Shown here: one piece after another, positions 1 through 64,000 of the stretch
Position numbering within the stretch: the stretch's first letter is position 1
How the letters are laid out: every line of letters begins with the position of its first letter
Sequence record: NC_100372.1
Origin: a phage
DNA length: 64,000 bases
Strand: one strand, 5' to 3'
The notes under the pieces: generated by a model
The model's input: the letters and a program-made list of their open reading frames with translations, nothing else
The model's database searches: none
Told to the model about the DNA's origin: nothing
Program-made: the position numbers and the translations under genes

Positions 1-806
1 AGGTCTGCACCACAAGCTTTCAGCATCTCTGCCATAATGCTTGCTGGTGCTTCATCCATGTCGAACTCGCCATTAATGGTGTAACGGCGCTCACTGGTTC
101 CGTCCGCGTTTTTTACAGCCTCGTCGCATATGTTGGCAGCTTCCTTGAAGGACTCCCAGTTGATGGTTTCGTCAGGACATTTAAGGTACGTTCTTAGGTA
201 GTCCAGAATCACCAGGGCAGCGTTATTGGTATGCACCTCTTTACTGATACGAGGATCATAACATTTTTTACCAACCTTGACGAGTGTAACGTTTGGCAAC
301 CCAAAAGGAAACTTGTTAGGGTCAAACTTGAAGCTGGCACGTAGCCAACTGATCCCTCTACCTATCATGTCCGGTGTCCACGAAGGGCAGTGTGTGCCCA
401 TGAAAGGATCAGAGGTTTTTCTGTCGTTATGTAGCTCCCAAGATACCAAATCTCCATATGAGGAAATAGGATTACCGTCGATAAGTATATCTTCTATACC
501 TTCCAAGGGATGATTGGCAAGAACAATAGCACAATGAAGGGTTCTGTCCCTGTCCTGCTCCAAAAACGCAAGCAATCCAGATGTGCGTGTCTTCCCATAC
601 ACTACAGAGCAAGGTGCAGCAGAAGATCTGAGAAGCTTTTGTCTATCTTGCTGACTTCTGTAAGATTTGTTACCTTCGAAAATCTTATCCAAGGTTCTGG
701 TGGTAACAGTGTTCAGGCTGTCAGCCAGAGCTGCCTTGGATGCGTTCCAGTCATAGCTCGAAGATCTTGCAGAAGCAACGATGTTATCAATCATTGCAAT
801 TGGCAT
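1..806 (-). CDS. tail tip / host-specificity-like structural protein, partial (C-terminus lies beyond window start)
   Basis: Minus-strand frame open from ATG at 806-804 to position 1 with no stop (over 265 codons); start overlaps stop of upstream gene (ATTAATG); follows an NlpC/P60 K-like gene as in siphovirus tip modules. Not in the ORF track because no stop lies in the window. Confidence 0.35.
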   Translation of the reverse strand, partial: MPIAMIDNIVASARSSSYDWNASKAALADSLNTVTTRTLDKIFEGNKSYRSQQDRQKLLRSSAAPCSVVYGKTRTSGLLAFLEQDRDRTLHCAIVLANHPLEGIEDILIDGNPISSYGDLVSWELHNDRKTSDPFMGTHCPSWTPDMIGRGISWLRASFKFDPNKFPFGLPNVTLVKVGKKCYDPRISKEVHTNNAALVILDYLRTYLKCPDETINWESFKEAANICDEAVKNADGTSERRYTINGEFDMDEAPASIMAEMLKACGAD

Positions 807-1243
807 TAATACCTCCAGACATCAACAACGATAGAATCTTTCATGTCGAACATAAAGATCCCTTTATCACCTTTCGCCCAAATCTGATTGTTCCAGAACA
901 CACCAGCGGTGAGCCCGTTCAGACCTTCGAAAATAACAATATCGCCACGCTGAACCTGTTTAGGAGTATCCAGTCGAGTCAAAAAGAGATCAAAAATAGT
1001 AGGCAGATGTGTGGTTTTGAAACGAAGCATGCACCATCTCTTGCTTTCCAACTCTGTTTTATACGTTCCTTCAAAGTTAGAAAGAAAATCTGTTCCGTAT
1101 TGGGCATCAACACACTTAGCCGCAAAAGTGCAGCAATCGTGGAATCCCCATTCAAACGGGACGGTGGCTTCTTCGTCAAACACTTTCCACAATCTTTCTT
1201 GCCAGTCCACTAAACGAGGGTGTGTGCTCATTAAACCTCCCAA
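806..1243 (-). CDS. NlpC/P60-family tail protein (lambda gpK C-terminal-domain-like)
   Basis: 145 aa; motif FEWGFHDCCTF resembles the Cys-containing NlpC/P60 motif of lambda K (FEHGVTDCYTLF), with downstream QRGDIVIF / TAGVF similarity; position in tail module. Confidence 0.45.
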   Translation of the reverse strand: MGGLMSTHPRLVDWQERLWKVFDEEATVPFEWGFHDCCTFAAKCVDAQYGTDFLSNFEGTYKTELESKRWCMLRFKTTHLPTIFDLFLTRLDTPKQVQRGDIVIFEGLNGLTAGVFWNNQIWAKGDKGIFMFDMKDSIVVDVWRY

Positions 1244-1797
1244 ATGATCGGGCGGCTTGCCACCTGATCCACATATTTAAAAAATCTGTCATTATCGTTT
1301 CTTGAGCTATGGCTCTCCTCTGTGTATCGATAAGGAAAACCTCTTAACCAGCTGTTGAAGATGGAAGATATGGATATGGACAAAGCACTATTCTCCCCTG
1401 TCTGAATAGCCATGTCTGTTATAAGGCCGTCAAACAAGCCATTGGTTGTAACAGGTAAACCATTCTCCATGGCTGTGATATACAACGTGGCACGACAACC
1501 CGAATACTCTGTCTTCAGCAGATCACCTACATACTTGGGATCAAACCCGTTCAATGTTGCTACCACAGACCCAAAGTTGGTGGCATCTTTCTCAGATACA
1601 GCAGTCAATGTTGCTGATCCCCCTATCCCTATAAAATGTTGCCCCTCAATCACCACAACACCAGTTCCTGAGCACACCCTAACAGTCCCTGTTGGTAGCT
1701 CTAGCTTTGCAGCAATTAAGATCTCAACACTATCAAGCTCCAGCTTTTCAAGAAATAAATTATCTAATGGCGCTCTAATCATCTTAGAAATCCTCAA
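1231..1797 (-). CDS. hypothetical tail-associated protein
   Basis: 188-aa ORF, overlaps neighbours by a few codons within the minus-strand late operon. Confidence 0.3.
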   Translation of the reverse strand: MRISKMIRAPLDNLFLEKLELDSVEILIAAKLELPTGTVRVCSGTGVVVIEGQHFIGIGGSATLTAVSEKDATNFGSVVATLNGFDPKYVGDLLKTEYSGCRATLYITAMENGLPVTTNGLFDGLITDMAIQTGENSALSISISSIFNSWLRGFPYRYTEESHSSRNDNDRFFKYVDQVASRPIIWEV

Positions 1798-2374
1798 AGA
1801 AGTTGATAACTATATTATCACCTTTTTGCATAGCATCGACTTTTTGCTTAATTTTATAAATATCCCTGATATGAAACCTACCCTTTGGGGATTGAGTTAT
1901 TATCTTCATAGTGTCCCCTGCGGCAATAGGTTTTCTAAGTCTTGGAGATATGCTTATAACAGCAGACCCAACACCATCGCTGCGCACTGGAGCTGTTACC
2001 ACTTTCAATTCATCGTTAACAGATATTTTATCCCCAGCTCTAGCTATGTCTCTGTTTGGCTCCCATCCGACCGTCTTCAAAAAATCGTCGTTACCAGTAG
2101 GCCCAAGGGCGATTGGCTCATTAGCTGTTACTGAGTGACCGTACGTTTTAATAAGAAAAATGTTCCCATCTTTATACACCTGATCAACAAAGCTCTTAAG
2201 CTCTAGCAGCTGTGACTCGCTGATATTGGAAACCGTCAAAGTGCCTTTCCAGTTAGGTGTGGCATAGGTCACTTTTTGCGTTTTACCTGTAAACGGACTT
2301 TTAAACGTAACAATATCTGCCAGCAGCTCCAATCTGATGTCTGGAAGGTATCTAGGCCTTTCCCATAAAAACAT
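1784..2374 (-). CDS. hypothetical tail-associated protein
   Basis: 196-aa ORF directly downstream of the long fibre gene and its terminator. Confidence 0.3.
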   Translation of the reverse strand: MFLWERPRYLPDIRLELLADIVTFKSPFTGKTQKVTYATPNWKGTLTVSNISESQLLELKSFVDQVYKDGNIFLIKTYGHSVTANEPIALGPTGNDDFLKTVGWEPNRDIARAGDKISVNDELKVVTAPVRSDGVGSAVISISPRLRKPIAAGDTMKIITQSPKGRFHIRDIYKIKQKVDAMQKGDNIVINFFEDF

Positions 2375-2446
2375 TGTGCCTCCAGGTTAAACAATCATGA
2401 TAGTTATTTTACCAGATTTTGAGTTAATACGCAATACAAACAAAAA

Positions 2447-2466
2447 GCCCCCGCCGAAGCGAGGGC
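2447..2466 (-). terminator. rho-independent terminator after long tail fibre gene
   Basis: Minus strand reads GCCCTCGC-TTCG-GCGGGGGC followed by TTTTTGTTTG, immediately after the fibre stop at 2474. Confidence 0.5.
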
Positions 2467-2473
2467 AAAACAG

Positions 2474-5400
2474 TTACTTCAGTTTCTCTTGCAACCCAGT
2501 AACAACCTCTGTCAATTTTTTAACCTGCTCCTCAAGGGAGGTTATTTTATCATCCTGTTCCCTACAAACTTGGACAAGCAAGCCTGTCACAGCTGCGTAG
2601 TCAACATTATAGAATCTTTCCTCGGTCATCAGAGGAATACCATCTTGAGTAGAACCAGGAACCTCTTTCCTTTTCACGAAAGAACCAACCGCTTCAGGTA
2701 ATGCTTCCATAACCTCTTGAGCAATTACCCCCGCGTGAGGCATACCATTCTCTTTTAGAGTGTAGGTATAGCCCTTCATCTTACGGATAGCTTCCAGCGC
2801 GTTAGGAATAACCTCTATGTTATCCTTCAGGTCTCTATCAGAGCTCTGGCTCACAGTGGTGCACTCAACTACACCGTTGACAGCAAAATATCTTGACTTA
2901 GCCTCGTCTGCCCTAGCCCCGCAGTGGAATACCCAACTAGCAGAAGAAGAGTTGTCGTTTATCTGAAACTCAAGAACGTTCTTCCTGTCTGCGCCGTTAC
3001 CCCAATAGTACATTCTACCTGAATTGGCGGGTAAGTTATCGGCGTTACTAGAAAGACTGTTAGCACCGACATGAATTTCCAGTTGATTACTGGTTTCACC
3101 AAAAGTGTAATTAGGTCTTAACTGGATGCCCTTACCAGCATCGTGTCTCCATTCTTCCCAAGTAAAGACATCGCCAACGTAGTTACCAGCACGAGTATAT
3201 CTGTCACCAAAATAGGTGATATATTCCTGCACACAACCTTGAGGTCTGTTAGCTGTGTTTTTGTAAACAAGCAGTGTACCAGCGTACGGAGCAGGGTAGT
3301 GGCGATCTATTACAAGTGCGTCAGCGTTTGAACCTTGGTGATAGAAACCTTCACGGCTACCATCATAGGCATTAAGGTCTTCTGTCCCCAGACCTTGACC
3401 ACGGTGCTGAATAACTTTGTTCCACGCCCTGTGGTTACCACCCTCAATAGATCTGGTGTATAACTGATCAAGGCGACCAGCCATTTGGAAAGCATAGTTT
3501 CCAGAAAACGCCACAGACAGTCCACCAACAACCATCGAACCTTCTGGCCCGTTGACGTTGCCAGCCATTATTTTTGACGGGTTATTAGGCCCGAACTGGT
3601 TGTTCCAGTCTCCACCAGTATGACATACAAAACCACCAGGGGCTGAGAAAGTACCATCTTTGTTGAAGTTGTAGAATCTGTGAGCGGAACCTACAACATC
3701 ACGAACAATAACTTGACCAGCTTCTGGAGTAGACCTGAACTCTGCTTGGCCTTGAAGGCCAGCACCATTACCGCATTTAGAGGTAAACGTGCCGTTAGTT
3801 AGATCCTCTGTTCCGTCAGATGCACACTGGAACCCTGCATTAGAGAATAACGCCTTTCTAGGACTGCCGTAGCACAAATAGTCAAGACCGTCTGCCCACA
3901 GCTCGACTTTAGGCATGTTCGTTTTGCTCATCACTGCATAGCGTTCAGGAGTCCCCAGGTAGTGCCACATAGTTCCACCACCAGTGTAGAAACCTGATGT
4001 TCCTTTGAACTCAACCAGAGGTCTGGTGTTTGTTACATCATCACCTTTGATTGCAAGACTCAAATCTGCAGATTCCAGAGGAGCACAGAACTTGACACCA
4101 TCTTGGTTACCTGTCACGTTGCCTACTTGCCAATCAGCCTCCCTGGTTGACACTTCTATTACAGTAGCGCCAGCATATACTGTAACAGGGAATGCACGTG
4201 CCTCTACATAGAATGCAACATACTCCTGCTTACCTCTGGTTGGAGATACACATCCGAGGATTGCTCTCTCGTTTTGGTAGAAATTAATAACCCCTTGGAA
4301 AGAATCACCTCTGTCCGTCCAGCCACCAGTTCTGTAGTGACACTGTAGTGTAGCACAGTTCATTGGGTCGCCGCCAGAAGAAGATCTGGTGACAATGGTT
4401 AAATCTGTCCCGATAGTTGCTGCAAAGTTGGGGTCAGTTCTGACGATAATAGGATAATACTTACCGTCCTGCATAGCTGCAGTTCTGGGCAGGTTTACAT
4501 ATGGTCTAGCGCCTGCTGCCAGAGGGATTCTGAATTGTGCTTGAGCATCCCCTACAGTCCTGGCACTGGTACCACCACAAGCTATCGGTAGTGGTTCCCA
4601 TTTGGCTTTCCGGTTGTTATAAACACCCCACTCAAGCGTTCCTTCACCTTGCTCGTCCATACCGCCATCCCAGATGACCATCTTGGCGGCTTTCTTAGAT
4701 CCCCAGAAACCTCTTTCTGCCCTTGAACTGCGGATCCATTCTCCAAGTCCCCAGTTTGCCAGCTGACCGTTCAGATCACCAACCTGCATATATTTAGGAC
4801 AATCTAAGACCCCATCCTCGCGGAAGCCTAAATATCTATGAGTTTCAGATCCTTTTGCGCCTTTGTGCAGGTGGATTGTCAACCAAGCCTTATTGTCGTT
4901 TCTTACCTCAGAGTAGATCCTATACCCATGCTCAAGGACACCGTCAGCGCTGTATTTGTCCCCGTTAACAATACCTGATGCCGACTTAACATCAGCCGAG
5001 CTTTGAGACAGGTAAAGGTGCCCGAAGGTAGGAGAATTCCTAGACCCAAGACCGATGTGCGATCTAAAGGTCTCATCGTTACGAGGTCTGACCATCGGCT
5101 GCCATGCAGTCCACTGGTTTGTGTTGGCCTGATAGGTTCTCAAATACCAAACATCTACGTTAGAGAATGGGTAGTATTCCTGACGACAGCCTGTACCGCC
5201 GTTAGCATTGTTCTGCCAGACAATCAAGTGACCAGCACCAGAACCTGCAGGGTAACCATTTGCCTCAGTTGCATAAGCAGTCATCGGCTGGTAGTATATA
5301 CCATCCTGATTACCAGTCAAGTTATTGATATTAAAATTTGACTCAAGGGCTGCACGTTGCTTATAGAAAGCCCCTAAATTAATGCGTGCACCTGCGGCAT

Positions 5401-6283
5401 CTCTGGCCCCTGTACCGCCCTGCTCTATAGCAAGAGGTTGCCACGAGGCTGTTTGTTGGTTCCACATACCCCAACGGCCTGTTGCATCAAGCTGCAAGTA
5501 CCCTGCCGTGTTTAAATCATCTCCGGCACGGATAACTGTTCTTGTTGGGTTGTTTGCCTCCAGGCGTTTAAATTCGTCACGAAGTGCTATTCTTTTTGTT
5601 GTTGCTACACCGTTGGCTACTGCAATGGTATACATGGCTCCGGAGGTAGCGCCACGGAAAATGCCATCAACAGTTGTAGTATCACGACGAGATACCACAC
5701 CGTTCAGAAATTTTTCACCCGCCGCTTCAGAAGGGTAGTTAGTAGTTCTTCCCTCTTCAATAACTGCAGGACCAACAAAGTTGACAAGGTGAATAACATC
5801 GCCTACAGTATGCACTGTGCCAAAATCTACCCGCTGTGCAAGTGCTTTAGCATCGTTGGCTGTCTGAACAGTAACATCCATTACATCCTGGACAGACTGC
5901 CCTTCGGCTGTCATGATCATAGATGCGCCAATGGTAGACTCCAGCTCCTCCCTTAAGGACGGATCTGTATATACCATCCACGCAGCGTCAGTAATCCCAC
6001 CGTCAGAATATGGTGAAGACAGTGCAGGGACAGTGTGTGGAAATTCGCCTTTCCAACGCAGGTATAGATCTTCCTCTTCGAAGTAGGCAAAATCCATTGG
6101 GCCGTTTAACTTACCACCTTCCTTAAAGGAGATTACATGAGAAACAGTCCCATCCACATGGACAACATCGCCAATTTTCACACGACGGGTCAGGTCTGGT
6201 TGTTGAACAACCAGGTAATCATCCTCTGTCACTGCGGTAGTGGCAGGAAGAGATTCAATTCTGACAACTTTAATATCAGCCAT
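2474..6283 (-). CDS. long tail fibre protein with C-terminal intramolecular chaperone (peptidase S74-like) domain
   Basis: 1269 aa; C-terminus DRDLKDNIEVIPNALEAIRKMKGYTYTLKENGMPHAGVIAQEVMEALPEAVG matches the auto-cleaving chaperone domain of endosialidase and T5 L-shaped-fibre type proteins; Gly/Thr/Asn-rich repetitive body; N-terminus paralogous to ORF 8918..9586. Confidence 0.8.
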   Translation of the reverse strand: MADIKVVRIESLPATTAVTEDDYLVVQQPDLTRRVKIGDVVHVDGTVSHVISFKEGGKLNGPMDFAYFEEEDLYLRWKGEFPHTVPALSSPYSDGGITDAAWMVYTDPSLREELESTIGASMIMTAEGQSVQDVMDVTVQTANDAKALAQRVDFGTVHTVGDVIHLVNFVGPAVIEEGRTTNYPSEAAGEKFLNGVVSRRDTTTVDGIFRGATSGAMYTIAVANGVATTKRIALRDEFKRLEANNPTRTVIRAGDDLNTAGYLQLDATGRWGMWNQQTASWQPLAIEQGGTGARDAAGARINLGAFYKQRAALESNFNINNLTGNQDGIYYQPMTAYATEANGYPAGSGAGHLIVWQNNANGGTGCRQEYYPFSNVDVWYLRTYQANTNQWTAWQPMVRPRNDETFRSHIGLGSRNSPTFGHLYLSQSSADVKSASGIVNGDKYSADGVLEHGYRIYSEVRNDNKAWLTIHLHKGAKGSETHRYLGFREDGVLDCPKYMQVGDLNGQLANWGLGEWIRSSRAERGFWGSKKAAKMVIWDGGMDEQGEGTLEWGVYNNRKAKWEPLPIACGGTSARTVGDAQAQFRIPLAAGARPYVNLPRTAAMQDGKYYPIIVRTDPNFAATIGTDLTIVTRSSSGGDPMNCATLQCHYRTGGWTDRGDSFQGVINFYQNERAILGCVSPTRGKQEYVAFYVEARAFPVTVYAGATVIEVSTREADWQVGNVTGNQDGVKFCAPLESADLSLAIKGDDVTNTRPLVEFKGTSGFYTGGGTMWHYLGTPERYAVMSKTNMPKVELWADGLDYLCYGSPRKALFSNAGFQCASDGTEDLTNGTFTSKCGNGAGLQGQAEFRSTPEAGQVIVRDVVGSAHRFYNFNKDGTFSAPGGFVCHTGGDWNNQFGPNNPSKIMAGNVNGPEGSMVVGGLSVAFSGNYAFQMAGRLDQLYTRSIEGGNHRAWNKVIQHRGQGLGTEDLNAYDGSREGFYHQGSNADALVIDRHYPAPYAGTLLVYKNTANRPQGCVQEYITYFGDRYTRAGNYVGDVFTWEEWRHDAGKGIQLRPNYTFGETSNQLEIHVGANSLSSNADNLPANSGRMYYWGNGADRKNVLEFQINDNSSSASWVFHCGARADEAKSRYFAVNGVVECTTVSQSSDRDLKDNIEVIPNALEAIRKMKGYTYTLKENGMPHAGVIAQEVMEALPEAVGSFVKRKEVPGSTQDGIPLMTEERFYNVDYAAVTGLLVQVCREQDDKITSLEEQVKKLTEVVTGLQEKLK

Positions 6284-6318
6284 TCTTTCTCCTGAAAGGG
6301 GGCAAACAGCCCCCTATG

Positions 6319-8916
6319 TTAAAGGTACAATCCACGGTATTGAGCATAAAGGCCAAGACCGCGAAGGATTTCGCCAGAGTGATAGCCTACCGGATCAGAA
6401 ACTGCCCAGCAGCCATTTAAAACATTATCCCCATTAATAAAGTGGTGCTTTTGCAGTAGCTTCATACAGGCTTCTACAACAATATCTATTTGAGGTATTG
6501 TTTCTGAATACCCGCACAGACCTAGCCAGCAGCAACCTGCAAGCCATTCACCTACCACCCACATCCTATCTCCTCTATCTTGATAAGAGTATCCACCAGA
6601 GGTGTTAAAGTCTGTAGGCAAATTTCCTGAATGGGATGACTGGAATCTGTTGAGGAACCATGCCCATTTCTGGCAGAACAGGAACAGTCTTTCATCAACA
6701 GGCTCTTTATGTTTCTTGAGCTCATATATTGTGCGGCACGCAGCAACAAAAGATCTTGACTGGAGCTTAGAGTTATCTACCATCTCCCACCAACCAGTCA
6801 ACCCTTCATTACCTCTTTGCCATACATAACGTGAGGCAACTGGACCCTCTGTCTTAAATGTATTGTTATACCAGACTTGAGAGTCATACAGAAAGCCTAT
6901 TGTATTTGACAATCTATGGCGGTCTATGTTTTCTGCACCCATGCAGTAGACTGCTGGGTATTGCATACCAGGACAGGGCCAACTTGGCCTTTCCTCTAAG
7001 AGATAATTTTCCTTATCTATCACCTTTCCGGCAGGGAACACACCTGGGGTGTGCCTGTAGGCACCTTGCTTGTAGTTTCTGACATAGCAATCACCAACCT
7101 TGGCGGTTGATTCTGTCTTGCTTGCCATCCATACGCTAAACCAGATTAGATAAGCATCCCTATCTGCAACATAAAATTGCGGCAGTGTGTTGACGCAATA
7201 CAGATCGAACAAGCCATTACCTATCTGCCTGTCGCTCAGACTGAAATCTACAGAGGTAATTCCTTTAGGGTTAGCAAAGAAAGGTTTAATCTCATCTTCT
7301 GTGTGATGAGGTTGTGTTGGGTCTAGTTTAAAATCACCTAGGGTAAGAGTTTCTGTTACCCATTGCCCGTTAGTGGCATATAGATCAGCATACCATAACC
7401 AACGGTCTTTGTCAAGAAATTTGACCCTTACCATCTCATCATCTGATCGATAAGTCACTGAGTTTAAAGAAATCTCTCTTCCAAAATTGAAAGTTACTTT
7501 GCCTCTTACTATATTGCAACGGGTGAAGTTGTCGGAGTGGTTGTAAATGTCGGTACCATACTGCATACTGACACTCGCGCCACCGCTTACGGTAATGTTT
7601 TCCTCTTTTGGCAAGAGATACGGGTTACCGTCTTTACCAACCACCTCCACGAAATCGGTGACCTTGGCAACTGTCTCTGTTACCTCTGCCCCTCCAAAAG
7701 GGACCCCTATCCTATACTGTTTTTTGTTATTGTTGCCATCATTAAGGATGAAATGTGGCTGGAACAGGACCCCTTCTCCTCCAAAATTCATAACAATTTC
7801 GGCATCTCTGCCTATTTTGTATGTAGTCCCTTTTTGGATTATTTCGCAAGGCTGGCGTGCGTTCATTCTAAAATTGATATATCCGTCACTATCCCTACTC
7901 ATGACAGGTACTGTTCCTGCAACTAGACAAGCGCCATCTGTGAACGGGGCCTTAATCAACGTGGTCTTTCTGAACAGCTTGTCGTAGGCATTTATATCAC
8001 TAAAATTAAGCAACTTATTGTAAGACTGCTTAAACGCGGTGTAATACTTTTCCTCACCTGTCAGGGTGTAGAGTTGATAACAAGCGTCACACCACATCTC
8101 TTCCCCATCTAACTCTGGGGCTTGATTGTCTGCAACCACGTTTATAGGATTTACAATTACAGGGGATCCAGCAGGTATCACCGATCCGCCCTGCTCTTGA
8201 GGCAATCTCACACAATAGGTAACCTTGTGGTTGCCTGTAACACCCTTATCTTGCAGTTGGATTGTGCCGAACTCTGCAGACGTATGACCACTGTCGGCTA
8301 TGCTACCGTTGGCCCAATAGCGGTTACCATCCCATGCTATATACCACTCAACCCACCAACTTAATCCGGAAGTTGTCCAATTAGGATTAGCATCTGTGCC
8401 GCCGTAAACATCAGAGTCTACAGTGTTTCTTCCTAAAACACCGTTATACGCCTGAAAAGCCTTGTCCAAGTATTCTCCCCATGTCGGGGATCCTGCTGGG
8501 ATTTTTCCTCTACCTTTGTTAAAAGACACAACCACATCTTTAAACCCACCATGTGATGGAACTCCATCTGTGGATAACGGGTAGTGGGACAATCTTTGCA
8601 TTTTACTTTCTACTGCATATACTCCCAGAAGATGACTGTTGTAGGCTTCCCAAGCCTCTTTGGCCCTGTCCAGATAAAAATCGCTTTTTGATGCCCTGTA
8701 TGCCTCAATGTATCCCAGAATCAACACAGCTTGGGACTCATGCATTGCCCAATCATTATTTATCTTACTTCCTGACCAACCTGACGCTATAAGTCCATCC
8801 TGGTTTACCAGTTTGTTCTGTGTAGGGAGATTGGTAATACCTGTGTTGTTATCGAGGCACTTCCTGTGCCCCTCGATCATCTGAAATACGTTATCAATGT
8901 TGTGTTGAATACGCAT
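6319..8916 (-). CDS. putative tailspike / enzymatic receptor-binding protein (possible depolymerase)
   Basis: 865 aa, Trp/Tyr-rich, enzyme-like N-terminal region (GWSGSKINNDWAMHESQAVLILGYIEAYRASKSDFYLDRAKEAWEAY); sits between the short fibre/adaptor and the long fibre. Confidence 0.4.
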   Translation of the reverse strand: MRIQHNIDNVFQMIEGHRKCLDNNTGITNLPTQNKLVNQDGLIASGWSGSKINNDWAMHESQAVLILGYIEAYRASKSDFYLDRAKEAWEAYNSHLLGVYAVESKMQRLSHYPLSTDGVPSHGGFKDVVVSFNKGRGKIPAGSPTWGEYLDKAFQAYNGVLGRNTVDSDVYGGTDANPNWTTSGLSWWVEWYIAWDGNRYWANGSIADSGHTSAEFGTIQLQDKGVTGNHKVTYCVRLPQEQGGSVIPAGSPVIVNPINVVADNQAPELDGEEMWCDACYQLYTLTGEEKYYTAFKQSYNKLLNFSDINAYDKLFRKTTLIKAPFTDGACLVAGTVPVMSRDSDGYINFRMNARQPCEIIQKGTTYKIGRDAEIVMNFGGEGVLFQPHFILNDGNNNKKQYRIGVPFGGAEVTETVAKVTDFVEVVGKDGNPYLLPKEENITVSGGASVSMQYGTDIYNHSDNFTRCNIVRGKVTFNFGREISLNSVTYRSDDEMVRVKFLDKDRWLWYADLYATNGQWVTETLTLGDFKLDPTQPHHTEDEIKPFFANPKGITSVDFSLSDRQIGNGLFDLYCVNTLPQFYVADRDAYLIWFSVWMASKTESTAKVGDCYVRNYKQGAYRHTPGVFPAGKVIDKENYLLEERPSWPCPGMQYPAVYCMGAENIDRHRLSNTIGFLYDSQVWYNNTFKTEGPVASRYVWQRGNEGLTGWWEMVDNSKLQSRSFVAACRTIYELKKHKEPVDERLFLFCQKWAWFLNRFQSSHSGNLPTDFNTSGGYSYQDRGDRMWVVGEWLAGCCWLGLCGYSETIPQIDIVVEACMKLLQKHHFINGDNVLNGCWAVSDPVGYHSGEILRGLGLYAQYRGLYL

Positions 8917-8917
8917 C

Positions 8918-9586
8918 TTAGATAGCTCCTGCGATGATCAGTGCCCCGTACCAAGTTAGTCCATTATCATATGTTTCCAACTTGAAAATGTCTGTTGCAC
9001 CAGCTGTAAATGTTAGGATAGGATCTCTTCCGTAGGCCCATTTAACATTGTCAGGCCAATAAACTTTGTTACCACCAGAGGTCTGCGTTATGCATACAGT
9101 TATAGTTCTTGCCACTCCGTCGAGCCCTTCTGTTTGATTTTCAAAAGAGATTGTGGTGTTTGAAGTGAGCCGAACTTTAAACGTGTCTGCAACGTCAAGA
9201 TCCATGTCAAGTTGACCACCAATAGAGCCGTAATCAACTATCCTACCTGAAGAAGTTGCAGCAAGCTCTCCAAAAACAGACCATGCTTTTGCAGACACAC
9301 CTCCGGCACCCTCTACAGTGGAATCTGGGAGGATTATTTTAGGATAATCTCCATTCCATGTGTAGTAGCGCTTAGTTTCCGGATCATAAGCAAAATCCTT
9401 CTTGCTCTTAAGATAACCGCCCTCTGTGAAATAAACTATTTTAGTAATGCTAAGATCATTGACAACATCATCAATCTTAGCCTTTCTTGTCCCGTCAGTC
9501 TGGTTGACAACCAAGAAGTCATCACTCAAGACTGTTTCTGCATCTTCAAGATCTGGGATTGGTATTGTAGGATAAGCTACAGCCAT
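8918..9586 (-). CDS. short tail fibre / adaptor protein sharing the N-terminal anchor domain of the long fibre
   Basis: 222 aa; N-terminus (IPDLEDAETVLSDDFLVVNQTDGTRKAKIDDVVND...FTEGGYLKSKKDFAYDPE) aligns by eye with the long-fibre N-terminus (LPATTAVTEDDYLVVQQPDLTRRVKIGDVVHVD...FKEGGKLNGPMDFAYFEE). Confidence 0.5.
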   Translation of the reverse strand: MAVAYPTIPIPDLEDAETVLSDDFLVVNQTDGTRKAKIDDVVNDLSITKIVYFTEGGYLKSKKDFAYDPETKRYYTWNGDYPKIILPDSTVEGAGGVSAKAWSVFGELAATSSGRIVDYGSIGGQLDMDLDVADTFKVRLTSNTTISFENQTEGLDGVARTITVCITQTSGGNKVYWPDNVKWAYGRDPILTFTAGATDIFKLETYDNGLTWYGALIIAGAI

Positions 9587-9595
9587 GATTTCTCC

Positions 9596-10312
9596 TTAGT
9601 TAACATCAATAGCACGACCAGACTGGTTGGCAATAGCCTCATCATTAGAGGTAGCAATAACACCAGAATATTCGCGCTCATCTGGAGCAAGCGTCCAGGT
9701 ATTGCGGTTAATGGTTTGTTCTGCATCAGTCATCAGCAGATCTTTATCCTGAGTCAACAGAGAACCTACAGGGATCGGGTTTTCCATCTCAGGACCAGCA
9801 TACTGGTTCCACCACGTAGCATCTCCAGTTCTAGGCAATCTGAAGTTGATCAGGTAGTACAGTTTATTAGCCCACTTAATCCAACCTTCATCATCACAAA
9901 GAGAGGTTGCCCCGTCATCAGGCTGTGGGTAGGTAAACTGATCAAGACCTACGAAAGCCAGCCTTACAATCTCGTTCTCCTTGGTAACAACCTCAAAGAA
10001 CGCTTGGTATGTTCTAGATCTTCGATCCATAGTAGACTGGAAGTTTATGATGTTTAGCACATCTGGCTCTTGTCTTGCCACTTCCATAATCTTGTTATCA
10101 AGAACAGTCTTCATGACCTTCTTACTGAGAAAGTCCATATAAGGGAAGCCAAACAACTCATCAAAGTACCAGCTCCCCTTCCATGTATTAAACCTCATCC
10201 ACAGGCGCTGGCGCAGACTTACTTGGTTTGAATCTATCAACTCAAGACCTTTGTCTATCGCCAAATCACCTGTCTGTGGGTCCATCAATATATCACTATA
10301 AAGCGTAGCCAT
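9596..10312 (-). CDS. baseplate wedge protein with gp25/GpW-like N-terminal domain
   Basis: 238 aa; N-terminus LYSDILMDP...NTWKGSWYFDELFGFPY resembles the T4 gp25 LYSDI / GSRPFDPEFG motifs. Confidence 0.45.
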   Translation of the reverse strand: MATLYSDILMDPQTGDLAIDKGLELIDSNQVSLRQRLWMRFNTWKGSWYFDELFGFPYMDFLSKKVMKTVLDNKIMEVARQEPDVLNIINFQSTMDRRSRTYQAFFEVVTKENEIVRLAFVGLDQFTYPQPDDGATSLCDDEGWIKWANKLYYLINFRLPRTGDATWWNQYAGPEMENPIPVGSLLTQDKDLLMTDAEQTINRNTWTLAPDEREYSGVIATSNDEAIANQSGRAIDVN

Positions 10313-10324
10313 TCAAGCCCTCTA

Positions 10325-11002
10325 TTAGTGCGGTCCACTTGTCTCGCCATCAGGGCAAGAGTGGGTATGACCTTTATATTCTGCATAGAATGAGTCCAAA
10401 TCCACACCAGCAGCCGTTATAATTCTACCTGATGGATCTATTGTGGCACCATTCATTCTGATATTTCCATCCACAGCAGCTCGTAAATTGGCAGCCCCGT
10501 TGGTGAAAGAAAACTCCCCGCTACTGTCGCACCGTAATGTCCCACCAGGTGTTTGAAGCTCAAAATCACCAGAAGGTGTTAGCTTAAAATAAACCCTATC
10601 ATTCCATAACTCTACATTATCAGGATCGATCTGCAAAGCATTCGAATCTGAATGAACAGAGGTTATTGCCCACCCTGGAAATAGGCCGTGAGTTTGTTGA
10701 TCATCGTTATTGTTTTCATTTCTCTCTGAAAACTGCAACCCTACAACATCCCCAGCCTTAATTGGTAGTGTTAACCTTGCCTTCCCACTGTTTGCAGACA
10801 TCACCTGGATTGGAACATCATAGATAAGAGGGTATCTCTCAACATCTCCGTCATCAAACGTGGTTTCAGCTATCGGCTGCACGGCTGCAGAAGGGATACT
10901 GTAATCTACACTGACAACTCTGGCCCTGATACTGGTGTGGTAGTCCCTCATTATTTTTTCTATAAAGGATCTTACAGCAGCATCTTTCCTATTTATTGCC
11001 AT
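10325..11002 (-). CDS. putative baseplate spike (gpV/gp5-like)
   Basis: 225 aa; C-terminal GHTHSCPDG His/Cys tip-like motif; position in baseplate cluster. Confidence 0.35.
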   Translation of the reverse strand: MAINRKDAAVRSFIEKIMRDYHTSIRARVVSVDYSIPSAAVQPIAETTFDDGDVERYPLIYDVPIQVMSANSGKARLTLPIKAGDVVGLQFSERNENNNDDQQTHGLFPGWAITSVHSDSNALQIDPDNVELWNDRVYFKLTPSGDFELQTPGGTLRCDSSGEFSFTNGAANLRAAVDGNIRMNGATIDPSGRIITAAGVDLDSFYAEYKGHTHSCPDGETSGPH

Positions 11003-12000
11003 TATACCTCCTCAGTTTTGTCAACAACTCCACCTATTGTTTCCCCAAGGCCAAGCTCTGTAGTGTAATCACCGCCTTCTATGGTGCCCTTATGATGGAC
11101 TGTGATCACCTTATAGAAGCCTGTGTATTGCCTGCTTTTAAGATAAATGGTGGACTCTGGGAGGATAGCCCCATTAAGACATGTGGTTACAGTAAGACCA
11201 ACATCCTCTCTCGGGTTTTTCTTTTTCTTACTTGTGCCACCTTTCGCAGCAGCTTTAGCTTTTCGTTTTTTAGCAGGTTCTGGGTTTTTAGGTGTGGGTG
11301 ATCCGTGCATCCCAGACTCTGCACTTATTTCAAATACAGAGTCCTTGAACCTTTTTCCAACCTTGGTCCAATATAGAGCACCGTCCTGAACGCTGAATGT
11401 TGAGTTTGTCAGCCTTGCAAACCTGCGGAGGTTCTCTGCAGTGTTCCCAGAGAAAGCCATAGAGTATTGTAAAGTCTGGTTTCCAAAACCAACAACCCTA
11501 CCTTTTGGCAAGTTCATATCCTTCAGCAGGTCATTAAGCACAGAGTTCAGAGGTGTGCCCTTCTGATAAGATCTTGTGCTTTGGCACTTAATGATGTTCT
11601 CAGTGCCATCCCCAAAGATGAACTTAGTTTTTCTGGTCGGACCTTCCCATCTGTCCTCAACAAACTCTACAGTTCCGGAGAATATCAACTGGTTCTCATT
11701 ATCATAGCCAGCCTCAAACATAACTGCAAGAGCATCAGCTTGATGCATATCTAGATAGTTAACTGTATCGTCAGACAGGTTGTAAACTGTCACATAGCCT
11801 TTGTTTGGCTCTTTGGTATTGTCCTTTTGTATGTCAAACTCTATATTGGCAGCACCAGTGTCCGAGCTAATCTCATAAACTCCGGAATCACTCTCTCCTT
11901 TCTTTTCAACAGATTTTGGGATATTGGTTTTTGATTTACCGCCATGCTCTACAGGACGACCAAATAATAATCGCCATGTTCTACGTCTGTACTCTGCCAT
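11002..12000 (-). CDS. hypothetical baseplate/tail protein
   Basis: 332-aa ORF with Lys-rich tract (KKRKAKAAAKGGTSKKKK); start overlaps upstream stop. Confidence 0.3.
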   Translation of the reverse strand: MAEYRRRTWRLLFGRPVEHGGKSKTNIPKSVEKKGESDSGVYEISSDTGAANIEFDIQKDNTKEPNKGYVTVYNLSDDTVNYLDMHQADALAVMFEAGYDNENQLIFSGTVEFVEDRWEGPTRKTKFIFGDGTENIIKCQSTRSYQKGTPLNSVLNDLLKDMNLPKGRVVGFGNQTLQYSMAFSGNTAENLRRFARLTNSTFSVQDGALYWTKVGKRFKDSVFEISAESGMHGSPTPKNPEPAKKRKAKAAAKGGTSKKKKNPREDVGLTVTTCLNGAILPESTIYLKSRQYTGFYKVITVHHKGTIEGGDYTTELGLGETIGGVVDKTEEV

Positions 12001-12380
12001 TATTCTAACCCTTGCTGTTCCTTGTAAAGATCAACTGGGGTGCCGTATACAAGCTGTAACTCGGATCTTGCTCCAAGGTTGTATCTTCCAACCCTGCCCC
12101 AATATTGATCATCTTTAAACGACAGCGCCATCAATCTACCTTTCGGTAAATCGTCTCTGTAATGCAGTCCGTCTAAGATATCTTGACAAGCTGTTACTTT
12201 TCTGGTTACTAAAGGGCTGTCACCTACCGGACCAAGGGATAACCACCAAGACTCATCCCTCTCATTCCATTGCATACGCATTTCATACGTTTCATTGTCT
12301 AAAACAACACGCATGGTTTGATCAGGAAAGCCGTCAATGTCCCACACAAAGGTGATTATGCACCAATCTTTAAGCTCCAT
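12000..12380 (-). CDS. hypothetical tail protein
   Basis: 126-aa ORF within the tail operon, overlapping neighbours. Confidence 0.3.
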   Translation of the reverse strand: MELKDWCIITFVWDIDGFPDQTMRVVLDNETYEMRMQWNERDESWWLSLGPVGDSPLVTRKVTACQDILDGLHYRDDLPKGRLMALSFKDDQYWGRVGRYNLGARSELQLVYGTPVDLYKEQQGLE

Positions 12381-12391
12381 TGCACGCCCCC

Positions 12392-13303
12392 TTATTTTCC
12401 GTTCACTTTGTTGTAGTTTCCCTGCTCAGATGGGACTATGGTAGAAGGTCTTCCATATTCCTGATAATACCAATCCGCAGCAGATTGAGTAACACCGTTT
12501 TCATCCGTCCACATCATAGATTTGTATGGCTGCCACTCTTCTGCGGCATTTGTGGATGCAGTGTCTGCAAATGCCCCTGTATCCCTCTTGTTACCTACGT
12601 TACTGCCATTCTTACAGTCGTTGACAGCACCTTTTTGCTGGGTCTTGCCTACTTTCTTAGGGTTGCTGTACACAGTTGCATTAACAACCTTGTTCAAGTA
12701 GAATGTGCGGAACTCTGTAAGTTCTACATCAAACACCATCGCAGCACCTTCACCAACAGACTTGTTGGCAGAAAGGCTGGTTATGATGTAGTTCTCAAGG
12801 AGTCTTTCCTCGGTAACCAAAGAAACCAACTGGCGCTTATTAATGATCTCAGTCAAAGCCTCCAGTGCAGCGCCTGGTCGCATAGATGCTGCAGGATTTT
12901 TAGAGTCAGTATTCCTGTCAATGTAGTTTTGCTCATAGATTATATGTGGTGATGTATTTACCCTACCAGTAAAAGAAAATACACCATCTTTAATTACAGC
13001 GTGGTCTGACAGGGTAGATTTATCTTCCACCGCAAACCCAGTTTTATCAACAGAATGTTTGAAAGAGTAGTTCTCAACCTGATCGAAGATAATGGCAAGA
13101 TCGTTAGTAAAGTTTTTACCCTTCATCTCCGTATTGCGACCGCCATAGTTAAGACCGCTGACAAACATAGTGTACTTTACATCGCTTTCAGTTTGCTGCT
13201 CTGCCTTTTCAGCCTTTGGAGATTTAACCTCTTGAGGCTTGTACAGGTCTTTTTCATCAACTATATTGCTTGGCATAACCTCTCCAGGACACTCCGATAC
13301 CAT
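12392..13303 (-). CDS. hypothetical tail/baseplate protein
   Basis: 303-aa ORF immediately downstream of the tape measure gene and its terminator. Confidence 0.3.
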   Translation of the reverse strand: MVSECPGEVMPSNIVDEKDLYKPQEVKSPKAEKAEQQTESDVKYTMFVSGLNYGGRNTEMKGKNFTNDLAIIFDQVENYSFKHSVDKTGFAVEDKSTLSDHAVIKDGVFSFTGRVNTSPHIIYEQNYIDRNTDSKNPAASMRPGAALEALTEIINKRQLVSLVTEERLLENYIITSLSANKSVGEGAAMVFDVELTEFRTFYLNKVVNATVYSNPKKVGKTQQKGAVNDCKNGSNVGNKRDTGAFADTASTNAAEEWQPYKSMMWTDENGVTQSAADWYYQEYGRPSTIVPSEQGNYNKVNGK

Positions 13304-13353
13304 CTAGATATTGTATCATAAAATAGCCGTTTTTACAACACCGATAAAATAAA

Positions 13354-13369
13354 GGGGGCCGGAGCCCCC
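13354..13369 (-). terminator. rho-independent terminator after tape measure gene
   Basis: Minus strand reads GGGGGC-TCCG-GCCCCC followed by TTTATTTT, just after the stop at 13383. Confidence 0.5.
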
Positions 13370-13382
13370 TATGTGCCGTTTA

Positions 13383-15719
13383 TTACCAAAGATCTGTTGA
13401 CATAAAGTTAATATCTTTGTTGTTCTCCCACTCAAGTTTTGCATCAATTATTTTGTTAAACTCGCCCTCATTTATTGAAATAGTGATTTTCCCATCACTG
13501 ATCTCTAAAGGTAGCATTTCCATAGTTCTTAATTGAGAAGCAAAACCAGGGCCACCTGGCAACGGAAGAGTACCGCCAGGTAAGGTGTCCAAAGGATCAA
13601 CAAACCCGTTACCTCCGGATATAATATCTTTGCGAATCATATCGCTGATAGTATCCAGTTGCTGATTTCTTTCACTCAGCGGGTTGAAACGGTCATTAAA
13701 TAACTCTCCGGCACTTAATATTGTGCCGATAATGCCCAGCTTGCCAAGTATGCCAACTTTACCACCAGGTGTCTTGAGGCCACCTCCACCTTTTCCTGCT
13801 GCGCCTCCACCACCAGATCCTTCTGCAGTGGCTGCACCTGCTGCTCCAGCTGCACCTCTTAGAGAACTAAGGAATTTAAAGGTTTTTACAAGCATGGATG
13901 CCATGACAAAACCTTTTGTCAGGGCGTTGACGACCAGCATGATGGCAGCAGCAAACCCTGCCCATTTAGCATAGCTAAAGGTGTCATGAAGCTCTTCAGA
14001 ATATTCCTTCGTCTTAGCTGTTATGAATCCCCATTTAATCCCCCATTCAAGGAAAAACATGCGGATCTTGACTATAGTGTTGTTCAGTTCACCAACTACC
14101 CAGTTAAGACCTCTCACAAACCCGCTAACAAAATCACCAGAGGCATCCCACACAAATTGCAAAGTCTCACCAGTGCGGATCAGTGTATAATAGAACTCTG
14201 TTAGTTCGTCAGCCCAACGGGTGAACAGTTTCTGACGGGACAGTTCGATGAAGGTTTTCAGTCTGTTTTCTGCCAGCACGTTAGACTTCTGCATTCTCTC
14301 ATAACCAGCTGCAGATGCCTCGTTCATGTACTTAGCCACATACTTCATGATCTTGGCTGTTTTAACCTCACCTTTCTTCATCATGTCCATGAACTGATCC
14401 ATGGAGAGTTCAGAAAGACCAAAAGCCTCTTTGGTGGCCTTGATGAAAGGTTCATATGCCCCAGGTAACGCCTCAGCAAGCTGTTGCTTAAGTTCTTCTG
14501 ACATTACCTGTCCTTTACCAAGCATTTGCTGGATTGCCATAATACCGCGCTGGTATTTTACCTCATCAGCACCATAAGCAGCAGCATATTGAGAGTATGC
14601 AGAGAATAGCTCATGTACCTCTTGGTTTGTCATCTGATTTTTGGCGTTCACCGCCATCTGAGAATAACCCTGAAGACCAGATTTGAGATCAAAACCAAGA
14701 CGCATAGCCTCCTGCTGGACAAACGCAACTTCACTGTTGGCTTTGTTTGGATCTCCAGTAACAGCAGTAAGAGCAGCACTTGCCCCCTCCATCATGTGAC
14801 CGGATCTGTTCACCGCAGCAAATCCAGAAAAAGCTGTATACGCAGCTGTTGCATTAATAACAGATCTACGTAAGTCTCTCAAGGCATCGCCTAGTGTAAG
14901 CGTTTGGCTGGTGGCGCTTTTAAACCCAGACTGCAGAGCTGACAGGTGGGCGTTAAAGGTTGACTTTTTCATCTCTCCGCGAGCAAACCTGGACTCTAAC
15001 TCGGAGTATCCTGGCAAGCTTCCACGGAATCCGGCTCCATACTTGGCAGAAAGTCTTATCGCAGAGTTGTATAGGTGGGTTCTCCTTGCCTCACGATCCG
15101 ACATAAGCCTATTATCCATACCAGCTTTACTGTCCCTTCTTAGCTGCCTATGGTAACGGTTCATAGCCGCTGTCTGAGCTTTCACAAGATTAGGGTCGGA
15201 AGCCACACCACCCATGTTAGGGTTACCGGGGATATATTTGAAAGATTTGGCATTAGCCAAAACTCTTGCCTTAGGTGCCTTATACCCGCCGTAAGACACT
15301 GGTGCAGATTTGGCAGCCTTTTTGGCCTCTTTAGCTTGCTGCTGGTAGAACTTACGCATCCTTGCCATTTCTGGATTTTTAGCAGTAAGATTACCTACAG
15401 CTTGTTTACGTCTCGCGTTCTCCCTACGTTCTATTGCAGCCCTTACTGCAGCCTCTTTCTTGGCTTGTGCTACGCTCTCCCTGTGCAGTTTAGCATTTGC
15501 CTGAGATTGCTGCCTGGCAACCCGCTGCATTGTTTGCTGGGTTTTAACAGCCACTGCCTGCCATCTACTCATTGGGTTGGCTGAGTTAAAATCCTCGCCC
15601 AGTTTCCTGAACTCCCTCCCAATACTGCGAATTTTCTCTACAGCTTTTTTGTAGGAGGAGTTCTCTATCTCAAAGCCAATCTTGTTGACTGTTGTGGCAA
15701 CTATTTTGTTTGTAGCCAT
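13383..15719 (-). CDS. tail tape measure protein
   Basis: 778 aa, Ala/Gln/Lys-rich helical sequence with internal Gly-rich tract (AAGAAGAATAEGSGGGGAAGKGGGGLKTPGG); follows putative tail chaperone genes. Confidence 0.7.
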   Translation of the reverse strand: MATNKIVATTVNKIGFEIENSSYKKAVEKIRSIGREFRKLGEDFNSANPMSRWQAVAVKTQQTMQRVARQQSQANAKLHRESVAQAKKEAAVRAAIERRENARRKQAVGNLTAKNPEMARMRKFYQQQAKEAKKAAKSAPVSYGGYKAPKARVLANAKSFKYIPGNPNMGGVASDPNLVKAQTAAMNRYHRQLRRDSKAGMDNRLMSDREARRTHLYNSAIRLSAKYGAGFRGSLPGYSELESRFARGEMKKSTFNAHLSALQSGFKSATSQTLTLGDALRDLRRSVINATAAYTAFSGFAAVNRSGHMMEGASAALTAVTGDPNKANSEVAFVQQEAMRLGFDLKSGLQGYSQMAVNAKNQMTNQEVHELFSAYSQYAAAYGADEVKYQRGIMAIQQMLGKGQVMSEELKQQLAEALPGAYEPFIKATKEAFGLSELSMDQFMDMMKKGEVKTAKIMKYVAKYMNEASAAGYERMQKSNVLAENRLKTFIELSRQKLFTRWADELTEFYYTLIRTGETLQFVWDASGDFVSGFVRGLNWVVGELNNTIVKIRMFFLEWGIKWGFITAKTKEYSEELHDTFSYAKWAGFAAAIMLVVNALTKGFVMASMLVKTFKFLSSLRGAAGAAGAATAEGSGGGGAAGKGGGGLKTPGGKVGILGKLGIIGTILSAGELFNDRFNPLSERNQQLDTISDMIRKDIISGGNGFVDPLDTLPGGTLPLPGGPGFASQLRTMEMLPLEISDGKITISINEGEFNKIIDAKLEWENNKDINFMSTDLW

Positions 15720-15773
15720 GCTTTCCTCATAATAAAAAGGGCCAGATCCCAGAAAAGGAATCCGGCCCTTAGA

Positions 15774-16022
15774 TTATCCTCTCCTGCGCTTAGCTTTCGC
15801 AGCAGCTGCGGCAGCCTTCTGCTCCCGCTCCATTTCCCTGTTTTGGACGGTATCTAGGAATTCTTCGATATCAAGATACTCACAGAGTTTCAGGAAATAC
15901 GCCATATCTGCAAGATTTAGCGATTCAAAATTTTCCCCTTTGAAATTCTTGAGCACCCTGCACCAAAGAAAGTCGAACCAGTTAAGTGAACTGTTCTTGG
16001 CTGCCCACTCACTGGCCCTCAC
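15774..16022 (-). CDS. hypothetical small protein (possible tail assembly chaperone partner)
   Basis: 82-aa ORF between the chaperone candidate and the tape measure gene. Confidence 0.3.
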   Translation of the reverse strand: MRASEWAAKNSSLNWFDFLWCRVLKNFKGENFESLNLADMAYFLKLCEYLDIEEFLDTVQNREMEREQKAAAAAAKAKRRRG

Positions 16023-16033
16023 AACAACCTTGC

Positions 16034-16507
16034 TTATTCCTGCTCTTCCGGAGCCTGATCCAGATTGTTCACCTGCTGGATCATACCCATCTGCTGTAAC
16101 ATCTCCAGAAGGCTTCCTAAACCGTCTTGTGTGAAAAAACAGCCGTAGTTAACCTCCAGAACCTTACCTGCCAGCTTAATCATCTCCAGCAGATGCCCTG
16201 CAAACACAACATCAGGGTTAAGCTTATCCACACCATCCACGGTAATATCTTCGAACAAGATCTTAAATAACTCTTCAATAGAGTTATCATCAAGTTCTTG
16301 AAACAGGTAAGCCAGGGCTGTAGGAAGGACCTCTGCCATATTCTGACCACCTGAGAGAATAGATCCGCCGACAGCTCCTAGCGGGACAGCTACAATCTTA
16401 CCGATTTTAGGCATGTTTTTCATTGCTTTCATCGGTCCCCAGTGGGTGATCACAAAGTTGTGCCCTGCTAAATCAATCTCTGTTGTAGGTCTAAAGTTTA
16501 TAGCCAT
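16034..16507 (-). CDS. putative tail assembly chaperone
   Basis: 157-aa acidic protein located between tube-like and tape measure genes; RBS AAGGATG upstream of ATG at 16507. Confidence 0.35.
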   Translation of the reverse strand: MAINFRPTTEIDLAGHNFVITHWGPMKAMKNMPKIGKIVAVPLGAVGGSILSGGQNMAEVLPTALAYLFQELDDNSIEELFKILFEDITVDGVDKLNPDVVFAGHLLEMIKLAGKVLEVNYGCFFTQDGLGSLLEMLQQMGMIQQVNNLDQAPEEQE

Positions 16508-16550
16508 TTTATAGCATCCTTATTAGTCATGTTGTGCACCATATTTGTGT

Positions 16551-16579
16551 ATTTTACCATGATTATGGTGCATTGTCAA
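16551..16579 (-). promoter_or_regulatory. sigma70-like promoter (TTGACA-N17-TAAAAT) flanked by a 9-bp inverted repeat
   Basis: Minus strand TTGACA (16579-16574), 17-nt spacer, TAAAAT (16556-16551); inverted repeat TGCACCATA / TATGGTGCA at 16535-16543 and 16564-16572 brackets the -10. Confidence 0.45.
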
Positions 16580-16630
16580 TTTAACCTTTCAAGCAATCCA
16601 AAAGAGTTTGTCAAAACCATAAAAGCAAAA

Positions 16631-16653
16631 AGCCCCACCCGAAGGTGAGGCTT
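16631..16653 (-). terminator. rho-independent terminator after tube-like gene
   Basis: Minus strand AAGCCTCACC-TTCG-GGTGGGGCTT followed by TTTTGCTTTT, downstream of the stop at 16670. Confidence 0.5.
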
Positions 16654-16669
16654 ATACTAAAGTGTGCCC

Positions 16670-17143
16670 TTAGATAATACCTGCAAGACCTGCGAGGCCA
16701 GTGAGAGCACCAGTGATGTTGTCACGGTTGAGCCATGCATCCAGAATACCGATATCCCAGTCCAGCTGACCTACTTCGGTTCCGTAAGTGAGGTCAGGCT
16801 GTTTTTGGATCCAACCGATTGTAGCAATACCAGGACCCTGGCTACCTTCCAGTAGAACCGGGAAGAATACCAGACCAGTAATAGATGCCTGTTTCTGCCA
16901 GTCAGAAAGGTAAGCGTTCCATACAGAAGTGTTCTGCAAAGACACAGTCATAACACCAGATTGGTTACGAGACAGGGCTGCAGACATTTCGCCATCCACA
17001 CCAACATGAGGGTAGATGTTGTCTTCGTTTCTTGAAACAACAATCTTGGTGTCAGCAGCGAAGCCAGTGACACGCTGCTGCATCAGATACAGTTTGACCT
17101 TTTTAGGGTCATAAGCATAAGGAGTTAAAATTTGAGTTTCCAT
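16670..17143 (-). CDS. putative tail tube protein
   Basis: 157 aa; directly follows the sheath-like gene and is followed by terminator, chaperone candidates and tape measure. Confidence 0.4.
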   Translation of the reverse strand: METQILTPYAYDPKKVKLYLMQQRVTGFAADTKIVVSRNEDNIYPHVGVDGEMSAALSRNQSGVMTVSLQNTSVWNAYLSDWQKQASITGLVFFPVLLEGSQGPGIATIGWIQKQPDLTYGTEVGQLDWDIGILDAWLNRDNITGALTGLAGLAGII

Positions 17144-17153
17144 CTAGTCTTCC

Positions 17154-18530
17154 TTATTCAGTCATTGCAACAGCATTGGTGGATTTAGAACCAACCTTGT
17201 CCAGAAGGACGTTGATCCGGATACGAACGAAGTGCAGGGCGTTGTTATACACCAGTTCTACTTTCACACCTTCCAGAACACGAGCAGCCAACTGATTGGT
17301 TGGGATCTCTGCACGTTTAGGAACTGTGATGATCGGGTCGTAGAACACATTGTTGTCTTCGTCAAAACCTGTCAGGATCGCGCCATTCTTAATGCCAGTA
17401 TTGATCGGGTTGTTCATCAGAACAGACTTGATAACCGGAAGATCATCATCAGACATCTTCATGCTTAAACCCATATTGGAGCGACGATGCATGTACCCAA
17501 ACATGGATTCTTCAGATCTGAACTTGATCCAGTGTGCAAAACGAATAGCGTCTGCATACTGACCTGAAGCACACTTACCTTCCCAGAAAGCGCCAACACC
17601 GTTAATCATTCTGTAGAAGTTAACGTGGTTTTCCCAAATCGCCATACGTTGAGTTAAAGTCAGAGATGGTGCAATCACACCTGGCATCTGTTTTAAGTGC
17701 AAGCTGTCACCGTAGGACGGATCGTTGGATGCCATAGCACCTATGATACCACCCTCCGGGAAGTCCTTATCTGCACGAGGATCGTACATGCCAACACTGT
17801 CATATTGTGCAGCTTTCAGTTTGGTAGCGATGTTGCTATCTTTGCCAGTCACATCTTCTGCAGTAGAGTAGACGTGCAGCTTGTAGTTGGCCTGAGCCCA
17901 CTTAGCACATGCTTCAATGTCGGTGTGGTCTTCATGGCACAGGAAGTACCAATTGTCCCGCTCAGCATTGATCTTATCAACTACTGTAGAAGGTTTTTCA
18001 GAATTGGCGATATTCTTGATTGTATAGTTACCAGTATGATAACCAACAGTGCAGTCACCAGTGATGGTGATAACACCTTCAGAAGCCTCTACAGTGATAT
18101 CGTTCAAGTTATCATCTGCTTCGATTTTAGTCTTCATTGATTCTGCAATCTGAGTTGCAGCTGTCCCACCAGAGATAGGAACTATCAAAGAGGTATTGTA
18201 GCCACCTTTTGCAATAGTCATTACGACATCAGTATCAGCTGCGGCAGCAATACCTTTAAAATCTACAGTGGTTTTTTCTTTGGCCTGTCTGCCGATCATA
18301 ACATATTGTGGAGGGAATACACCACCAAAAGCTTTTGCTGCAAACTCATACGCTGCAGAGCCTTGTGCGAAACCATCTTCCACCATCTGATCCAGCTCCG
18401 CATATACGCGAGCTCGCTCAGTGAAGTTGTTGTGGATAGCGATGAACAGGGGAGTTTCGAAACCTACAGTGTCAATAGGTTGGGTTCCGAGGTTAACTGT
18501 AACATCTACCACTTTATCTAAATATGGCAT
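17154..18530 (-). CDS. major tail protein, sheath-like (tentative)
   Basis: 458 aa; N-terminal VDVTVNLGTQPIDTVGFETPLFIAI resembles the sheath N-terminal pattern as recalled; sheath-tube-chaperone-tape measure order. Confidence 0.4.
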   Translation of the reverse strand: MPYLDKVVDVTVNLGTQPIDTVGFETPLFIAIHNNFTERARVYAELDQMVEDGFAQGSAAYEFAAKAFGGVFPPQYVMIGRQAKEKTTVDFKGIAAAADTDVVMTIAKGGYNTSLIVPISGGTAATQIAESMKTKIEADDNLNDITVEASEGVITITGDCTVGYHTGNYTIKNIANSEKPSTVVDKINAERDNWYFLCHEDHTDIEACAKWAQANYKLHVYSTAEDVTGKDSNIATKLKAAQYDSVGMYDPRADKDFPEGGIIGAMASNDPSYGDSLHLKQMPGVIAPSLTLTQRMAIWENHVNFYRMINGVGAFWEGKCASGQYADAIRFAHWIKFRSEESMFGYMHRRSNMGLSMKMSDDDLPVIKSVLMNNPINTGIKNGAILTGFDEDNNVFYDPIITVPKRAEIPTNQLAARVLEGVKVELVYNNALHFVRIRINVLLDKVGSKSTNAVAMTE

Positions 18531-18602
18531 TTGTTTCCTCTTAATATCTGTGCACGGATATCAAACACGCAGTGTAATCATTACACTACACAATTATAAC
18601 GA

Positions 18603-19154
18603 TTACTGACCACTGTCTGTAACCGCTTTACCAGAATTGGGTGAAGGGAAGTGTGTGGTTATTTCAGCCTTAATTCCCTGAAGATCCTCAAAAGCCCCAA
18701 TGTCTGTCTCAACAAACCTTACGTTAAATGTCAGCATTACTGTGGCTCTATTTTCATACGTCTGCTTATTCAACGGCACCCTTTGAGGTGAAATTGTTGA
18801 ATTGTTAGAGTAGGCAAAGCACGATCCCAGAGGGAAATACTTGTCATAAAACATTGGAAGGTTTATTGCTTGCAATACTCTGCTAAGTGCAGCATATGCC
18901 CTGCCGCGATAAGCTGTTAACAGATAAGTAACAGTGTAGCTGTGGGTGACGTAAGCATTACCCTCCGCATCTTGAAACTCATTATCTTCCCAAGTGGTGG
19001 GATTGATCGCCAGGGTTTGCAAAAGTACAAACTCACCTTCCGGCTTCGGTATGGTAGAGCTTTCTGCCAGAACTACAGTTCTTCCTGTGGCAACCTTGAC
19101 AAGCTTAGCGATGGTTGTTTCAAGATCAGAAAAAACTTTTTCGAAAGCTTCCAT
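18603..19154 (-). CDS. hypothetical structural protein (head-tail joining region)
   Basis: 183-aa ORF between head genes and sheath-like gene. Confidence 0.3.
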   Translation of the reverse strand: MEAFEKVFSDLETTIAKLVKVATGRTVVLAESSTIPKPEGEFVLLQTLAINPTTWEDNEFQDAEGNAYVTHSYTVTYLLTAYRGRAYAALSRVLQAINLPMFYDKYFPLGSCFAYSNNSTISPQRVPLNKQTYENRATVMLTFNVRFVETDIGAFEDLQGIKAEITTHFPSPNSGKAVTDSGQ

Positions 19155-19579
19155 CAGTTTTCTCCTTCAGGCTCTTCTACCACAAAAAATCTATATCTTC
19201 CACCACCAGACGTGACATAAGAATCGCATTTTAAAACGGTAAACCACTTCAGGTCACCACGGATGTCAGGCAGTTGAATTTGATCAGCCATTGCATATGT
19301 TCCTTCGTCTGGACTATACAACTTGGTTGAGGAGTAAACTGTAAAAGCCTCGTACTGTCTGTCACCCTCAGGATTTATCTGGGAGGAGTAATCTTTAGCT
19401 GCTCTTCCTGTCAACGGCTGCACAACACACTCTAAGACATCAAACTCTTCATACTCAAGTTCTAACCCCTCGTTAGCAAAAGGACTGCCAACTGTTTTGT
19501 TATATACTCTGTGGCGACCTTTGAATGTTTTACGAGGTATTAGCCTGTTCTTTCCTATCAGCTTATAACCTGCTGCCAC
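19154..19579 (-). CDS. hypothetical structural protein
   Basis: 141-aa ORF; stop overlaps the downstream start. Confidence 0.3.
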   Translation of the reverse strand: MAAGYKLIGKNRLIPRKTFKGRHRVYNKTVGSPFANEGLELEYEEFDVLECVVQPLTGRAAKDYSSQINPEGDRQYEAFTVYSSTKLYSPDEGTYAMADQIQLPDIRGDLKWFTVLKCDSYVTSGGGRYRFFVVEEPEGEN

Positions 19580-19598
19580 TCAACCACCCCCTTATTTT

Positions 19599-20069
19599 TT
19601 ACTGTCCAATTTTAAAGGTTGCAGATTCAAGCAGCACATCGTAATGCCGCATAGCCTCGTTGAAGCCCTTCTCTTGTGCCCACTGCTCACTAACAGTAGG
19701 GTTACTAAACTGACCAGCCTCAATAACAAACTGGATAGCTTTGGCCCCTGTGTCCCCCATCTGTCTAAGAACAGCCTCTGCACTTGATCCTCTAGCCATA
19801 GCTCTCAACAATTTTTCTGTCAAGGTCTGTAGTTGCGTGCTGTGAAATGCAAAGGCCGTCTCCATGAAATTGCGAACAGGCAGCCCGTTCCAACCGAAGT
19901 TGTGAATAGCTGCCAATGTTGCCATATTTAAGCCTGACGGGTGAGGTTCATCATAAAAGCCGTAGGTTATTGTTTTGCTTTCAAGTTTCACAAGGTCTTT
20001 ATAAAAGCGATCTAAACGCTTTAGGTTGAACCTTGTTTGACATTTAACCTTTAGCATTATATTCCTCAC
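19599..20069 (-). CDS. hypothetical structural protein
   Basis: 156-aa ORF in the head-tail connector region. Confidence 0.3.
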   Translation of the reverse strand: MRNIMLKVKCQTRFNLKRLDRFYKDLVKLESKTITYGFYDEPHPSGLNMATLAAIHNFGWNGLPVRNFMETAFAFHSTQLQTLTEKLLRAMARGSSAEAVLRQMGDTGAKAIQFVIEAGQFSNPTVSEQWAQEKGFNEAMRHYDVLLESATFKIGQ

Positions 20070-20110
20070 TAATGTATTTTACCACAAAGATACATCAAAA
20101 GCAACAATTT

Positions 20111-20788
20111 TTAAAAACTGCGTTTGCGTCTTGGGTGGCGAGGAGGTTGATTATTTAGACCACTAATAGGTGTAATCCCCTGAACATCGAACGGGCCGTT
20201 ACTGTTTTCATTAAATTTAACCCGAATTCCTTCGTCTACACGAACACCACCAATGATAATCATTCTGCTATAAGCATCTAGCTCAGAGTCTACATAATCT
20301 GGGTGTGCCAGCAGCCAATCAAGAAAATCTTTCCACTGAGCGTAGGAAGATCCACCACGAATCTCTATGGTCTCATCACCTATTTTTTCCAGACGAGAAG
20401 TTATACTTGCATTACCGCTGGAAACTTCCTGCATCATCAGCCACCGCACAAGCTGCACAAGCACATTGTACTTAAGCAGGGGTAGCTTATCAGGGTCTGC
20501 CGGATAATTTAGTTTCAGCTTCTCCATGTCAAGGAATGTTTTAATTACCTCATCAGGGAGTGTTTCCTCGTCAACATTGCCAAGCAATAACCTCATAATA
20601 TCAATAAGAGGTTGGTCTGGATCAGGTTCCGGAGGCACAGGATCTTCTTTTGGTGGTTCTTCTGGGGTATCGACTACACCATCATGGTTAGGCGGTGACG
20701 GGATAATCTCTTCATCTTCATACCATGCCATTTGAAAATACCTCGTAAAAATAAAGCCCCATTCCTGATTTGGAAGGGGCCTTAACAA
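20111..20788 (-). CDS. hypothetical structural protein
   Basis: 225-aa ORF, acidic/Pro-rich N-terminal half. Confidence 0.3.
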   Translation of the reverse strand: MLRPLPNQEWGFIFTRYFQMAWYEDEEIIPSPPNHDGVVDTPEEPPKEDPVPPEPDPDQPLIDIMRLLLGNVDEETLPDEVIKTFLDMEKLKLNYPADPDKLPLLKYNVLVQLVRWLMMQEVSSGNASITSRLEKIGDETIEIRGGSSYAQWKDFLDWLLAHPDYVDSELDAYSRMIIIGGVRVDEGIRVKFNENSNGPFDVQGITPISGLNNQPPRHPRRKRSF

Positions 20789-20790
20789 AA

Positions 20791-21645
20791 TTATGCCAGT
20801 GCAGCCTCAAAATCTTTCATCATATTTTGGAAAGTTTTTGCCTTACTTAAGGTGACACCGTGCTCTTTAGCGAAGGTTTGGAGTGCATCTTTCGAACCAC
20901 TTTTGTCATCTTCGTTGTTAAGAGCTGAGGCTTGCTGTAGTATGGCATCAATATCATTACCGGAAGATCTTGATTCTTGTGCCTGTTCAGGATCCTGCTC
21001 AGTGCCTTCCGTACCATCCGGTGCGGTAGGGCCTGGTGATTCCTCACTGCCACCACCAGGCTCAGTAGGGCCTACAGGTGGCTCAGGCTCTGGTTCAGGT
21101 TCTGGGGCTACTGTAGAAGTCAGCCCAAGATTTACAACCTGAGAACGTTTCTTAGGCCACTCAATGGTGAAAGTCTGGGTATCTTCTGCATAAGCAACAT
21201 CGCATTGCTCATCGTTTATGGTCACTTTTTTGGGCATCCCTTCAGGGTCCCACAGATGACCTTCTGCTACGGAAACCTTGAAAGCAGCATCTACCTCTTT
21301 AAACACTGACGGGGTGAGTGTGATATTGACATCACCGCTTTGCAGTGTTAAAGTGCTTTCATCAAGGTTTTCTGTGAAGAACAGAAGAATAACACCCATA
21401 CGGATAGTTGAAATACCAGTATCAATTGGCAGACCTGTGTGTTTTGCAATCTTCTCGAAGAAGTCTACAATCGTTCTGCATGGATAGTGAACACTGCCAA
21501 TAACGAACTCTGTTGGTGGCAGCAGGGCTGATAAACCAACATTGATTTCTGGATTGTATTGTGCTAAAAATTGATAAAAACTTAACTGATTGTTGAAAAC
21601 TCTTAATAGAGGATCATACTCGACTGGATATACGGCTCTCTTCAC
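20791..21645 (-). CDS. hypothetical structural protein with PEPEPEP linker
   Basis: 284-aa ORF following the major-capsid terminator; contains PEPEPEPEPP Pro/Glu linker and Gly/Ser/Thr-rich tract. Confidence 0.3.
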   Translation of the reverse strand: MKRAVYPVEYDPLLRVFNNQLSFYQFLAQYNPEINVGLSALLPPTEFVIGSVHYPCRTIVDFFEKIAKHTGLPIDTGISTIRMGVILLFFTENLDESTLTLQSGDVNITLTPSVFKEVDAAFKVSVAEGHLWDPEGMPKKVTINDEQCDVAYAEDTQTFTIEWPKKRSQVVNLGLTSTVAPEPEPEPEPPVGPTEPGGGSEESPGPTAPDGTEGTEQDPEQAQESRSSGNDIDAILQQASALNNEDDKSGSKDALQTFAKEHGVTLSKAKTFQNMMKDFEAALA

Positions 21646-21678
21646 GGGACACTCCTGTTAAACCCTAATAAATAAAAA

Positions 21679-21702
21679 GGGGAGGGGGAGAACCCCCTCC
21701 CC
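21679..21702 (-). terminator. strong rho-independent terminator after major capsid gene
   Basis: Minus strand GGGGAGGGGG-TTCT-CCCCCTCCCC followed by TTTTATTTATT; perfect 10-bp GC stem. Confidence 0.6.
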
Positions 21703-21726
21703 ATATGGGATGAATCACCTTAGTGA

Positions 21727-22734
21727 TTAGTCACCTTTCAGAGTTGCTTTAACAACCAGCTCTGGGCGGGTGTTAACTGCCAGCATTGAAGTTTCAGATT
21801 CAATCTTCTCTTCACGCAGGTATGCAGAGTGTTTATACCACATGTACAGTTCCTGTGCAGGGGTGTTTGCTTCGTTAACATCATCTGCCGGAGCAAAGTG
21901 CAGCTGGAACATCTGATCAATACCCATCGGCAGGATGCGAGCCTCTTTCTTAGGAATATTGCCAGAGATATCTTCGATAAAGGTGATACCTTTATGTTCA
22001 AACACACGGTATACGCTGTCTTGACCGCCAGCACCCAGACGGCGACGCAGAGGTTCCTGAGCAGAGCCGTAATAGGTGTATGCCAGTTCTACCAGCGGGT
22101 GATGGGTAACAGCACTGAAGAACTCCGGTGAGCACAGAGCTACAATACGATAGCCAGCTGCGTTATCACCAGCTTGCAGTGCGATGTGCAGACGAGCTTC
22201 TTCCAGAACCTCCATAGGATCCTGATCTGCTTTTGCAGGGTCGATCTCAACAGACTTCTGAGACACACCCCACAGAGTGTAGTAATCATACTGGCAGGTA
22301 GCGTCACCAGGCGCATAGGATTTACCCAGAATAGCCTGGAACAGCGCTTTCTCACGCAGTGCTTCATGAGAAACACGGATACGGCGAACAACGCGGGTTA
22401 CTACATCCTGAACAGTTTTCGGAGCGTCAGGGGTGAAGTAACGACGGAAGTTCTGAACATCTGCAGCAGTGATGCCTTTGTCCAGAGGGAAGAACGGGAT
22501 GTTCAGGTTTTTAACCTGAGCACGTTCACTACCAACATAGTTACGCTCACCACCACGACGGCGTGCCGGAATGTCGGTTACAACTTCATCAACACGCTCG
22601 ATCTGAGCAATTGTTGAGGTGCCGAGACGGGTTTCGAACAGATCCATACCGGTAATCAGTCGGAATTGGCGCGGAACAAGGTCCAGAGTAGCACCTAAAT
22701 CGACAATGCCAAATTCATCTTTACGAGTAATCAT
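21727..22734 (-). CDS. putative major capsid protein
   Basis: 335 aa; follows scaffold-like and small decoration-like genes; strong RBS GGAGAAATAAATG; followed by the strongest terminator in the window. Confidence 0.5.
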   Translation of the reverse strand: MITRKDEFGIVDLGATLDLVPRQFRLITGMDLFETRLGTSTIAQIERVDEVVTDIPARRRGGERNYVGSERAQVKNLNIPFFPLDKGITAADVQNFRRYFTPDAPKTVQDVVTRVVRRIRVSHEALREKALFQAILGKSYAPGDATCQYDYYTLWGVSQKSVEIDPAKADQDPMEVLEEARLHIALQAGDNAAGYRIVALCSPEFFSAVTHHPLVELAYTYYGSAQEPLRRRLGAGGQDSVYRVFEHKGITFIEDISGNIPKKEARILPMGIDQMFQLHFAPADDVNEANTPAQELYMWYKHSAYLREEKIESETSMLAVNTRPELVVKATLKGD

Positions 22735-22784
22735 TTATTTCTCCAAAGTAAAACTTAAATATTTCCCGAACAATTTAGGGCTTA

Positions 22785-23171
22785 TTATTCACCAACAGTT
22801 TGGACGTGAACTTTGTTACCTAAAGCTTCCAACTTATCCAGAATTCTTTGGTCTGCTTTAGCTCCCTCTGCACCTAACAGCATGTCTTTTGCAAAGGTAA
22901 CACCGTGAACGGCAACAACCAGGTTATAGGATTGACCAACTTCTAACGGTTTTGCAAGATGAACCGTACCAGCATCTTTGACAAGAGCACGGTCAACAAG
23001 AACGCCGTACACATCAGAACCGTCTGCGTTAGCGATGGTCCCAGTTTTTGTTACAACAGTACCAGCGTGGTGATGCTCTGTCAGTGTTACCTTGATTTCT
23101 TTAAAATTGTAGCCAGCATCGCTAGAATCAACTTTGCCGAGCACGATATCAGAATATTGAGCGGTAATCAT
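22785..23171 (-). CDS. putative head decoration protein
   Basis: 128-aa ORF immediately upstream of the capsid candidate (lambda D/E-like arrangement); RBS GGGGGAAATAAATG. Confidence 0.3.
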   Translation of the reverse strand: MITAQYSDIVLGKVDSSDAGYNFKEIKVTLTEHHHAGTVVTKTGTIANADGSDVYGVLVDRALVKDAGTVHLAKPLEVGQSYNLVVAVHGVTFAKDMLLGAEGAKADQRILDKLEALGNKVHVQTVGE

Positions 23172-23191
23172 TTATTTCCCCCGTTAATGTC

Positions 23192-24169
23192 TTATTTGGT
23201 AGATTCTGCACGTGCACGAGCAAGTGCTTTTGCAACGTTTTCAGCAAGAATTTCTTCTGCGGATTTTGCAATATCATCCACAACAGGTTCGCCATCATTA
23301 CCATGTTCAGTGGTGGCAAACTCTTCTTTGGTTTTATGCACCTCTGCTTCCAGCTCTTTAATTTTGGCTTGAGCTTTCTCCAGCATAGCTACGATAGGTT
23401 CGTTAGCTTTTTCCAGCATGAAGTCAACCAGGGTTGCATGATCTTCTTCACCAACAAAGCTTAAAGCTTGAGCTTTAGCCAGCATTTTAGCTTTTTCAAC
23501 TTCAACCTGGGCCTTGATGATTTCTTCAGCTTTACTCTGGGTTGCTTTCAGCTCTTCTACTTGCTTCAGCAGATCCAGATACTCTTTAGTTTTGGTTACG
23601 TCCACCGGATTCTCCTCGGTATTTGCGGATTTTGCAACATCATCCACCTCGGTAGTTTTATCCACCTCAGTAGGTTCCTGTACCGCCTTGATCAGGTTCC
23701 CTTCTTTATCGAAGAGATCAGCGGTTACTTGTTCAAAAATCTGTTGTGTTTTTAACAGACTGTACTGATCTACCACACTAAGCTGCTTGCCTTCTTTTGC
23801 AGCTTTATGAATGGTCACGTTATCACAACGCTCTTCCAGCCATGCAATGCAAGACTCTGCGTCAGCTTGTGCCCATTCCCAATCAGGATGCTCTTTAGCC
23901 CAAGCTTCCTCTTCAATCTCAAAACCAAGCATGTGTGCGAGTGCTTTGGCATCGTCATACCACATATCGAAGAAACGACGCAGGTATTCTTCAAAACTCA
24001 GCTCCACAGTAACTTGGCGAAGTGCCTTAACAATATCGTCTGTTAACTGCTCAGGCTGAAGATCACTCTTCATCAAAAGAGATACAGGTCTGTTGTTAGC
24101 GCTATAGCCTTGCGCCTTATGGCACAGGGCAATCCCCTTCTCTTTAATAGTGATTGTTTTTTCAGACAT
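23192..24169 (-). CDS. putative scaffolding protein
   Basis: 325 aa, C-terminal half highly charged Ala/Glu/Lys-rich coiled-coil-like (AEEIIKAQVEVEKAKMLAKAQA...KIKELEAEVHKTKEE); between portal and capsid candidates. Confidence 0.4.
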   Translation of the reverse strand: MSEKTITIKEKGIALCHKAQGYSANNRPVSLLMKSDLQPEQLTDDIVKALRQVTVELSFEEYLRRFFDMWYDDAKALAHMLGFEIEEEAWAKEHPDWEWAQADAESCIAWLEERCDNVTIHKAAKEGKQLSVVDQYSLLKTQQIFEQVTADLFDKEGNLIKAVQEPTEVDKTTEVDDVAKSANTEENPVDVTKTKEYLDLLKQVEELKATQSKAEEIIKAQVEVEKAKMLAKAQALSFVGEEDHATLVDFMLEKANEPIVAMLEKAQAKIKELEAEVHKTKEEFATTEHGNDGEPVVDDIAKSAEEILAENVAKALARARAESTK

Positions 24170-24600
24170 TATTCATTGCCCTCTTCTACAACACTGATCC
24201 CGAAATTTACATTGGTAATTTCGCCCGTCTCTTCATCAACATTACCTGTTGCCTGAATGCTTAGGCCACCAACAATGCCAGCCTTCTTAGCTTCCCATAA
24301 TTCAGGATTATTGTATTTAACTTTAGCAACCCAAGAGCCAGCCTTGATGACCTGCTCAGTACCAATTACTACAACATCAAACTCTTCTTGAATCCACGTC
24401 TTTTCAATAGTGAAAGCATCTGTAGAGGTCAAGTGGAAAAGGTTTTCAGAAACCAGGCCTGCGGCGTATGCTGCGTCCCAATTATCTTTAGCCTTTTTGA
24501 TGGTGTCTTTACTCATCCACTCACCGTGAGCGTCTTTAGTGTCCGGTTCGTAGATGATTTCGTAGGAAATCATTTCTTCCTGTGGCATCTTATTCCCCAT
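24169..24600 (-). CDS. hypothetical head morphogenesis protein (start uncertain)
   Basis: ORF track start 24744 overlaps the portal gene by 88 nt; internal ATGs at 24600 or 24588 are more plausible starts. Confidence 0.3.
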   Translation of the reverse strand: MGNKMPQEEMISYEIIYEPDTKDAHGEWMSKDTIKKAKDNWDAAYAAGLVSENLFHLTSTDAFTIEKTWIQEEFDVVVIGTEQVIKAGSWVAKVKYNNPELWEAKKAGIVGGLSIQATGNVDEETGEITNVNFGISVVEEGNE

Positions 24601-24655
24601 GTGGATTATTTTATCACGCCAAAGGAGGTTTTGCAACCCCCTGTGTTGATAATTT

Positions 24656-26212
24656 TTAATTTTCCATGTTGGATATGGAATTATCTCTGGTTGATGACAT
24701 CTTAGAAGTGCCGTTGCCAGTGGATCCTGCAGCCATTCCATCACCAGCCCTACTGATATCCTGGCCCAAGAGCTTCATTAGCTCTTCCTGATCCATGTCC
24801 TCGTCAAATCTTTCATCAAACCCACCTACTTCAAGAATCTTATTAATTACTGCAGGAGTTTTTGGCAAGTAACCTACAGCACCGATCCTCTGGACAAACT
24901 TGGAGAAGCTCTCCATGTCCACCTCTTCAATCAGACCAGGTTTCAGTTTAGGCATATCATCATCTTCAAGGATGATACCATTCAATGCCAGAAGCTGTGG
25001 AATAAGATCTTTATTGAAGGCCTCAGTGATAATATCTATATCACGCTGAACAAAATGACCATGGATAGACTGTTTTGACTCAGACAGAGAGAAGGATCCG
25101 ACGTTATCGTTACCGAGGTTAATAAAGCCAGCACCGAAACGGTCAAGAATCGCCTTCTTACGGGCATCAATCAAATCTTTAGTGGAATACTGCTTGCCCA
25201 TACCGTCAACCCCCTTCAGGGTCATGGAGTAAAGCTCTTTACCAGACTTATCTCTATCAGACGGAAGTATAAAGAAACTTTGCTCCCCACTATGGGCGTT
25301 TGCTGCGTCAAGCATAAGATCTGCAACCATTCTCCCTTCCATTGAATTCGGGTCAATACTGGCCTTGTTCAAAATATTGGAAGGAATTTTCAGCTCAAGC
25401 ACACCACCAAGGTCTTTGGAACAGCCAACAACCTCAAGGTTTTCAATCAAAACTTTCTCACGGAAAGATCTGTAGCAACCTATCATCGGTGACACACCTG
25501 CAGGGTTAGATTCTGTTCCTGACAGAGTCATGAGCATAAGCTTTTTAGCAGGGATGAAAATTTCAGGCTCATTAAAGCCTTTTGAAGGCATTGCAGCGAG
25601 AGGACCAGCCCAGCGTGCATTCTGCGTGTTTAGAAATGCATTAGGTGATTGATAAATACCTGTCAGTGTTCTACTATTCTTGTCAAAGACAAACGGCTCT
25701 GATCTGGACAAACTGGCCTGTGGTCGGAACGCAATCTTATCAATGAGAAGCATCCCGGCGTATTTGCCTTCTTTCTCTCTGCGGTATACTTTCTCAAACA
25801 GTGAAAAACCATACTCGTTAAAGGTAGCTGCGCTTCTTGCAATATCTCGAAGAGTTTGTTGGTTTGCCAAATTACGCAAAGAATACTCTATAAGCTCGGC
25901 GGCTTTCTTAGAGTCTTCACTTTTAACATTATAAAGGATCTTAAAATCATTGAATGCTTTCGTGATGAAAACATATTTTGTATCTAAGGCAGTAGCAACT
26001 GTGGAATCACATTTCATAGTCTCCACTGTGGCAATCAGCTGAGGCCAACGCAATTCCTCAACCATCATAGATTGTGATTCTGCCATAATTTGGGAAAGTG
26101 CGCCAGAACCGATCTCACTCATACGAACATTATGAGTTGGTGCGCCTGCGTTCCCAGATTTATTCACAGTTTTGGCTGTGGCGTTGTGTTTCCTGCGGTT
26201 CTTTTTGGACAC
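24656..26212 (-). CDS. putative portal protein
   Basis: 518-aa ORF immediately downstream of large terminase; size and position typical of portal. Confidence 0.55.
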   Translation of the reverse strand: MSKKNRRKHNATAKTVNKSGNAGAPTHNVRMSEIGSGALSQIMAESQSMMVEELRWPQLIATVETMKCDSTVATALDTKYVFITKAFNDFKILYNVKSEDSKKAAELIEYSLRNLANQQTLRDIARSAATFNEYGFSLFEKVYRREKEGKYAGMLLIDKIAFRPQASLSRSEPFVFDKNSRTLTGIYQSPNAFLNTQNARWAGPLAAMPSKGFNEPEIFIPAKKLMLMTLSGTESNPAGVSPMIGCYRSFREKVLIENLEVVGCSKDLGGVLELKIPSNILNKASIDPNSMEGRMVADLMLDAANAHSGEQSFFILPSDRDKSGKELYSMTLKGVDGMGKQYSTKDLIDARKKAILDRFGAGFINLGNDNVGSFSLSESKQSIHGHFVQRDIDIITEAFNKDLIPQLLALNGIILEDDDMPKLKPGLIEEVDMESFSKFVQRIGAVGYLPKTPAVINKILEVGGFDERFDEDMDQEELMKLLGQDISRAGDGMAAGSTGNGTSKMSSTRDNSISNMEN

Positions 26213-26242
26213 AAGCTTTACCCCTCAAAACAGTATAACAAA

Positions 26243-26264
26243 ATAGCCCTCGTGTCAGAGGGCT
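26243..26264 (-). terminator. hairpin (terminator-like) between terminase and portal genes
   Basis: Minus strand AGCCCTC-TGACAC-GAGGGCT followed by ATTTTGTT. Confidence 0.3.
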
Positions 26265-26314
26265 AGTATCTCCGATTACTCTATTCTACCACATCTAATT
26301 AAGATTGGCAACAC

Positions 26315-27862
26315 TTAGATAAAACGCTTGAACATAGAAGGTGATGAGATTGATGGAATCACACAAGGCAGCGCTACCTCCTCTTTCTCCAGGAAATTAA
26401 TCGCAGAAGCTACACAGTCGGCCCAGTCGTCTTTTCTGTTAAATGTTGATCTTTCCCCGTTGAACTTTTCAAGTTCAGTCAGAAATGCTTCCAGAGTGTC
26501 AGGATGGAAACTGGATTTTACAATCCTCACCATTCCTTGTTGGGCAAGATTGGCAAAAGGTGAGAACCTTGTCAGTTTAGATTTGTTGGAAGGCATTGGA
26601 TCTTCTTCAACCCTGAACCCTTCGGCGAGCAAAGATCTGGACGAGGTTAAGAACTCACTCTTACCTGCCTGACCGGGGTCTACAGAAAATACGATTATGC
26701 AATCATCTCCATCAAACTGCGCCTGTTTCCTGATGATCACATCTCGTTCCCCAGCCTTTTTACAGAACTTTCCTTCCAGACCTGTGGAATACCTACCGTC
26801 ATCCACGTTCTCAGGACAATAATCCCCGGACAGGTAATAAAAGCCGTCGCTATCTTTACTTACCTTAACACTGGCAGTAAAGTCAGGAAATTTATTACCG
26901 GAAGTTCTCTCGGTTCCTGCCTTATCCCATGCCCTGCAAGATACTGATCCAAGAGGTACTCTATCGGCATCCCGAAGGAAAGATCTTTGGAAATAGTTTG
27001 CACCCTCAGGTTTGGCAAACCAGTTGCCATGAAGAAGCTGGGCTTTTTCAAGCTCGGGTAGACCTTCAAGGAAAGCAAGGTATTCCGGGTTGTCTCTCAA
27101 ACAGACAGGATTATCGAAAATTGTTGCGCCTATAAACGAGAATGACAACGGTCTTGGCTTGATCTCCACACCCAGTCCGTTAACCGTGGTGTATTTCTCT
27201 ATTAACTCTTCTTTAGAGTCTCCCCAAATAAATTCACCGTCGCGTCGGATAAAATATCTTTTCTTACCACATTTCTCCGGATCTGGATACCCTTCATCGT
27301 CCAACCACCACCTAACCAGTTTGGCAAGCATGTGTTCTGAGTCGGGGTTACAGCTGATAACCATTCTTGATGGATACTTTGACTGAGATCGCAGACGAGA
27401 CATCAAATAGTCTATCTGCTCCCATTCGAATTGCGTGCCTTCATCGAAGCAAACCATGGTGTACTCAAGGCCTTGATGGTTAAGCTTATCTTGGACATAC
27501 TCCATGTGGCAGTATTTTACAACGGCCCCTTTTTTGCTCCTGTCCCACTTGCCAGTGCTCGGATCAAACCGTGGAAAAATAAACTTATGATCCTTCTCTC
27601 TGAACTTTGGTTTAATGTTTTCAGGCAGATCACTGTAGATAGCTACTGCTTTAGGCCATAGCCCACCCTCACCTTCCAACTGGGGAGTTGTTCTTCGGAA
27701 CATAACCACAGAGCTGTGCGGGTCATCAATAATTTTAAGCGGCATTAGCTGCAAGAGGAACGACTTGCCAGACCCAGCTGCACCTCCGATCACCAAAATA
27801 TCTGCATCGTTCTCTAGGATCATCTTCTGCTTTTCAGAACACGGTCCGTAAATCTTAGACAT
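26315..27862 (-). CDS. terL: terminase large subunit
   Basis: 515 aa; Walker A VIGGAAGSGKSFLL near N-terminus; C-terminal nuclease-like region; precedes portal. Confidence 0.85.
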   Translation of the reverse strand: MSKIYGPCSEKQKMILENDADILVIGGAAGSGKSFLLQLMPLKIIDDPHSSVVMFRRTTPQLEGEGGLWPKAVAIYSDLPENIKPKFREKDHKFIFPRFDPSTGKWDRSKKGAVVKYCHMEYVQDKLNHQGLEYTMVCFDEGTQFEWEQIDYLMSRLRSQSKYPSRMVISCNPDSEHMLAKLVRWWLDDEGYPDPEKCGKKRYFIRRDGEFIWGDSKEELIEKYTTVNGLGVEIKPRPLSFSFIGATIFDNPVCLRDNPEYLAFLEGLPELEKAQLLHGNWFAKPEGANYFQRSFLRDADRVPLGSVSCRAWDKAGTERTSGNKFPDFTASVKVSKDSDGFYYLSGDYCPENVDDGRYSTGLEGKFCKKAGERDVIIRKQAQFDGDDCIIVFSVDPGQAGKSEFLTSSRSLLAEGFRVEEDPMPSNKSKLTRFSPFANLAQQGMVRIVKSSFHPDTLEAFLTELEKFNGERSTFNRKDDWADCVASAINFLEKEEVALPCVIPSISSPSMFKRFI

Positions 27863-28149
27863 TAACCTCTCTCCTTTGGAAACAGTGTTCTTATATAGTC
27901 TTGCAAAATGATCAATTTAGCTCTATCATTACTACAAGACAGGTTATTATCCCTCATAATGCCAGAATTCACCGCATCTGGCGCACCTTTCTTCAAAGGG
28001 ATAGCTTTAGCAGGTGGTTTCATAGCACCCTCGGGAGGTTTAACAATCAACCTTCCTACATCCGGAGGGTCAATCTTGTATTCTCTCTCAACACTGGTTG
28101 CACACCCACACAATAACAAGCACAAAACAACCAGTGCAGTAACTCTCAT
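27862..28149 (-). CDS. outer-membrane spanin (Rz1-like lipoprotein)
   Basis: 95 aa; signal peptide with lipobox LLLCGC, Pro-rich mature region; overlaps the i-spanin gene end. Confidence 0.55.
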   Translation of the reverse strand: MRVTALVVLCLLLCGCATSVEREYKIDPPDVGRLIVKPPEGAMKPPAKAIPLKKGAPDAVNSGIMRDNNLSCSNDRAKLIILQDYIRTLFPKERG

Positions 28150-28544
28150 CGAACCTCCTGATTGATACTCTCATTATAAATATCTATTAGCTGATCAGGA
28201 AGTGTTGACTTCTTACCTTCAGGAGATTGGAGGTAGATAATCTGCTTTTCTTTACCTGCCTTCTCAGCCATATTTAATTTATCCTGTAGATCAGAAAGAG
28301 ATTTTTCAAGGTTTTTAACCTCCTCTGCGTGGCCCATTTTAATTTTGTCGGCTTGCTTTTGTTGTTGGTCAAGGATCCGTTCCCACTTCAACTCTGTTGC
28401 TGACACACCTTCCTGATAAGCATCATTGAGCTTAGAGTTAAACCAATACACGGCCCCAAGATAAGCCATGCCTATAGCCGCTGCAAAAACTAAACCTTTT
28501 ATGATCCCTCTGTATTTACTCATCAATGTTAAGACTGAAATCAT
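28146..28544 (-). CDS. inner-membrane spanin (Rz-like)
   Basis: 132 aa; N-terminal transmembrane segment (GLVFAAAIGMAYLGAVYWF) followed by charged coiled-coil periplasmic domain. Confidence 0.55.
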   Translation of the reverse strand: MISVLTLMSKYRGIIKGLVFAAAIGMAYLGAVYWFNSKLNDAYQEGVSATELKWERILDQQQKQADKIKMGHAEEVKNLEKSLSDLQDKLNMAEKAGKEKQIIYLQSPEGKKSTLPDQLIDIYNESINQEVR

Positions 28545-28568
28545 TTTAAGGCTCCAGAAACGAAAAAA

Positions 28569-28593
28569 CCCCGCAGCTATACAGCTAACGGGG
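28569..28593 (-). terminator. terminator-like hairpin closing the tRNA operon
   Basis: Minus strand CCCCG...CGGGG hairpin followed by TTTTTTCG, between the 89-aa ORF and the spanin gene. Confidence 0.4.
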
Positions 28594-28649
28594 CGGGTTA
28601 AAATTGAGTAACCTAAATAGATCGAAACTAACTAAAAGGAGACTAATAC

Positions 28650-28919
28650 TTATCGAGGCACTCGGTGGATGATTCTGACAGTAACCGCATTCTCATTCAT
28701 CAAGTAAGCATCCACATCTCTGTAAATATAAAACTTCTGCTCGCTATCAACAACACAAGCTACTGCCCCTTCAGAGTTGTCTTCAAAGAAGACCACAACT
28801 GCATCGCAGCTTAGTTCATGATACGACTCTCGAAGATTTACAGCAAGAGGGTTGAAATCTTCACGAAAATCTACAGTATGGGTTGGATTTACACGTTCTA
28901 CAATTTTAAGTGTATACAT
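28650..28919 (-). CDS. hypothetical protein co-transcribed with tRNA cluster
   Basis: 89-aa ORF, RBS AAGGAACC upstream of ATG at 28919, located 46 nt downstream of tRNA-Pro. Confidence 0.4.
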   Translation of the reverse strand: MYTLKIVERVNPTHTVDFREDFNPLAVNLRESYHELSCDAVVVFFEDNSEGAVACVVDSEQKFYIYRDVDAYLMNENAVTVRIIHRVPR

Positions 28920-28965
28920 TTTAAAGGTTCCTTTTGTGTGTATATATTTAAAGTATAACTAAAGG

Positions 28966-29042
28966 TGGTCTCCACGGAGTGATTCGAACACTCGACCTCC
29001 TGATCCCAAATCAGGCGCTCTACCAAGCTGAGCTACGCGGAG
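28966..29042 (-). tRNA. tRNA-Pro (anticodon TGG), CCA encoded
   Basis: Manual fold: acceptor CTCCGCG/CGTGGAG (one G-T), D arm GCTC/GAGC, anticodon stem CCTGA/TCAGG with loop TTTGGGA, T arm GAGTG-TTCGAAT-CACTC, 3' ACCA. Confidence 0.75.
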
Positions 29043-29053
29043 TATTTATTATT

Positions 29054-29128
29054 TGGTGGCCCTGGGTGGAATTGAACCACCGTCTGGCGATTATGAGTCG
29101 CTTGCTTGAACCTTCCAGCTACAGGGCC
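29054..29128 (-). tRNA. tRNA-Met (anticodon CAT; initiator, elongator or Ile2-type undetermined), CCA encoded
   Basis: Manual fold: acceptor GGCCCTG/CAGGGCC, anticodon loop CTCATAA, T loop TTCAATT, 3' ACCA. Confidence 0.7.
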
Positions 29129-29129
29129 A

Positions 29130-29205
29130 TGGTGCTGATGGCAGGACTTGAACCTGCAACCTATTGATTACAAATCAATTGCACTGCCAATTGTGCTACA
29201 TCAGC
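29130..29205 (-). tRNA. tRNA-Thr (anticodon TGT), CCA encoded
   Basis: Manual fold: acceptor GCTGATG/CATCAGC, anticodon stem ATTGA/TCAAT with loop TTTGTAA, T arm GCAGG-TTCAAGT-CCTGC; 1 nt after tRNA-Met. Confidence 0.75.
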
Positions 29206-29211
29206 AAAAGG

Positions 29212-29308
29212 TGCTAGGTGATGGAATCGAACCACCTATGTATTCAACGACTACCTCGTCTATTTTCAGGATTAAAAATCCTCGCCCTTGCCAAAGGGCT
29301 TACCTAGC
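29212..29308 (-). ncRNA. atypical 97-nt tRNA-like element (possible Lys-UUU-type anticodon loop; not a canonical fold)
   Basis: Perfect 7-bp acceptor GCTAGGT/ACCTAGC, D arm GCCC-TTTGGCAA-GGGC, T arm GGTGG-TTCGATT-CCATC, but the central region is two short hairpins (AGGATTTTTAATCCT and GACGAGGTAGTCGTT), about 31 nt between anticodon-like hairpin and T stem; A at position 8; 3' end ACCT not CCA. Confidence 0.4.
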
Positions 29309-29406
29309 GCAATATGTTGACCATGTGGCTAGTCGGCGATGACGACTGTAACATTTGATAATCCGGTTCTGCTTCCGGCTTTCGCTTAATTACAAGGTCA
29401 ACAATG

Positions 29407-29497
29407 TGGCGGAGAGTAATGGAATCGAACCATCATCGAGTCATCCTCAACGGGACGGTTTTCAAGACCGCTTGAGCACCATTGCTCCCTACCCTCC
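29407..29497 (-). tRNA. tRNA-Ser (anticodon TGA), type II with long variable arm, CCA encoded
   Basis: Manual fold: acceptor GGAGGGT/ACTCTCC (one G-T), anticodon stem GCGGT/ACCGT with loop CTTGAAA, variable arm about 17 nt, T arm GATGG-TTCGATT-CCATT, 3' GCCA. Confidence 0.7.
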
Positions 29498-29611
29498 TTT
29501 ATAAATTACACTGATAATGACACTGATTTTCGAGCAGTTAGTGACTAGTATAAACGACGATAAATATCAATGTCATTATCTGTATGATTTATGCATTTAA
29601 AAATATAAATT

Positions 29612-29698
29612 TGGTGGGGAGTGGTGGAGTCGAACCACCCGAGTCGCAATGACAATAGATTTACAGTCTACACCGCTACCTCTACGGGATAACTCCCC
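29612..29698 (-). tRNA. tRNA-Tyr (anticodon GTA), long variable arm, CCA encoded
   Basis: Manual fold: acceptor GGGGAGT/ACTCCCC, anticodon stem GTAGA/TCTAT with loop CTGTAAA, T arm GGTGG-TTCGACT-CCACC, 3' ACCA. Confidence 0.7.
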
Positions 29699-29702
29699 AA
29701 TT

Positions 29703-29777
29703 TGGCACCCCGTACTGGACTCGAACCAGTGTCAACGGCTTAGAAGGCCGCTGCTTTATCCACTAAGCTAACAGGGC
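29703..29777 (-). tRNA. tRNA-Arg (anticodon TCT), CCA encoded
   Basis: Manual fold: acceptor GCCCTGT/ACGGGGT (two G-T), D arm GCTT/AAGC, anticodon stem GCGGC/GCCGT with loop CTTCTAA, T arm ACTGG-TTCGAGT-CCAGT, 3' GCCA. Confidence 0.7.
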
Positions 29778-29835
29778 ACTGGGTGGCTTTCTTTTACACC
29801 TGAGCCGCCAGAAAAGGTGGGAGACCATGTTTATA

Positions 29836-29864
29836 ATATTACACTGTTAGGCAAAGTTTGTCAA
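29836..29864 (-). promoter_or_regulatory. consensus sigma70-type promoter for the tRNA operon
   Basis: Minus strand TTGACA (29864-29859), 17-nt spacer, TAATAT (29841-29836); about 60 nt upstream of tRNA-Arg 5' end. Confidence 0.6.
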
Positions 29865-29873
29865 GAAAATATT

Positions 29874-30212
29874 TTAACTATTGCCAACAGGCTGTATTTC
29901 TGTGGTAAATGGCATAAAAGGTGCTGGTTTTTCAGCCTCTTCTACTACCACCTCTTCCTCTTCACCAAACATCTCATCATATTCTTCCTGCATTCGGTCT
30001 GCCTTATCAAGAACATACTCTGCAATGCTTTGACGAATATTTTGTTTGGTTTTCGGGTCCAACATCAGCTCTCTTAAAACTTTGTGAGCTTCTGGAACCA
30101 TCGCTATAAAAGATTCCTTCATATCAAGAATGTTCTTCTCTAGCTGAATGGCGTTGGACTCCTCTTTCAGAGGTCTGCCTCTACGGCGACGCTTTTTAGT
30201 TGTATCCGCCAT
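29874..30212 (-). CDS. small basic protein with AT-hook-like motif
   Basis: Start set at internal ATG 30212 with RBS GGAGGA (ORF track start at 30332 lacks RBS); N-terminus MADTTKKRRRRGRPLKEE has GRP AT-hook core; acidic C-terminus. Confidence 0.4.
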   Translation of the reverse strand: MADTTKKRRRRGRPLKEESNAIQLEKNILDMKESFIAMVPEAHKVLRELMLDPKTKQNIRQSIAEYVLDKADRMQEEYDEMFGEEEEVVVEEAEKPAPFMPFTTEIQPVGNS

Positions 30213-30557
30213 GTTTCCTCCATTATCACGTGATAGGTGGATTTTATCACGGCAAATACTGATTGTCAAGTTCGCCGCAGGGTGGTATTCCCTGCGACTT
30301 GCCCAGCGTCCTGGACCAGCAAGACCCAACAAGTGGGTTACCAGATACCCATTACCGCGCTCTGGCTCGACCTTATTACAGGTTGGCTGGGGTCACATCG
30401 TCATGTGCTGGCTGCCCCTACCATTTTAAGTGTGGTGCACTATCAAGCCCTCTAAGGGGAACTCAGCCTTCTCCGAACCCTGTTTCAAAGCATCCGGAGA
30501 TAAAGCCATCAAACTCATCTTTAAATTGGATATTCATCATGATACACGAAAACAACC

Positions 30558-30800
30558 TCATTGTAAAGCACAAATAAATAAAACATACTTAATTTGTTTG
30601 TTATCGGGCTCAGGGTAGAAGTAGAAGATCTTGCTATCACCAATCTGAACACCACCATCCCAACAACATAAACCATAACCAGTATTCATACAAGCTAAGT
30701 CGTTGGCAAAATCTATTGCATCATCTAGTGCACGAAATTCACCTTCATCTTCTAAATAATCCTCATTCATGGAACGGAAAACGAGCTTAACCTTAAACAT
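30558..30800 (-). CDS. hypothetical protein
   Basis: 80-aa ORF on the minus strand. Confidence 0.3.
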   Translation of the reverse strand: MFKVKLVFRSMNEDYLEDEGEFRALDDAIDFANDLACMNTGYGLCCWDGGVQIGDSKIFYFYPEPDNKQIKYVLFICALQ

Positions 30801-30876
30801 AGCATTACCTGTAGACCTCGTAAGTTAAAATTGTATCACATCATATTGCAGATCTTATCAGGTAACATTATTTTTG

Positions 30877-31086
30877 TCAACAGATTCCGGCCTTATCCTT
30901 CCTGTCTGCGTATTCTTTAATCGCAACCTCACCTGCATTGGTGACTAGATCTTCAAAGTAATTCTCAAGCTCCTCGTCAATGTCCGGTGACCAGCTCTTT
31001 TTCCTGTCGGTGTGAATTGCAGACTTGTTGAACTTATTACAGTTCTTTGCTACCGGATTGTTCATTAAGCTCTCCTCAACGTTCAT
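30877..31086 (-). CDS. hypothetical protein
   Basis: 69-aa ORF; stop overlaps the start region of the upstream 192-aa gene. Confidence 0.25.
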   Translation of the reverse strand: MNVEESLMNNPVAKNCNKFNKSAIHTDRKKSWSPDIDEELENYFEDLVTNAGEVAIKEYADRKDKAGIC

Positions 31087-31654
31087 AGTAAATCTTATTC
31101 AACATTACCTCATCGTTTGCAGAAAGGATATCAAGATATGCATCACCAAATCTGCCTGCAACAACCTCTGCATGATACATCACTTCGTTAACATCGTCAA
31201 GAGTGATAACCGGATGACCATATCTTTCTGAATATTGTCTCAGGGTGCGATGTAACGAGTCGTCATCATATGCAGACTTTTTAATATCACAAACACGACG
31301 AATAGCCTTGATGTCGAAAAAACCTGTGCGATACCACCCAAGAAAAAAGTTCCGTGTAGTGTCAACATCTACATCAATACCATTAAGAACCTTATCTACA
31401 AGATAGCTGTCATCCTTTGGACTAGTGTCCTTAGTGCGAATGTAGTTGCCATCTTTTCCAGGTGATAGCTCCTTCTCATCACCAACCTGCATGCCATCAT
31501 TTGGCGGTGTTAGCCACTTATCAGGATGCTTACGATCACGAGCGTTAGAATGATTACGCTGGAAACCTGGCTTCCACTTGAAAGTTTTCTCCATCTGTTC
31601 TTCATTCTGATAACGTTTTGCAATCTTTTCACTGGCATCTTTGCGTGAACTCAT
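31076..31654 (-). CDS. hypothetical protein
   Basis: 192-aa ORF with RBS-like GAGGAG upstream of ATG at 31654; preceded on the minus strand by about 660 bp of ORF-free sequence. Confidence 0.4.
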   Translation of the reverse strand: MSSRKDASEKIAKRYQNEEQMEKTFKWKPGFQRNHSNARDRKHPDKWLTPPNDGMQVGDEKELSPGKDGNYIRTKDTSPKDDSYLVDKVLNGIDVDVDTTRNFFLGWYRTGFFDIKAIRRVCDIKKSAYDDDSLHRTLRQYSERYGHPVITLDDVNEVMYHAEVVAGRFGDAYLDILSANDEVMLNKIYYER

Positions 31655-32160
31655 AGCAGACTCCTCTTCAAGTTATAGAAAAAACTCACTGTATCGCTTT
31701 GTAACGAGCTTTTCTATCAAACTGGTGCGATTGCCTTACTTGGTATAGTTTATATAGCTGTGGAGCGATTTAGGGGCCTTCTTGTCAGTTTCCACACATA
31801 AACTTTATCCGAACTCGCGCGGGAGGCTCTCAACCGACTCCTTCCGGCGCTGGCAAGCTTTCGTCGGTGGTCCACATTAGTGCTCGGCCTTTGGCCTGTG
31901 CTATCGCTTCGCTCCCACACATGTTAACAGTCCTGCATGTATGCACTTCTGTTATTGTGTGCACTATGGAGGCCCGGCATCTCGCCCCTCGTAGGCGAGT
32001 GCCAATGAAGGGCCGACACTACCCATAATAAGTAATAAATTTAAAACATGGTACTTAGGATCTAGTATATTCTACATAAGTTAAGTATATGTACTTTAGT
32101 ACCATAAGTACTAGATCTTTTATTTTTTATTATTTAGTTATTTTAGTTATATTCTTTATG

Positions 32161-32243
32161 TGTCCGTATCACGGACAGTTAGTGTCCGTATTACGGGCAA
32201 ATGTGTCCGCGTGACGGACAGTAGTGTCCGTATCACGGACAGT
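32161..32243. repeat. array of four phased palindromic sites (consensus GTGTCCGTATCACGGACAG)
   Basis: Copies start at 32161, 32183, 32204, 32225 (21-22 bp phasing); copies 1 and 4 identical, 2 and 3 degenerate; each has 7-bp inverted arms TGTCCGT / ACGGACA. Confidence 0.65.
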
Positions 32244-32316
32244 TACTAACCTCTGTTCCATAGTGAACATAAAACATACAAATCCTTATAGTACAGATGT
32301 TTAAGTTTTTACTGGT

Positions 32317-32667
32317 CTAACCAGTTGTTGACATTCGAATAACTTCTTCTGGTGGCAAAACTTTGGAAAATGTGCATCTTTTACCTCTCCCTTGTGTGGA
32401 TATTTCAACCACTCCTGCACATTCTAAAGTTTTAACGCACGCTGCTGCTTTTGTTTTCTTTATCCCAACATCTGCTGCAATTTTCCTTGTGCTGGGTGTG
32501 AAGCGTAAATTTTCTCCAAGCTTATACCAGTTGTGCAGGTAGCAGTATACGATCTTGTCATATAAGTCAAGAACAACAACCTCCCCAGTTGTGTCATTCA
32601 AAACTTTTGACATAGACAGTATTTCAAGGGGGACTTTAAGATATAGCAGCTTATCCCCATCTTTCAT
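32317..32667 (-). CDS. putative DNA-binding protein (helix-turn-helix / winged-helix-like)
   Basis: 116 aa; segment STRKIAADVGIKKTKAAACVKTLECAGVVEISTQGRGKRCTF resembles an HTH recognition helix plus wing; the palindromic array lies just 3' of this gene. Confidence 0.35.
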   Translation of the reverse strand: MKDGDKLLYLKVPLEILSMSKVLNDTTGEVVVLDLYDKIVYCYLHNWYKLGENLRFTPSTRKIAADVGIKKTKAAACVKTLECAGVVEISTQGRGKRCTFSKVLPPEEVIRMSTTG

Positions 32668-32714
32668 ATCTCCTGATTCTCCTTGTGTGGCAATTTTCTT
32701 TAAAATAGCAGGGA

Positions 32715-33269
32715 TTACTCCCCGCTGTCAATAGCAAGACTCATTGCAATACGGTATGCCTCTTCTAATGGTAAGAGTCTCCCCCACACATCCCAACCGA
32801 CATCAAACTGCCTGCCAAACAACTGCTGTGTGGTTCCGTGAGCATGACCGAACAGTTGGACTGATCCGTGAGGCTTTCTGTTCCACTTTGCAAACTGGTA
32901 ATGGCTCATACAGATCAAATTCTTGTTGTGGCGAAGCTCGTAATAATCTACAACCTCATGACCGAACTCTTTCATAATTCTGACAGTCGTCCTTGTGTCA
33001 TGGTTACCACGAACAAGAATAATATGTCCGTTCAACATATTTAGAACATCTGGAAGCAATTTGTTGATATTCTTATCATTAGTGCACGCAATATCCCCCA
33101 AGTGAAACACAGTGTCTGCAGGTGACACAACAGAGTTCCACTTGGTGATGATTCCCGCATTCATACTGTCAAGATTGTGATCATACTGAGATCTGTGTTT
33201 TTGACATGAGTCGAACTCCATTACCCGCTGGTGGAGAAAGTGTGTGTCGCTTGTTACAAAGTATTTCAT
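32715..33269 (-). CDS. calcineurin-like metallophosphoesterase (candidate RNA 3'-phosphatase)
   Basis: Start set at ATG 33269 with RBS GAGGAA; motifs SDTHF (DxH), GDIA (GDxx), VRGNHD (GNHD), GHAHG (GHxH). Confidence 0.7.
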   Translation of the reverse strand: MKYFVTSDTHFLHQRVMEFDSCQKHRSQYDHNLDSMNAGIITKWNSVVSPADTVFHLGDIACTNDKNINKLLPDVLNMLNGHIILVRGNHDTRTTVRIMKEFGHEVVDYYELRHNKNLICMSHYQFAKWNRKPHGSVQLFGHAHGTTQQLFGRQFDVGWDVWGRLLPLEEAYRIAMSLAIDSGE

Positions 33270-33276
33270 ACATTCC

Positions 33277-33687
33277 TCATTTAAGTTTAATGCAGTTTTT
33301 AAGCTGGCGTTCCATACGATCCACAACCCTGTCTGGAACATCATGAATGCTTTTATTACCATGGCGGTTTTCAACCACGATCACGGTATAACTATATCCA
33401 TGACTGATCGCCATGTCAATATATTCTTGCACATATTTTTCTTTTGTAAACGTATTACTTACCACGATACGGTCGTAGCCCATACGCATCATATCTTCTA
33501 CGTTATCTTTGCACCATTTTGCTGCAAGTGTTACTTTACTTGCATCCCAATTGTAATTGCCGTCATCGTCGTACCAGAACATATCGTTCTCAAAATGTGG
33601 ATACAGACCTTCTAAAGATAGCGCATTTGCCAGTGTTGATTTGCCAGACCCTGGTAGACCACGCACGATATATAGCATTTTAGACAT
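33277..33687 (-). CDS. P-loop kinase, polynucleotide 5'-kinase-like
   Basis: Start set at ATG 33687 with RBS GGAGAG; Walker A GLPGSGKST at N-terminus; 136 aa; 7 nt upstream of the phosphoesterase gene. Confidence 0.55.
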   Translation of the reverse strand: MSKMLYIVRGLPGSGKSTLANALSLEGLYPHFENDMFWYDDDGNYNWDASKVTLAAKWCKDNVEDMMRMGYDRIVVSNTFTKEKYVQEYIDMAISHGYSYTVIVVENRHGNKSIHDVPDRVVDRMERQLKNCIKLK

Positions 33688-33715
33688 AGTAACTCTCCGT
33701 TTTAATTTTAATGAT

Positions 33716-33744
33716 AGTATACCTAACTGTTTTGTTAATTTCAA
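33716..33744 (-). promoter_or_regulatory. sigma70-like promoter for kinase/phosphoesterase operon
   Basis: Minus strand TTGAAA (33744-33739), 17-nt spacer, TATACT (33721-33716); a plus-strand TTGACA at 33748-33753 suggests a divergent promoter for the ligase operon, but its -10 is weak. Confidence 0.45.
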
Positions 33745-33787
33745 GTGTTGACACCAAGTTATTTGTGTGGCAGGATAAAGGGACAAA

Positions 33788-34723
33788 ATGACAAATGAGG
33801 AATGTATAATGAAGTATTTTAATGCAGACAACCTAGTTGACAAAGGTCTTGTAACCAGCAGATATTACCCGGATCTTGGGTTAAAGATCTATAAATATGC
33901 CAGAAAAGTATTCTACAACAATTTATGGCATTTGTCTCCTCGTTTGCTGGAGTGCCGAGGCATTGTTGTCGGTAATGAAGGAAATGTTGTGGCATGGCCC
34001 TTCACAAAAGTGTTTAACTTGGGAGAAAATTCCACCAACCTGCCTGACAATAAACTTGTGACGGCGGTAGAGAAAAAGAACGGATTCCTTGGTGTGGTAT
34101 CATCTCATAAAGGTGAACTATTGTTCTCAACAACCGGGTCTCTTGATTCTCCATATTGTAACCTCGCAAAGGAAACAATCCAGGAGCAATGTGGTAATTT
34201 AGATCTTATCAAGAGGGTTATGGGCCATGAAAACATGACATTCATGTTTGAAATTTGTCACCCTTCAGATCCGCATATTGTTCAGGAAGATCATGGCGCA
34301 TATTTGATAGGTTGCAGATATAATGATTCTGGAATAATGCTACCAGAAGCAGCTTTAGATGGGATTGCCAAATACCTTGGTGCAAAACGTCCTCACACTG
34401 TGCGTGAAATTCCGTTCAGCTATGCAAAAGAATTAGCTGCAGAAACAAGAGGTGAAGGGTATATGATTCGTAAGCCTTACTACCCTTATGATCTGCAGCT
34501 GAAGATCAAGTCTCCATACTATTTGGCACGGAAGGCCGTAATGAGGGGTAAAGCTTGGAAGATTTGGGATGATGATATCTTTAAACGTGTTGACGAAGAG
34601 TTTTACGGCATGGTAAACTTCATTCGTAGAAACTACACAGAAGATGTGTGGAATTGCCTCCTGGAGCAGGAACGACGTGAGATACTTGACTGCTATTTCC
34701 ACAACGAGGACTATATGCAATGA
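33788..34723 (+). CDS. RNA ligase, Rnl2-like nucleotidyltransferase
   Basis: 311 aa; motif I EKKNGF (KxNG, cf. T4 Rnl2 KxHG), motif IV EGYMIRKP (cf. EGYVLKP), motif V LKIKS; alternative start at ATG 33809 with RBS GAGGAA. Confidence 0.6.
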   Translation: MTNEECIMKYFNADNLVDKGLVTSRYYPDLGLKIYKYARKVFYNNLWHLSPRLLECRGIVVGNEGNVVAWPFTKVFNLGENSTNLPDNKLVTAVEKKNGFLGVVSSHKGELLFSTTGSLDSPYCNLAKETIQEQCGNLDLIKRVMGHENMTFMFEICHPSDPHIVQEDHGAYLIGCRYNDSGIMLPEAALDGIAKYLGAKRPHTVREIPFSYAKELAAETRGEGYMIRKPYYPYDLQLKIKSPYYLARKAVMRGKAWKIWDDDIFKRVDEEFYGMVNFIRRNYTEDVWNCLLEQERREILDCYFHNEDYMQ

Positions 34724-35070
34724 AGAAGTTGATTGTGTGGCTGGATGACTTGAGAGATCCGTCAAATTATGGGCTCCCAGATGCTCTTTGGCTAAAGAAT
34801 TCCTCTGAGTTTATGGATTTTATTAACGATAAGGGAAAGCTCTACAGGCGCGTTTCTGAGTGGCACATGGACAACGACCTTGGAGAGGTATTTGAAGGGT
34901 ACGATTGCCTATCTATGCTGGAGGAAAAATTTGTATTTGGTAAGCCTCCTGTAGTTGACAACGTGAAGATTTTCGTGCATACTTCTAACCCATCAGCTGC
35001 TCGTAAATTCATGCTTGCTGCTGACTCGTTTAAAAAGTTTGGAATAGAGATTAAACAAAACATCTACTGA
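34720..35070 (+). CDS. hypothetical protein translationally coupled between RNA ligase and sirtuin
   Basis: 116 aa; start overlaps ligase stop (ATGA); no motif recognised. Confidence 0.4.
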   Translation: MKKLIVWLDDLRDPSNYGLPDALWLKNSSEFMDFINDKGKLYRRVSEWHMDNDLGEVFEGYDCLSMLEEKFVFGKPPVVDNVKIFVHTSNPSAARKFMLAADSFKKFGIEIKQNIY

Positions 35071-35078
35071 GGACACTT

Positions 35079-35840
35079 ATGCGACGACTGATCATTATCT
35101 CCGGTGCTGGTTTGAGCGCTGAATCTGGTATCCCAACTTTCCGATCTGGTGGCACTGCAATGTGGGAGAATTTCAGCATCGATGAGGTGTGTAACATCCA
35201 CACCTTTGCCAAGAACTATTATAAGGTTCATGACTTTTACAATGCACGGCGTGTAGCTCTGGGCAGTGTTGATCCTAACCTTGCACATCTCCGGATCGCT
35301 GAATGGTATTCCCGCTGGTCTGGTCGCGTGATCAACCTGACAACCAATGTAGATGATTTGCTGGAGCGTGCTGGTGTAAAACATGAAGATATTTTACATG
35401 TCCACGGATATTTGCCAGAAATAGTCTACGAGGATGATGAAGGGAGTAACGTCATTAAAGACATTGGATACTCTGAGGTAGATGCAAGCAAGTATACTTG
35501 GGTTAAGCCTAATGTCGTGTTCTTCGGAGAAGTAGCTCCAAAGTATACAGACATGTATGACCTGTTGACTTCTCTGACGAGCAATGATATGGTTATCCTT
35601 GTAGGGTGCTCCAACACAGTTATCAATTTTAACTGGGAGCTATTCCCTGCCTGTAATAAGGGGACCAAACTGCTGATCGTTAACAAATACGACTCACAGC
35701 ATTTAGGGGAGAATGGCATTTCACGTAGTGACATTTACCAGTATGAGGATCGCGGCATCCCAGTTTGGTTTAACGGGGCTGTTGACGCTTTCTCTGATAA
35801 AACATTCATTGACATCGTAGAAAACTTTATGGAACTGTAA
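35079..35840 (+). CDS. Sir2-family NAD-dependent deacylase / ADP-ribosyltransferase homologue lacking the zinc-binding cysteines
   Basis: 253 aa; GAGLSAESGIPTFRSGG NAD-binding motif, FYNARR, PNLAHL, TTNVDDLLERAG, catalytic HG (HVHGYL), VVFFGE, all paralleling E. coli CobB; no CxxC pairs in the expected zinc-ribbon region. Confidence 0.8.
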   Translation: MRRLIIISGAGLSAESGIPTFRSGGTAMWENFSIDEVCNIHTFAKNYYKVHDFYNARRVALGSVDPNLAHLRIAEWYSRWSGRVINLTTNVDDLLERAGVKHEDILHVHGYLPEIVYEDDEGSNVIKDIGYSEVDASKYTWVKPNVVFFGEVAPKYTDMYDLLTSLTSNDMVILVGCSNTVINFNWELFPACNKGTKLLIVNKYDSQHLGENGISRSDIYQYEDRGIPVWFNGAVDAFSDKTFIDIVENFMEL

Positions 35841-35854
35841 GCGGAGGCCTTTTA

Positions 35855-36568
35855 ATGCTGAATACTAAACTGATTGACAACTTGGAAAAACTGTCTCAGC
35901 CTGAAAACTACCTTTGGTCTGCCAACTGGGTGGAAAATTGGAACCGTGTAGCAGCTAAAGTGAAAAAATCATACACACCATTCGAACTTCAGCTGAGTTT
36001 CATTGAGGAAGAGTTCAATGAAGTTTTGGAAGAGTTGGAGAAAGGTGATGGTGGGGATCATCTCCTAAAAGAGGCCTGCGATCTTCACGTTGTCACAAGT
36101 TATGCCGCTTATCTTGTTAACGATAACCATGAAAAGTGGTCAAACCTGTTTGATAATCCGCGAGGTCTTAAGTTTAAGATCGGTGAATTTTATGATACAC
36201 TGATCGCTGCGAAAAATACCTCTAAGCAAAGAGCGTCTGCTTACCGCTTAGCAGAGTTGTCGACAGCTTTGCTGTTCCAGCTTCGCGGTGATGTGTGCGG
36301 GATGATGCGGAAGGTTCTAAAATCTAATGACAGCAAGTTTGCACGCGTCAACCATCTGCGGTATTCACACGGTGCCAGTGCAGATATGCCTGCTGAACAA
36401 CTTATCGAGTTGGAGATTAAAGATCTTGAGCGACGCTTTGATGGTCGCTATGAAGGTTTTGTTGCTAAAGAAGAATTCTACAACGGAAATAAAGTTATCA
36501 TATTCCTCGACAGTAAAGGTAAGATTATGAAGCCTTCAAGCTTCAAGGATGTAACAGAATATATTTAA
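35855..36568 (+). CDS. putative MazG-like nucleotide pyrophosphohydrolase
   Basis: 237 aa; acidic helix motif EEEFNEVLEELEKGD...LLKEACDLHVV resembles the EExxE/D metal-binding motif of MazG/HisE proteins. Confidence 0.35.
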   Translation: MLNTKLIDNLEKLSQPENYLWSANWVENWNRVAAKVKKSYTPFELQLSFIEEEFNEVLEELEKGDGGDHLLKEACDLHVVTSYAAYLVNDNHEKWSNLFDNPRGLKFKIGEFYDTLIAAKNTSKQRASAYRLAELSTALLFQLRGDVCGMMRKVLKSNDSKFARVNHLRYSHGASADMPAEQLIELEIKDLERRFDGRYEGFVAKEEFYNGNKVIIFLDSKGKIMKPSSFKDVTEYI

Positions 36569-36574
36569 TAACAT

Positions 36575-36603
36575 AGCCGGGGCGATCCCGGCTTTACTTG
36601 TTT
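36575..36603 (+). terminator. rho-independent terminator
   Basis: AGCCGGG-GCGA-TCCCGGCT hairpin followed by TTACTTGTTT. Confidence 0.45.
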
Positions 36604-36632
36604 AGGAAAGTATGCAAGTGAGGTAGAAAGTT

Positions 36633-36941
36633 ATGTACAAGCACTCCAGAGATCTTGAAAACGATGCTGTGTTTGGGGATCAGATGAAAGAATTGGTTAA
36701 ACTTATAGGTAGGATAGAGGATAAGTTTGACACTAAGATCTACATCGACAGCAAAGTATTCAACCACAAAATATGGACAAATCTGTGTGTTGGACTGCAT
36801 GGAGATAAAGATGTGGTAAATTTAGTTGTAATTAAGTTCATAGTGTGGCAGAATAAAACTATAAATTATTACGATCCGCACCTGCTTGTTTACCCGATAA
36901 AAGACCTATTAGAGAAGGAGGACTGCAATGCTGTTATTTAA
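36633..36941 (+). CDS. hypothetical protein
   Basis: 102-aa ORF. Confidence 0.35.
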   Translation: MYKHSRDLENDAVFGDQMKELVKLIGRIEDKFDTKIYIDSKVFNHKIWTNLCVGLHGDKDVVNLVVIKFIVWQNKTINYYDPHLLVYPIKDLLEKEDCNAVI

Positions 36942-37197
36942 TCTTGCTAAACCTGTAGAAGCACACCAGTTTGACGGAAGCTCTTCATCAGTATCTGATC
37001 TGCAACGGTGGATTGATACAGGTGTGTTTACACCGTCACCTGTTCGGACCAGAGATATTCTTCGCATGTGTGAGCTTGTCGAGCCGTTTGGTAACCTGGT
37101 CTTGTACCAAGGGGATTGGTTAGTTGACTTTATGGGAGACTGGTTGGTAATGAGCAAAGAAGAGATGTTTAAAATTTTTAAGGAAGAGGCTGAGTAA
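36928..37197 (+). CDS. hypothetical protein
   Basis: 89-aa ORF; stop overlaps DNA ligase start. Confidence 0.35.
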   Translation: MLLFNLAKPVEAHQFDGSSSSVSDLQRWIDTGVFTPSPVRTRDILRMCELVEPFGNLVLYQGDWLVDFMGDWLVMSKEEMFKIFKEEAE

Positions 37198-38480
37198 TGC
37201 ATCAGATCAAAACAACACTGTACGCACTGAACAAAGATGGCAGCTACCAACAGTGGAAAGTATTCACGGATGGTGATAAGGTTATTGTAGAGTTTGGCAA
37301 GCTTGATGGTAAACTGCAATACAAAGAGACGATCTGCACACCTAAGAACGTGGGTCGTGCCAATGAAACTACAGCTGAGCAACAGGCTGAGCTGGAAGCG
37401 ATCAGTAAGTGGGAAAAACAAGTCCGTCTGGGGTATGTTGAAAATATGGAAGATTGCGAGCAGGGTGTTGACCTTTTACCCATGCTGGTGCATGACTACC
37501 TGAAGCGTGGAAAGGCACTTAAATTACCTTGCTGGATCTTGCGTAAGTTAGATGGCCTTCGTCTACTGGTTGTTTTCCAAAACGGTGAGCCTAAATTTAT
37601 TTCCCGTGGTAATAAGTCCTACCCTATTCAAGGAAAGCTTCTGGAGCAACTTCGTTCTTTCCACTTCACCACCGGGATTAAACAGCTCGACGGAGAGATC
37701 TATATTCATGGTCTGCCTCTGCAGAAAATAGTGTCTCTTGCTAAACGTTGGCGCACACAGGAAGAGATTCAGGCCGAGATCGATAAAGACTACGAGGCAG
37801 ATAAAAAACGCCGTCATGCCGCAATTAAGGCAGGCTTATCAACATACAAAAACTTCAATAAGGTAGATATTCCTGTTGATGTTGAGCCTGTTCGTGATGA
37901 TTTGCGTTACGGAGGGTACTGTAGCTATGACTTAGAGTATCATATTTTCGACATCCCTAGTGACAAGGTATGGTGGGATCCGGAAACAGAATCTGGACGA
38001 TGCAAGGATCTTATGGATGCAGAAGATACCATTACCACTCTGATGCTTGACCATATCAAGGTTGTTGACGCAGAGCTTGCGTACACAGTTGATCATTGCG
38101 AAGAATCTGTTGGTGTATTCATGTCCGAAGGATATGAAGGTACTATCATGCGTAACTTCTGTGGTAAATACGAATACGGTCAGCGAACATCTGAAGCATT
38201 GAAATGGAAAAAGTTCAACGATGCTGAGGTGAAAGTTATTGACGTTGAGAAAGATAAGAATGATGAAGGTGTTCTTATCTGTGTTGACAAGGAAGGTATC
38301 GTTGTTAAAATGAAGATGAAAGGTACGCACGAGGAGCGTAGCTATGACAGGATGCAGGAAATGATCGGCAAGTTTGTCACCTTCAAATATCAAGCAAGGA
38401 CAGAAGACAACAACTACCAATTCCCTGTCGGCATCTGCGTCCGAAATGTTAACCCAGACACTTGGGAGGTTCTGGAATGA
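37197..38480 (+). CDS. ATP-dependent DNA ligase
   Basis: 427 aa; adenylation motif I KLDGLR (KxDG), motif IV-like EGYEGTIMR, motif V-like LKWKK. Confidence 0.8.
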   Translation: MHQIKTTLYALNKDGSYQQWKVFTDGDKVIVEFGKLDGKLQYKETICTPKNVGRANETTAEQQAELEAISKWEKQVRLGYVENMEDCEQGVDLLPMLVHDYLKRGKALKLPCWILRKLDGLRLLVVFQNGEPKFISRGNKSYPIQGKLLEQLRSFHFTTGIKQLDGEIYIHGLPLQKIVSLAKRWRTQEEIQAEIDKDYEADKKRRHAAIKAGLSTYKNFNKVDIPVDVEPVRDDLRYGGYCSYDLEYHIFDIPSDKVWWDPETESGRCKDLMDAEDTITTLMLDHIKVVDAELAYTVDHCEESVGVFMSEGYEGTIMRNFCGKYEYGQRTSEALKWKKFNDAEVKVIDVEKDKNDEGVLICVDKEGIVVKMKMKGTHEERSYDRMQEMIGKFVTFKYQARTEDNNYQFPVGICVRNVNPDTWEVLE

Positions 38481-38604
38481 TGTAGGAAGGTTTAGTAGGT
38501 AACGGTAGCCAATTGAATGATGGTTTTTCAATTGGCACCTGCATAACCACATTATGCAGTGTTGTTGATCGGGTTAGTTATGAGTAAATTGGAGAGTATG
38601 AAAA

Positions 38605-39075
38605 ATGAAACTTGATAAAAATGTTCAACGAAAAGCTTTCTTGGATATGATCGCATATTCAGAAGGTACAGATAACGGTAGACAACCTACCAAGGATCGG
38701 GGCTATGATGTCATAGTCGGTGGCAAGCTGTTTAGCGATTACAGCAAGCATCCGGGTGTGTACGTTAAGCTAAATGCTAAACTTACCTCCTCTGCTGCGG
38801 GGCGCTACCAAGTTTTGGAGAAGTTTGCTAAACACTATATGAAACAGTTAGGATTACCAGATTTTGGCCCTGCCAGTCAGGATAAGATCGCACTACAATT
38901 GATCCGTGAGTGCAAGGCGCTCGATGATATTGATGAAGGTCGTATTCATCAGGCCATCCATCTTTGCAGATCCCGATGGGCAAGCCTTCCTGGTGCAGGG
39001 TACGGTCAGCATGAACAGAAGATTGAGAAGTTGATCGAGGTGTTTAAAAAGGCAGGCGGCATTGTCCTAGATTAA
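38605..39075 (+). CDS. endolysin, lambda R-like lytic transglycosylase
   Basis: 156 aa; near-colinear similarity to lambda R: QRKAFLDMIAYSEGTDNGRQPTKDRGYDVIVGG..., GAGRYQ, WASLPGAGYGQHEQK. Confidence 0.85.
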   Translation: MKLDKNVQRKAFLDMIAYSEGTDNGRQPTKDRGYDVIVGGKLFSDYSKHPGVYVKLNAKLTSSAAGRYQVLEKFAKHYMKQLGLPDFGPASQDKIALQLIRECKALDDIDEGRIHQAIHLCRSRWASLPGAGYGQHEQKIEKLIEVFKKAGGIVLD

Positions 39076-39078
39076 TCA

Positions 39079-39107
39079 TTGACATGACCACATGGACGTG
39101 GTATTGT
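39079..39107 (+). promoter_or_regulatory. sigma70-like promoter (TTGACA-N17-TATTGT)
   Basis: TTGACA 39079-39084, 17-nt spacer, TATTGT 39102-39107; upstream of ORF 39139. Confidence 0.45.
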
Positions 39108-39138
39108 TACCTAGTAAAATGTTAAGAAGGGTTTAACC

Positions 39139-39345
39139 ATGAAAGATTTTCTGTTGGCAATTTTGTTCATGGCAGCATGTCTGGCCTGTGGTGTCGTGTT
39201 TGCAGGTGAAACAGCGTATCTTGTCGATGTATATCGGGACAATGGTAAACGTATTTGCCTTTATGAAACAAGCCAAGGTGAGCTCTACGAGCTTGTTAAA
39301 CAAGGCGAGGCTGGATCTTGTCCTCGGACTCACTTCTTCGAATAA
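39139..39345 (+). CDS. small secreted/lipoprotein-like protein (possible lysis accessory)
   Basis: 68 aa; N-terminal hydrophobic segment LLAILFMAACLACG with possible lipobox Cys; immediately after endolysin. Confidence 0.35.
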   Translation: MKDFLLAILFMAACLACGVVFAGETAYLVDVYRDNGKRICLYETSQGELYELVKQGEAGSCPRTHFFE

Positions 39346-39362
39346 GGTTGGTAGTATGGCTT

Positions 39363-39574
39363 TAGAAGGCACTGATTATATTCACGATTACCGTGGGAGT
39401 GCAGTGTATGTGGGCGATACTGTTGCAGTATACTACGGTTATGGTTCCCTAGAAACAGCGAAGGTCATACAGATCAAGAATGACCGTGCTAAGCTTGAAG
39501 TTTATTACTCTAATGGTGAAAGATCGATTTCTAAGTGGAAAGATGGTCATTGTATGGTCAAATTGGAGGGCTGA
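39363..39574 (+). CDS. hypothetical protein
   Basis: Start set at ATG 39363 with RBS AAGGTTGG (ORF track start 39188 overlaps previous gene); 70 aa. Confidence 0.3.
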
Positions 39575-40038
39575 TGGAAGACGGACGTTTAATGAAGTCT
39601 GAACGCAGGCTTATTGTGCAGCTGATCCCAGAAACAGCTTGGTATAATAATCTCCGAAACGCTGTGAAGAAGAGTGAGTGGGATAAGATCCGTAAGAAGT
39701 GCTACAGAGAAGCCAACTATACTTGTGAGGTGTGCGGCGGTAAAGGCAGCAAACATCCGGTGGAGTGTCATGAACTTTACACTTTCGAAGAGGGAGTGAT
39801 CCGGCTTGTCGGACTGATAGCGTTGTGCCCAGATTGTCACACATCGGTGCATCCTGGGTTAGCAAATATCCGTGGAAAGTATGCTCAGGCAGTTAATCAG
39901 TTGGCTAAGGTGAATAAGATCACCAAGGGTATGGCAGAGGCCTATTACCGAGACTGCTTTGCAGAATGGCGGGAGCTTAGCAAAGTTCCTGAATGGAGAA
40001 CTGACTTTTCGTGGATAGAGGGTTACCTTGATGGCTAA
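39574..40038 (+). CDS. zinc-finger protein, possible HNH-type nuclease
   Basis: Start set at ATG 39574 overlapping upstream stop (TGATG), RBS GGAGGG; Cys/His clusters CEVCGG...HPVECHELY...CPDCHTSVH. Confidence 0.35.
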   Translation: MEDGRLMKSERRLIVQLIPETAWYNNLRNAVKKSEWDKIRKKCYREANYTCEVCGGKGSKHPVECHELYTFEEGVIRLVGLIALCPDCHTSVHPGLANIRGKYAQAVNQLAKVNKITKGMAEAYYRDCFAEWRELSKVPEWRTDFSWIEGYLDG

Positions 40039-40321
40039 GAAACCTGTAAAAGAGAAATTTGATAAGACAGCTTTTGTATTCGATACACCTCTGGACGACA
40101 TTATTAGAGGTATGCAAGCACTGTATCGAAAGGCTGAATCTGAGCAGTTGTCTGAATCAGAACTTTACTGGCTTGGTTGGTGGGAGTTAAACCTGCCTAA
40201 AGCTGAAAGTTCTTGTCTGAGAACTGTTAAAACGTGCGCCCAAGAAAACGCCGCACTTGGAATCTACCACAAAAGGAAAAGATCAACAAAAAGCTCTCCA
40301 AGAAAGACTAAAAAGTCTTGA
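40028..40321 (+). CDS. hypothetical protein
   Basis: 97-aa ORF with Lys-rich C-terminus. Confidence 0.3.
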   Translation: MMAKKPVKEKFDKTAFVFDTPLDDIIRGMQALYRKAESEQLSESELYWLGWWELNLPKAESSCLRTVKTCAQENAALGIYHKRKRSTKSSPRKTKKS

Positions 40322-40347
40322 CAAAAGTGCTATTAATCTGATATTAT
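40318..40347 (+). promoter_or_regulatory. sigma70-like promoter (TTGACA-N17/18-TATTAT)
   Basis: TTGACA 40318-40323, TATTAT 40342-40347; followed by RBS AGGAGAA and ATG 40381. Confidence 0.6.
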
Positions 40348-40380
40348 CAGTCAGATATTTATAAACTAGGAGAACTAGAC

Positions 40381-40689
40381 ATGCTTAAAATTTTTATTGT
40401 TGAAGATAAAGATATTGTCCAGTTGTATGCAAACGAGAATCATAAAGGTATGATCCTGAAGAAGGCAAGCAACCTTCATGAAAACACCATTCAACCTGGC
40501 GATGTAATTAAGATCTGTGGCTATCTGATACCAGACTCCTTGATGAAAATAACCCACCACTGGGGGTCTAATCCGTTCCTTTTTGAAAAATATTGGGATG
40601 TTGAGTCGCTTATTGCAGAGAGTGATGATGCATTCCATTACAGCATCCAACCATCTTGCAGAGTAACTAACAGGAGGGTCTTTGAGTAG
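40381..40689 (+). CDS. hypothetical protein
   Basis: 102-aa ORF with strong promoter and RBS. Confidence 0.4.
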   Translation: MLKIFIVEDKDIVQLYANENHKGMILKKASNLHENTIQPGDVIKICGYLIPDSLMKITHHWGSNPFLFEKYWDVESLIAESDDAFHYSIQPSCRVTNRRVFE

Positions 40690-41821
40690 AGAATATCCGC
40701 TTATTGAGTCCATAGATTGTCTAGCTGATCTTCTTGAACCTGACGCTATAGTTTATTATGACTTCGATCAGGTTGCATACCAAGCTGCAGCAAGCTGTGA
40801 AAAAAGGACAATTGAGGTAACACATAAAGCCTCCGGACGTAAGAAGGTGTTTAAAACACGAACAGAGTTTTGGGGGAGGCAGAAGAACGCAGTTGGCGGC
40901 TGGTTAAAGGCTGAGAACACCAACCGTGAAGCTGCATGTAAAAAAGCTGGCAAGGAGTTTATTCCGTGGACACGAGAAGATTTCGATGTCTTGGATATCC
41001 AAACCCCTGATCCTGTAGAGAACTGCTTGCACACAATTAAGTGTAAAGCTAATGCAGTCCTTAACTATCTCGGTATTCCTGAAGATCGGTGCGTAGGGGT
41101 GCTTGGAGGAACAGGCAATTTCAGACTAGATCTTCCCATGCCGGAACGATATAAAGCCAACCGTAACAATACTCTTCGACCACTGTTGCTTGAAGATGCA
41201 AGACAGTATCTACAAAAGCAATATAACGCTCAAGTGATCAACGGTATTGAAGCTGACGACTGGTTAGCTATCCAGCAATTTGAAGGTTGGAACCACTACC
41301 AGAAAACAGGAAAGTTCAACAAGTTTATTATCTCTATAGATAAGGACCAGCGAACACTTCCTGGGCTTGTATTCGATCCGATGAGGAACGATAAAGGTGA
41401 TTTTGTAAGAGAGACACCTATGCTCATTGATAACGGTATGGGTAACATATTCATGAAACCAAACGGCGATGTTGGTGGGTATGGAATGTTGTTCTTCGGT
41501 TATCAAATGCTGTGTGGTGACTCGGCTGACAATATTAAGCCTTACCAAGGGCTTATTGGTAAAGGAAAGTTTGGAGATGCATCTGCATTCTCCTTACTGT
41601 CTCAGTGCAGCACACCGAAAGAGATGTGGTTAGCAATTATTGATCAGTATAAAAAATGGTTTCCGAAAGGTGCCGTTAAGTATACTGATTTCAATGGTAT
41701 CGACCGTAGGATTTCCGTAGGCCAGTGGATGAGTATAATTTTTGACTGTTTGTATATGAAGCGAACATTCAATGATCAAACAAAACTTGTTAACGTTCTT
41801 AGAAATGTTGGAGCAATTTGA
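40682..41821 (+). CDS. 5'-3' exonuclease / flap endonuclease (T4 RNase H, T5 D15 family-like)
   Basis: 379 aa; motifs GIEADDW, ISIDKDQRTL, CGDSADNIKPYQGLIG (helix-3-turn-helix); TTG start preceded by AGGAGGG. Confidence 0.6.
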   Translation: MSREYPLIESIDCLADLLEPDAIVYYDFDQVAYQAAASCEKRTIEVTHKASGRKKVFKTRTEFWGRQKNAVGGWLKAENTNREAACKKAGKEFIPWTREDFDVLDIQTPDPVENCLHTIKCKANAVLNYLGIPEDRCVGVLGGTGNFRLDLPMPERYKANRNNTLRPLLLEDARQYLQKQYNAQVINGIEADDWLAIQQFEGWNHYQKTGKFNKFIISIDKDQRTLPGLVFDPMRNDKGDFVRETPMLIDNGMGNIFMKPNGDVGGYGMLFFGYQMLCGDSADNIKPYQGLIGKGKFGDASAFSLLSQCSTPKEMWLAIIDQYKKWFPKGAVKYTDFNGIDRRISVGQWMSIIFDCLYMKRTFNDQTKLVNVLRNVGAI

Positions 41822-42144
41822 TGACTAAAAATTCTGTAGATAATGCAATTATGGAAGCTGTTTTTGAGGATGATCATACAACAGGGACCCTTAAAACAAA
41901 AAATACATTTATTGTTGCTACAGGTATGTGGCGGTTGTATGAAGATGACACTATTGCATACATCCTGTATACTGATGATTACGCAGATGATCGTGTATGG
42001 TCTGCTGTTTTAAAAGAAGATTGCGAGCTGATTGAGGGCGAGCGGTTATGCATGTTTACCAGCGTGGAAACAGACGTTAAGCTTTGCTCTCTTGTGCTAT
42101 TCAAAGACAAAGCTTATTCTCCAGATGAAGAGGAAACAGCATGA
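41818..42144 (+). CDS. hypothetical protein
   Basis: 108-aa ORF, overlapping starts/stops with neighbours. Confidence 0.35.
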   Translation: MMTKNSVDNAIMEAVFEDDHTTGTLKTKNTFIVATGMWRLYEDDTIAYILYTDDYADDRVWSAVLKEDCELIEGERLCMFTSVETDVKLCSLVLFKDKAYSPDEEETA

Positions 42145-42770
42145 GAGAAAGACTGCTGTCTATAGACCAGTCTCTTACCCACACAGCCTGTGTTGTATGG
42201 GACGATGGTAAGCCTGTTCATAAGATTGTGTTACGCACACAAAGCTCATCTGCAAAAGAGAAGAAACCAGGGACGGTTTCTTTTGCAACAGCTGCTGAGC
42301 GTATTGACTGGATCTGCAAACAGGTTAGATATTATATCCACACGCACGGAGTCGATACTGTGGTTATGGAAGGGCTTTCCTTTGGATCGCGAGGTGATGC
42401 CACACGTGAGCTGGCTGGGTTGTTTTACGGTCTTGAAGTTATGCTTTGGGATGCTTTAGCAGATTGTGAAAATGACGGCCTGTTTAAGGTTCACACAGTG
42501 ACACCAACAACTGCCAAAAAGTTTGCTCGTAGTCATCTTCCTGAAGAACTTGCTTTTGAGGAGAAGAAAAAGCTTGACAAAAGGACAGGTAAAGAGCATA
42601 CTGTGAAGAAACCTGTTACGATGGATAAAAAGTTGATGGTTAAGGCCTGCGAAGTATCTGAACCCGGGTTCCTGGATGGGATCAACTTGGTACAAGGTAA
42701 GGCCGATCTCGCAGATGCTTATTGGATAGGCAGGGCGCATCTGGAGGGATTATCGCAAAGCGTAAAATAA
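42141..42770 (+). CDS. putative RuvC-like Holliday junction resolvase
   Basis: 209 aa; N-terminal LSIDQSLTHTACVVWD (catalytic Asp context), VVMEGLSFGSRG (Glu), C-terminal ADLADAYWIG. Confidence 0.45.
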   Translation: MRERLLSIDQSLTHTACVVWDDGKPVHKIVLRTQSSSAKEKKPGTVSFATAAERIDWICKQVRYYIHTHGVDTVVMEGLSFGSRGDATRELAGLFYGLEVMLWDALADCENDGLFKVHTVTPTTAKKFARSHLPEELAFEEKKKLDKRTGKEHTVKKPVTMDKKLMVKACEVSEPGFLDGINLVQGKADLADAYWIGRAHLEGLSQSVK

Positions 42771-43327
42771 GAAAGAAAGCTGTCAAAGCCCCCGTTCATA
42801 GCGGGTGGCTAAAAGATTCTAAGGACATAGCTAACTTTCGGAAAGAATTGTCAGAAGAGCAGGATGGTCTTGATCCGATCTTGTGCGAACCACTTCGTAA
42901 GCCTTGTTTAGATCATGATCATCTGACTGGTCGTTGCAGGGGTGTTTTGTCCCAATGCACTAATACCTTTGAGGGGTATGTGCTTAAATACTGGATGAAA
43001 TACTGTAACGAGTATACAGATTGCAGTTTATCAGAGGCGTTACGCCGGATGGCTGACTATCTGGAGAAAGACTACAGCGACTTCCCGCTCCACAAAAACT
43101 ACAGAGATGATATGACAAAGTTCTTGAGGAGATGCTCTAAAGCTACGATTATTGCACGTGCAGAATCAGATCTCGGTCTTGTCATTAATTCAGAGTATAC
43201 CAAGCATGAGGCTATTGAGGCCTACATGCAGGAGTTTATAAAGAAAACTGAGGAGAGAGATTTCTATGGGGACGAAAAAGGTATTCAATCCTTGCGATTC
43301 AGTTCTGATCAGGATGAAATACCGTAA
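42722..43327 (+). CDS. putative endonuclease VII-like protein (start uncertain)
   Basis: Motif CLDHDHLTGRCRGVLSQCTNTFEG resembles T4 endonuclease VII zinc/HDH core; ORF begins with TTG and overlaps upstream gene by 49 nt. Confidence 0.5.
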   Translation: MDRQGASGGIIAKRKIRKKAVKAPVHSGWLKDSKDIANFRKELSEEQDGLDPILCEPLRKPCLDHDHLTGRCRGVLSQCTNTFEGYVLKYWMKYCNEYTDCSLSEALRRMADYLEKDYSDFPLHKNYRDDMTKFLRRCSKATIIARAESDLGLVINSEYTKHEAIEAYMQEFIKKTEERDFYGDEKGIQSLRFSSDQDEIP

Positions 43328-43499
43328 CTGGAAAGGTGTTGTTGCAGATCGCTGCGTTACTGAGCCTAATTTATGGTTTGGCTCTACAGAGTATCATAAA
43401 GAAGAGCAGTGGTTGATGCATGCATTTGACGTAGATAAGGGCGAATACCGTGACTTCGCTTTAAAAGACATTCTTCAGTTTTACTAAGGAATCTTAACG

Positions 43500-44483
43500 A
43501 TGATGACAAAGTTAACTCTTGAGCAAATTTTAACACTAAAGCAACAGGGATACACTAATAGACAAATTGCTCGTGAATTTTTAGGGCGTGAGTCGCGTGA
43601 GAGCTGGATCCGACTACAGCTTAAACGTGCACAAGAGAATATGTCAGAGATTGTAGGAGAGGCAACGGAGCGCTTCCTTGAAGAACACAAAGGCGCTAAA
43701 GTTTGGGTGTATGATACAGAGACATCCCCAACAAACGGCTGGTTCTTTGGGCACTATAAGACCAACATTCAAACCTGCGGTATTGAAATTATGCCTTATA
43801 TGCTAACTTTCGCAGGTAAATGGTTAGACAGCCCTAGTGTGGTCGACTGTGCTCTTCCTGATTACAAAATGTGGGGCGAGGATATCCACAACGATCTTGA
43901 ACTGATTCAAGATTTGTGGTATTATCTGGATAAATGTGATGTTGCAGTAGCGCACAACTCTGGTTTTGACTGTGGATGGGCCAACCAACGATTTGCATTT
44001 CACGGTTTACCACCAACAAGTCCATACAAAGAGGTTGACACCCTCAAGATGATTAAAAAGGCATTCCGTTTGAATGCAAACACGTTAGAGTATGCATGTA
44101 AATACTTCCAACTGGCCCGACAGAAGCTGATTGACCACACATTTGAAATGTGGATCAAGTGTGTTCATGGTGATCTTGAGGCGTTTAAACAGATGCGGGA
44201 GTATAATGTTGGGGACATCTTGTCTCTTGAAGGCCTGTATTTGCTGGCGCGTCCGTTTGCTAAGCAGCACCCTAACATGTCGTTGTACTACCAAGATGAG
44301 GAGTCAAAAGTTCGTTGCCCACGTTGTGGTGGAGAACACCTTCACGAGGAAGAAGCTTTGGCGTATACTCAGCTGAGTGCATTTAAAACATACCGCTGCG
44401 AAGGTTGTGGATCTGTTGTTCGTGATCGTAACAACATCCGTACTAGGGAAGAGATGAAAAACACCCTTATTCAGATAATCTAA
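43500..44483 (+). CDS. DEDDy-type 3'-5' exonuclease-like protein with N-terminal HTH and C-terminal zinc ribbon
   Basis: 327 aa; HTH-like LTLKQQGYTNRQIAREF; exo motifs VYDTETS (Exo I), AHNSGFD (Exo II), YNVGDILSLEGLY (Exo III YxxxD); C-terminal CPRCGG...CEGCGS. Confidence 0.5.
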   Translation: MMTKLTLEQILTLKQQGYTNRQIAREFLGRESRESWIRLQLKRAQENMSEIVGEATERFLEEHKGAKVWVYDTETSPTNGWFFGHYKTNIQTCGIEIMPYMLTFAGKWLDSPSVVDCALPDYKMWGEDIHNDLELIQDLWYYLDKCDVAVAHNSGFDCGWANQRFAFHGLPPTSPYKEVDTLKMIKKAFRLNANTLEYACKYFQLARQKLIDHTFEMWIKCVHGDLEAFKQMREYNVGDILSLEGLYLLARPFAKQHPNMSLYYQDEESKVRCPRCGGEHLHEEEALAYTQLSAFKTYRCEGCGSVVRDRNNIRTREEMKNTLIQII

Positions 44484-44490
44484 CAAATAG

Positions 44491-44519
44491 AGGGAGGCTT
44501 GCGCCTCCCTTTTCCTTTT
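44491..44519 (+). terminator. rho-independent terminator
   Basis: AGGGAGGC-TTGC-GCCTCCCT hairpin followed by TTTCCTTTT, directly after the stop at 44483. Confidence 0.6.
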
Positions 44520-44528
44520 GGAGGCACT

Positions 44529-45335
44529 TTGAGCAAGAAAGAGTCCAACGACAAATATTACACAGACCCCGAGTATGCAGAATATCTTGTTGGTAAAGTA
44601 AAAGGTAAGTATGGGAATTGTGCATACGTTGAGCCTTCTGCTGGAAAGGGTTCTTTTTCAAAACTATTTTCAGAGATACTGTCGTATGATTTGGTACCAG
44701 ATCCTGAATTTGAAGGCCCAACCCCGTGTATTAAGGCAAACTTCTTAGAGGTGTACCCCAAGGCCGATGTATTCATAGGTAATCCTCCATTCGGCAAAAA
44801 TTCGTCTTTAGCTTGCAAGTTCTTTAACCACTGTGCATCATTGCTAGAGCCTGGTGGAGCTATAGCCTTCATCTTGCCACGGACTTTTGAAAAAATATTT
44901 TTTGCAAACAAACTGGACATGTCGATGCACCTTATTTACAGCGAAAGGTGCCCCAAGAACTCGTTTTTACTTAACGGCAAACCTTATGACGTGCCATGTG
45001 TTTTCCAAATTTGGGAGAAAAAGGTGTGCAATAGGGACCCTGTAGAGATCGGGGAGAATAAGTTATTTTCTTTTAGCACACCGGACGATTACGACTTCTG
45101 TATAAGACGTGTTGGGTATAATGCTGGGAAAGTATTGGGAGAGGATGACCCAAAATCTGAAGAATCAACATATTTCATAAAATCTTTAGTTGATGGTGTT
45201 GACAGAGTGTTTGCTGAGTGCTATTCTTCTTTTCAAGAAGAAGCAGGTAAGACTGCTGGAATGAAGAGTATAGGCAAGAAAGAACTACAATACATTTTGG
45301 AGACCAGGTATGATCAAAAGTATAGACTTGACTAA
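44529..45335 (+). CDS. DNA N6-adenine (amino) methyltransferase
   Basis: Start set at TTG 44529 after RBS GGAGG (ORF track start 44499 would read through the terminator hairpin); motif I EPSAGKGSF, motif IV GNPPFG, N-terminal YYTDPEYAEYL. Confidence 0.65.
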   Translation: MSKKESNDKYYTDPEYAEYLVGKVKGKYGNCAYVEPSAGKGSFSKLFSEILSYDLVPDPEFEGPTPCIKANFLEVYPKADVFIGNPPFGKNSSLACKFFNHCASLLEPGGAIAFILPRTFEKIFFANKLDMSMHLIYSERCPKNSFLLNGKPYDVPCVFQIWEKKVCNRDPVEIGENKLFSFSTPDDYDFCIRRVGYNAGKVLGEDDPKSEESTYFIKSLVDGVDRVFAECYSSFQEEAGKTAGMKSIGKKELQYILETRYDQKYRLD

Positions 45336-45768
45336 AGAGCTTACTGATGCAAAAGCTTTTGGTGAGACAGCTGTGCAAAGGGGGCAGGCTATGGGGCTGG
45401 CACTACCTTTTGTCTTAAAAGAGCATTTTACAGATTTTCAGCTTATCCGTGGTGAAAAGGGGATGCTTATTCTGGAGCATAAGCTGAGTAAGAAACGTTA
45501 TAAAGTTGTTTTTAATTCTAAAGCTCCAACAAAACTTGGATTCAGAACTTACAATCTCAACCCTTCTTATACTAAGGGTGTTGGAAGAGTGGAACAGCAA
45601 CATCTCAGTGCTAGAGCTTCTTTAGCCCCTTTGATGCTAAATTTCTCAGGTGTTGCTTTGGGATACCTGGATAAGAAAAGAGTTCTTCATGTTCGTTTTA
45701 CAGACTTCGTAACGCTTTTAGCTAACAACGAAGTAGATGAAAAGGGACGTGTAAAAACAAACTTCTAA
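45310..45768 (+). CDS. hypothetical protein
   Basis: 152-aa ORF. Confidence 0.35.
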   Translation: MIKSIDLTKELTDAKAFGETAVQRGQAMGLALPFVLKEHFTDFQLIRGEKGMLILEHKLSKKRYKVVFNSKAPTKLGFRTYNLNPSYTKGVGRVEQQHLSARASLAPLMLNFSGVALGYLDKKRVLHVRFTDFVTLLANNEVDEKGRVKTNF

Positions 45769-45783
45769 TAACGTGCAGTATGA

Positions 45784-45987
45784 TTGGAGACCGCAATGAC
45801 ACCAGAGTTAACAATTCCAGACAGCTTTTCAGAAAGCTTTATCCCAGAAATGATGAAGAAGATGCAATCACTGCTTGATCAGATTGAGGAGGCTGTTTGG
45901 GAAGACGATGCTGTAGTAGCTAACGAGCTGGTAGATAAGTGTAAAAGTATTATTGATGCAATTGAAGAATACCACGGAGGTTTTTAA
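45784..45987 (+). CDS. hypothetical acidic protein
   Basis: 67-aa ORF; stop overlaps next start. Confidence 0.3.
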   Translation: METAMTPELTIPDSFSESFIPEMMKKMQSLLDQIEEAVWEDDAVVANELVDKCKSIIDAIEEYHGGF

Positions 45988-46589
45988 TGGATATTATTGT
46001 TCTTAATGCTCCACCAAGTTCTGGAAAAGACCATATCGCAGATCTTTTGTTGGAAGCCATTCCAAACTCGCATCACCGCGAGGTAAAGGAAATGCTATTC
46101 AGTGTGGCAATTAAGGCAGCGGGTATTTCACCACAGTTGTGGAATGCACTCTATGATCGCCGCTACAAAGAAGAACCGTGCCCGTTCTTAATGATAGACG
46201 GCAAGCATGTTTCTCCGCGAGAATGGATGATCCATTGTAGTGAAAATCTGATTAAACCTATCTTTGGTGAAGACGCTTTCGGTAAGGCCGCAGTCGCATC
46301 CTTGAAGAAAGATTTCCCTGAAGGTAAAGGGGTTGTTGTTTACTCCGATGGTGGCTTCAAAGAGGAGCTGGCATGCCTTGGCGAGTACGCATACAGCACA
46401 GGTGGCGATCTTCTACTGTTCCGTATCCACCGTGCAGGATATGATTGGGGAAATGATTCCAGAACTTACCTTAGCCTAGAGAAGAACGGGATAAAAGGTA
46501 TCGAGTTTGATGTTGTTAACCCTGAGGGGTCTCCTTGGGAGTGCGCATCTGAGATTGTGTGCAAGTATATTGATGCTAAAGAGGTCTGA
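45987..46589 (+). CDS. deoxynucleoside monophosphate kinase (T4 gp1-like)
   Basis: 200 aa; N-terminal LNAPPSSGKDHIADLLL parallels the T4 dNMP kinase LSGVKRSGKDTTADFIM P-loop. Confidence 0.55.
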   Translation: MDIIVLNAPPSSGKDHIADLLLEAIPNSHHREVKEMLFSVAIKAAGISPQLWNALYDRRYKEEPCPFLMIDGKHVSPREWMIHCSENLIKPIFGEDAFGKAAVASLKKDFPEGKGVVVYSDGGFKEELACLGEYAYSTGGDLLLFRIHRAGYDWGNDSRTYLSLEKNGIKGIEFDVVNPEGSPWECASEIVCKYIDAKEV

Positions 46590-46594
46590 GAACA

Positions 46595-47188
46595 ATGCTG
46601 ATCGGAATTGATGTAGATTTAACACTGGTAGACTCAGGAACAGCATGGTGGGAGTGGCTAGAGCGTTTATATGGTCCAGCCAGCAAGACAGTCGCTAAAC
46701 CTTCTAACGGACTGATGTATTACGATCTGTCAAAGTATTGGCCTGATCGCCCCAAAGAAAACATCATAGGGCCTTTTGATTTCTGGAGTGACCCGTTCCT
46801 CTACGACTTTCTTAAGCCTGAAGAGGGGGCTATTGAGGTTATGAAAGATTTGGTGGCTCGTGGTCACAAGCTTGCATTTATCTCTGTATGCAAGAAAGGT
46901 CACCTTGCATCTAAATCAAGGTTCTTAAAGCGTTGGACCAGCGATTTTATGGATCTGGACGATCACACCCAGGGTCACGGCTTCTACGCCACACATTTCA
47001 AAGGTAATGTGGCTGTAGATGTTATAATTGACGACAGACATGAATACCTGAACCAATTCGCTTCACGCCCTGAAGTTATTAAAATCTTAAAAGACACTCC
47101 TTATGAGCAATTCGAGGAGTTGAAGGTCAGTGTTGACTATACCACCAATAGTTGGTATAAAATAGGAAAGTTTTTAGAAGGTATTTGA
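46595..47188 (+). CDS. putative HAD-family nucleotidase/phosphatase
   Basis: 197 aa; N-terminal IGIDVDLTLVDS (HAD motif I-like), VIIDDRHE (motif III-like). Confidence 0.35.
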   Translation: MLIGIDVDLTLVDSGTAWWEWLERLYGPASKTVAKPSNGLMYYDLSKYWPDRPKENIIGPFDFWSDPFLYDFLKPEEGAIEVMKDLVARGHKLAFISVCKKGHLASKSRFLKRWTSDFMDLDDHTQGHGFYATHFKGNVAVDVIIDDRHEYLNQFASRPEVIKILKDTPYEQFEELKVSVDYTTNSWYKIGKFLEGI

Positions 47189-47189
47189 A

Positions 47190-47390
47190 ATGGGCAGATG
47201 TTCTAAAGGTGGCGATCCTGTAGTCAGATACGGTGACTGGCTAGAGGTATATGATCTTGGAGGTAAGCTAGTGTATGCCTCCAGGATCACCCAAGACATG
47301 TGCTCTGATATGTTTAACAGATACCTTGCATTTAAGGCCAACATAAACCCAGACGAAATTTCCAAAATTAAAACAAGGAGAGCTAAATAA
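47190..47390 (+). CDS. hypothetical protein
   Basis: 66-aa ORF between nucleotidase-like gene and thyX. Confidence 0.3.
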   Translation: MGRCSKGGDPVVRYGDWLEVYDLGGKLVYASRITQDMCSDMFNRYLAFKANINPDEISKIKTRRAK

Positions 47391-48373
47391 TGCTAAAACT
47401 GTGCACTGCAAAGATTATTGCCGACAGCATTTCCGAGAAAGGTAAGCGTATCACCACTTTTGAGCTAGAGTATCCTCGAATTATTCACTCAGAGCTTATG
47501 ACACATCGAGTGTTCAGCCGAAACGCCATGTCTTCTCGTGCAGTTCCTGTCGGTAAGATGCTACAGCAGATCGTGGAGAATCCGGCAATGCCAGTTCGCT
47601 TCGGTGTAAATAAGCGAGGGATGGAAGATGGTGGGGAACACGATCAAAAGATCCGTGTAGAGTATACCGACATGGAGTTAACTCCTGAAGAGTTTTGGAA
47701 AGAAGCTGCAAAAAACGCCGCGTGGCATGCAGAGAAGTTCGCCCTTGCTGGTTACCATAAGCAAGTATGTAATCGCTTAGTGGAGCCGTTTCAGCGCATG
47801 AAAACAGTTGTAACAAGCACCGAGTGGAATAATTTTTTCCATCTGCGTTGCTGGCACGATGCTGATCCTACGATTCAGATGCTGGCTAATTGTATGTGGG
47901 ATGCTCTTATGAATAGCACTCCTGAAACCCTTAAACCAGGCCAATGGCACACCCCATATGTAGAGCACGTTTATTTGGACGGTGAGTTTAACTATGCCGT
48001 GCGTGACACAGAAGGGAAGCTATGCATTCTCGATACTGGAGAAGCTCTATCTATTAGTGCGAGCTGCTGTGCACAAGTATCTTATCGCAATATTGACAGC
48101 ACGTTTGAAAAAGCAGATAGTGTGGCTAAAAAATTGATTGGTGGGGATCGTATTCATGCAAGCCCTTACGAGCACCAGGCGACACCTATGGATCACGATA
48201 ATGCAATGGAACGTTTAAACTACTACCTGTCTTCATGTGAAATCACACAAGATAGTTGTGTTTGGCAGGAAGGTGTAACCCATCAAGACCGTGATGGTAA
48301 ATTCTGGTCTGCCAACTTTTGTGGGTGGGTTCAGCACAGACAGTTGCTTAATAACCACTTCATGAAAGGGTAA
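47390..48373 (+). CDS. thyX: flavin-dependent thymidylate synthase ThyX
   Basis: 327 aa; ThyX signature HRVFSRNAMSSRAV (RHRxxSxxxxSxR); longer than typical ThyX. Confidence 0.8.
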   Translation: MLKLCTAKIIADSISEKGKRITTFELEYPRIIHSELMTHRVFSRNAMSSRAVPVGKMLQQIVENPAMPVRFGVNKRGMEDGGEHDQKIRVEYTDMELTPEEFWKEAAKNAAWHAEKFALAGYHKQVCNRLVEPFQRMKTVVTSTEWNNFFHLRCWHDADPTIQMLANCMWDALMNSTPETLKPGQWHTPYVEHVYLDGEFNYAVRDTEGKLCILDTGEALSISASCCAQVSYRNIDSTFEKADSVAKKLIGGDRIHASPYEHQATPMDHDNAMERLNYYLSSCEITQDSCVWQEGVTHQDRDGKFWSANFCGWVQHRQLLNNHFMKG

Positions 48374-48402
48374 GCCTATCACAGCGATAGGTAACTTTTG
48401 TG

Positions 48403-48431
48403 TTGACTAATAGCATTAGATAATCTATAAT
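48403..48431 (+). promoter_or_regulatory. consensus sigma70 promoter (TTGACT-N17-TATAAT) with hairpin at +1 region
   Basis: TTGACT 48403-48408, 17-nt spacer, TATAAT 48426-48431; 8-bp inverted repeat TGGCTCAC / GTGAGCCA at 48434-48455; RBS GGGAGA and ATG 48472. Confidence 0.65.
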
Positions 48432-48471
48432 AGTGGCTCACTTTGTTGGTGAGCCAGAAAGGGAGACAGAT

Positions 48472-48933
48472 ATGAGTGATGTTATGATTCCTAAAAAGAC
48501 ATTTATTTCAGTTACTTTAGATTTCCTATCTACCGTTCCTGGGTTTAACGTTCGCACACGAAACGGTCTTCGAGCTGCACTCTTTGCCGTAGGGTTTGAT
48601 TTAAAAAATATTGATGTTCTTCGTGGAAAAAACGTTAGATGCAAAAATAAACCAACTCATTATCGAAAGGCCGATGTATTTGCTGGTGTCATGCGTGCAG
48701 ACTTTAGATACCCACAAATGTATAATGGTGTAGATATTCTAGATGTAGATAAAGCACCCGGTGAGACAATGCTTGTTCAAGATCTTCCGTATGATATCCC
48801 CGTAGAGGATCGTGTCAATGTAAGAAAGTATACAAAACAATCTGAAAAGGCTGAAGATATTCATATTGTTGATGAACCTTTCAATTTTGAAGATCTGCAT
48901 CGCCTGGAAAAATTATTCGGTATTGAAAGCTAA
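48472..48933 (+). CDS. hypothetical protein
   Basis: Start set at ATG 48472 (ORF track start 48433 lies within the promoter -10 / leader hairpin); 153 aa. Confidence 0.4.
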   Translation: MSDVMIPKKTFISVTLDFLSTVPGFNVRTRNGLRAALFAVGFDLKNIDVLRGKNVRCKNKPTHYRKADVFAGVMRADFRYPQMYNGVDILDVDKAPGETMLVQDLPYDIPVEDRVNVRKYTKQSEKAEDIHIVDEPFNFEDLHRLEKLFGIES

Positions 48934-48943
48934 GGTGGTGAAG

Positions 48944-49174
48944 ATGAGTCATAACTCCAAGTGGAAGGATCTTGGTTTTGCAAGTCGGGCAGAATATGTT
49001 GGTTGGCTTTGGTTCAATGGCCTGACAAACGATATTAAAATGTATGATGATGTTTATTATGACGAGTATACAGGTAAAATTATAAATATCTCTGTAGAAG
49101 AGGATACCTTTACCCAACAAGATACTGATACCTGCCTTGATAAATACGTTGATGAAGTGGAGGAAGCAAATTGA
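48944..49174 (+). CDS. hypothetical protein
   Basis: Start set at ATG 48944 with RBS AAGGTGG; 76 aa; stop overlaps nrdA start. Confidence 0.3.
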   Translation: MSHNSKWKDLGFASRAEYVGWLWFNGLTNDIKMYDDVYYDEYTGKIINISVEEDTFTQQDTDTCLDKYVDEVEEAN

Positions 49175-51486
49175 TCACCAAGGTAATTAAAAGCAACGGA
49201 TGTGAAGTAGCATTCGATCCGGAACGTTTAAATAAGGCAGCTATTTTCGGTGACGACGGTAACGGCAATTGGTCACATATTGCACTTGATGCATACAAAC
49301 GGCTGTATGATGGATGCACAACCAAAGAAGTTAACCAAGCTATTATAGACTCCTGTGTTAGCCGTAAGGACGAAGCACATTCTCGTATGGCTGGTCGTGT
49401 TCTTATCGGTCAGATTTATAAAGAGGCTTTTGGAGGATTCACAAAGATCCCTTCCTTACCATCATTTTACAATACCATGGTTGATAAAGGGTATTGGGAG
49501 GATATGGGCTATAGCTTTACCGAGTTAAACACTTTAGACACTGTTATTGATCACAGTAAAGACCTTGGTTATGGCTATGCAGTCCTTAAACAGTTTCGAG
49601 ACAAATACGGGATCAAGGATACTCTTAAAGACACCCTGTTCGAATCTCCACAGATGATGTTTATGGGGATAGCGATGGCTGTCATGAAAAATATGCCGAA
49701 AGAACGCCGTATTGACGATGTTGTAAAATTATACACTTATCTGTCAGACTTAAAGATCAATGCCCCGACACCGTACTTAAACGGTCTACGCACAGGCAAG
49801 ACAGGGTATGCATCTTGTTGTGTAATAAAAGCTGACGATACAGCAAAATCTATTGGTGTGGCACGTGAAGTTGCATACACAATGACGGTTAACCAAGCAG
49901 GTATTGGCTACTATTTATCATCAAGATCTGCAGGTGATGGTGTTCGTGGTAACACTATTAAACATATGGGCAAGATTCCATATTATCGAGGTATTGATGC
50001 TGGAGTTAAGGAGAACAGACAACAATCACGTGGCGGTTCTGCAACAGTATCATTCCTTGCACTGGACCCGCAGATTGATGAGCTAATCCGTTTGAGAAAC
50101 CCTATGACTGTTGCTTCAAAAAGAATCAACACCATGGACTACTCTATAGGTATTAATAGGTCGTTTATCAACCGTGTGGCTAAGAATTTAGATTGGATGC
50201 TTGTTTCTTATAAGCACGCTCCTCAACTGCATGAGGGTATCTTCACCATGTCTATGGAGGAGTTTGATGCAGAGGTTGATCGTATCGCTAAAGATGACAG
50301 TATTCCTAAAACATGGATCCGAGCTAGAGATCTTGCTGTTGAGCTGATCACTCAGCGTACCGAGGTTGGAAGGCTGTACGTATACTGGACAGATGAGATG
50401 AATAGACATACACCTTTTAAAGATGTAATCTATTCAAGTAACCTGTGTGCAGAAATAGCCCTCCCGACAAAAGGCTATTCAGATATGCGTAATATCTTCA
50501 AGTACGATGTTGATGATGGCGAAGTTGCATTGTGCTTCCTGTCATCTCTTGTAGCCGGAAGGGTTACCCCAGAGGAGTATGAGGATGTTGCATACTACAC
50601 GGTGCTTATGATTGACAATGTTATGGAAATCATGACATATCCGTATGAAAATATGGAGAGCACTGTTAAAAAACGCAGATCCATTGGGGTTGGCCTTACT
50701 AATGTTGCACATTTTATTGCCAGCCACAAGGTTACTTACGGATCTCCTGAAAGTAAACAGCTTGTTCACGATCTTGCAGAACTTCACAGCTACAGCTTGC
50801 ATAAGGCAAGTTTACGATTGGCAAAAGAGCGTGGTGTCTGTGAGTGGATGCATAAAACAAAATACCCGGAGGGTTGGTTACCAATCGACACCTATAACAA
50901 AGAGGTCGATAGTGTGGTGAAAGATCCTTCTCTTAAGCAGGATTGGGAAGGGTTACGTAAAGAAATCATTGAAAATGGTGGGCTACGTAATAGCGTTCTT
51001 GAAGCATATATGCCTAATGAAAGCTCTTCGCTGGCAACAAACACCACTAACGGGGTTTATCCTGTCCGTGAACACATTATCTTTAAAAAGTCACCACAAG
51101 GGCAGGTGCTGTTTATCGTTCCTGAATATGATGAACTGAAAGAGTATTATACCTCGGCTTGGGACGTTGATACTAGCGACATGATTGATATGTATGCTGT
51201 GATTCAAAAATTCACAGGACAGGCAATCAGTGCTGACCTATATATTGATTACACCAAGTTGAAAGATGGTAAAATTTCAATGAAAGAGCAGCTGGGGTAT
51301 CTTATCCGTGCTACTAAATTCGGGATGAAGACATGGTATTACTTAAACTCTCGGGTTGGTGCTGGTGACTCTTTGACAGAGGAGCTTCACGCGAAGAAAC
51401 AGGCTGAAGATGAAACCAGAAAGAACTATCCTTTGATTGCAGATAGTTCAGTTGAAGATCCGTATTGCGAAAGTTGTGCACTGTAA
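49171..51486 (+). CDS. nrdA: ribonucleoside-diphosphate reductase alpha subunit (class I)
   Basis: 771 aa; N-terminal ATP-cone-like region, active-site NLCAEIALP, C-terminal CESCAL tail; TTG start after GGAGGAAG. Confidence 0.9.
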   Translation: MITKVIKSNGCEVAFDPERLNKAAIFGDDGNGNWSHIALDAYKRLYDGCTTKEVNQAIIDSCVSRKDEAHSRMAGRVLIGQIYKEAFGGFTKIPSLPSFYNTMVDKGYWEDMGYSFTELNTLDTVIDHSKDLGYGYAVLKQFRDKYGIKDTLKDTLFESPQMMFMGIAMAVMKNMPKERRIDDVVKLYTYLSDLKINAPTPYLNGLRTGKTGYASCCVIKADDTAKSIGVAREVAYTMTVNQAGIGYYLSSRSAGDGVRGNTIKHMGKIPYYRGIDAGVKENRQQSRGGSATVSFLALDPQIDELIRLRNPMTVASKRINTMDYSIGINRSFINRVAKNLDWMLVSYKHAPQLHEGIFTMSMEEFDAEVDRIAKDDSIPKTWIRARDLAVELITQRTEVGRLYVYWTDEMNRHTPFKDVIYSSNLCAEIALPTKGYSDMRNIFKYDVDDGEVALCFLSSLVAGRVTPEEYEDVAYYTVLMIDNVMEIMTYPYENMESTVKKRRSIGVGLTNVAHFIASHKVTYGSPESKQLVHDLAELHSYSLHKASLRLAKERGVCEWMHKTKYPEGWLPIDTYNKEVDSVVKDPSLKQDWEGLRKEIIENGGLRNSVLEAYMPNESSSLATNTTNGVYPVREHIIFKKSPQGQVLFIVPEYDELKEYYTSAWDVDTSDMIDMYAVIQKFTGQAISADLYIDYTKLKDGKISMKEQLGYLIRATKFGMKTWYYLNSRVGAGDSLTEELHAKKQAEDETRKNYPLIADSSVEDPYCESCAL

Positions 51487-51494
51487 TTTAAAAA

Positions 51495-51513
51495 GGGGCT
51501 TCGGCCCCATTTT
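51495..51513 (+). terminator. hairpin terminator/attenuator between nrdA and nrdB
   Basis: GGGGC-TTCG-GCCCC followed by ATTTT. Confidence 0.45.
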
Positions 51514-51525
51514 AGAGGTAGAATA

Positions 51526-52614
51526 ATGGCTGTATTTAATACTGAGAACACTGCTCATAAAACTGGTGATTATCCGCTGTTTTTAGGACAGCAGATGGGG
51601 ATGTACGACTCTATTAACAAAAAGTACCCACAGCTGTTTGAACTATACAAAAAACAAAAAGAACAAGATTGGGCAGAGGACGAAGTAGATTTGTCACAGT
51701 CTATTTCGGATTTCGTAACATGCTCAAAGTCAACTTACGATGTAATGGTGCAGACACTGATGTGGCAATGGGAGGCAGACAGTGTTGCAGCAAGATCTAT
51801 CATTTGTCTGTTTTCACCATTTATCACTAATAGTGAACTTTTCACCTTGTTGATGAAGCAGTCTGAGATCGAGGTTCTTCATGCACTAACTTACTCAGAG
51901 ATTGTTAGACAATGCCTTCCTAATGCTCGTGAGATTATAGAAGAGATTCAGGAAAACCAGAACGTGCTAAGCAGGTCTGGAGTTATTGTCAAATATATGC
52001 AAGAGCTTGAGGTTATTGGTGCAAAATACCGACTGGATCCTTCCAGTGTTGAAGAAGATGTTGTACGGAAATGTATCCTTAGAGCACTTTTTGCACTTTT
52101 AGCTCTAGAGAGTATTGAGTTTATTGCAAGTTTTGCATGTACGTTCGCAGTAGCTGAGCAAGGTATTTTTGTTCAAGTTGCACAACTCGTTCAAAAAATT
52201 ATGCTTGATGAGATGCTGCATTCGAAAGGTGATTTTGCTATCATCGATATCCTGCTTGATGATCCTACATGGGAGCAAAGCTTTCTTGAGATTAAGGGAG
52301 AGTTAAAAGAGATTCTTGACGAAGTACGGATCAAGGAGTACGGTTGGAGTGACTATATTTTCAGCGAAGGAAGGGCGATTATAGGGCTTAACTCACCATT
52401 ACTTAAAGAATGGGTTGACTATAACTGTTCACCGATTTATGATTACTATAACATCGACAAAGACTTTGTGCCGCCAACAAAAGACCCGTTACCGTTTATG
52501 CAGGTGTGGATGAAACCTTCACTGCAACAGACGGCTAACCAGGAAATGTCTAACACCGACTATCGCGTCAACACAACTGTTAATGACGCTGAAGAAGAAA
52601 TTTGGGAGTTTTAA
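51526..52614 (+). CDS. nrdB: ribonucleoside-diphosphate reductase beta subunit (class I)
   Basis: 362 aa; follows nrdA; helical ferritin-like sequence with conserved Glu/His ligand contexts (EIEVLHALTYSEIV, LDEMLHSKG). Confidence 0.8.
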   Translation: MAVFNTENTAHKTGDYPLFLGQQMGMYDSINKKYPQLFELYKKQKEQDWAEDEVDLSQSISDFVTCSKSTYDVMVQTLMWQWEADSVAARSIICLFSPFITNSELFTLLMKQSEIEVLHALTYSEIVRQCLPNAREIIEEIQENQNVLSRSGVIVKYMQELEVIGAKYRLDPSSVEEDVVRKCILRALFALLALESIEFIASFACTFAVAEQGIFVQVAQLVQKIMLDEMLHSKGDFAIIDILLDDPTWEQSFLEIKGELKEILDEVRIKEYGWSDYIFSEGRAIIGLNSPLLKEWVDYNCSPIYDYYNIDKDFVPPTKDPLPFMQVWMKPSLQQTANQEMSNTDYRVNTTVNDAEEEIWEF

Positions 52615-52617
52615 TAT

Positions 52618-52896
52618 ATGAGCTGTGAAAAATCTTTTTTCATTATCATCTACGGTAAGGATAACTGCCCACATTGTGTAAGAGCAAAAGAATTTGCAGC
52701 AAGCAAAGGTATACCTTTCGTATACAAGACGCTCGGTGAAGGATACACAAAAGAAGAGCTTATTGAGAAGTGTAGTCCATTTGTTCCCAGAACGTTGCCT
52801 CAGATCTTCTTGGAAAGCAACCTTGATAGTGTCCACATAGGTGGTGCTGACGATTTCATCTCTTTTGTTAAGAATGGTTTTGGAGAGAAAAAGTGA
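52618..52896 (+). CDS. glutaredoxin / NrdH-like redoxin
   Basis: 92 aa; CPHC active site (GKDNCPHCVRAKEF); between nrdB and nrdD. Confidence 0.7.
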   Translation: MSCEKSFFIIIYGKDNCPHCVRAKEFAASKGIPFVYKTLGEGYTKEELIEKCSPFVPRTLPQIFLESNLDSVHIGGADDFISFVKNGFGEKK

Positions 52897-55016
52897 AAGT
52901 TGTAAAACGGGACGGTAGAGAAGAGGTCTATAACGGAGTTAAGGTAATCAAGGCGGCAGAGTCCGCCTTACTTGAGTCTGGGCATACTGAAGAAGAAGCT
53001 TACCGGATCGCTTGTGCGATTAATGAAGTTGTTGCCAACAATCTACCAACCGACCAGTGCACGATCTCTGTAAAAAATATCCATATCCTTGTTGAAGATG
53101 CTCTTATGGATATGGGTTTAAAATGTGCAGCCAGAGAATATATCCAGTATAGACAGACAAGAGATAATAACAGAGAGGCAGGTGGAAAACTGCTTGCAGA
53201 TATTAGTGGCTTCTTGGATCGAACTTGTGATGAATTTACAAAAGAAAACGCAAATAAGCCCACTAATCATGTACATACTCATCGTGACCTGCTTGCAGGT
53301 ATCCTTAGCAAACACCTTGCATCAACACAGATACTGCCAGATCGTGTCTCCGAAGAGCACAACAAGGGATTCATCCATGTGCATGATCTTGACTATCTGA
53401 TCAGTCCGTTAACAAACTGCTGTTTGGTGAATTATCCGGATATGCTGGAAAACGGATTCAACATTGGCAACGCCCATGTCAGTAAGCCGAAGTCAATAGG
53501 GGTTGCAACAACAATCCTCAGCCAAATCTCTAGTGCAGTAGCTAGTGCTCAATATGGTGGTCAGACCATGAGCCATATTGATCATTATCTGGCGCAGTAT
53601 GCTGAAGCAACCTATGAGAAGAATCTTAAATTTTGTCAGGAACATTGGTTGCCGGATGCTGAGACTGTTGCAATGCAAATGACGGATAAAGACGTGTTTG
53701 ATAGTATGCAAACTTTGCTATACCAAATCAATACGTTAACTTCTGTCAACGGGCAAACCCCATTCATCACATTAAGTTTAGGACTGGATACCTCAATCTT
53801 TGGTAGAATGATTACCAAAAACTACCTGAAAGTCCACAAAATGGGTCTTGGTGAAGAACGTATCACACCTGTGTTCCCTAAGGTGCTGTTCTTCCTGGAG
53901 GAGGGTATCAACATGAACCCCGGGGATCCTAACTATGATTTGAAACGATTAGCTCTGGAATGCTCTGCAGAGCGGATTTATCCTGACTTCGTATCTGTAC
54001 CACTAAATAGAAAAGTGACAGGTTCAACAGAAGGTAATGTCACAAGCATGGGTTGCCGGAGTTTTCTTAGCAAATACAATGACTTGGAAACAGGAGAGGA
54101 GAAATACCTTGGCAGATTTAACTTAGGTGTTGTTAGCCTTAACCTACCAATGATTGCGGCAAAAGCTAAAACGGAAGGTGTTGATTTCTTTGCAGTTCTT
54201 GACGAGTACTTGGATCTGGCATACGAGGCTCATCTTGTAAGGGTTAACCGTCTAAAAGGAACAAAGGCAGGGCAGAACCCCATCATGTGGTGTGAAGGAG
54301 CTCTTGCTCGCCTGGATCCTGAAGAGAGTATTGATAAACTCTTCTATGACGGGTATGCTTCCATAAGTATTGGATATATTGGTGTGTATGAAACCTGCCA
54401 GATTTTAGGCAGAGAGGGAGACAAGTCCTTAGCTCTTGGGATCCTTCAGCACATGAAAGACGCTTGTGATCGGTACAAAAAAGAAAGTGGTCTGGCATTC
54501 AGCTTGTACGGCACTCCTTCAGAGAGCTTGTGCTATAAGGCTGCAACATGTCTAGATCGTGAATATCCTGAAGTGTTGAAGCACGAGCACGAATACCTTA
54601 CCAACAGTTTCCACCAGCCCGTGTGGATCAATAGCTCACCTTTTGACAAGTGGAAGTATGAGGAAGGTTTTGCTATGATCTCTTCTGGCGGTAACATTGG
54701 ATACATAGAAACACCTAACCTGAAAAACAACCTGGATGCTTTGGAATCCCTTGTCGATTTCGGGTATAAACACATTATGTATTTTGGTATTAACCAACCT
54801 GTGGATAAATGTCTTAAGTGCGGATTCTCTGGTGAGTTCAGTGCAACAGCTAAAGGCTTTGTATGCCCAGAGTGCGGAAACCATGAAGAGGGAACGATCA
54901 GTGTGATTAGACGTGTATCTGGGTATCTGTCCAGTCCAAACTCCCGACCTTACAACAAAGGTAAGCAAGCGGAAGTTATAGAACGGGTTAAGCACTACGG
55001 CAGCTGTGGTTGCTGA
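52893..55016 (+). CDS. nrdD: anaerobic ribonucleoside-triphosphate reductase (class III)
   Basis: 707 aa; N-terminal ATP-cone, C-terminal zinc site CLKCGF...CPECG and glycyl-radical motif RRVSGYLSS; GTG start. Confidence 0.9.
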   Translation: MKVVKRDGREEVYNGVKVIKAAESALLESGHTEEEAYRIACAINEVVANNLPTDQCTISVKNIHILVEDALMDMGLKCAAREYIQYRQTRDNNREAGGKLLADISGFLDRTCDEFTKENANKPTNHVHTHRDLLAGILSKHLASTQILPDRVSEEHNKGFIHVHDLDYLISPLTNCCLVNYPDMLENGFNIGNAHVSKPKSIGVATTILSQISSAVASAQYGGQTMSHIDHYLAQYAEATYEKNLKFCQEHWLPDAETVAMQMTDKDVFDSMQTLLYQINTLTSVNGQTPFITLSLGLDTSIFGRMITKNYLKVHKMGLGEERITPVFPKVLFFLEEGINMNPGDPNYDLKRLALECSAERIYPDFVSVPLNRKVTGSTEGNVTSMGCRSFLSKYNDLETGEEKYLGRFNLGVVSLNLPMIAAKAKTEGVDFFAVLDEYLDLAYEAHLVRVNRLKGTKAGQNPIMWCEGALARLDPEESIDKLFYDGYASISIGYIGVYETCQILGREGDKSLALGILQHMKDACDRYKKESGLAFSLYGTPSESLCYKAATCLDREYPEVLKHEHEYLTNSFHQPVWINSSPFDKWKYEEGFAMISSGGNIGYIETPNLKNNLDALESLVDFGYKHIMYFGINQPVDKCLKCGFSGEFSATAKGFVCPECGNHEEGTISVIRRVSGYLSSPNSRPYNKGKQAEVIERVKHYGSCGC

Positions 55017-55019
55017 TAC

Positions 55020-55049
55020 TTGACAAAAGCCACAAGGATGTGGCATATT
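55020..55049 (+). promoter_or_regulatory. sigma70-like promoter (TTGACA-N18-CATATT)
   Basis: TTGACA 55020-55025; -10 CATATT 55044-55049; upstream of small Cys-rich ORF and nrdG. Confidence 0.4.
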
Positions 55050-55079
55050 GTTGTTACACAGTAAACTAGGAGGTGCAGT

Positions 55080-55196
55080 ATGTCGTCAGGTATTTATAAA
55101 ATTTGCAAGTGTGGTTGTCATTGCAATCTTCGTTGGTGCAAGGCACTGGATGATTTTATTTGGCATTGTCCTAAATGTGATGCGGAGTACTTATGA
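55080..55196 (+). CDS. small Cys-rich zinc-ribbon-like protein (38 aa) coupled to nrdG
   Basis: RBS AGGAGG then ATG 55080; MSSGIYKICKCGCHCNLRWCKALDDFIWHCPKCDAEYL; stop TGA overlaps nrdG ATG (ATGA). Below the ORF-track size cutoff. Confidence 0.4.
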   Translation: MSSGIYKICKCGCHCNLRWCKALDDFIWHCPKCDAEYL

Positions 55197-55666
55197 ATAT
55201 TGTCGGATACACAGAAATATCCTACACCGAAGGGCCAGGTCTCAGGACGGCCTTGTGGGTATCTGGGTGCCCACACGCTTGTCCTGGTTGCTTTAATCAA
55301 GCATTTTGGTCCAAAGATAAGGGAAGAGAATTCACCGAAGAAGATTTGCAGAGAATTTTGTCAGATTTGGACAATGAATCTATATGCGGTATTTCTTTGC
55401 TTGGTGGAGAGCCTTTGGCTACGTATAATGAGCCCGGTATTATTAAACTTATGAGGAGAATTAAGGAAAAGTTTGGTGACAAGAAAACTATTCTTGTGTA
55501 TACTGGGTTCACATTTGAGCATATCTCTAGTGATGTTCTTGAGCTGGCTGATATCATCATTGATGGCAAGTATGTAAAAGATTTACCAACAAAGAAACCA
55601 TTCCGAGGCAGCGATAACCAAAGAATGTTTAAAAAGGTAGCAGGCGGTTGGGTTCAGGTTGACTAA
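55193..55666 (+). CDS. nrdG: anaerobic ribonucleotide reductase activating protein (radical SAM)
   Basis: 157 aa; CxxxCxxC radical-SAM cluster motif CPHACPGC; follows nrdD. Confidence 0.85.
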   Translation: MNIVGYTEISYTEGPGLRTALWVSGCPHACPGCFNQAFWSKDKGREFTEEDLQRILSDLDNESICGISLLGGEPLATYNEPGIIKLMRRIKEKFGDKKTILVYTGFTFEHISSDVLELADIIIDGKYVKDLPTKKPFRGSDNQRMFKKVAGGWVQVD

Positions 55667-55669
55667 TCG

Positions 55670-55699
55670 TTGACAAAGCTTTGGTAAGTTGGTTATAAT
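55670..55699 (+). promoter_or_regulatory. consensus sigma70 promoter (TTGACA-N17/18-TATAAT)
   Basis: TTGACA 55670-55675, TATAAT 55694-55699; followed by RBS GAGGAGG and ATG 55729. Confidence 0.6.
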
Positions 55700-55728
55700 T
55701 ATCGTAATGAAAGCAGAGGAGGTGCCAA

Positions 55729-55842
55729 ATGGCTAAAAAAGCCTTGAAGAAGGCGTACAAGAAAGAGATTGCGCTTGAGCTTAAGAAAAAACACAAGCGT
55801 GAAAAGAAATATCATGAAGATGAAGAGGGGGTGCAGCAGTGA
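55729..55842 (+). CDS. small Lys-rich basic protein (37 aa)
   Basis: MAKKALKKAYKKEIALELKKKHKREKKYHEDEEGVQQ; strong promoter and RBS; stop overlaps GTG start of next gene. Below ORF-track cutoff. Confidence 0.35.
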   Translation: MAKKALKKAYKKEIALELKKKHKREKKYHEDEEGVQQ

Positions 55843-56189
55843 CACAAGAGCGTATTGATTTAGCCAGTAAGTTTGTAGATCTCATTTTGCCACGGTTGGT
55901 TACTCAACATGCAGACGCTATTTCTACCAATCTTGATGGCTTACGCCTAATGCTGAACCGAACAGATGACCCACGTATTCGGGCCGATTTAGAGGCCTCT
56001 GCCAACAAACTGGAAAAGTTCTTGCAAGTAGACACGCAAGAAGCCTTGCACAAGATTATGGTGGAAGGTTTCTCTAAAGAATTCACCGTTAAAGAGCTTA
56101 AGGAGCTGATCCGCCAAGAAGAGATGAATATCCGAGTTCAGGCTGTTGCAAGCAGCATGGAAGCGGCTATTGAAAAACTGTTGCAGTAA
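55839..56189 (+). CDS. hypothetical protein
   Basis: 116-aa helical ORF. Confidence 0.4.
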   Translation: MTQERIDLASKFVDLILPRLVTQHADAISTNLDGLRLMLNRTDDPRIRADLEASANKLEKFLQVDTQEALHKIMVEGFSKEFTVKELKELIRQEEMNIRVQAVASSMEAAIEKLLQ

Positions 56190-56227
56190 AAGTCCTTGAC
56201 ACATCTCAATCTGAAAGGAGTCCCAAC

Positions 56228-57016
56228 ATGGGTCGAGCTAAAGAAACAAAACGCATGCGTGATGAAGCCAGAGAGGCTCGCAAATCTGATCGCCTGCGTA
56301 AGGCTGCTGAGAAATTTGCTGACGAACGAGAGCACACAGCTCCAGCTCTCCGACCAATGAACAAAAAGCAGCAAAAGTATCTTGATTATCTAGGATCGCG
56401 TAAGATTATTATTGTAAACGGTGTGTTTGGATCCGGTAAGACATTCATGGCATCCGCATATGCAGGTGATCTTTTGCGTAAGAACGAGATTGATAAGATC
56501 ATTGTTGCACGCCCTTACGTTCAGACAGGAAAGACTTCAGGGTTTAAACCTGGAAACGCAATGCAGAAACTGTGGCCCTATCTCCGAAGCATGATGGACA
56601 CGATTTGTCGTCGTGTTGGCAAAGGTGCTTTTGCCGCAATGCTGGGAGATGGTCAGAACAGTCGTATCGAGATCTGTGAAGTTGAAAGCATTCGTGGTCG
56701 TAGTTTCGATGAGCGATGCTTTGTCCTAATTGACGAGGCACAGCAAACTAACCCTGAAGAGATGTTGTCAATTATCACAAGGATCTCTGATCAGGCCACA
56801 CTTGTAATCATGGGTGATAATAGCCAACGTGACATCCCTGGTAAGTCTGGGCTTGCATGGGTAACGGATTTCTTTACTCGTCATCCAGATCCTGAGGTTG
56901 GGATGATTAGCTTTGATAGCCCAGATGATGTTGTTCGTTCTGGATTGGGCCGTCAGATTGCACTCAATCTTATTAAGGATCGTGCAAATCATATTTGGAC
57001 ACCTGTTTCCGAGTAA
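56228..57016 (+). CDS. phoH: PhoH-like ATPase
   Basis: 262 aa; Walker A GVFGSGKTF, Walker B-like VLIDEAQ, typical PhoH length. Confidence 0.85.
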   Translation: MGRAKETKRMRDEAREARKSDRLRKAAEKFADEREHTAPALRPMNKKQQKYLDYLGSRKIIIVNGVFGSGKTFMASAYAGDLLRKNEIDKIIVARPYVQTGKTSGFKPGNAMQKLWPYLRSMMDTICRRVGKGAFAAMLGDGQNSRIEICEVESIRGRSFDERCFVLIDEAQQTNPEEMLSIITRISDQATLVIMGDNSQRDIPGKSGLAWVTDFFTRHPDPEVGMISFDSPDDVVRSGLGRQIALNLIKDRANHIWTPVSE

Positions 57017-57023
57017 TACAAAA

Positions 57024-57040
57024 GGGTGGTTATTCCACCC
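57024..57040 (+). terminator. hairpin (weak terminator) after phoH
   Basis: GGGTGG-TTATT-CCACCC followed by TTAAATATCT. Confidence 0.35.
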
Positions 57041-57059
57041 TTAAATATCTAAAACAATT

Positions 57060-57088
57060 ATTGACAAACAGATAAGTTTTAGGTATTA
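57060..57088 (+). promoter_or_regulatory. sigma70-like promoter (TTGACA-N17-TATTAT)
   Basis: TTGACA 57060-57065, 17-nt spacer, TATTAT 57083-57088; RBS AAGGAGAA, ATG 57115. Confidence 0.6.
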
Positions 57089-57114
57089 TCGAACAAAACA
57101 AGGAGAATGACAGT

Positions 57115-57426
57115 ATGGCTACAATACAAGAGAGACTGAATAAGATATACTGCCTATTTGTCTATAACGGTGAGACAATTTTGGCAAACAAAGGATACAA
57201 GAATGTGTGGATTAAGGACAGCGGTGGTAACATAATCAACTTGGCGCTACTACGTGAGCGAAGACACCGATTCTTCACTGAGTCCCGTGTTATTGAAAGC
57301 AACACATTTTACAGAACAGGGGATAAAGTAATTGTTGACAATGACACGTGGTATGTGGTAGACTGGCAATCGTTGACCTGTGATGCTTCTGACAATTGTA
57401 AGTATTCCATGGTAATTGCTAAATAA
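57115..57426 (+). CDS. hypothetical protein
   Basis: 103-aa ORF with own promoter. Confidence 0.4.
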   Translation: MATIQERLNKIYCLFVYNGETILANKGYKNVWIKDSGGNIINLALLRERRHRFFTESRVIESNTFYRTGDKVIVDNDTWYVVDWQSLTCDASDNCKYSMVIAK

Positions 57427-57487
57427 AGGCAAATGAGAATCAGGTTTAAATAGATCGCTTTTAACTTTCCAACATTAAGGACCTCAC

Positions 57488-58537
57488 ATGAATTTAACAC
57501 CTCGCAGCACCATGGTACACGGCATGAAAGAAAAACAGAACGGCTTCGAACCGATGAGTAATAAAATGTTTGGTATGCCTGGTGGTATTATGGAAACATA
57601 CAGCTACCCAACGCCAGTTGTTGACCACGTGCTTTATATTGACGATCTTGATGATTTGCAGGATCATATGTCCCGTTTGCAAACAATTCGTATGGCACGG
57701 CCGGAAGAAAGTATCCGTGTAATTGTTAACAGCCCTGGTGGTTGCGTCCACATTGCTATGGCGTATTTGCAGGCATTCCGCGAGTCTCAGGCAAGCGTTG
57801 TTGTACACGCTGAAGGGATGTGCTGCTCAGCAGGAACAATCTTATGGCTGGGTTGCAAAGAACGAACTGTGGCTCCGGACACAGAGTTTATGTTCCACTA
57901 CTATCAAGGTGGCACCTATGGCAACGGTGTGAACATGAATACTCAGGTCAACTACTGGAAGAAACGTTTTGAACGCCTGATCGAAAAATACTACGGTGGG
58001 GTTCTGACAGAAGATGAGATCGCATCCATCACGGCTGGTGGAGAAGTGTGGTTGGATGGAGAAGAGCTGGCAGCTCGAACTGGTGCTATCATTCTGGACG
58101 ATGAAAACATTCAGCGCATTCAGAATGGGCAGAAACCGAAAAAGCTTTTGGCAAAAAGTGATGAAGAAGGTGTGCTAGGCGAAGCAGGCCTGCCAGAGAT
58201 TCACCAATGCACATCTCTGGACGAGCTGGTCCATGCTGTTGAGTCTGCAAAAGTAAATGGTATGAAAGGTGATGTTCACACTGTGTTCCTGAATCTGCAG
58301 ATGGAGAGTGGTGAGACCGTTAAGATTGCACTGGGTGAGATTACCTCGGAAGATCTGCAGCGATTCTCTGTGGTAGAGCTTCAGGACATTTTGTCCCAAT
58401 TGAAAACCACCCTGAACGGAGGTGAAGAAGTTCAGGTTAAAGATAAGACCCGCAAGCGTCTGGTGGACAATATTATTAAAACAGCAAAAGAGCTCAATGA
58501 AAAAATCCTGGGCGCAGGAATTGTCGAAGAAGCTTAA
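57488..58537 (+). CDS. ClpP-like serine protease (S14 family) with C-terminal extension
   Basis: 349 aa; ClpP-like catalytic contexts GMCCSAGT (Ser) and FMFHYYQGG (His); C-terminal about 150 aa acidic/helical. Confidence 0.55.
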   Translation: MNLTPRSTMVHGMKEKQNGFEPMSNKMFGMPGGIMETYSYPTPVVDHVLYIDDLDDLQDHMSRLQTIRMARPEESIRVIVNSPGGCVHIAMAYLQAFRESQASVVVHAEGMCCSAGTILWLGCKERTVAPDTEFMFHYYQGGTYGNGVNMNTQVNYWKKRFERLIEKYYGGVLTEDEIASITAGGEVWLDGEELAARTGAIILDDENIQRIQNGQKPKKLLAKSDEEGVLGEAGLPEIHQCTSLDELVHAVESAKVNGMKGDVHTVFLNLQMESGETVKIALGEITSEDLQRFSVVELQDILSQLKTTLNGGEEVQVKDKTRKRLVDNIIKTAKELNEKILGAGIVEEA

Positions 58538-58550
58538 ACATTAATCTTAA

Positions 58551-58573
58551 AGCCCTCTTCGGAGGGCTTTTAT
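58551..58573 (+). terminator. rho-independent terminator
   Basis: AGCCCTC-TTCG-GAGGGCT followed by TTTTAT. Confidence 0.55.
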
Positions 58574-58588
58574 GATCTGGAGATTTGC

Positions 58589-59122
58589 ATGACTTGTGCT
58601 AGAAAACCTGACGAACAACGTAACGCCTATGATGAATATGTGACACCAGAGTGGTGTGCAGAAGGGTTGTATGACCTCATTCCGTTCCCAGAAGATTGGA
58701 CCTATTTGGAGCCTTGCAGGAATAGCGCCTCAGGTGTGTTCTACTCCCGTATGCCGTTAGGATCTGCATGGGGAGAAATCCAAGAAGGTGTTGACTATCT
58801 GAATACGGAATACAACCATGTTGACTGTATTATCACCAACCCGCCGTACAGCCTGGCTCGTGAGTTTGTGGACAAGGCGTTGAAAGATGCCGACGTAGTT
58901 ATTATGCTTTTGCGTCTTAATTTTCTGGAAAGCAAGGCCAGATTTGAATGGTGGCTTGATAATGCCCCTACCACTGTGATCACAATATCTAAGCGTCCAT
59001 CATTCCAATCGAATGGCAGAACTGACGGGCAAGCATATGCATATTTTGTGTGGGACAAGAAGAACCGTTTAGACCTACCACCATTTATGTGGTTGGCACC
59101 TCCGGAGGCAGACTTGAAATGA
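58589..59122 (+). CDS. DNA amino-methyltransferase (N6-adenine or N4-cytosine), small Dam-like
   Basis: 177 aa; catalytic motif ITNPPYS (NPPY). Confidence 0.6.
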   Translation: MTCARKPDEQRNAYDEYVTPEWCAEGLYDLIPFPEDWTYLEPCRNSASGVFYSRMPLGSAWGEIQEGVDYLNTEYNHVDCIITNPPYSLAREFVDKALKDADVVIMLLRLNFLESKARFEWWLDNAPTTVITISKRPSFQSNGRTDGQAYAYFVWDKKNRLDLPPFMWLAPPEADLK

Positions 59123-59403
59123 AAATGAGTGCTAAGGACAAGTTGCACCAGTTAGCGCTAAAACGTCCTGTAACTCTCCCTGACGAGCTTAACTCCATTT
59201 ATGATGCGATTGTAGGGGAGATACAAAATAAGGCGTTAGCAGGCTTTCTGGGATGCGGATTTTCGATAAATCTTCCATCACACCTCTCAGACTACTTCCC
59301 ACACATCGTTGGGGATTTGAGGGCAGGAGGTCTGCAGGTGGATGTTGTTGGCATCTCCCCGGAGAAAAATAACACAGTTGCCTACTTGACAGTGACCTGG
59401 TAG
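59119..59403 (+). CDS. hypothetical protein
   Basis: Start set at ATG 59119 overlapping MTase stop (ATGA); 94 aa. Confidence 0.35.
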   Translation: MKMSAKDKLHQLALKRPVTLPDELNSIYDAIVGEIQNKALAGFLGCGFSINLPSHLSDYFPHIVGDLRAGGLQVDVVGISPEKNNTVAYLTVTW

Positions 59404-59439
59404 TAGTGTATTTTGTTTTCAACAAGAGGGGGGTCATCT

Positions 59440-59679
59440 ATGTATAAGTCATTTTCAATTTACTCAAGACAGGCAAAACACTACACAGAGATTCTGATCA
59501 CTCAGAAAAAATCTGTGGAAGGTGAGTGGGAATATCATCATAAAATGTTGCGTCCAGACTGGGTTTTTGATAGGCTTATTGCTATGATCCCTCTTGGAGA
59601 AGTATACCCTCTGACAGGTCATAGGGATGCTTGGGATTTAATTGACTATATAGATTCATTTAAGGAGCCTAGATTATGA
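59440..59679 (+). CDS. hypothetical protein
   Basis: Start set at ATG 59440 after RBS AGAGGGGGG; 79 aa. Confidence 0.3.
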   Translation: MYKSFSIYSRQAKHYTEILITQKKSVEGEWEYHHKMLRPDWVFDRLIAMIPLGEVYPLTGHRDAWDLIDYIDSFKEPRL

Positions 59680-60074
59680 AGATTGAGATTACTGAAGAAG
59701 GTAAGAAAGTCTCTGGTAACTATGCAACAGTTATCCGTGATGTAATGTTCGAAGTCACTAAGATTGGCACATCCAAGGTTGGTCAAACGGTGAGTGTGCA
59801 AGGTAATATCACCGCAGGAGAGAAGATATTCATCGTGATAAAAGGCCAGGATCCTGTAGAAGGGACAGTTGGACGTGGTGGATACTTGTGTATCTCTGAA
59901 GAGCCTCGCATGCTAGTTGCTGATAACTCCACAGGTAAAAAGCGAGTATGTAACACGGACGAGGTGATGATTATCTATCCAGTCAACCCGGATGATCCGG
60001 CAACATGGATTGTGGGAAATGAAATCTTCTCTTTAGAAGAGCTATCCTTCCCAGCTCCGCGATCTGTTCAGTAA
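59676..60074 (+). CDS. hypothetical protein
   Basis: 132-aa ORF; start overlaps upstream stop. Confidence 0.35.
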   Translation: MKIEITEEGKKVSGNYATVIRDVMFEVTKIGTSKVGQTVSVQGNITAGEKIFIVIKGQDPVEGTVGRGGYLCISEEPRMLVADNSTGKKRVCNTDEVMIIYPVNPDDPATWIVGNEIFSLEELSFPAPRSVQ

Positions 60075-60113
60075 TAATTTATCTTGCCAGGGACGGCAAA
60101 AGCAGGAGGTAGC

Positions 60114-60347
60114 ATGAAAGTTAAATTTCTTACAGATTTAGGGTACCCTTCCTTGGTTGACTGCGTTGGTAAAATTGTGGAAGCAAAACGGCTATCTGCA
60201 AACGATAATGTTGTCATGGTTAAGGGAAAAGATTTACTAGCTGCAGGTGCAGAGTCTGGCAGGATCTCTCCTGACTATACGTATTACCTGTCTTTAAGTA
60301 ATCTACCAGAACGAGGCGGCAAAGGCCTTGAAGTTGTGGAGGAGTGA
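60114..60347 (+). CDS. hypothetical protein
   Basis: Start set at ATG 60114 after RBS GGAGG; 77 aa. Confidence 0.3.
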   Translation: MKVKFLTDLGYPSLVDCVGKIVEAKRLSANDNVVMVKGKDLLAAGAESGRISPDYTYYLSLSNLPERGGKGLEVVEE

Positions 60348-60889
60348 CAGGTATGCTTCTGATTAACTGGGAAGACCTCTATGGGGACAAAGACCCTGTT
60401 GCGTTTGTTGATCGTAGGTGGAGGTACACTGAAGAACAACTGGCTGCAAAAAATTTAACTGCAAAACGCAGAAAGATCATCCAGTGCAAGTACAAATACG
60501 CACAGTTTGCTGCAAAAGTGTCTCCACAAATCGAGAGTTTTGTACTTAAATTGTATGACGAGTACCTCAAATTCAAATTGGATTTTGTACAGGTATACCG
60601 TGCACAGGTACGTCCAGATACCAACATCTGTAGATGGAAGGTTGTTTGTGATGGTAAAGATTTGCCGCTCAGTTTGACAATTGAGTGGCGTTGGGGGTAT
60701 CATGAGTGCGGTTTGTATGATATTTGGGATGTCATTGTAGATCCTGCTAAGTACCTGAACACAGAGGAGCTGGAATATATCAATAAGGTTATTCTAGATA
60801 TGTTTTTCAGCTACACCCATGAAAACTCTGAGAAAGAACGGGATAATTTTCTTGACACCCTCGGCAACCACCTGCAGTGTACAATTTAA
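60344..60889 (+). CDS. hypothetical protein
   Basis: 181-aa ORF, Trp/Tyr-rich. Confidence 0.35.
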   Translation: MTGMLLINWEDLYGDKDPVAFVDRRWRYTEEQLAAKNLTAKRRKIIQCKYKYAQFAAKVSPQIESFVLKLYDEYLKFKLDFVQVYRAQVRPDTNICRWKVVCDGKDLPLSLTIEWRWGYHECGLYDIWDVIVDPAKYLNTEELEYINKVILDMFFSYTHENSEKERDNFLDTLGNHLQCTI

Positions 60890-60907
60890 CCTACAAAGGA
60901 GGAGCCA

Positions 60908-61144
60908 ATGAGTATAGATGCTGTGCTGATAGGTTACCTGGTAGTAGCTGTTATAACAGCAGTAATCTTGGCAGGTATATGCATCGTGTCTACACGAAGG
61001 GTGAAGTTTGATGATTTTATCACCATCATCACTGCTGCGCCCTTTTGGCCTGTTGTTATCTTCATCGTAATAATGTGCCTAGTTGATTACCACAAGAATA
61101 TCCGTAAGGAGAAAAAGGAGAGTAGGGATGGATACCGCACCTAA
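60908..61144 (+). CDS. small two-TMD membrane protein (holin-like topology)
   Basis: 78 aa; two hydrophobic helices (VLIGYLVVAVITAVILAGICIV; IITAAPFWPVVIFIVIMCLV) and charged C-terminus KNIRKEKKESRDGYRT. Confidence 0.35.
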   Translation: MSIDAVLIGYLVVAVITAVILAGICIVSTRRVKFDDFITIITAAPFWPVVIFIVIMCLVDYHKNIRKEKKESRDGYRT

Positions 61145-61257
61145 AACTGTTTATACTGTTCTTAAAGAGATTGCGTTCTACGCAGATCTTAGCCGGGCAC
61201 CTTTATGGGAAAAGAATATGTATTTAAAATGGTGCGTGAAATTAGGGGGGCCTTCTA

Positions 61258-61386
61258 ATGTTTCAAGCCATGTTTATTGAAATGCTCTCTGGGGTATTAC
61301 TGCTGGTAGCCATTTTGGGTGGCGCGGCACTGATGTATAATTATCTTGAAAAAGGGGACAGTAATGACAAAAAAATAAATCCTTAG
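61258..61386 (+). CDS. small single-TMD peptide (42 aa)
   Basis: MFQAMFIEMLSGVLLLVAILGGAALMYNYLEKGDSNDKKINP; ends in an A7 run followed in the -1 frame by a 60-codon start-less open frame. Confidence 0.3.
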   Translation: MFQAMFIEMLSGVLLLVAILGGAALMYNYLEKGDSNDKKINP

Positions 61387-61546
61387 AACAGGCTGAAAAC
61401 CTTCTCCACGAGCTGGTAAAGGAGTGGAAAGTTGAATACTCAGATTTTAATGCAAGAGAGGGGGAAGATTATTGGCCTACAGAGCGCTCAGAGGGAGAGT
61501 GGTATCAAGATTTCATAGAATGGCTATATCAGACGTGCGATGAGGG

Positions 61547-62008
61547 GTGACGATGTTTGTTAAATATGTAAAAACGTGCCTCAACAACCTTGGTAGAGAG
61601 CATTGGTACACACTGCTTGAAAAAGGAGAAATTTTAACAAAATCTGGAAAGATAACTTTGATACCTTTGGACGATAAAGACCCGTCACTACTTGTCATAG
61701 ATGATTACGTTACAGGTGTGTCGTACGAGGTATCTGTGGAGAGGTTAATACGCAGATCTGGAGGTCCTTATGACCGAAGAGAGTATGTTTTCGATTCCGT
61801 TACAGAGAAGGAAGATCCGTCCCTAATGTTTAGAATGGTAATCAGGGATATGAAATCATCTATAAATAGGATCGTAAAGGACATTAAGGAGCCTTTTAGG
61901 GTAAAAGTTAATAAGTTTTTTGATTCTAAGATCAACATACTCACCGTTGTGCTAGGCGTAATTCAACTTCTGTTAATTTTGCACTATTTTGAACTGTTGT
62001 TTAAGTAA
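61547..62008 (+). CDS. hypothetical protein with C-terminal transmembrane segment
   Basis: 153 aa; C-terminal ILTVVLGVIQLLLILHYF hydrophobic helix; GTG or ATG (61553) start. Confidence 0.35.
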   Translation: MTMFVKYVKTCLNNLGREHWYTLLEKGEILTKSGKITLIPLDDKDPSLLVIDDYVTGVSYEVSVERLIRRSGGPYDRREYVFDSVTEKEDPSLMFRMVIRDMKSSINRIVKDIKEPFRVKVNKFFDSKINILTVVLGVIQLLLILHYFELLFK

Positions 62009-62068
62009 TGTGCATTATGGCACAAAGGATGTGCCATAATTAAATAAACTAAGAAAGAGGTAGAGAGA

Positions 62069-62416
62069 ATGTCAAAGATTAAATCGATATTAATGTGGGT
62101 GGCTGTTGTAGCTTTTGTAGGATACTGGACTTGGGAAACTGAATTAAAAGATATTGGGTATACCAGCCTTGAGAGCAAGGCGTGCATTGGCATAACCGAT
62201 GCATTCAGGCAGAATGCTATGGATCACGAATGTGTCGATGCAGATATAGATGAGAAACTGTCTAAGGACAAAGATTTTTACCATGGTCATGCCTTGCTTG
62301 ATAGTGGTGACACTGTGGAATTCTGGTCGTGGTTCCGTGAAGATGGGACAATAAAGACAGCAGTAAAGATTTCCAACAAAGAGTTGATGCTGTTGCAGCA
62401 GAAGGAGGTGCAATGA
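62069..62416 (+). CDS. hypothetical secreted/membrane-anchored protein
   Basis: 115 aa; N-terminal signal/anchor ILMWVAVVAFVGYW. Confidence 0.35.
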   Translation: MSKIKSILMWVAVVAFVGYWTWETELKDIGYTSLESKACIGITDAFRQNAMDHECVDADIDEKLSKDKDFYHGHALLDSGDTVEFWSWFREDGTIKTAVKISNKELMLLQQKEVQ

Positions 62417-62700
62417 TCTGGATATCCTACGCTGATGGCACCATGCTGTATACTGCAGGTACTAGATATGAAGTTAAGGAGGACGATAAAAAATTTATCG
62501 TAAAAACATTTGACAAGGACGACAACCTTTTGCTAGAATTGACTTACAAGGTTGGGGATGTATCTAGCATCCAATTAGATTGCGGTCATAAAGATAACCC
62601 GCTCAAGAAACCTGGGGTAGGTAAAGCTTCAGAAGAACGCCTGTCTCGTATTGCAGAAAGCGTTTCTGCACAAAAATCTAAAAAGGGGACTAGAAAATGA
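62413..62700 (+). CDS. hypothetical protein
   Basis: 95-aa ORF; translationally coupled to neighbours. Confidence 0.3.
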   Translation: MIWISYADGTMLYTAGTRYEVKEDDKKFIVKTFDKDDNLLLELTYKVGDVSSIQLDCGHKDNPLKKPGVGKASEERLSRIAESVSAQKSKKGTRK

Positions 62701-62891
62701 AAAACTTACATTTTAACACTTATTACTACAACACTTTGAATGATTTGTATTATATTGTTCGAAGTAAAAATCCTGAAACAGTCCTATTCTGCCGCGAACC
62801 TTTCAAAGGAGAGGAAGTGGAGTCTGAGATGAATGTTAGCCAGATTACCTCTTTGTTGCTCTCAGGTGCAATGGAAGAAGCAATATTCTAA
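62697..62891 (+). CDS. hypothetical protein
   Basis: 64-aa ORF. Confidence 0.3.
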   Translation: MKNLHFNTYYYNTLNDLYYIVRSKNPETVLFCREPFKGEEVESEMNVSQITSLLLSGAMEEAIF

Positions 62892-62909
62892 ACCAGGCGG
62901 GAGGGTTTT

Positions 62910-63095
62910 ATGAAGCACTATTGTCTGTCTGGTAGGATGGGGGTGGATTGTGATTGGGTTTTCTTAAAACTTGTCAGCGTTCGAGAGTCCATCCCAGAGG
63001 AAGAGCAAGAAAGTGAGCTGATGTCATGGATCAACTATTACGGCAACACTTTCCGGCATGTCAAAATGGAAGAGCTGCCAAACGAGGCTGATTGA
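62910..63095 (+). CDS. hypothetical protein
   Basis: 61-aa ORF. Confidence 0.3.
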   Translation: MKHYCLSGRMGVDCDWVFLKLVSVRESIPEEEQESELMSWINYYGNTFRHVKMEELPNEAD

Positions 63096-63190
63096 TTATG
63101 GTCGCATCAATATTAACGTTTATGGGTGGCGTGGCATTCGGATTCATTCTTTGTCTGTTTATAGTTATCATGGCTATGCGAGGCTGAATT

Positions 63191-63475
63191 ATGAAACTGT
63201 TCGAGTGGTTTAAAAAGTTTAAATACCAGGCTGTTGCTGTATCGAAATGGACCGTCCGCTGGGTGGACGATGATGGAACACAAATTCCCGGTGATCAGGA
63301 TACCGGATACTGGGTTATGATGGAGAACGGATTTGGGAAAAGGAAGTTTAAATGTGTTGGTGCTCCTACTCTTTTAAATGTTAGAAGTGTGCCAGGGTAC
63401 AGCACTATGGTTGTTTGGGAGCTATCCGGTGTTCCTCCTGCTAATGTGCAATATCTGCCAAACCCAGAAAAATAA
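63191..63475 (+). CDS. hypothetical protein
   Basis: 94-aa ORF. Confidence 0.3.
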   Translation: MKLFEWFKKFKYQAVAVSKWTVRWVDDDGTQIPGDQDTGYWVMMENGFGKRKFKCVGAPTLLNVRSVPGYSTMVVWELSGVPPANVQYLPNPEK

Positions 63476-63487
63476 AAGGAGAAGATA

Positions 63488-63772
63488 ATGAGCAATGGTG
63501 TTAGCAATAGTGCTGCAGAGTTTAAAGTGATCTGTAAAGGAACTTATTGGATAGTGAAACAGAAAGTGTACCTATTCGGTTTCATACCGTTTTGGCAGAG
63601 ATTTTGCTGGGGAGCTAACGAGCTTAAGAGATACGCAACCAAGGCTATGGCACTTATTGGTATAGCTGAATACATTGCTGCCAGGGACAGAGAGGGTAAA
63701 ACTTGTTACTACACTGCTGACGAGATTCGTAACAGTGTTTACGTTCCACAACCGCCCGATGGAGACCGCTGA
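63488..63772 (+). CDS. hypothetical protein
   Basis: 94-aa ORF with RBS AAGGAGAAG. Confidence 0.3.
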   Translation: MSNGVSNSAAEFKVICKGTYWIVKQKVYLFGFIPFWQRFCWGANELKRYATKAMALIGIAEYIAARDREGKTCYYTADEIRNSVYVPQPPDGDR

Positions 63773-64000
63773 TGAAAGTTAAAGTTTTAGATTCAAGCTT
63801 CTATATTGGTCAGGAGCCCTTAGTGGGGAAAGTGTTTACCGCTATCCCTAACGAAGATTATCCTGACCTTCTAAAAATAAAAGGTGCAGATCTTATTGCC
63901 GCTGGTGCATCCCAGGAATGCTTTGACAGTCAGTGGACCTACAACTTTGCCCTAGGAGAGGATGTGGAGATAGTGGAGGACGATCATGAAGGTTAAAATT
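63772..64000 (+). CDS. hypothetical protein (ORF ends 63996; reported coordinates overrun the TAA stop by 4 nt, which ends 4 nt short of the window end)
   Basis: 74-aa ORF (63772..63996) with its stop inside the window; the feature end was set at the window boundary, but only 4 nt lie beyond the stop. Confidence 0.3.

What the first reader, a model, noticed from the sequence alone, without database searches (positions are those of the whole stretch)
27862..28544. Lysis genes are dispersed: spanin pair upstream of terminase, endolysin 10 kb away on the other strand, holin not adjacent
Rz-like (N-terminal TMD plus coiled coil) and Rz1-like (lipobox LLLCGC, Pro-rich) genes overlap at 28146-28149 and sit between the tRNA operon and terminase, whereas the lambda-R-like endolysin is at 38605..39075 (plus strand), followed by a small signal-peptide protein. 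The only holin-like candidate seen is the two-TMD protein at 60908..61144. A non-clustered lysis cassette suggests separate temporal control of each component.
Basis: partly seen in the sequence, partly recalled or inferred. Interest (0 to 1): 0.4.

Follow-up and report, generated by a model that had tools for sequence, protein, structure and literature searches.

The report
Known scattered lysis genes of rV5-like phage
The window comes from an rV5-like E. coli phage, and the genes that burst the host cell really are scattered as described. This layout is conserved and already published for this phage group, so the finding is correct but ordinary; only the identity of the membrane-hole protein (holin) is still open.

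Summary
An i-spanin gene (28146..28544, minus strand) and an o-spanin gene (27862..28149, minus strand) overlap by ATGA. They run straight into the large terminase gene, which begins with a TAATG overlap. A lambda-R-type endolysin lies 10 kb away on the plus strand (38605..39075). It is followed by a small secreted protein (39139..39345). The only two-TMD small protein in the window is at 60908..61144.

The window is 99% identical to Vequintavirus (rV5-like) phages in which these genes are already annotated. The literature already covers each point:
- The rV5 spanin family is catalogued (Kongari 2018).
- The spanins sit next to the terminase gene rather than in a lysis cassette (CB7 paper, 2020).
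- The 78-aa protein, rV5 ORF129, was proposed as a holin "separated from the lysin as in T4" (Kropinski 2013).

New detail from this work:
- The order tRNA cluster, spanins, TerL is conserved across genera.
- The protein next to the endolysin belongs to a secreted family that is not linked to lysis genes elsewhere.
- The holin remains unresolved. A rival 122-aa candidate lies outside the window.

"Separate temporal control" is untested, and known lysis biology does not require it. Novelty: already known. Interest: low.

The parts
28146..28544 (-). i-spanin (Rz-like): N-terminal TMD and a helical periplasmic domain, 132 aa
   Evidence: ORF. phrog_4297 'Rz-like spanin' at 1e-48. Hydrophobic segment 13-35. 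AF2 helices 3-99 and 115-131. Annotated i-spanin in Murica, ECP2303 and BASEL phages. SD sequence GGAG lies 7 nt upstream of the ATG.
27862..28149 (-). o-spanin (Rz1-like): outer-membrane lipoprotein precursor, 95 aa, lipobox LCG|C16, proline-rich mature part
   Evidence: ORF. phrog_1267 'Rz-like spanin' at 4e-22. Lipobox pattern ends at Cys16, +2 is Ala, 9 of 80 mature residues are Pro, and there is one further Cys at position 72. The lipobox G-C and KPPAxAM are invariant in Mydovirus and Henunavirus homologs.
28146..28149 (-). ATGA stop/start overlap of the i-spanin and o-spanin genes, with an AGGAGG SD 4 nt upstream, implying translational coupling
   Evidence: Read directly from the sequence.
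26315..27862 (-). Large terminase subunit, uninterrupted 515 aa; its start overlaps the o-spanin stop (TAATG)
   Evidence: Terminase_6N at 4.6e-20 and Terminase_6C at 2.7e-6. Sequence. Annotated TerL in relatives.
28562..28594 (-). Intrinsic terminator (11-bp GC-rich stem plus U6) ending a few bases before the i-spanin SD; it leaves no room for a promoter between terminator and gene
   Evidence: RNA fold gives -16.9 kcal/mol, z-score -2.0. Annotated as a terminator at the equivalent place in Murica.
26244..26265 (-). Intrinsic terminator after TerL, closing the three-gene unit of i-spanin, o-spanin and TerL
   Evidence: Terminator scan. Annotated as a terminator in Murica.
28966..29777 (-). 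Cluster of seven tRNA genes upstream of the spanin-TerL unit
   Evidence: ARAGORN. Rfam finds 6 of the 7. The same tRNA-spanin-TerL order occurs in Mydo and pEp_SNUABM_01.
38605..39075 (+). Soluble lambda-R-type endolysin (lytic transglycosylase), 156 aa, with no signal or SAR sequence
   Evidence: PDB 1AM7 and 3D3D at about 2e-56, with SEGTDNG conserved. phrog_90 endolysin at 3.9e-55. No hydrophobic segment. Equivalent to rV5 gp89.
39139..39345 (+). 68-aa secreted or lipid-anchored periplasmic protein of unknown function (phrog_4641); not a holin
   Evidence: Homologs in Mydovirus, Seunavirus and Certrevirus carry classic Sec signal peptides (..VFA|T), two invariant Cys and an AGSCP motif. 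They sit at a syntenic site without an endolysin. The family has 175 clusters, including a copy on a Yersinia island next to an integrase. The Vequintavirus copy also fits a lipobox at Cys14.
60908..61144 (+). 78-aa two-TMD protein with a K/R-rich C-terminus, homolog of rV5 ORF129; best in-window holin candidate, unproven
   Evidence: TMD scan. Strong SD AAGGAGG. TMD2 and the loop are conserved while TMD1 varies. Proposed as a holin in the rV5 paper. No holin family hit in Pfam, PHROGs or NCBIfam. Restricted to rV5-like phages.
60353..60889 (+). 178-aa protein of unknown function that always precedes the 78-aa gene (phrog_13467). The BASEL label 'putative glycosidase' was not reproduced.
   Evidence: Found in the same number of phage records (115) as the 78-aa gene, with the same FV3/JES2013-type outliers (about 51% versus about 59% identity). 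No Pfam, PDB or NCBIfam hit. AF2 pLDDT 62 and no Foldseek match at E<=0.001.
61547..62008 (+). Homolog of rV5 ORF133, a virion-associated protein with a C-terminal TMD, four tightly packed genes downstream of the holin candidate
   Evidence: phrog_7821 'virion structural protein' at 2.8e-65. rV5 gp133 was detected in virions by mass spectrometry. Gene order confirmed in NC_011041. No terminator between 60353 and 62008.

Best explanation
The window is part of a Vequintavirus (rV5-like) myophage genome. Its host-lysis genes lie in the dispersed layout that is standard for this phage subfamily.

Three components are identified with confidence.
1. A two-component spanin. The i-spanin is anchored in the inner membrane by an N-terminal TMD and reaches across the periplasm as a long helix. 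The o-spanin is a proline-rich lipoprotein sorted to the outer membrane. By analogy with lambda Rz/Rz1, the pair bridges the periplasm and fuses or disrupts the outer membrane once the cell wall has been cut.
2. A soluble lambda-R-type lytic transglycosylase. It accumulates in the cytoplasm and needs a hole in the inner membrane to reach the wall.
3. An unidentified holin that supplies this hole and sets the time of lysis. The best candidate in the window is the 78-aa two-TMD protein at 60908..61144.

The spanin genes are translationally coupled to each other and to the large terminase gene. These three genes form a unit bracketed by intrinsic terminators, so the spanins are probably made with the late packaging proteins.

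What is shown: gene identities, topology signals, couplings and conserved synteny. What is inferred: spanin and holin function, and expression timing.

The dispersal is most simply an inherited genome architecture. It is tolerated because only holin triggering controls timing. It is not evidence of a special regulatory design.
For: - Identity of the phage: 99.3% DNA identity to Vequintavirus genomes in which these genes are annotated i-spanin, o-spanin and endolysin.
- Spanins: PHROG spanin families at 1e-48 and 4e-22; TMD, lipobox, proline content and Cys; helical model; the rV5 family is listed in the spanin census PMC6139136; lipobox and motifs conserved at 35-40% identity.
- Position next to TerL: conserved in Mydovirus and Henunavirus and stated for CB7, rV5 and PVP-SE1 in PMC7344957.
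- Endolysin: lambda lysozyme at 1.5e-56 with the catalytic motif; no TMD.
- Operon limits.
- Holin candidate: two TMDs, a basic tail and a strong SD. It is rV5 ORF129, proposed as a holin in PMC3606486. It lies in an unbroken run of genes with the virion protein ORF133 homolog, which suggests late expression.
- Holin not settled in the field: LL12 and Gotham announcements.
Against: - No experiment exists for any of these proteins in rV5-like phages.
- The 78-aa protein matches no holin family.
- It is never next to an endolysin or spanin gene in any relative. This includes two of the three distant homologs found by a profile search of 1.8 billion proteins, which are syntenic with the window; the third sits in an uninformative context.
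- It is not detectable outside rV5-like phages.
- A different two-TMD protein of 122 aa, outside the window, is labelled 'putative holin' in a BASEL Vequintavirus genome.
- The i-spanin has no cysteine, and the o-spanins of other genera lack the periplasmic Cys. Disulfide-linked dimerisation as in lambda therefore cannot be general for this family.
- The terminator that abuts the i-spanin SD means the source of spanin-TerL transcription is unknown.
Confidence: 0.85

Rival explanations
1. The 78-aa protein at 60908..61144 is not the holin. The real holin lies outside the window. One candidate is the 122-aa two-TMD membrane protein that a BASEL Vequintavirus genome labels 'putative holin'; another small membrane protein is also possible. 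The 78-aa protein would then be a different membrane factor, such as a superinfection-exclusion, host-takeover or virion-assembly helper.
For: - tblastn of the 122-aa protein (NHEP1 60435-60803) shows 'putative holin' in phage WalterGehring and 'membrane protein' elsewhere.
- That protein is 93-100% conserved in 118 Vequintavirus records.
- Several other small membrane proteins exist outside the window.
- The 78-aa protein has no holin-family hit and is never next to an endolysin or spanin gene.
Against: - The 122-aa protein also has no holin-family hit.
- It sits in a block of very small genes typical of early host-takeover regions.
- The 78-aa gene, by contrast, is co-oriented and tightly packed with a virion protein gene.
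- The rV5 authors found ORF129 to be the only protein called two-TMD by both TMHMM and Phobius.
Confidence: 0.3
2. The lysis genes are dispersed so that each component has its own temporal control: spanins late with packaging, and endolysin and holin on separate schedules in the plus-strand block.
For: - The spanins are in the minus-strand morphogenesis unit and coupled to TerL.
- The endolysin and the 78-aa gene are 22 kb apart in the plus-strand unit that also holds the DNA ligase and ribonucleotide reductase genes.
- The late-type motif TGGTAAAATA reported for rV5 is enriched in the window: 16 matches against 5.9 expected. Nine of the 16 lie on the minus strand at or below 27522, that is in the structural-gene and TerL region, and none lies directly upstream of the endolysin.
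Against: - No transcript data were found for any Vequintavirinae phage.
- sigma-70-like matches around the candidates are at chance level.
- In lambda and T4, lysis timing depends on the holin alone, so separate control of endolysin and spanins has no known functional role (established knowledge; T4 has the same dispersal).
- The layout is conserved synteny across genera, which inheritance explains sufficiently.
Confidence: 0.2
3. The pair at 27862-28544 is not a spanin. It would instead be a membrane protein and lipoprotein pair with another role tied to packaging, occupying the slot where a small terminase gene is often found.
For: - The pair sits immediately upstream of TerL and is translationally coupled to it.
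- No small terminase is annotated nearby in relatives.
- No experimental test of this spanin family was found.
Against: - An N-terminal TMD and a lipoprotein signal would place both proteins outside the cytoplasm. That is incompatible with a small-terminase role.
- Both match spanin PHROGs.
- The architecture fits every sequence criterion of two-component spanins.
- T7 and SP6-type phages likewise carry their spanin genes beside the terminase genes (and established knowledge of T7 genes 18.5/18.7).
Confidence: 0.03

Closest known systems
rV5 spanin family (i-/o-spanin of phages rV5, FV3, JES-2013; Kongari et al. 2018, PMC6139136) and the annotated spanins of Murica, ECP2303 and the BASEL Vequintavirus phages
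   Same: These are the same genes. The i-spanin is 88-100% identical across 118 Vequintavirus records. They have the same ATGA junction and the same position upstream of TerL.
   Different: Nothing of substance differs. In this window TerL is uninterrupted, whereas in rV5 and LL12 (and apparently ECP26) it is split by introns or homing endonucleases.
Phage T4 lysis genes (e, t, pseT.3/pseT.2, rI, rIIA/rIIB)
   Same: The endolysin, holin and spanin genes are unlinked, and the spanin genes are separate ORFs joined at a stop/start overlap. rIIA/rIIB homologs are present in the same genome type.
   Different: The T4 endolysin is a T4-lysozyme-type muramidase, and its holin T has one TMD with a large periplasmic domain. 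Here the endolysin is a lambda-R-type transglycosylase and the candidate holin is a two-TMD hairpin. No RI-like antiholin is identified.
Lambda S-R-Rz/Rz1 lysis cassette
   Same: The endolysin is a close homolog of lambda R (E=1.5e-56). The spanin has the same two-component logic: TMD plus helical i-spanin, and proline-rich lipoprotein o-spanin.
   Different: Lambda clusters all four genes behind one late promoter, with Rz1 embedded inside Rz. Here the genes lie 10 kb and 33 kb apart on both strands, the spanin genes overlap by only 4 bases, and no S-like three-TMD holin is present.
T7/SP6-type podophages (spanin genes 18.5/18.7 between the terminase genes)
   Same: The spanin genes lie beside the terminase gene rather than beside the endolysin. 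This parallel is noted in PMC7344957.
   Different: In T7 the o-spanin gene is embedded in the i-spanin gene and the pair lies between the small and large terminase genes. Here the pair is preceded by a tRNA cluster and a terminator.

Membership tests
Two-component spanin (Rz/Rz1 type) | i-spanin: a single N-terminal transmembrane domain (type II, N-in/C-out) | tested here: met
   There is one hydrophobic segment at residues ~13-35, preceded by K/R residues. It is conserved in position in Mydovirus and Henunavirus homologs.
Two-component spanin (Rz/Rz1 type) | i-spanin periplasmic domain is mostly alpha-helical (coiled-coil-like) with a linker | tested here: met
   The single-sequence AF2 model has helix 3-99, a disordered stretch 100-114 and helix 115-131, with mean pLDDT 72. 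34% of periplasmic residues are charged. No dedicated coiled-coil predictor was available.
Two-component spanin (Rz/Rz1 type) | o-spanin: lipoprotein signal with a lipobox Cys and no Lol-avoidance Asp at +2 | tested here: met
   The PROSITE-type lipobox pattern ends at Cys16 (L-C-G-C) and +2 is Ala. The G-C is invariant across three genera.
Two-component spanin (Rz/Rz1 type) | Small proline-rich mature o-spanin | tested here: met
   The mature protein is 80 aa with 9 Pro (11.2%). The KPPAxAM.PP motif is conserved.
Two-component spanin (Rz/Rz1 type) | Adjacent i- and o-spanin genes (embedded, overlapped or separated architecture) | tested here: met
   ATGA overlap at 28146-28149. The census lists the family under the separated architecture.
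Two-component spanin (Rz/Rz1 type) | Periplasmic cysteine(s) for homotypic intermolecular disulfide bonds | tested here: inconclusive
   The o-spanin has one periplasmic Cys (position 72) and the i-spanin has none. The Cys is absent from the Mydovirus and Henunavirus o-spanins.
Two-component spanin (Rz/Rz1 type) | Outer-membrane disruption activity and complementation of lambda Rz/Rz1 | not testable with these tools
   No experimental report for this family was found in the searched literature.
Lambda-R-type endolysin (lytic transglycosylase) | Sequence homology to lambda lysozyme over the whole fold, including the catalytic Glu in the SEGT motif | tested here: met
   1AM7 and 3D3D at E about 2e-56 over residues 4-154, with 'ysegtdngrq' aligned to 'wsegtdngrq'. 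That this Glu is Glu19 and catalytic in lambda R is from established knowledge.
Lambda-R-type endolysin (lytic transglycosylase) | Cytoplasmic (no signal peptide or SAR domain), hence holin-dependent | tested here: met
   The hydropathy scan finds no hydrophobic segment. The N-terminus MKLDKNVQRKAF is polar.
Holin (class II, two TMDs) | Small protein with two TMDs and a charged C-terminal tail | tested here: met
   78 aa, with hydrophobic segments ~5-27 and ~37-59 and a tail DYHKNIRKEKKESRDGYRT containing 7 K/R.
Holin (class II, two TMDs) | Homology to a described holin family | tested here: not met
   No holin hit in Pfam, PHROGs (phrog_10061, unknown function) or NCBIfam.
Holin (class II, two TMDs) | Linkage to endolysin or spanin genes in this or related genomes | tested here: not met
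   The gene is 22 kb from the endolysin. In all relatives, including two of the three distant profile hits, it sits in the PhoH-ClpP region after a protein of unknown function of about 156-181 aa, directly or with one small ORF between; the third hit's context is uninformative.
Holin (class II, two TMDs) | Late expression | tested here: inconclusive
   The gene is co-oriented and tightly packed with the virion protein ORF133 homolog, with no terminator between them. No transcript data exist.
Holin (class II, two TMDs) | Lethal, energy-poison-triggerable hole formation that releases endolysin | not testable with these tools
   This requires expression experiments.

The most novel reading that the evidence does not exclude
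rV5-like phages may use a lysis pathway that differs from the lambda/T4 scheme. The genome type carries two wall hydrolases: a cytoplasmic lambda-R-type transglycosylase, and a Sec-exported SleB-like hydrolase that sits directly upstream of rIIA/rIIB. It has no recognisable holin family. It also has a conserved secreted 68-aa protein next to the endolysin, which could act as a periplasmic lysis regulator. Under this reading, the terminator that abuts the spanin-TerL unit would gate spanin and terminase synthesis by regulated read-through. None of this is excluded by my data, and none of it is supported beyond gene content.
Probability: 0.07. Interest if true: 0.5.

Novelty: already known. Interest (0 to 1): 0.1.

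Why it matters
The finding matters little as it stands. It re-derives published annotation of a well-sampled phage genus with more than 100 near-identical genomes. The only open point it touches is which protein is the holin of Vequintavirus phages. These phages are widely used in E. coli O157 biocontrol and phage-therapy cocktails, and different annotators name different candidates or none. Settling this would be useful for annotation and for engineering lysis timing, but it would not change concepts.

Tried and rejected
1. Tested whether the 68-aa gene next to the endolysin (39139..39345) could be the missing holin or antiholin. Rejected.
   - Its homologs have cleavable Sec signal peptides and a conserved two-Cys mature domain.
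   - In other genera they sit at the syntenic site without any endolysin.
   - One copy is island cargo next to an integrase in Yersinia.

2. Tested whether the gene upstream of the 78-aa candidate (60353..60889, labelled 'putative glycosidase' in BASEL genomes) is a second wall hydrolase, which would make a hidden holin-endolysin pair. Unsupported.
   - No Pfam, NCBIfam or PDB sequence hit.
   - Only two homolog clusters exist.
   - The AF2 model is weak (pLDDT 62), and Foldseek finds nothing at E<=0.001 and nothing lysozyme-like.

3. Looked for distant homologs of the 78-aa protein that might sit in a lysis cassette elsewhere. No lysis linkage found.
   - A word-indexed search found only rV5-like phages.
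   - A full HMM profile scan of 1.8 billion representatives added three small proteins.
   - Two of these are syntenic with the window and one is in an uninformative context.

4. Searched for the rV5 'late' motif TGGTAAAATA upstream of the endolysin and holin candidate.
   - It is enriched in the window, and nine of the 16 matches lie on the minus strand across the structural-gene and TerL region.
   - Only a one-mismatch copy at 60167, inside an ORF, lies near the candidate. This is not decisive.

5. sigma-70 and terminator scans around the candidates gave chance-level promoter counts.

6. Literature search for Vequintavirinae transcriptomes found nothing usable.
Full report
**What the window is.** The region 26000-31000 is 99.3% identical to Escherichia phage S127 BCL3 and 99.2% identical to ECP2303 and B9-1. 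It is 96-97% identical to FV3, Murica and other Vequintavirus (rV5-like) myophages. Positions 40000-64000 are 99.8% identical to phage ECP26. The Center for Phage Technology annotation of Murica lists, in the same order and on the same strands, the tRNA cluster, a small ORF, a terminator, i-spanin, o-spanin, TerL and a terminator. About 10 kb further, on the other strand, it lists DNA ligase, endolysin and a small hypothetical protein.

The i-spanin (28146..28544, minus strand, 132 aa) has these features:
- One N-terminal hydrophobic segment.
- A periplasmic part that is 34% charged residues.
- A single-sequence AlphaFold model with a long helix 3-99, a disordered linker and a helix 115-131 (pLDDT 72).

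The o-spanin (27862..28149, minus strand, 95 aa) has these features:
- It starts MRVTALVVLCLLLCGC and fits the PROSITE-type lipoprotein pattern, with the lipidated Cys at 16 and Ala at +2.
- The mature protein is 11% proline and has one further Cys.

The gene junctions were read from the sequence:
- The two genes share ATGA at 28146-28149, with an AGGAGG Shine-Dalgarno sequence 4 nt upstream.
- The o-spanin stop and the TerL start share one base (TAATG).

TerL (26315..27862) hits Terminase_6N and Terminase_6C. Both spanins hit PHROG families annotated 'Rz-like spanin' (1e-48 and 4e-22).

The endolysin (38605..39075, plus strand) aligns with lambda lysozyme 1AM7 at E=1.5e-56, including the SEGTDNG active-site motif. 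It has no hydrophobic N-terminus.

A hydropathy scan of all ORFs on the coding strands leaves these plausible small membrane proteins in the window:
- the two spanins;
- the 68-aa ORF at 39139..39345;
- the 78-aa two-TMD ORF at 60908..61144;
- two tiny one-TMD ORFs (61258..61386 and 63092..63187);
- a 153-aa protein with a C-terminal TMD (61547..62008).

It is not a chance pattern, because the lipobox G-C and the KPPAxAM and ILQxYIR motifs of the o-spanin are invariant in homologs only 35-40% identical.

**What is already published.**
- The rV5 genome paper names gp89 as the lysin. [quoted passage not shown] ORF129 of rV5 is the homolog of 60908..61144.
- The spanin census lists an rv5 family for both subunits (PMC6139136).
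[quoted passage not shown] It also notes the stop/start overlap and the parallel with podophages such as SP6 (PMC7344957).
- Genome announcements for LL12 and Gotham say that the endolysin and spanins are identifiable but the holin is not.

All elements of the finding are thus in the literature.

**Surroundings and conservation.**
- The i-spanin has homologs in 196 phage records across Vequintavirinae.
- In Proteus phage Mydo (Mydovirus) and Erwinia phage pEp_SNUABM_01 (Henunavirus) the order is tRNA cluster, then a 485-aa hypothetical gene, i-spanin, o-spanin, TerL. The position of the spanins next to TerL is therefore an inherited subfamily trait.
- In the window the three-gene unit is bracketed by intrinsic terminators. 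One lies at 28562-28594, with an 11-bp stem, a U6 tract and a folding energy of -16.9 kcal/mol (annotated in Murica). The other lies at 26244-26265.
- The upstream terminator ends only a few bases before the i-spanin Shine-Dalgarno sequence. This leaves no room for a dedicated promoter. Expression must come from read-through or from a start upstream of the hairpin. This step is inference.

**The gene next to the endolysin.** The 68-aa protein is nearly invariant in Vequintavirus. It has 33-42% identical homologs in Mydovirus, Seunavirus, Certrevirus and others.
- Those homologs carry textbook Sec signal peptides (…SSPVFA|TV…). The mature part has two invariant cysteines and an AGSCP motif.
- They lie at the syntenic position, before the HNH and exonuclease genes. 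They follow an SPFH-type lipoprotein gene rather than an endolysin.
- A profile search finds 175 clusters. Nearly all are on 130-150 kb phage contigs. One is on a Yersinia enterocolitica island beside an integrase.
- The Vequintavirus copy also fits a lipobox at Cys14.

I conclude that it is a secreted or lipid-anchored periplasmic protein of unknown role, not a holin. Its adjacency to the endolysin is specific to Vequintavirus.

**The holin question.** The 78-aa protein has a strong Shine-Dalgarno sequence. Its loop and second TMD are conserved (AAPFWP motif) and its first TMD is variable. The evidence against a holin role is as follows:
- It matches no holin family in Pfam, PHROGs or NCBIfam.
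- It is confined to rV5-like phages: 115 phage records and 26 clusters.
- A full profile scan of 1.8 billion representative proteins adds only three distant members. Two of them lie in the same PhoH-ClpP neighbourhood and the third is in an uninformative context. Gene neighbourhood therefore gives no lysis linkage.

The gene that always precedes it (60353..60889) is called 'putative glycosidase' in BASEL genomes. I could not reproduce that label. It has no family or PDB hits, the AF2 model is weak, and no Foldseek match is significant.

One piece of context favours late expression. The candidate lies in an unbroken run of genes ending in the homolog of rV5 ORF133, which was detected in virions by mass spectrometry.

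One piece of evidence counts against the assignment. In the 99%-identical phage NHEP1, the part of the genome outside the window holds several other small membrane proteins. One of them, a 122-aa two-TMD protein, is annotated 'putative holin' in the BASEL phage WalterGehring. I put the 78-aa protein at roughly 0.35-0.4 as the holin, the 122-aa protein somewhat lower, and the remainder on something else.

**Interpretation.** The components work as in the standard three-step model. Only their identities are shown here.
1. The soluble lambda-R-type transglycosylase needs a holin-made hole in the inner membrane.
2. The spanin complex then removes the outer membrane.
3. The timing is set by the holin.

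Under that model, dispersal of the other genes has no necessary regulatory meaning. T4 shows the same dispersal. No transcript data were found, and promoter scans are at chance level. The rV5 'late' motif is enriched in the window (16 matches against 5.9 expected). Nine of the 16 matches lie on the minus strand at or below 27522, in the structural-gene and TerL region, and none lies directly upstream of the endolysin.

**Verdict.** Everything essential is already known for this phage group. The remaining open item is experimental identification of the holin.

Noticed in passing
window 29210..29308 (-): One member of the tRNA cluster is abnormal. It is 99 nt long, ARAGORN reports an undetermined identity with a 4-base anticodon (atcc), and Rfam scores it at only 35.5 bits. 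Murica annotates the equivalent gene as 'tRNA-OTHER (Asp|Gly)'. It could be an intron-containing, frameshift-suppressor-like or degenerate tRNA.
   Followed up: partly
window 28562..28594 (-): An intrinsic terminator ends only a few bases before the i-spanin ribosome-binding site, so the i-spanin/o-spanin/TerL unit has no room for its own promoter after it. Expression of terminase and spanins may depend on terminator read-through from the tRNA/ORF transcripts.
   Followed up: partly
window 39139..39345 (+); L003:2986-3180, L004:2986-3180, L005:3001-3207; L017:5001-5198: This 68-aa secreted protein family has two invariant Cys and an AGSCP motif. It is conserved across Vequintavirinae and relatives (175 clusters). 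It also occurs as cargo next to an integrase on a Yersinia enterocolitica chromosomal island. Its function is unknown. The Vequintavirus copy additionally fits a lipobox at Cys14.
   Followed up: partly
outside the window: L012:42820-43320 (-) = NHEP1 PQ511146.1 88719..89219: The same genome type carries a second wall hydrolase, a 166-aa SleB-like protein (PF07486 at 2e-19). It has a Sec-type signal peptide (MKTKIFAIILSAFLSLPVVAA|PK) and lies directly upstream of rIIA and rIIB on the same strand. An exported hydrolase next to the lysis-inhibition gene homologs is a further dispersed lysis-related locus.
   Followed up: partly
outside the window: L012:14536-14904 (-) = NHEP1 60435..60803: A 122-aa protein with two N-terminal TMDs (phrog_13090) is 93-100% conserved in 118 Vequintavirus records. 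It is annotated 'putative holin' in BASEL phage WalterGehring but 'membrane protein' or 'hypothetical' elsewhere. Annotators therefore disagree on the holin of this genus.
   Followed up: partly
window 60353..60889 (+): The label 'putative glycosidase' used in BASEL Vequintavirus genomes for this gene could not be reproduced. It has no Pfam, NCBIfam or PDB hits, only two homolog clusters exist in 5.8 billion proteins, the AF2 model has pLDDT 62, and no Foldseek match is significant.
   Followed up: yes
window 26315..27862 (-): The large terminase gene is one uninterrupted 515-codon ORF here. The rV5 paper and the LL12 announcement describe TerL in those phages as split by introns or a homing endonuclease. 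The alignments to ECP26, HMD-6 and others break into 2-3 pieces with endonuclease genes under the match.
   Followed up: no
window 61128..61386 and 63092..63187 (+): A run of very small overlapping ORFs follows the holin candidate, including one-TMD peptides of 42 and 31 aa. They lead to 61547..62008, the homolog of rV5 ORF133, which is a virion-associated protein with a C-terminal TMD. This is an unusual membrane-protein-rich mini-cluster inside the nucleotide-metabolism block.
   Followed up: partly
window-wide, e.g. 2405, 16550, 20075 (-): The rV5 'late' motif TGGTAAAATA occurs 16 times with at most one mismatch, against 5.9 expected. None of 100 shuffles reaches 16. Nine of the matches lie on the minus strand in the structural-gene and TerL region.
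   Followed up: partly

Follow-up and report, generated by a model that had tools for sequence, protein, structure and literature searches.

The tRNA cluster of an rV5-like coliphage, with a predicted tRNA-Ile2 and structured RNAs between the tRNAs

Genome context and layout of the tRNA cluster

To judge from sequence comparison, the window (the whole 64-kb stretch of phage DNA that was analysed) is DNA of an rV5-like (Vequintavirus) coliphage, with phage S127 BCL3 as its closest relative at 99.6% identity. The minus strand carries every gene from 30.3 kb as far as the terminase, including a tRNA cluster at 28562..29864 (minus strand) that is already known, annotated and published for rV5-like phages. 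The same tRNAs, together with the same codon argument, were described for rV5 by Kropinski et al. 2013 (PMC3606486). The rV5 record (NC_011041) shows this locus in a close relative: the six tRNAs and their order, the annotated "P(tRNA)", the 89-aa ORF68 and the neighbouring spanin and terminase genes all agree, and the flanks are 97–100% identical. The record differs in that the CAU tRNA is labelled Met and the atypical element and the spacers are left unannotated. The overall architecture of the original prediction, namely a promoter, seven cloverleaf genes, an ORF and a terminator, was found in full. The cluster is ordinary except for one mislabelled tRNA and for structured RNAs between the tRNAs, with evidence from folding and covariation for three candidate non-tRNA modules (a hairpin, an RNA here termed RNA X and a tRNA-like RNA).

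ARAGORN was run on the 64 kb, and its calls were compared with Rfam covariance hits and with GenBank tRNAscan annotations. It returned exactly six assignable tRNAs in the cluster, all on the minus strand, and one unassignable tRNA-like gene (29210–29308), with no further tRNAs elsewhere in the 64-kb window. The six canonical genes are as follows:

29703..29777, minus strand: tRNA-Arg(UCU), G73-CCA encoded, 67.8 bits on Rfam, reads AGA (and AGG)
29612..29698, minus strand: tRNA-Tyr(GUA), class II, A73-CCA encoded, anticodon loop equal to that of E. coli tyrU
29407..29497, minus strand: tRNA-Ser(UGA), class II, G73-CCA encoded, called by ARAGORN
29130..29205, minus strand: tRNA-Thr(UGU), A73-CCA, 77.1 bits on Rfam, U32 against C32 in the host
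29054..29128, minus strand: tRNA-Ile2(CAU), ileX-type, predicted lysidine-34 and AUA reader, 1 nt after tRNA-Thr
28966..29042, minus strand: tRNA-Pro(UGG), A73-CCA, 82% identical to T4 tRNA-Pro

The GenBank tRNAscan annotations agree with ARAGORN, which upholds the original count of canonical tRNAs. With the Rfam tRNA model the Arg, Thr, CAU and Pro genes scored 60–77 bits (E-values 1e-11 to 2e-16), and the class II Ser and Tyr genes surfaced solely under the tRNA-Sec model of the clan, below its threshold. As had been claimed, all six encode an NCCA end (GCCA in Arg and Ser, ACCA in the other four), and a single nucleotide, 29129, separates the Thr and CAU genes. An encoded CCA is the norm in E. 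coli. The anticodon loops (CUUCUAA, CUGUAAA, CUUGAAA, UUUGUAA, CUCAUAA and UUUGGGA) all have 7 nt with U33 and a purine at position 37; they equal those of the E. coli cognates in five of the six tRNAs, and base 73 is the same in all six.

Several of these traits are shared with the tRNA cluster of phage T4, where tRNAs are likewise grouped on one strand, with small ORFs alongside. Five specificities are common to both (Arg-UCU, Ile-CAU, Thr-UGU, Ser-UGA and Pro-UGG). In T4, too, a single nucleotide parts Thr from Ile, and the Ile tRNA begins GGCCCUGUAG, as in the window. A homing endonuclease gene occurs in the T4 cluster (segB) and, as an HNH gene interrupting tRNA-Pro, in that of the relative VB-EcoM-WM; since this relative is viable, at least tRNA-Pro is dispensable. 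Pnkp and Rnl1 repair genes are also present in T4, and its cluster includes the non-tRNA stable RNAs rnaC and rnaD, the end of rnaC being T-arm-like. However, the single T4 tRNAs are merely 64–82% identical to those of the window, and T4 has Gln, Leu and Gly tRNAs and lacks Tyr. Its Pro and Ser genes, by the tRNA coordinates of the record, end before the CCA, whereas the six of the window all encode it, and rnaC and rnaD (44–52% in global alignments with the tRNA-like RNA or RNA X) have no meaningful sequence similarity to these RNAs.

Codon usage

The codons of the ORFs in the 64-kb window were compared with those of a 50-kb E. coli sample. AGA, which supplies 29.6% of the Arg codons in the window ORFs and 4.0% in the sample, is the most enriched codon (5.0x), followed by AGG, ACA (3.9x), AAG and, in fifth place, AUA (3.1x). 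CCU, UCU, ACU and UCA are within the top 13, and AUG stands at 1.0x. The presence of AGA, AGG, ACA and AUA within the five most enriched codons bears out the earlier suggestion of codon supplementation, which is well supported.

AAG, the fourth most enriched codon, also has the largest absolute excess. It is without a clear phage decoder, a point that counts against the codon-supply model. There is also little codon rationale for tRNA-Tyr, as the share of TAC among Tyr codons is 46% versus 48% and Tyr usage overall is raised no more than 1.5x.

RNA-repair genes and possible defence evasion

A T4-like RNA-repair kit is placed 3–5 kb upstream of the tRNA cluster and consists of the following genes:

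32715..33269, minus strand: phosphoesterase, RNA end-healing, annotated "phosphoesterase" in BASEL phage Bas48
33277..33687, minus strand: P-loop polynucleotide-kinase-like gene, RNA end-healing, "polynucleotide kinase" in BASEL phage Bas48
33788..34723, plus strand: T4 Rnl1-family RNA ligase, from Pfam and PHROG searches
34720..35070, plus strand: cyclic-phosphate-processing cREC domain protein, from a Pfam search

The ligase and cREC pair (33788..35070) gave matches to PF09511 (1.1e-14), PF20274 (4.5e-14) and phrog_562 (7e-66).

Defence evasion had originally been proposed beside codon supplementation. The tRNAs carry no sequence signature of it, with discriminators identical to those of the host in six of six; because the anticodon loops are host-identical in five of six, a signature of loop escape is missing. 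Such indirect support as there is comes from the context, the RNA-repair genes 3–5 kb upstream. That defence evasion is nevertheless the main role, with the phage tRNAs replacing those destroyed by immune nucleases, is a tentative reading and on balance an unlikely one, and the same holds for the nucleases that it would name (PrrC, RloC, PARIS AriB, retron-Eco7 PtuAB, Eco2 and others). Experimental precedents are found in T5, whose tRNA-Tyr counters retron-Eco7 (PMC11555353) and whose tRNA-Lys counters PARIS (PMC11464382). The likeness to the anti-defence tRNAs of T5 lies in a virulent coliphage with strong host-type promoters and in tRNA-Tyr(GUA), the target of retron-Eco7, which is present in the operon here despite its little codon-usage rationale (PMC11555353, PMC11464382). 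The nearby ligase, kinase, phosphoesterase and cREC genes imply selection by tRNA nucleases, and U32 of tRNA-Thr, where the host has C32, is in keeping with defence evasion. The tRNA-cleaving retron Eco2 still defends against Vequintavirinae, so that these phages do meet tRNA-cleaving systems, although they do not escape Eco2. However, the T5 tRNA-Lys escapes through changes in the anticodon stem, whereas the loops in the window equal those of the host (PMC11464382). With these loops and discriminators the phage tRNAs should be cleavable like host tRNAs unless overexpression suffices, and a canonical tRNA-Lys, the commonest nuclease target, is not among them. The tRNA set also fits the most over-used codons almost perfectly, so that codon supply explains it without defence.

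The tRNA-like RNA

29210..29308, minus strand: tRNA-like RNA, cloverleaf with 7-bp acceptor stem, A8 and D arm, conserved in Vequintavirinae

This RNA was present in every Vequintavirinae genus sampled. Its cloverleaf includes a 5-bp "anticodon" stem capped by a short loop, a variable region of 30 nt whose single-stranded flanks are conserved, and a T arm of canonical form (T loop UUCGAUU or UUAGAUU). Under the Rfam tRNA model its score is 35.5 bits (gathering score 29). Its stems are paired in 99.7% of cells, with compensatory changes in 9 of 21 pairs; of 500 shuffles, none reached its percentage paired, its both-side-changed cells or its covariation score, and four reached 9 compensatory pairs. 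Position 8 is A in 17 of 17 variants, and at base 73 A, C and U all occur. The "anticodon" loop has 5, 6 or 7 nt with unrelated sequences across genera. The 3′ end reads A-CCU in the window and A-CAU in L009, with no CCA in either; Seuna-, Mydo- and Henunavirus alone encode one. A BLAST search against 5,426 E. coli genomes gave no match, its signature motif had 0 hits in a scan that covered 185,579 bacterial species genomes, and no description of a tRNA-like RNA in Vequintavirinae phages was found in the literature. The labels given to it by annotators disagree, being Lys, Stop(tta), OTHER, ???(atcc) or none. In its behaviour the supposed seventh tRNA appears to be a tRNA-like RNA that is conserved and does not decode.

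A working tRNA-Lys(UUU) that reads AAA and AAG, as tRNAscan-SE-based annotations have it, is distinctly improbable. The score above the gathering threshold is in its favour, as is an arm with a 7-nt loop, GAGGA-UUUUUAA-UCCUG, next to GUUGA-CUUUUAA-UCAAU in E. coli lysT, with A73 in both; the enrichment and excess of AAG and the tRNA-Lys label in BASEL phages also agree with it. However, five other genera keep the stems by compensation around the loops UUAUA, CAUCCA and CAUCAAA (5, 6 and 7 nt) and the discriminator varies among orthologues, whereas in those genomes the neighbouring tRNA-Thr, taken as a control, retains a YUUGUAA loop. In the innermost pair of the "anticodon" stem U-A covaries to C-G; the loop in the window is thereby 5 nt long. 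A8 in place of U8, the 30-nt variable region, the lack of an encoded CCA and the split between annotators likewise speak against a tRNA-Lys.

Other assignments were rejected. The ARAGORN fold with an 8-nt loop and the four-base anticodon "atcc" needs an AUUUU/AAAAU stem that is impossible in the Seunavirus and Mydovirus orthologues. For a suppressor (UUA/UCA) or selenocysteine tRNA, UCA occurs solely in Erwinia phage variants, the Rfam tRNA-Sec scores are 23.7–37.6 against a threshold of 47, and the acceptor and T stems have 7 and 5 bp. Matches in Rfam to YrlA (Y RNA-like; 28989–29101, 25 bits against 69) and to "Plastid-ycf2" were artefacts of tRNA sequence.

Apart from decoding, it is conceivable, at long odds, that the tRNA-like RNA acts alongside the repair kit as a decoy, an inhibitor or a nuclease-resistant surrogate against tRNA-targeting immune nucleases such as PrrC or PARIS AriB. 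This idea comes from the rV5-type arm, which copies the anticodon loop and A73 of tRNA-Lys(UUU), and from an occurrence in every Vequintavirinae genus sampled and in none of the bacteria scanned.

Proposed transcription unit and spacer RNAs

The remaining features of the cluster and of its upstream flank are as follows:

30241..30269, minus strand: P74, upstream sigma-70-like promoter, TTGACA-17-TAAAAT with TG, 11/12 matches, annotated in rV5
29874..30212, minus strand: homologue of rV5 ORF74, a small gene, 112 aa from Met41 of a 152-aa ORF
29836..29864, minus strand: P(tRNA) promoter, TTGACA-N17-TAATAT, alternatively N18 with TGTAATATT (extended −10)
29778..29835, minus strand: leader from the −10 element to tRNA-Arg, near-invariant in sequence
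29498..29611, minus strand: long imperfect hairpin in the Tyr-Ser spacer, arms 29501–29530 and 29563–29592, z = −4.6
29309..29406, minus strand: RNA X, structured spacer RNA of ~90 nt, 8-bp closing stem of 29315–29326 with 29392–29403
28650..28919, minus strand: 89-aa acidic ORF, rV5 ORF68/gp069, phrog_8729, AGGA ribosome-binding site 9 nt upstream
28562..28594, minus strand: intrinsic terminator, hairpin at 28568–28594 followed by U6 at 28562–28567

The predicted TTGACA-N17-TAATAT motif does lie at 29864..29836, but with matches at 10 of 12 positions it is good and short of the consensus that had been claimed for it. It is unchanged in 7 of 7 Vequintavirus genomes compared, and the site is annotated in rV5 NC_011041 as "Sigma70-type promoter; P(tRNA)". 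As a bare motif it is within chance, with 10 promoter-like sites per 3 kb against 5.8 ± 2.6 in shuffles. The ORF74 homologue between the two promoters matches phrog_3330 over residues 41–151. As P74 lies upstream and no terminator precedes the tRNA cluster, the 5′ boundary of the operon is not fixed, and read-through from P74 into the cluster is possible. The leader has no significant fold (z = +0.73).

At the other end, the hairpin and U-tract of the predicted terminator were confirmed: the hairpin folds at −16.9 kcal/mol (z = −2.85), is 98–100% conserved and is directly followed by U6. It sits 18 nt ahead of the i-spanin start codon and was missed by a simple scan because its stem has an internal mismatch. 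The 89-aa ORF is likewise real and conserved, as the counterpart of rV5 ORF68 and phrog_8729. It occurs only in Vequintavirus, in five homologue clusters, with close relatives as the only identifiable source; Pfam gave no match, and its structure prediction (pLDDT 52) was too poor for a fold search. No minus-strand promoter-like site was seen between tRNA-Pro and ORF68, and no transcriptome was found in the literature for any Vequintavirus.

The Tyr-Ser hairpin is an inverted repeat with two compensatory pairs and with G.U pairs that are valid solely on minus-strand RNA. A search of the window for its arm elsewhere gave nothing above chance, and a dispersed repeat was therefore rejected. A weak promoter-like site, ATGACA-18-TATACT, lies within it. 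Were this site (29576..29547) an internal promoter serving the distal genes, the cluster would form two transcription units, which is very unlikely: it has 10 of 12 promoter matches, but in rV5, nomo and SophiaRose its −35 element decays to ATGGCA, whereas compensatory and G.U pairs preserve the surrounding hairpin, and a processing hairpin at the RNA level fits the fold better than a promoter does. The hairpin is therefore read as probably an RNA processing hairpin, possibly of the RNase III type. RNA X has an invariant core with two hairpins, and its closing stem shows three compensatory pairs in L009. Rfam gave no match for RNA X, and BLAST found no homologue of it or of the Tyr-Ser hairpin beyond Vequintavirus proper.

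The CAU tRNA

The gene first taken for Met-CAU is, by identity, anticodon arm and codon enrichment, a predicted ileX-type tRNA-Ile2, which should read AUA. Its identity is 76% to ileX, 66% to metT and 64% to metZ; in 5,425 of 5,426 E. coli genomes it matches tRNA-Ile genes, and the E. coli matches listed are all annotated tRNA-Ile. Its acceptor stem is GGCCCUG/CAGGGCC, with the GGCCC start of ileX and ileY including C4-G69 and C5-G68, and the A73-CCA end is also shared. The 15-nt core of the anticodon arm, GCGACUCAUAAUCGC, is identical to that of ileX; the difference lies in the outermost anticodon-stem pair 27-43, which is A.C here and G.U in ileX. The C4-G69 and C5-G68 pairs and an ileX-like anticodon stem are determinants for TilS. 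The BASEL phage records (tRNAscan-SE 2 annotation) label this gene tRNA-Ile reading ATA, and the T4 homologue is annotated tRNA-Ile.

An extra elongator tRNA-Met, as given in rV5 and most GenBank records, is highly improbable: the CAU anticodon and the calls of ARAGORN and older tRNAscan versions point to Met, whereas the closer identity to ileX, the tRNA-Ile annotation of the listed E. coli matches, the shared 15-mer, the missing metZ initiator hallmarks (unpaired C1 opposite A72; GGG/CCC anticodon stem), the homologous Thr-Ile pair of T4, the enrichment of AUA and not of AUG and the tRNAscan-SE 2 call all stand against it. Read as tRNA-Ile2 for AUA, the gene fits the codon bias of the phage. 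In the rV5 paper its Met tRNA was termed "seemingly unwarranted" (PMC3606486).

Proposed working of the operon

From the genes, motifs, structures, conservation and codon statistics, all of which were observed directly, it is likely that the cluster is a one-precursor tRNA operon of an rV5-like lytic coliphage which feeds decoders for phage-favoured codons. Host sigma-70 RNA polymerase would start at P(tRNA), possibly with a contribution from P74 read-through. The precursor would run through leader, Arg(UCU), Tyr(GUA), the long hairpin, Ser(UGA) and the ~90-nt RNA, and then through the tRNA-like RNA, Thr(UGU), Ile2(CAU), Pro(UGG) and the ORF68 mRNA, before transcription stops at the hairpin/U6 terminator, just ahead of the late lysis and terminase genes. 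For release of the tRNAs, host RNase P would be expected to cut at the 5′ ends, with RNase E and 3′ exonucleases also at work and RNase III probably acting on the spacer hairpin. As CCA is encoded, maturation should proceed without CCA addition, and given the host-like anticodon loops and discriminators, host synthetases and modification enzymes should accept and charge the phage tRNAs, with TilS presumably making lysidine on the CAU tRNA. The tRNAs would raise the supply of decoders for codons used 2–5 times more often by the 43% GC phage than by E. coli, namely AGA/AGG, ACA and AUA, and CCU, UCU and UCA through U34 wobble, to the probable benefit of the phage.

The operon as first posed is a rediscovery of a published and annotated rV5-type feature and changes nothing in itself. 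The analysis does indicate that rV5 and all the non-BASEL records of relatives that were inspected mislabel the CAU tRNA as tRNA-Met. In other Vequintavirinae genera a structured RNA of ~190 nt adjoins the tRNA-like RNA, and this RNA and RNA X could be further counter-defence RNAs. If that were true, the tRNA-like RNA, the structured RNAs and the repair genes would together, speculatively, make up an RNA-based anti-defence mechanism.

The tRNA operon and its relatives

Over the region 28300-30100, identity was 99.6% to Escherichia phage S127 BCL3 and 97-99% to many Vequintavirus (rV5-like) coliphages. The operon lies on the minus strand, preceded by small ORFs of early type and followed by the genes for i-spanin, o-spanin and the large terminase. 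In the RefSeq record of rV5 the same six tRNAs and ORF68 (89 aa) are annotated, and so are two promoters: a "Sigma70-type promoter; P(tRNA)", in the position homologous to that of the window, and P74, farther upstream. The six rV5 tRNAs have been described and a codon argument made for them, with AGA at 26% in rV5 vs 5.1% in E. coli O157 (Kropinski et al., 2013; PMC3606486). The operon of the original prediction is an already known feature, correctly observed and in part rightly interpreted. It should also be noted that the locus occurs, at 98-99% identity to rV5-type coliphage genomes, in 18 GenBank records titled "Campylobacter phage" (MG0656xx), which suggests misattributed hosts or contaminated assemblies.

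ARAGORN called the six predicted tRNAs and one unassignable gene, with none further in the 64 kb:

29703-29777, minus strand, tRNA-Arg-tct
29612-29698, minus strand, tRNA-Tyr-gta
29407-29497, minus strand, tRNA-Ser-tga
29210-29308, minus strand, unassignable tRNA-like gene
29130-29205, minus strand, tRNA-Thr-tgt
29054-29128, minus strand, "Met"-cat tRNA (here the CAU tRNA)
28966-29042, minus strand, tRNA-Pro-tgg

Each of the six canonical genes encodes its CCA end, and the Thr and CAU tRNAs are indeed separated by 1 nt; the Arg, Thr, CAU and Pro tRNAs scored 60-77 bits with Rfam. The predicted promoter, TTGACA-17-TAATAT, was present at 29864..29836 (10/12 matches) and is invariant across seven genomes, promoter-like motifs around the operon being not rare (10 seen vs 5.8 +/- 2.6 expected). 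The terminator was likewise located, as a hairpin at 28568-28594 (-16.9 kcal/mol, z = -2.85) followed by U6.

The 89-aa ORF, ORF68, proved to be real, with an AGGA ribosome-binding site and homologues of 62-97% identity with intact reading frames. It belongs to phrog_8729, a family with no assigned function, has only five homologue clusters and no Pfam match, and its AlphaFold model (pLDDT 52) was unusable. It is probably co-transcribed with the tRNAs, as no minus-strand promoter-like site separates it from tRNA-Pro, the gap is 46 nt, and the terminator follows the ORF. At 28904-28952, a 21-nt direct repeat with a GTATAC palindrome (TTTTAAGTGTATACATTTTAA and TTTTGTGTGTATATATTTAAA, plus-strand reading) spans the ORF start. 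Upstream of the promoter, a mechanically called 152-aa ORF (29874-30332) was over-extended; since the family match and the annotation in relatives begin at Met41, its start was moved there, giving 112 aa (29874..30212).

Two relatives carry insertions (L numbers denote homologous loci of other phage genomes). In Escherichia phage VB-EcoM-WM (L003:1167-1589), tRNA-Pro is interrupted by a 113-aa HNH endonuclease gene flanked by tRNA nucleotides 1-25 and 33-77; the loss of nucleotides 26-32 means that this tRNA is disrupted and not neatly intron-split, and going by this phage it appears dispensable. In Escherichia phage vB_EcoM_10C2_SA_NWU, 133 nt (L037:1601-1733) lie between tRNA-Arg and tRNA-Tyr, where the window has 4 nt. 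This insert folds at -36 kcal/mol, has a relative of 72% identity in Av-05 (L011), and is possibly a decayed tRNA.

A conserved tRNA-like RNA

The unassignable gene (29210-29308) scored 35.5 bits against an Rfam gathering score of 29. Homologues occur in Vequintavirus, the Av-05/TH18 lineage, Seunavirus, Mydovirus and Henunavirus (188 phage records, 17 distinct sequences). In a 14-sequence alignment its cloverleaf (acceptor 7 bp, D stem 4 bp, "anticodon" stem 5 bp, T stem 5 bp) was 99.7% paired, with compensatory changes in 9 of 21 pairs; none of 500 shuffles attained the pairing or the covariation score, and slid controls were 31-44% paired. Single-stranded CUGAAAAUA and AAUACAUAGG are almost invariant and enclose a variable hairpin with three conserved loop types. 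The signature AATACATAGGNGGTTNGATTCC had no match in 185,579 bacterial species genomes and 12 in IMG/VR, where the contigs concerned measure 12.7 to 149 kb (11 of them >84 kb), and BLAST found no match to the element in E. coli genomes. We take the element to be a conserved tRNA-like RNA, one specific to the phage subfamily (Vequintavirinae).

The element is most likely not a decoder. Its "anticodon" arm loop differs by lineage: it reads UUUUA in the window, UUAUA in both TH18 and Av-05, CAUCCA in Seunavirus and Mydovirus, and CAUCAAA in the Erwinia phages. The element has A at position 8, a discriminator that varies among A, C and U, and an encoded CCA in some genera only. As a control, the adjoining tRNA-Thr retains its YUUGUAA loop and ACCA end in the same set of nine genomes. 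If the rV5-type arm is read with a loop of 7 nt, it gives UUUUUAA with A73, a near copy of E. coli tRNA-Lys(UUU) (CUUUUAA with A73). The element may thus have a tRNA-Lys-like or a decoy role, which explains why its public labels conflict (Lys, Stop(tta), OTHER, ???).

Structured spacers

Between tRNA-Tyr and tRNA-Ser, the spacer forms a long hairpin (z = -4.6) which is kept in a diverged relative through two compensatory pairs and whose G.U pairs are valid solely in the minus-strand RNA. As a promoter-like site within it has lost its -35 element in rV5, a processing hairpin is favoured as the likely reading. Between tRNA-Ser and the tRNA-like RNA lies RNA X (29309-29406). Locus L009 re-codes its whole 8-bp closing stem, UGUUGACC/GGUCAACA becoming GAGGAUCA/UGAUCCUU, with the core unchanged; with this covarying stem and its invariant 65-nt core, RNA X appears to behave as a discrete structured RNA of ~90 nt. 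Neither spacer had an Rfam match, the closest precedent being rnaC and rnaD of T4, stable RNAs of unknown function within its tRNA cluster.

Other Vequintavirinae genera carry a structured RNA of ~180-200 nt directly after the tRNA-like element, with a closing stem of ~19 bp and compensatory changes in 32 of 60 predicted pairs (L004:2598-2796; L005:2598-2795; L016:1297-1487; L015:1311-1492; L018:1297-1478; L006:1597-1797; L014:1303-1500). It had no Rfam match and no BLAST-detectable counterpart in the window.

A possible role in defence evasion

The proposed role in defence evasion was upheld only in its indirect context. Anticodon loops are the same as those of the host cognates in five of the six tRNAs (tRNA-Thr has U32 for C32) and discriminators equal the host's in all canonical tRNAs; the loops therefore carry no mutation signature such as has been proposed for escape from nucleases. 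Evasion through tRNA supply by overexpression is possible: T5 tRNA-Tyr gives promoter-dependent rescue of infection from retron-Eco7 (PMC11555353), and T5 tRNA-Lys resists PARIS AriB (PMC11464382). About 3-6 kb upstream of the operon, an RNA-repair gene set lies on both strands in divergent arrangement (32715-35840):

32715..33269, phosphoesterase
33277..33687, P-loop polynucleotide-kinase-like protein
33788..34723, T4 Rnl1-family RNA ligase
within 32715-35840, cyclic-phosphate-processing cREC domain protein
within 32715-35840, SIR2 protein

This set, which resembles the healing-and-sealing kit deployed by T4 against PrrC, lends indirect support to a defence role.

Codon supply and identity of the CAU tRNA

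Codons were ranked by phage/E. coli frequency using 73 window ORFs and 47 ORFs of one 50-kb MG1655 segment. The most enriched were, in order, AGA (5.0x), AGG, ACA (3.9x), AAG and AUA (3.1x), with CCU, UCU, ACU and UCA within the top 13. This comparison supports the idea of codon supplementation well, the enriched codons being covered by Arg-UCU, Thr-UGU, Ile2, Pro-UGG and Ser-UGA if U34 wobble, the usual decoding behaviour, is assumed. For tRNA-Tyr there is little codon-supply rationale.

The label "Met-CAU" did not hold, the CAU tRNA being of the tRNA-Ile2 type. All matches listed among 5,426 E. coli genomes were genes annotated as tRNA-Ile, and identity was 76% to ileX, 66% to metT and 64% to metZ. 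Alignment with the MG1655 genes showed a GGCCC acceptor start and a 15-nt anticodon arm core (GCGACUCAUAAUCGC) in common with ileX, and none of the initiator hallmarks of metZ. T4 has a homologous pair, tRNA-Thr and, after 1 nt, a tRNA-Ile starting GGCCCUGUAG, with a junction identical to that of the window, and BASEL phage records label the CAU tRNA "tRNA-Ile, ATA". The share of AUA among Ile codons is 18.8% in the window ORFs vs 5.5% in the E. coli sample; AUG is equally frequent in both. The Ile2 identity of this tRNA explains the tRNA-Met that the rV5 paper called "seemingly unwarranted" (PMC3606486).

Follow-up and report, generated by a model that had tools for sequence, protein, structure and literature searches.

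The tRNA operon in a 64,000-nt stretch of phage DNA (NC_100372.1; hereafter the window) includes, beside six ordinary tRNA genes, a 97-nt element that is shaped like a tRNA but departs from one in its anticodon arm, variable region, 3' end and positions 8 and 14. The question raised by this locus is whether such an RNA decodes, decays or has some other role. The DNA around the element matches that of Escherichia phage EduardKellenberger (Bas59, genus Vequintavirus) with 100% identity across 951 bases, and no description of the element was found by full-text searches of the literature.

Structure of the element

The element is encoded on the minus strand and runs from G1 at 29308 to A73 at 29212. 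Its parts are:

29212..29308, minus strand: the whole element (own covariance model, R1, 102.9 bits at 29209-29308)
29302..29308, minus strand: acceptor stem, 5' strand GCUAGGU, paired 7/7 with ACCUAGC at 29213-29219
29301-29300, minus strand: A8 and A9, just 5' of the D arm
29284..29299, minus strand: D arm GCCC-UUUGGCAA-GGGC, with an alternative fold of a 6-bp stem and 4-nt loop
29267..29283, minus strand: shortened anticodon arm G-AGGA-UUUUUAA-UCCU-G, with the loop at 29272-29278 and the UUU triplet at 29274-29276
29261..29266, minus strand: A-rich 5' linker AAAAUA of the variable region (homologue comparison)
29246..29260, minus strand: variable-arm hairpin GACGA-GGUAG-UCGUU (a hairpin fold is present in every homologue)
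29237..29245, minus strand: 3' linker GAAUACAUA, of which AUACAUA is conserved in homologues
29220..29236, minus strand: T arm GGUGG-UUCGAUU-CCAUC (Rfam tRNA model and covariation)
29209..29211, minus strand: 3' tail CCU, an incompletely encoded CCA (read from the sequence)

A first-pass annotation had described an atypical tRNA-like element of this length within the tRNA operon, and the sequence, ARAGORN, Rfam and fold energy all agree. A cloverleaf with an extra hairpin is the fold of lowest energy, at -34.2 kcal/mol and z = -3.7, and none of 200 shuffles does as well. Read on the minus strand, the acceptor stem of seven perfect pairs, the normal D and T arms, the A at position 8, the UUUUUAA loop and the 31 nt that separate the first hairpin from the T stem are all as that annotation described. 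ARAGORN reports the element as 'tRNA-??? (atcc)' at 29210-29308, beside six ordinary tRNAs. The Rfam tRNA model (RF00005) scores it at 35.5 bits, above the gathering score of 29 (neighbouring tRNAs, 60-77 bits), reads the anticodon as UUU and places a 26-nt insertion in the variable region. Neither program folds the element as an ordinary tRNA of another identity. The 3' end, ACCU, is also unlike that of the neighbours, six of six of which end in CCA (Arg GUGCCA, Tyr CCACCA, Ser CGCCA, Thr GCACCA, Met CCACCA and Pro AGACCA).

The earlier proposal that two hairpins replace the anticodon region needs correction: of the two hairpins, the first represents the anticodon arm in shortened form and the second an oversized variable arm. 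The anticodon arm has 15 nt between its flanking G's, compared to 17 in canonical tRNA, and is without canonical anticodon geometry in either of its pairings, which are 4 bp with a G.G mismatch or 5 bp with a 5-nt loop (AGGAU-UUUUA-AUCCU). The variable region between this arm and the T stem (G AAAAUA GACGA-GGUAG-UCGUU GAAUACAUA; to about 41 nt in homologues, with linkers of 6-9 nt) is outside the ranges of class I tRNAs, where it is 4-5 nt, and of class II tRNAs, where an arm of about 13-21 nt has linkers of 1-2 nt. The 6-bp form of the D arm is found in the minimum-energy fold; its added UU/AA pairs never vary and, hence, are uninformative for covariation. No tmRNA was detected in the element (ARAGORN, none; Rfam, a weak match elsewhere only; no credible tag ORF). 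A protein-coding reading was likewise rejected, as only spurious ORFs of 24-64 aa that cross tRNA genes are present and the copies do not differ in length by multiples of three.

Operon and neighboring genes

The features surrounding the element are:

28966..29777, minus strand: tRNA operon containing the element (ARAGORN, Rfam)
29836..29864, minus strand: sigma-70-like promoter TTGACA-17-TAATAT upstream of the operon (consensus match only)
29547-29576, minus strand: second, weaker promoter match (consensus match only)
32715..35070, both strands: RNA-repair-like cassette, context outside the element (Pfam and PHROG matches)
32715-33374, minus strand: metallophosphoesterase, calcineurin-type (Pfam/PHROG)
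33277-33843, minus strand: P-loop AAA_33 kinase (Pfam/PHROG)
33788-34723, plus strand: Rnl1-type RNA ligase (Pfam/PHROG)
34720-35070, plus strand: cyclic-phosphate-processing receiver domain (Pfam/PHROG)

The operon is ordered Arg(UCU), Tyr(GUA), Ser(UGA), a 98-nt structured spacer, the element, Thr(UGU), Met/Ile(CAU) and Pro(UGG), the element being the fourth of seven genes. In the tRNA set of the phage as called by ARAGORN, there is no tRNA-Lys besides the element. The RNA-repair cassette is of the T4 type and lies about 3.4 kb from the operon, where a SIR2 protein is also encoded. In T4, Pnkp and Rnl1 mend tRNA-Lys that has been cut by the anticodon nuclease PrrC. No partner specific to the element was found among the neighboring proteins by PHROG and Pfam. 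Seunavirus and Mydovirus phages have a 484-aa nucleotidyltransferase-like ORF next to the tRNA cluster; the 64-kb window has none. The hairpin of the spacer between tRNA-Ser and the element was compared with the variable arm of tRNA-Tyr; against tyrU, a likeness was not upheld, the longest word in common being 6 nt. Further aberrant tRNA-like genes are noted in the same phage tRNA clusters.

Distribution and annotation of the family

About 30 distinct homologues were identified by BLAST, exact-pattern scans and the R1 covariance model. They are distributed as follows:

Vequintavirus, and Avunavirus (Av-05)
Seunavirus: PVP-SE1, 4MG, SSE-121, KE22, EspYZU15 and FENT2
Mydovirus: BIS47, Mydo, DP, NDO71 and Ro1
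Erwinia phages pEp_SNUABM_01 and Hena1, which we take to be of the genus Henunavirus
Justusliebigvirus: phage muut, of the subfamily Stephanstirmvirinae
Klebsiella-phage-like metagenomic contigs

Each genome has one copy, always within the tRNA cluster. Family members score 79-117 bits on R1, and ordinary tRNAs score at most 28.6 bits. No match was obtained when 185,579 bacterial and archaeal species genomes were scanned with two patterns, or when 5,426 complete E. coli genomes were searched by blastn; a bacterial or host origin was, thus, rejected, and the family appears to be phage-specific. Several homologues were collected with patterns that fixed the T loop and 3' linker as well as portions of the D and anticodon arms, such that the invariance of these motifs is partly imposed. 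The copies free of this bias are those derived from BLAST and that of muut, which was reached via the NAMPT gene and the covariance model.

The element forms a well-defined new family among the tRNA-like RNAs or non-canonical phage tRNAs, which databases treat as an odd tRNA. ARAGORN calls it in Vequintavirus only, and a Seunavirus copy is below threshold on the Rfam tRNA model. The more than 150 public genomes are inconsistent, labeling the gene as tRNA-Lys (AAA), 'tRNA-Lys, isotype prediction inconsistent', tRNA-OTHER, tRNA-TERM, 'tRNA-???(atcc)' or hypothetical protein, or leaving it unannotated. In two Vequintaviruses (V18 and O157 typing phage 4), recombination between tRNA-Tyr and the element produced chimeras in which the element is lost; thus, it is dispensable in at least these two isolates.

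Variation among lineages

A8 and U14 are invariant in the family, compared to U8 and A14 in tRNAs, and a canonical anticodon arm is found in none of the lineages. The length between the flanking G's is 15 nt in Vequintavirus, the Erwinia phages and muut and 16 nt in Seunavirus and Mydovirus, and the arms fold as 4 bp with a 7-nt loop and no nucleotide 26, or as 5 bp with a loop of 5-6 nt. The loops themselves are:

Vequintavirus, UUUUUAA; Avunavirus, UUUAUAA
Seunavirus and Mydovirus, CAUCCA, with variants CAGCCA, CCACCA, CCUCCA and CUUCCA (six nt)
Erwinia phages, Justusliebigvirus and related contigs, C/U/A-A-UCA-A-A/G, with A33 invariant

By comparison, U33 is universal in tRNAs. Its presence in both subfamilies makes the UCA-type loop the probable older state of the family. 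The Avunavirus copies have UAU, U73 or C73 and a degraded CCA, while U73-CCA is encoded in most other genera.

The variable region of about 31-41 nt follows the general plan G-AAAA(A)NN, hairpin, (N)AAUACAUA. The 5' linker is GAAAA in nearly all homologues (GUAAA in contig L039), an invariance partly imposed by the search patterns. The AUACAUA of the 3' linker is conserved partly by pattern construction, and the independently found copy of muut has AUACGAAAUA. The hairpin of Av-05 displays a compensatory change from A-U to G-C. One type of variable arm, marked by the loop GAAYUAACAGUA, is common to Mydovirus, the Erwinia phages and the Stephanstirmvirinae-like contigs, and changes in the stem of this arm are compensatory (GCC/GGC, GUC/GAC and AGC/GCU).

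Variation within the family is concentrated in anticodon-loop positions 33-36 and in the variable-arm hairpin. The copies of FENT2, NDO71 and contig L047 are identical over 109 nt save loop positions 33-34. In other pairs, the variable arm is the sole site of differences (BIS47 and DP, 20; BIS47 and contig L019, 19; contigs L050 and L061, 24), which indicates a cassette-like replacement of this arm, bounded by the conserved linkers. Two tertiary contacts were considered and rejected: (i) kissing of the anticodon-arm loop with the variable-arm loop, for which apparent complements are present in several Seunaviruses (UCCA:UGGA) and 4MG (GCCA:UGGC) but not in phages with the GAACUAACAGUAC arm or in Vequintavirus, and (ii) pairing of the two conserved linkers, for which AUGU/ACAU is possible in Hena1 and contig L051 while the window copy and FENT2 lack it.

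Resemblance to tRNA-Lys

The first-pass annotation had likened the loop to that of tRNA-Lys(UUU), and this likeness stands: the loop with its neighbors reads A-UUUUUAA-UC in the element and A-CUUUUAA-UC in E. coli lysT, an agreement at 9 of 10 positions, and A73 is common to both. The 8-mer UUUUAAUC is the only word shared with lysT. Anticodon UUU and A73 are the identity elements of LysRS, and their joint occurrence is limited to Vequintavirus. When the loci of related phages were compared, as had been suggested, the element proved to be conserved but its Lys-like loop did not prove to be a feature of the family. Of 120 phage records, 114 have the same 33-nt sequence in the region of the anticodon arm, although the genomes are in any case about 98% identical overall. 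The body of the element has no blastn match in E. coli genomes, and lysT-family genes score at most 15.4 bits on the model of the element. As relatives with the UCA-type loop also have a normal tRNA-Lys(UUU), the element is judged not to be a tRNA-Lys by descent. Nor is the triplet a general means of filling gaps in the tRNA set, since PVP-SE1 has a normal Gly(UCC) together with a UCC-like element and Av-05-type contigs have a tRNA(CAU) together with the UAU form; only Vequintavirus fits this idea.

The main rival to the reading favored below, itself unlikely, is that the Vequintavirus element is a working, nuclease-resistant tRNA-Lys(UUU), charged by LysRS and used by the ribosome, which would replace cut host tRNA-Lys in the way that T5 tRNA-Lys acts against PARIS. 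AriB of PARIS cuts the anticodon stem of tRNA-Lys, and T5 tRNA-Lys escapes by changes in the stem-loop (PMC11464382); phage tRNAs with mutated anticodon loops are also described (PMC10264068). Similarly to these tRNAs, the element is phage-encoded, has a UUU anticodon-type loop, differs from the host in the anticodon stem at the AriB cut (positions 40/41) and has a proposed link to tRNA-Lys-directed defense. The working-tRNA reading gains from the UUU anticodon assigned by the Rfam model above threshold, the tRNA-Lys label of GenBank records, the full set of lysT-matching features (UUU, U33, A37, A38, A31-U39 and A73), the joint presence of UUU and A73 only in Vequintavirus, in a phage without other tRNA-Lys, and the nearby cassette with its Rnl1-type ligase. 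By contrast, T5 tRNA-Lys is a canonical decoding tRNA with few substitutions, whereas the body of the element is non-canonical and its relatives are not Lys-like. The anticodon stem of four pairs plus a G.G mismatch, without position 26, leaves the helix one layer short, and the loop can close to 5 nt via U32-A38. The 31-nt variable region with unpaired linkers of 6-9 nt, A8 and U14 in place of U8 and A14, the lack of an encoded CCA and the record stating 'isotype prediction inconsistent' also count against decoding of this type. Furthermore, the same body elsewhere bears loops unfit for normal decoding (A33; six-nt loops), and the UCA-type relatives that hold a normal tRNA-Lys(UUU) speak against it as well.

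Comparison with class II tRNAs and tRNA-Sec

Among the closest known architectures is that of the class II elongator tRNAs (RF00005), which share with the element (i) the 7-bp acceptor, 4-bp D and 5-bp T stems, (ii) the GGUUCGAUUCC T loop, (iii) G18/G19 with the 19-56 elbow pair, (iv) a purine at position 37 and (v) an extra hairpin in the variable region, as well as the location in a tRNA operon. The element differs from them in A8/U14, an anticodon arm of 15-16 rather than 17 nt, a loop with no conserved anticodon, a variable region of about 31-41 nt with conserved unpaired linkers of 6-9 nt on both sides, and a score of 35.5 bits compared to 60-77 bits for its neighbors. tRNA-Sec (RF01852; E. 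coli selC) shares the possible 6-bp D stem with a 4-nt loop, the absence of nucleotide 26 and the long extra arm, and has a UCA-AA loop in common with some lineages (Henunavirus, Justusliebigvirus and related contigs). The element is unlike tRNA-Sec in that its helices are 7/5 rather than 8/5, U73 or A73 is found in place of G73, A33 is present, scores are below threshold and the window copy has no UCA. The best homologues score 37.6-41.9 bits on the tRNA-Sec model and the Seunavirus copy 26.5 bits, where the threshold is 47; the tRNA model explains the window copy better. Assignment to tRNA-Sec was rejected on account of the sub-threshold scores, the 7/5 helices, U73 and the similar scores of ordinary Ser and Tyr tRNAs.

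A derivative of a class II or Sec-like tRNA could also serve unusual decoding, either by reading UGA in the UCA-loop lineages or, if charged by a synthetase of the Ser/Leu type that pays no heed to the anticodon, by inserting an amino acid other than Lys at AAA/AAG in the phage studied here. This would accommodate the long variable arm and the D arm foldable as 6 bp with a 4-nt loop. The UCA-loop copies of contigs L040, L041 and L050 provide the best matches to Rfam tRNA-Sec (37.6-41.9 bits), their C-A-UCA-AA loop compares to a tRNA-Sec consensus of CUUCAAA, and contigs L051 and L061 also carry a CUA amber-suppressor tRNA. However, all tRNA-Sec scores are under the gathering score of 47, and the tRNA-Ser and tRNA-Tyr of the window reach similar sub-threshold scores on that model. 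The 7/5 helices, U73 or A73 instead of G73, A33 instead of U33, the long floppy linkers of the variable arm and the missing UCA triplet of the window copy further argue against this explanation, which is regarded as improbable.

Selection on the fold

The fold was assessed in an alignment (A1) of 27 sequences, tested against 500 shuffles and slid controls. The cloverleaf pairs 97.9% of cells in A1 compared to 82.8% in shuffles (0 of 500 as good) and 32-46% in slid controls, figures whose significance is overstated by the shuffle statistics as the sequences are related by descent. Changes on both sides are found in 12 of 22 pairs, including five of the seven pairs of the acceptor stem, none of which is broken in the 27 homologues, and three of the four pairs of the D stem are compensatory. 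All four stems are backed by compensatory changes. In addition, positions 19 (D loop) and 56 (T loop) covary, as G-C in 17 sequences and U-A in 10, with none broken: D-loop UUUGGCAA accompanies T-loop UUCGAUU, and D-loop UUUGUCAA accompanies UUAGAUU. The 19-56 covariation argues for a truly L-shaped fold. Conservation is also high. Between the window and Av-05, identity is 91.8% for the element compared to 69.7% for tRNA-Thr and 75.6% for tRNA-Tyr; between the window and KE22, it is 82% for the core of the element compared to 63-75% for real tRNAs.

These comparisons bear on the possibility that the element has no function of its own and is a degenerating tRNA gene or a mere processing or spacing element of the operon transcript. 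Such a view would account for the degraded CCA in Vequintavirus, Avunavirus and Justusliebigvirus (ACCU, ACAU, UACA, CACA and UUCA), the loss of the element from V18 and O157 typing phage 4, and the other aberrant tRNA-like genes in the same clusters. It is at odds with the compensatory changes in all stems and in the tertiary pair and with the persistence of the element in the Vequintavirinae, a Stephanstirmvirinae phage and related contigs, and a role in punctuation would need no elbow pair, A37 or U73-CCA. A pseudogene is very unlikely, as conservation of the element equals or exceeds that of real tRNAs. Lack of function is, overall, given little credence, and the sequence comparisons suggest that the element is very probably a functional, conserved RNA. 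Two descriptions offered in the first-pass annotation, a tRNA with an insertion and a pseudo-tRNA, are not supported: Vequintavirinae, a single Stephanstirmvirinae phage and related contigs all keep this architecture, each stem shows compensatory changes, and conservation is at least equal to that of the neighboring real tRNAs.

Other tRNA-like and operon-associated RNAs

tRNA-like RNAs that act outside of translation are known. The tRNA-Other of Bacillus cereus is a pseudo-tRNA outside translation with a regulatory effect, as shown by deletion (PMC3399842). It shares with the element the 'tRNA-OTHER' annotation, a tRNA-like fold and a probable non-translational role, but is a chromosomal bacterial gene of unrelated sequence. 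Species 1 and 2 of phage T4 (rnaC/rnaD) are small, stable non-tRNA RNAs of the tRNA cluster that are co-transcribed and co-processed and are dispensable in the laboratory. They offer a parallel to the element, the two being likened without an established correspondence of sequence or cloverleaf.

The YrlA Y RNA (RF02553) has an acceptor/T/D module that mimics tRNA, as does the element. A scaffolding role resembling that of YrlA with Ro60/Rsr, in which some phage or host protein would be brought in by the tRNA-like module, is suggested by the conserved single-stranded linkers, which resemble a binding site, and by a DUF2828/DUF7788 protein with a weak Ro60-vWA match beside the tRNA cluster of a related Klebsiella phage; yet that phage has no element, the homologue of this protein is absent from the 64-kb window (which has no Ro60 gene) and from the other loci with the element, and the element has neither an Rfam YrlA match nor a Ro-binding helix, such that a Ro60/Y-RNA link was rejected and scaffolding of this kind is very improbable.

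A candidate tRNA mimic

The anticodon helix that is one layer short or has a loop of the wrong size, the A33 in place of U33 and the unrelated loops across lineages suggest that the element is not a standard decoder, a conclusion that is rather probable. The explanation that is tentatively preferred, at somewhat less than even confidence, is that the element is a functional, phage-specific tRNA mimic, neither an ordinary decoder nor a decaying gene, with bait or competitor as its likeliest role. A decoy-type role in counter-defense specifically is a more doubtful proposition, although possible.

In the proposed mechanism, the element would be cut from the operon transcript by tRNA-processing enzymes (RNase P, 3' trimming and CCA repair), fold into the L shape and engage tRNA-binding proteins through its body. 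Its two changeable modules would then present look-alikes of host tRNA features. The Vequintavirus version would copy E. coli tRNA-Lys(UUU) by means of its loop (UUUUUAA, with A31-U39 and U36-A37-A38) and A73, and may act on tRNA-Lys-directed enzymes, anticodon nucleases among them, as a bait, competitor or non-cleavable ligand, alongside the phage Pnk/phosphoesterase/Rnl1-type repair enzymes. The repair cassette and the pattern of variation fit the idea of a decoy or resistant variant. PrrC, RloC and PARIS target the anticodon arm, while PtuAB of Septu and Retron-Eco7 target the variable arm; thus, the hypervariable modules of the element correspond to the two tRNA regions cut by defense nucleases.

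Several observations count against a mimic. The Vequintavirus element can form a 7-nt loop with U33, UUU and A37 and has A73, such that real decoding is possible. The UAU, U73 or C73 and degraded CCA of Avunavirus indicate that the loop may simply drift, and the changes in the loop and variable arm could reflect weak constraint and recombination with no arms race.

A bolder form of the mimic explanation, and an unlikely one at present, is that the element represents an undescribed class of RNA in which a frozen tRNA-shaped chassis carries the anticodon loop and the variable-arm hairpin as a pair of interchangeable baits that would titrate or block nucleases. Recombination between phages that infect the same cell would shuffle these modules, with the Vequintavirus version being a tRNA-Lys mimic accompanied by adjacent Pnk/phosphoesterase/Rnl1 repair.

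Phage tRNAs are recently known as weapons against the tRNA-cleaving immunity of bacteria. To our knowledge, those characterized in this role are all ordinary tRNAs with few protective substitutions. The element apparently abandoned normal anticodon geometry and kept all that is needed for recognition as a tRNA. It is carried by phages of the BASEL collection (Bas59 and relatives), where deletions are easy, and by phages that are candidates for therapy. If it is a decoy or inhibitor, the element would be an RNA-based anti-defense factor of new design.

Aberrant tRNA-Like Sequences Around X

The spacer between tRNA-Ser and X, the tRNA-shaped RNA gene with a UUUUUAA loop, is nearly identical among the Vequintavirus copies:

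Window 29309-29406 (-): 98-nt spacer, tRNA-Ser to X

The spacer folds into a multi-branch structure (-24.2 kcal/mol, z = -2.2), which is closed by an 8-bp stem (UGUUGACC/GGUCAACA) and includes the hairpins CCGG-AAGCAGAA-CCGG and AGUCG-UCAUCGC-CGACU. Possible identities are a tRNA in decay and some other small RNA. Based on the match lists of sequence searches, about 18 'Campylobacter phage' records (MG0656xx) share 98% identity over the tRNA operon with Vequintaviruses of E. coli, and their Campylobacter host labels are probably wrong.

Further aberrant or unusual tRNA-like sequences are found in loci of related phages and contigs (L-numbers; coordinates local to each locus):

L004 1419-1494; L005 1418-1494; L009/L010 1351-1425; L064 9959-10044: aberrant tRNA-like genes, Seunavirus and Mydovirus phages
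L004 ~1605-1796; L005; L007: conserved stretch of ~190 nt, 3' of X, Seunavirus phages
L051 7862-7934; L061 2791-2865: CUA-anticodon tRNA, Klebsiella Stephanstirmvirinae-like contigs

Directly upstream of X in Seunavirus and Mydovirus phages is a tRNA-Ile(GAU)-like gene with non-canonical loops (ACGAUUC with C33, an 8-nt 'agat' and a 6-nt 'ga'). A 'tRNA-???(ggca)' is also present in PVP-SE1. The ~190-nt Seunavirus stretch beyond X (GUGCAUUAGCUCAGAUUAUUUGA...CACGGACUGAUCAUCUGUG...) looks like another degenerate tRNA-like RNA. Its counterpart in PVP-SE1 is a gap of ~860 nt between X and tRNA-Leu (L008 ~1540-2400), and the sequence diverges immediately after X, as would fit an insertion. The CUA tRNA, labeled 'Pyl' by ARAGORN, is an amber suppressor that shares its cluster with X(UCA), the copy of X with a UCA loop, in both L051 and L061.

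Loss of X by Recombination

Two phages have a chimeric gene in which the 5' part of tRNA-Tyr is joined to the 3' part of X:

L011 1471-1543: Tyr/X chimeric gene, phage V18
L012 ~1437-1531: Tyr/X chimeric gene, O157 typing phage 4

The acceptor halves of both chimeras are mismatched. In each case, recombination between tRNA genes has removed Tyr, Ser and X.

Protein Genes Near the tRNA Clusters

The window includes an RNA-repair-like cassette followed by a SIR2 gene:

32715-35840: RNA-repair-like cassette and SIR2 gene
32715-33374 (-): metallophosphoesterase, cassette member
33277-33843 (-): AAA_33/zeta-toxin-like P-loop kinase, cassette member
33788-34723 (+): Rnl1-family RNA ligase, cassette member
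34720-35070 (+): cREC_REC cyclic-phosphate-processing receiver domain, cassette member
35079-35840 (+): SIR2-family protein, next after the cREC_REC gene

Other protein genes adjoin the tRNA clusters of relatives:

L067 9714-11144: 476-aa protein (DUF7788 and DUF2828), Klebsiella phage phi1_175008
L042 3640-5094 (-): conserved 484-aa ORF, Seunavirus/Mydovirus phages
L039 1530-4691; L051 2167-5100; L066 4036-6734: ribose-phosphate pyrophosphokinase and nicotinamide phosphoribosyltransferase genes (NAD salvage)

The 476-aa protein, annotated as 'RNA-binding protein', adjoins tRNA-Arg and weakly matches Ro60-vWA; phi1_175008 is without X. The 484-aa ORF, with homologs in L019, L020, L023, L046, L057, L064 and L065, has a weak PHROG nucleotidyltransferase match and none in a Pfam search, and is absent from the 64-kb window. 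In Stephanstirmvirinae-like phages, the NAD-salvage genes are immediately upstream of the tRNA cluster, a placement that fits the region as a counter-defence neighborhood.
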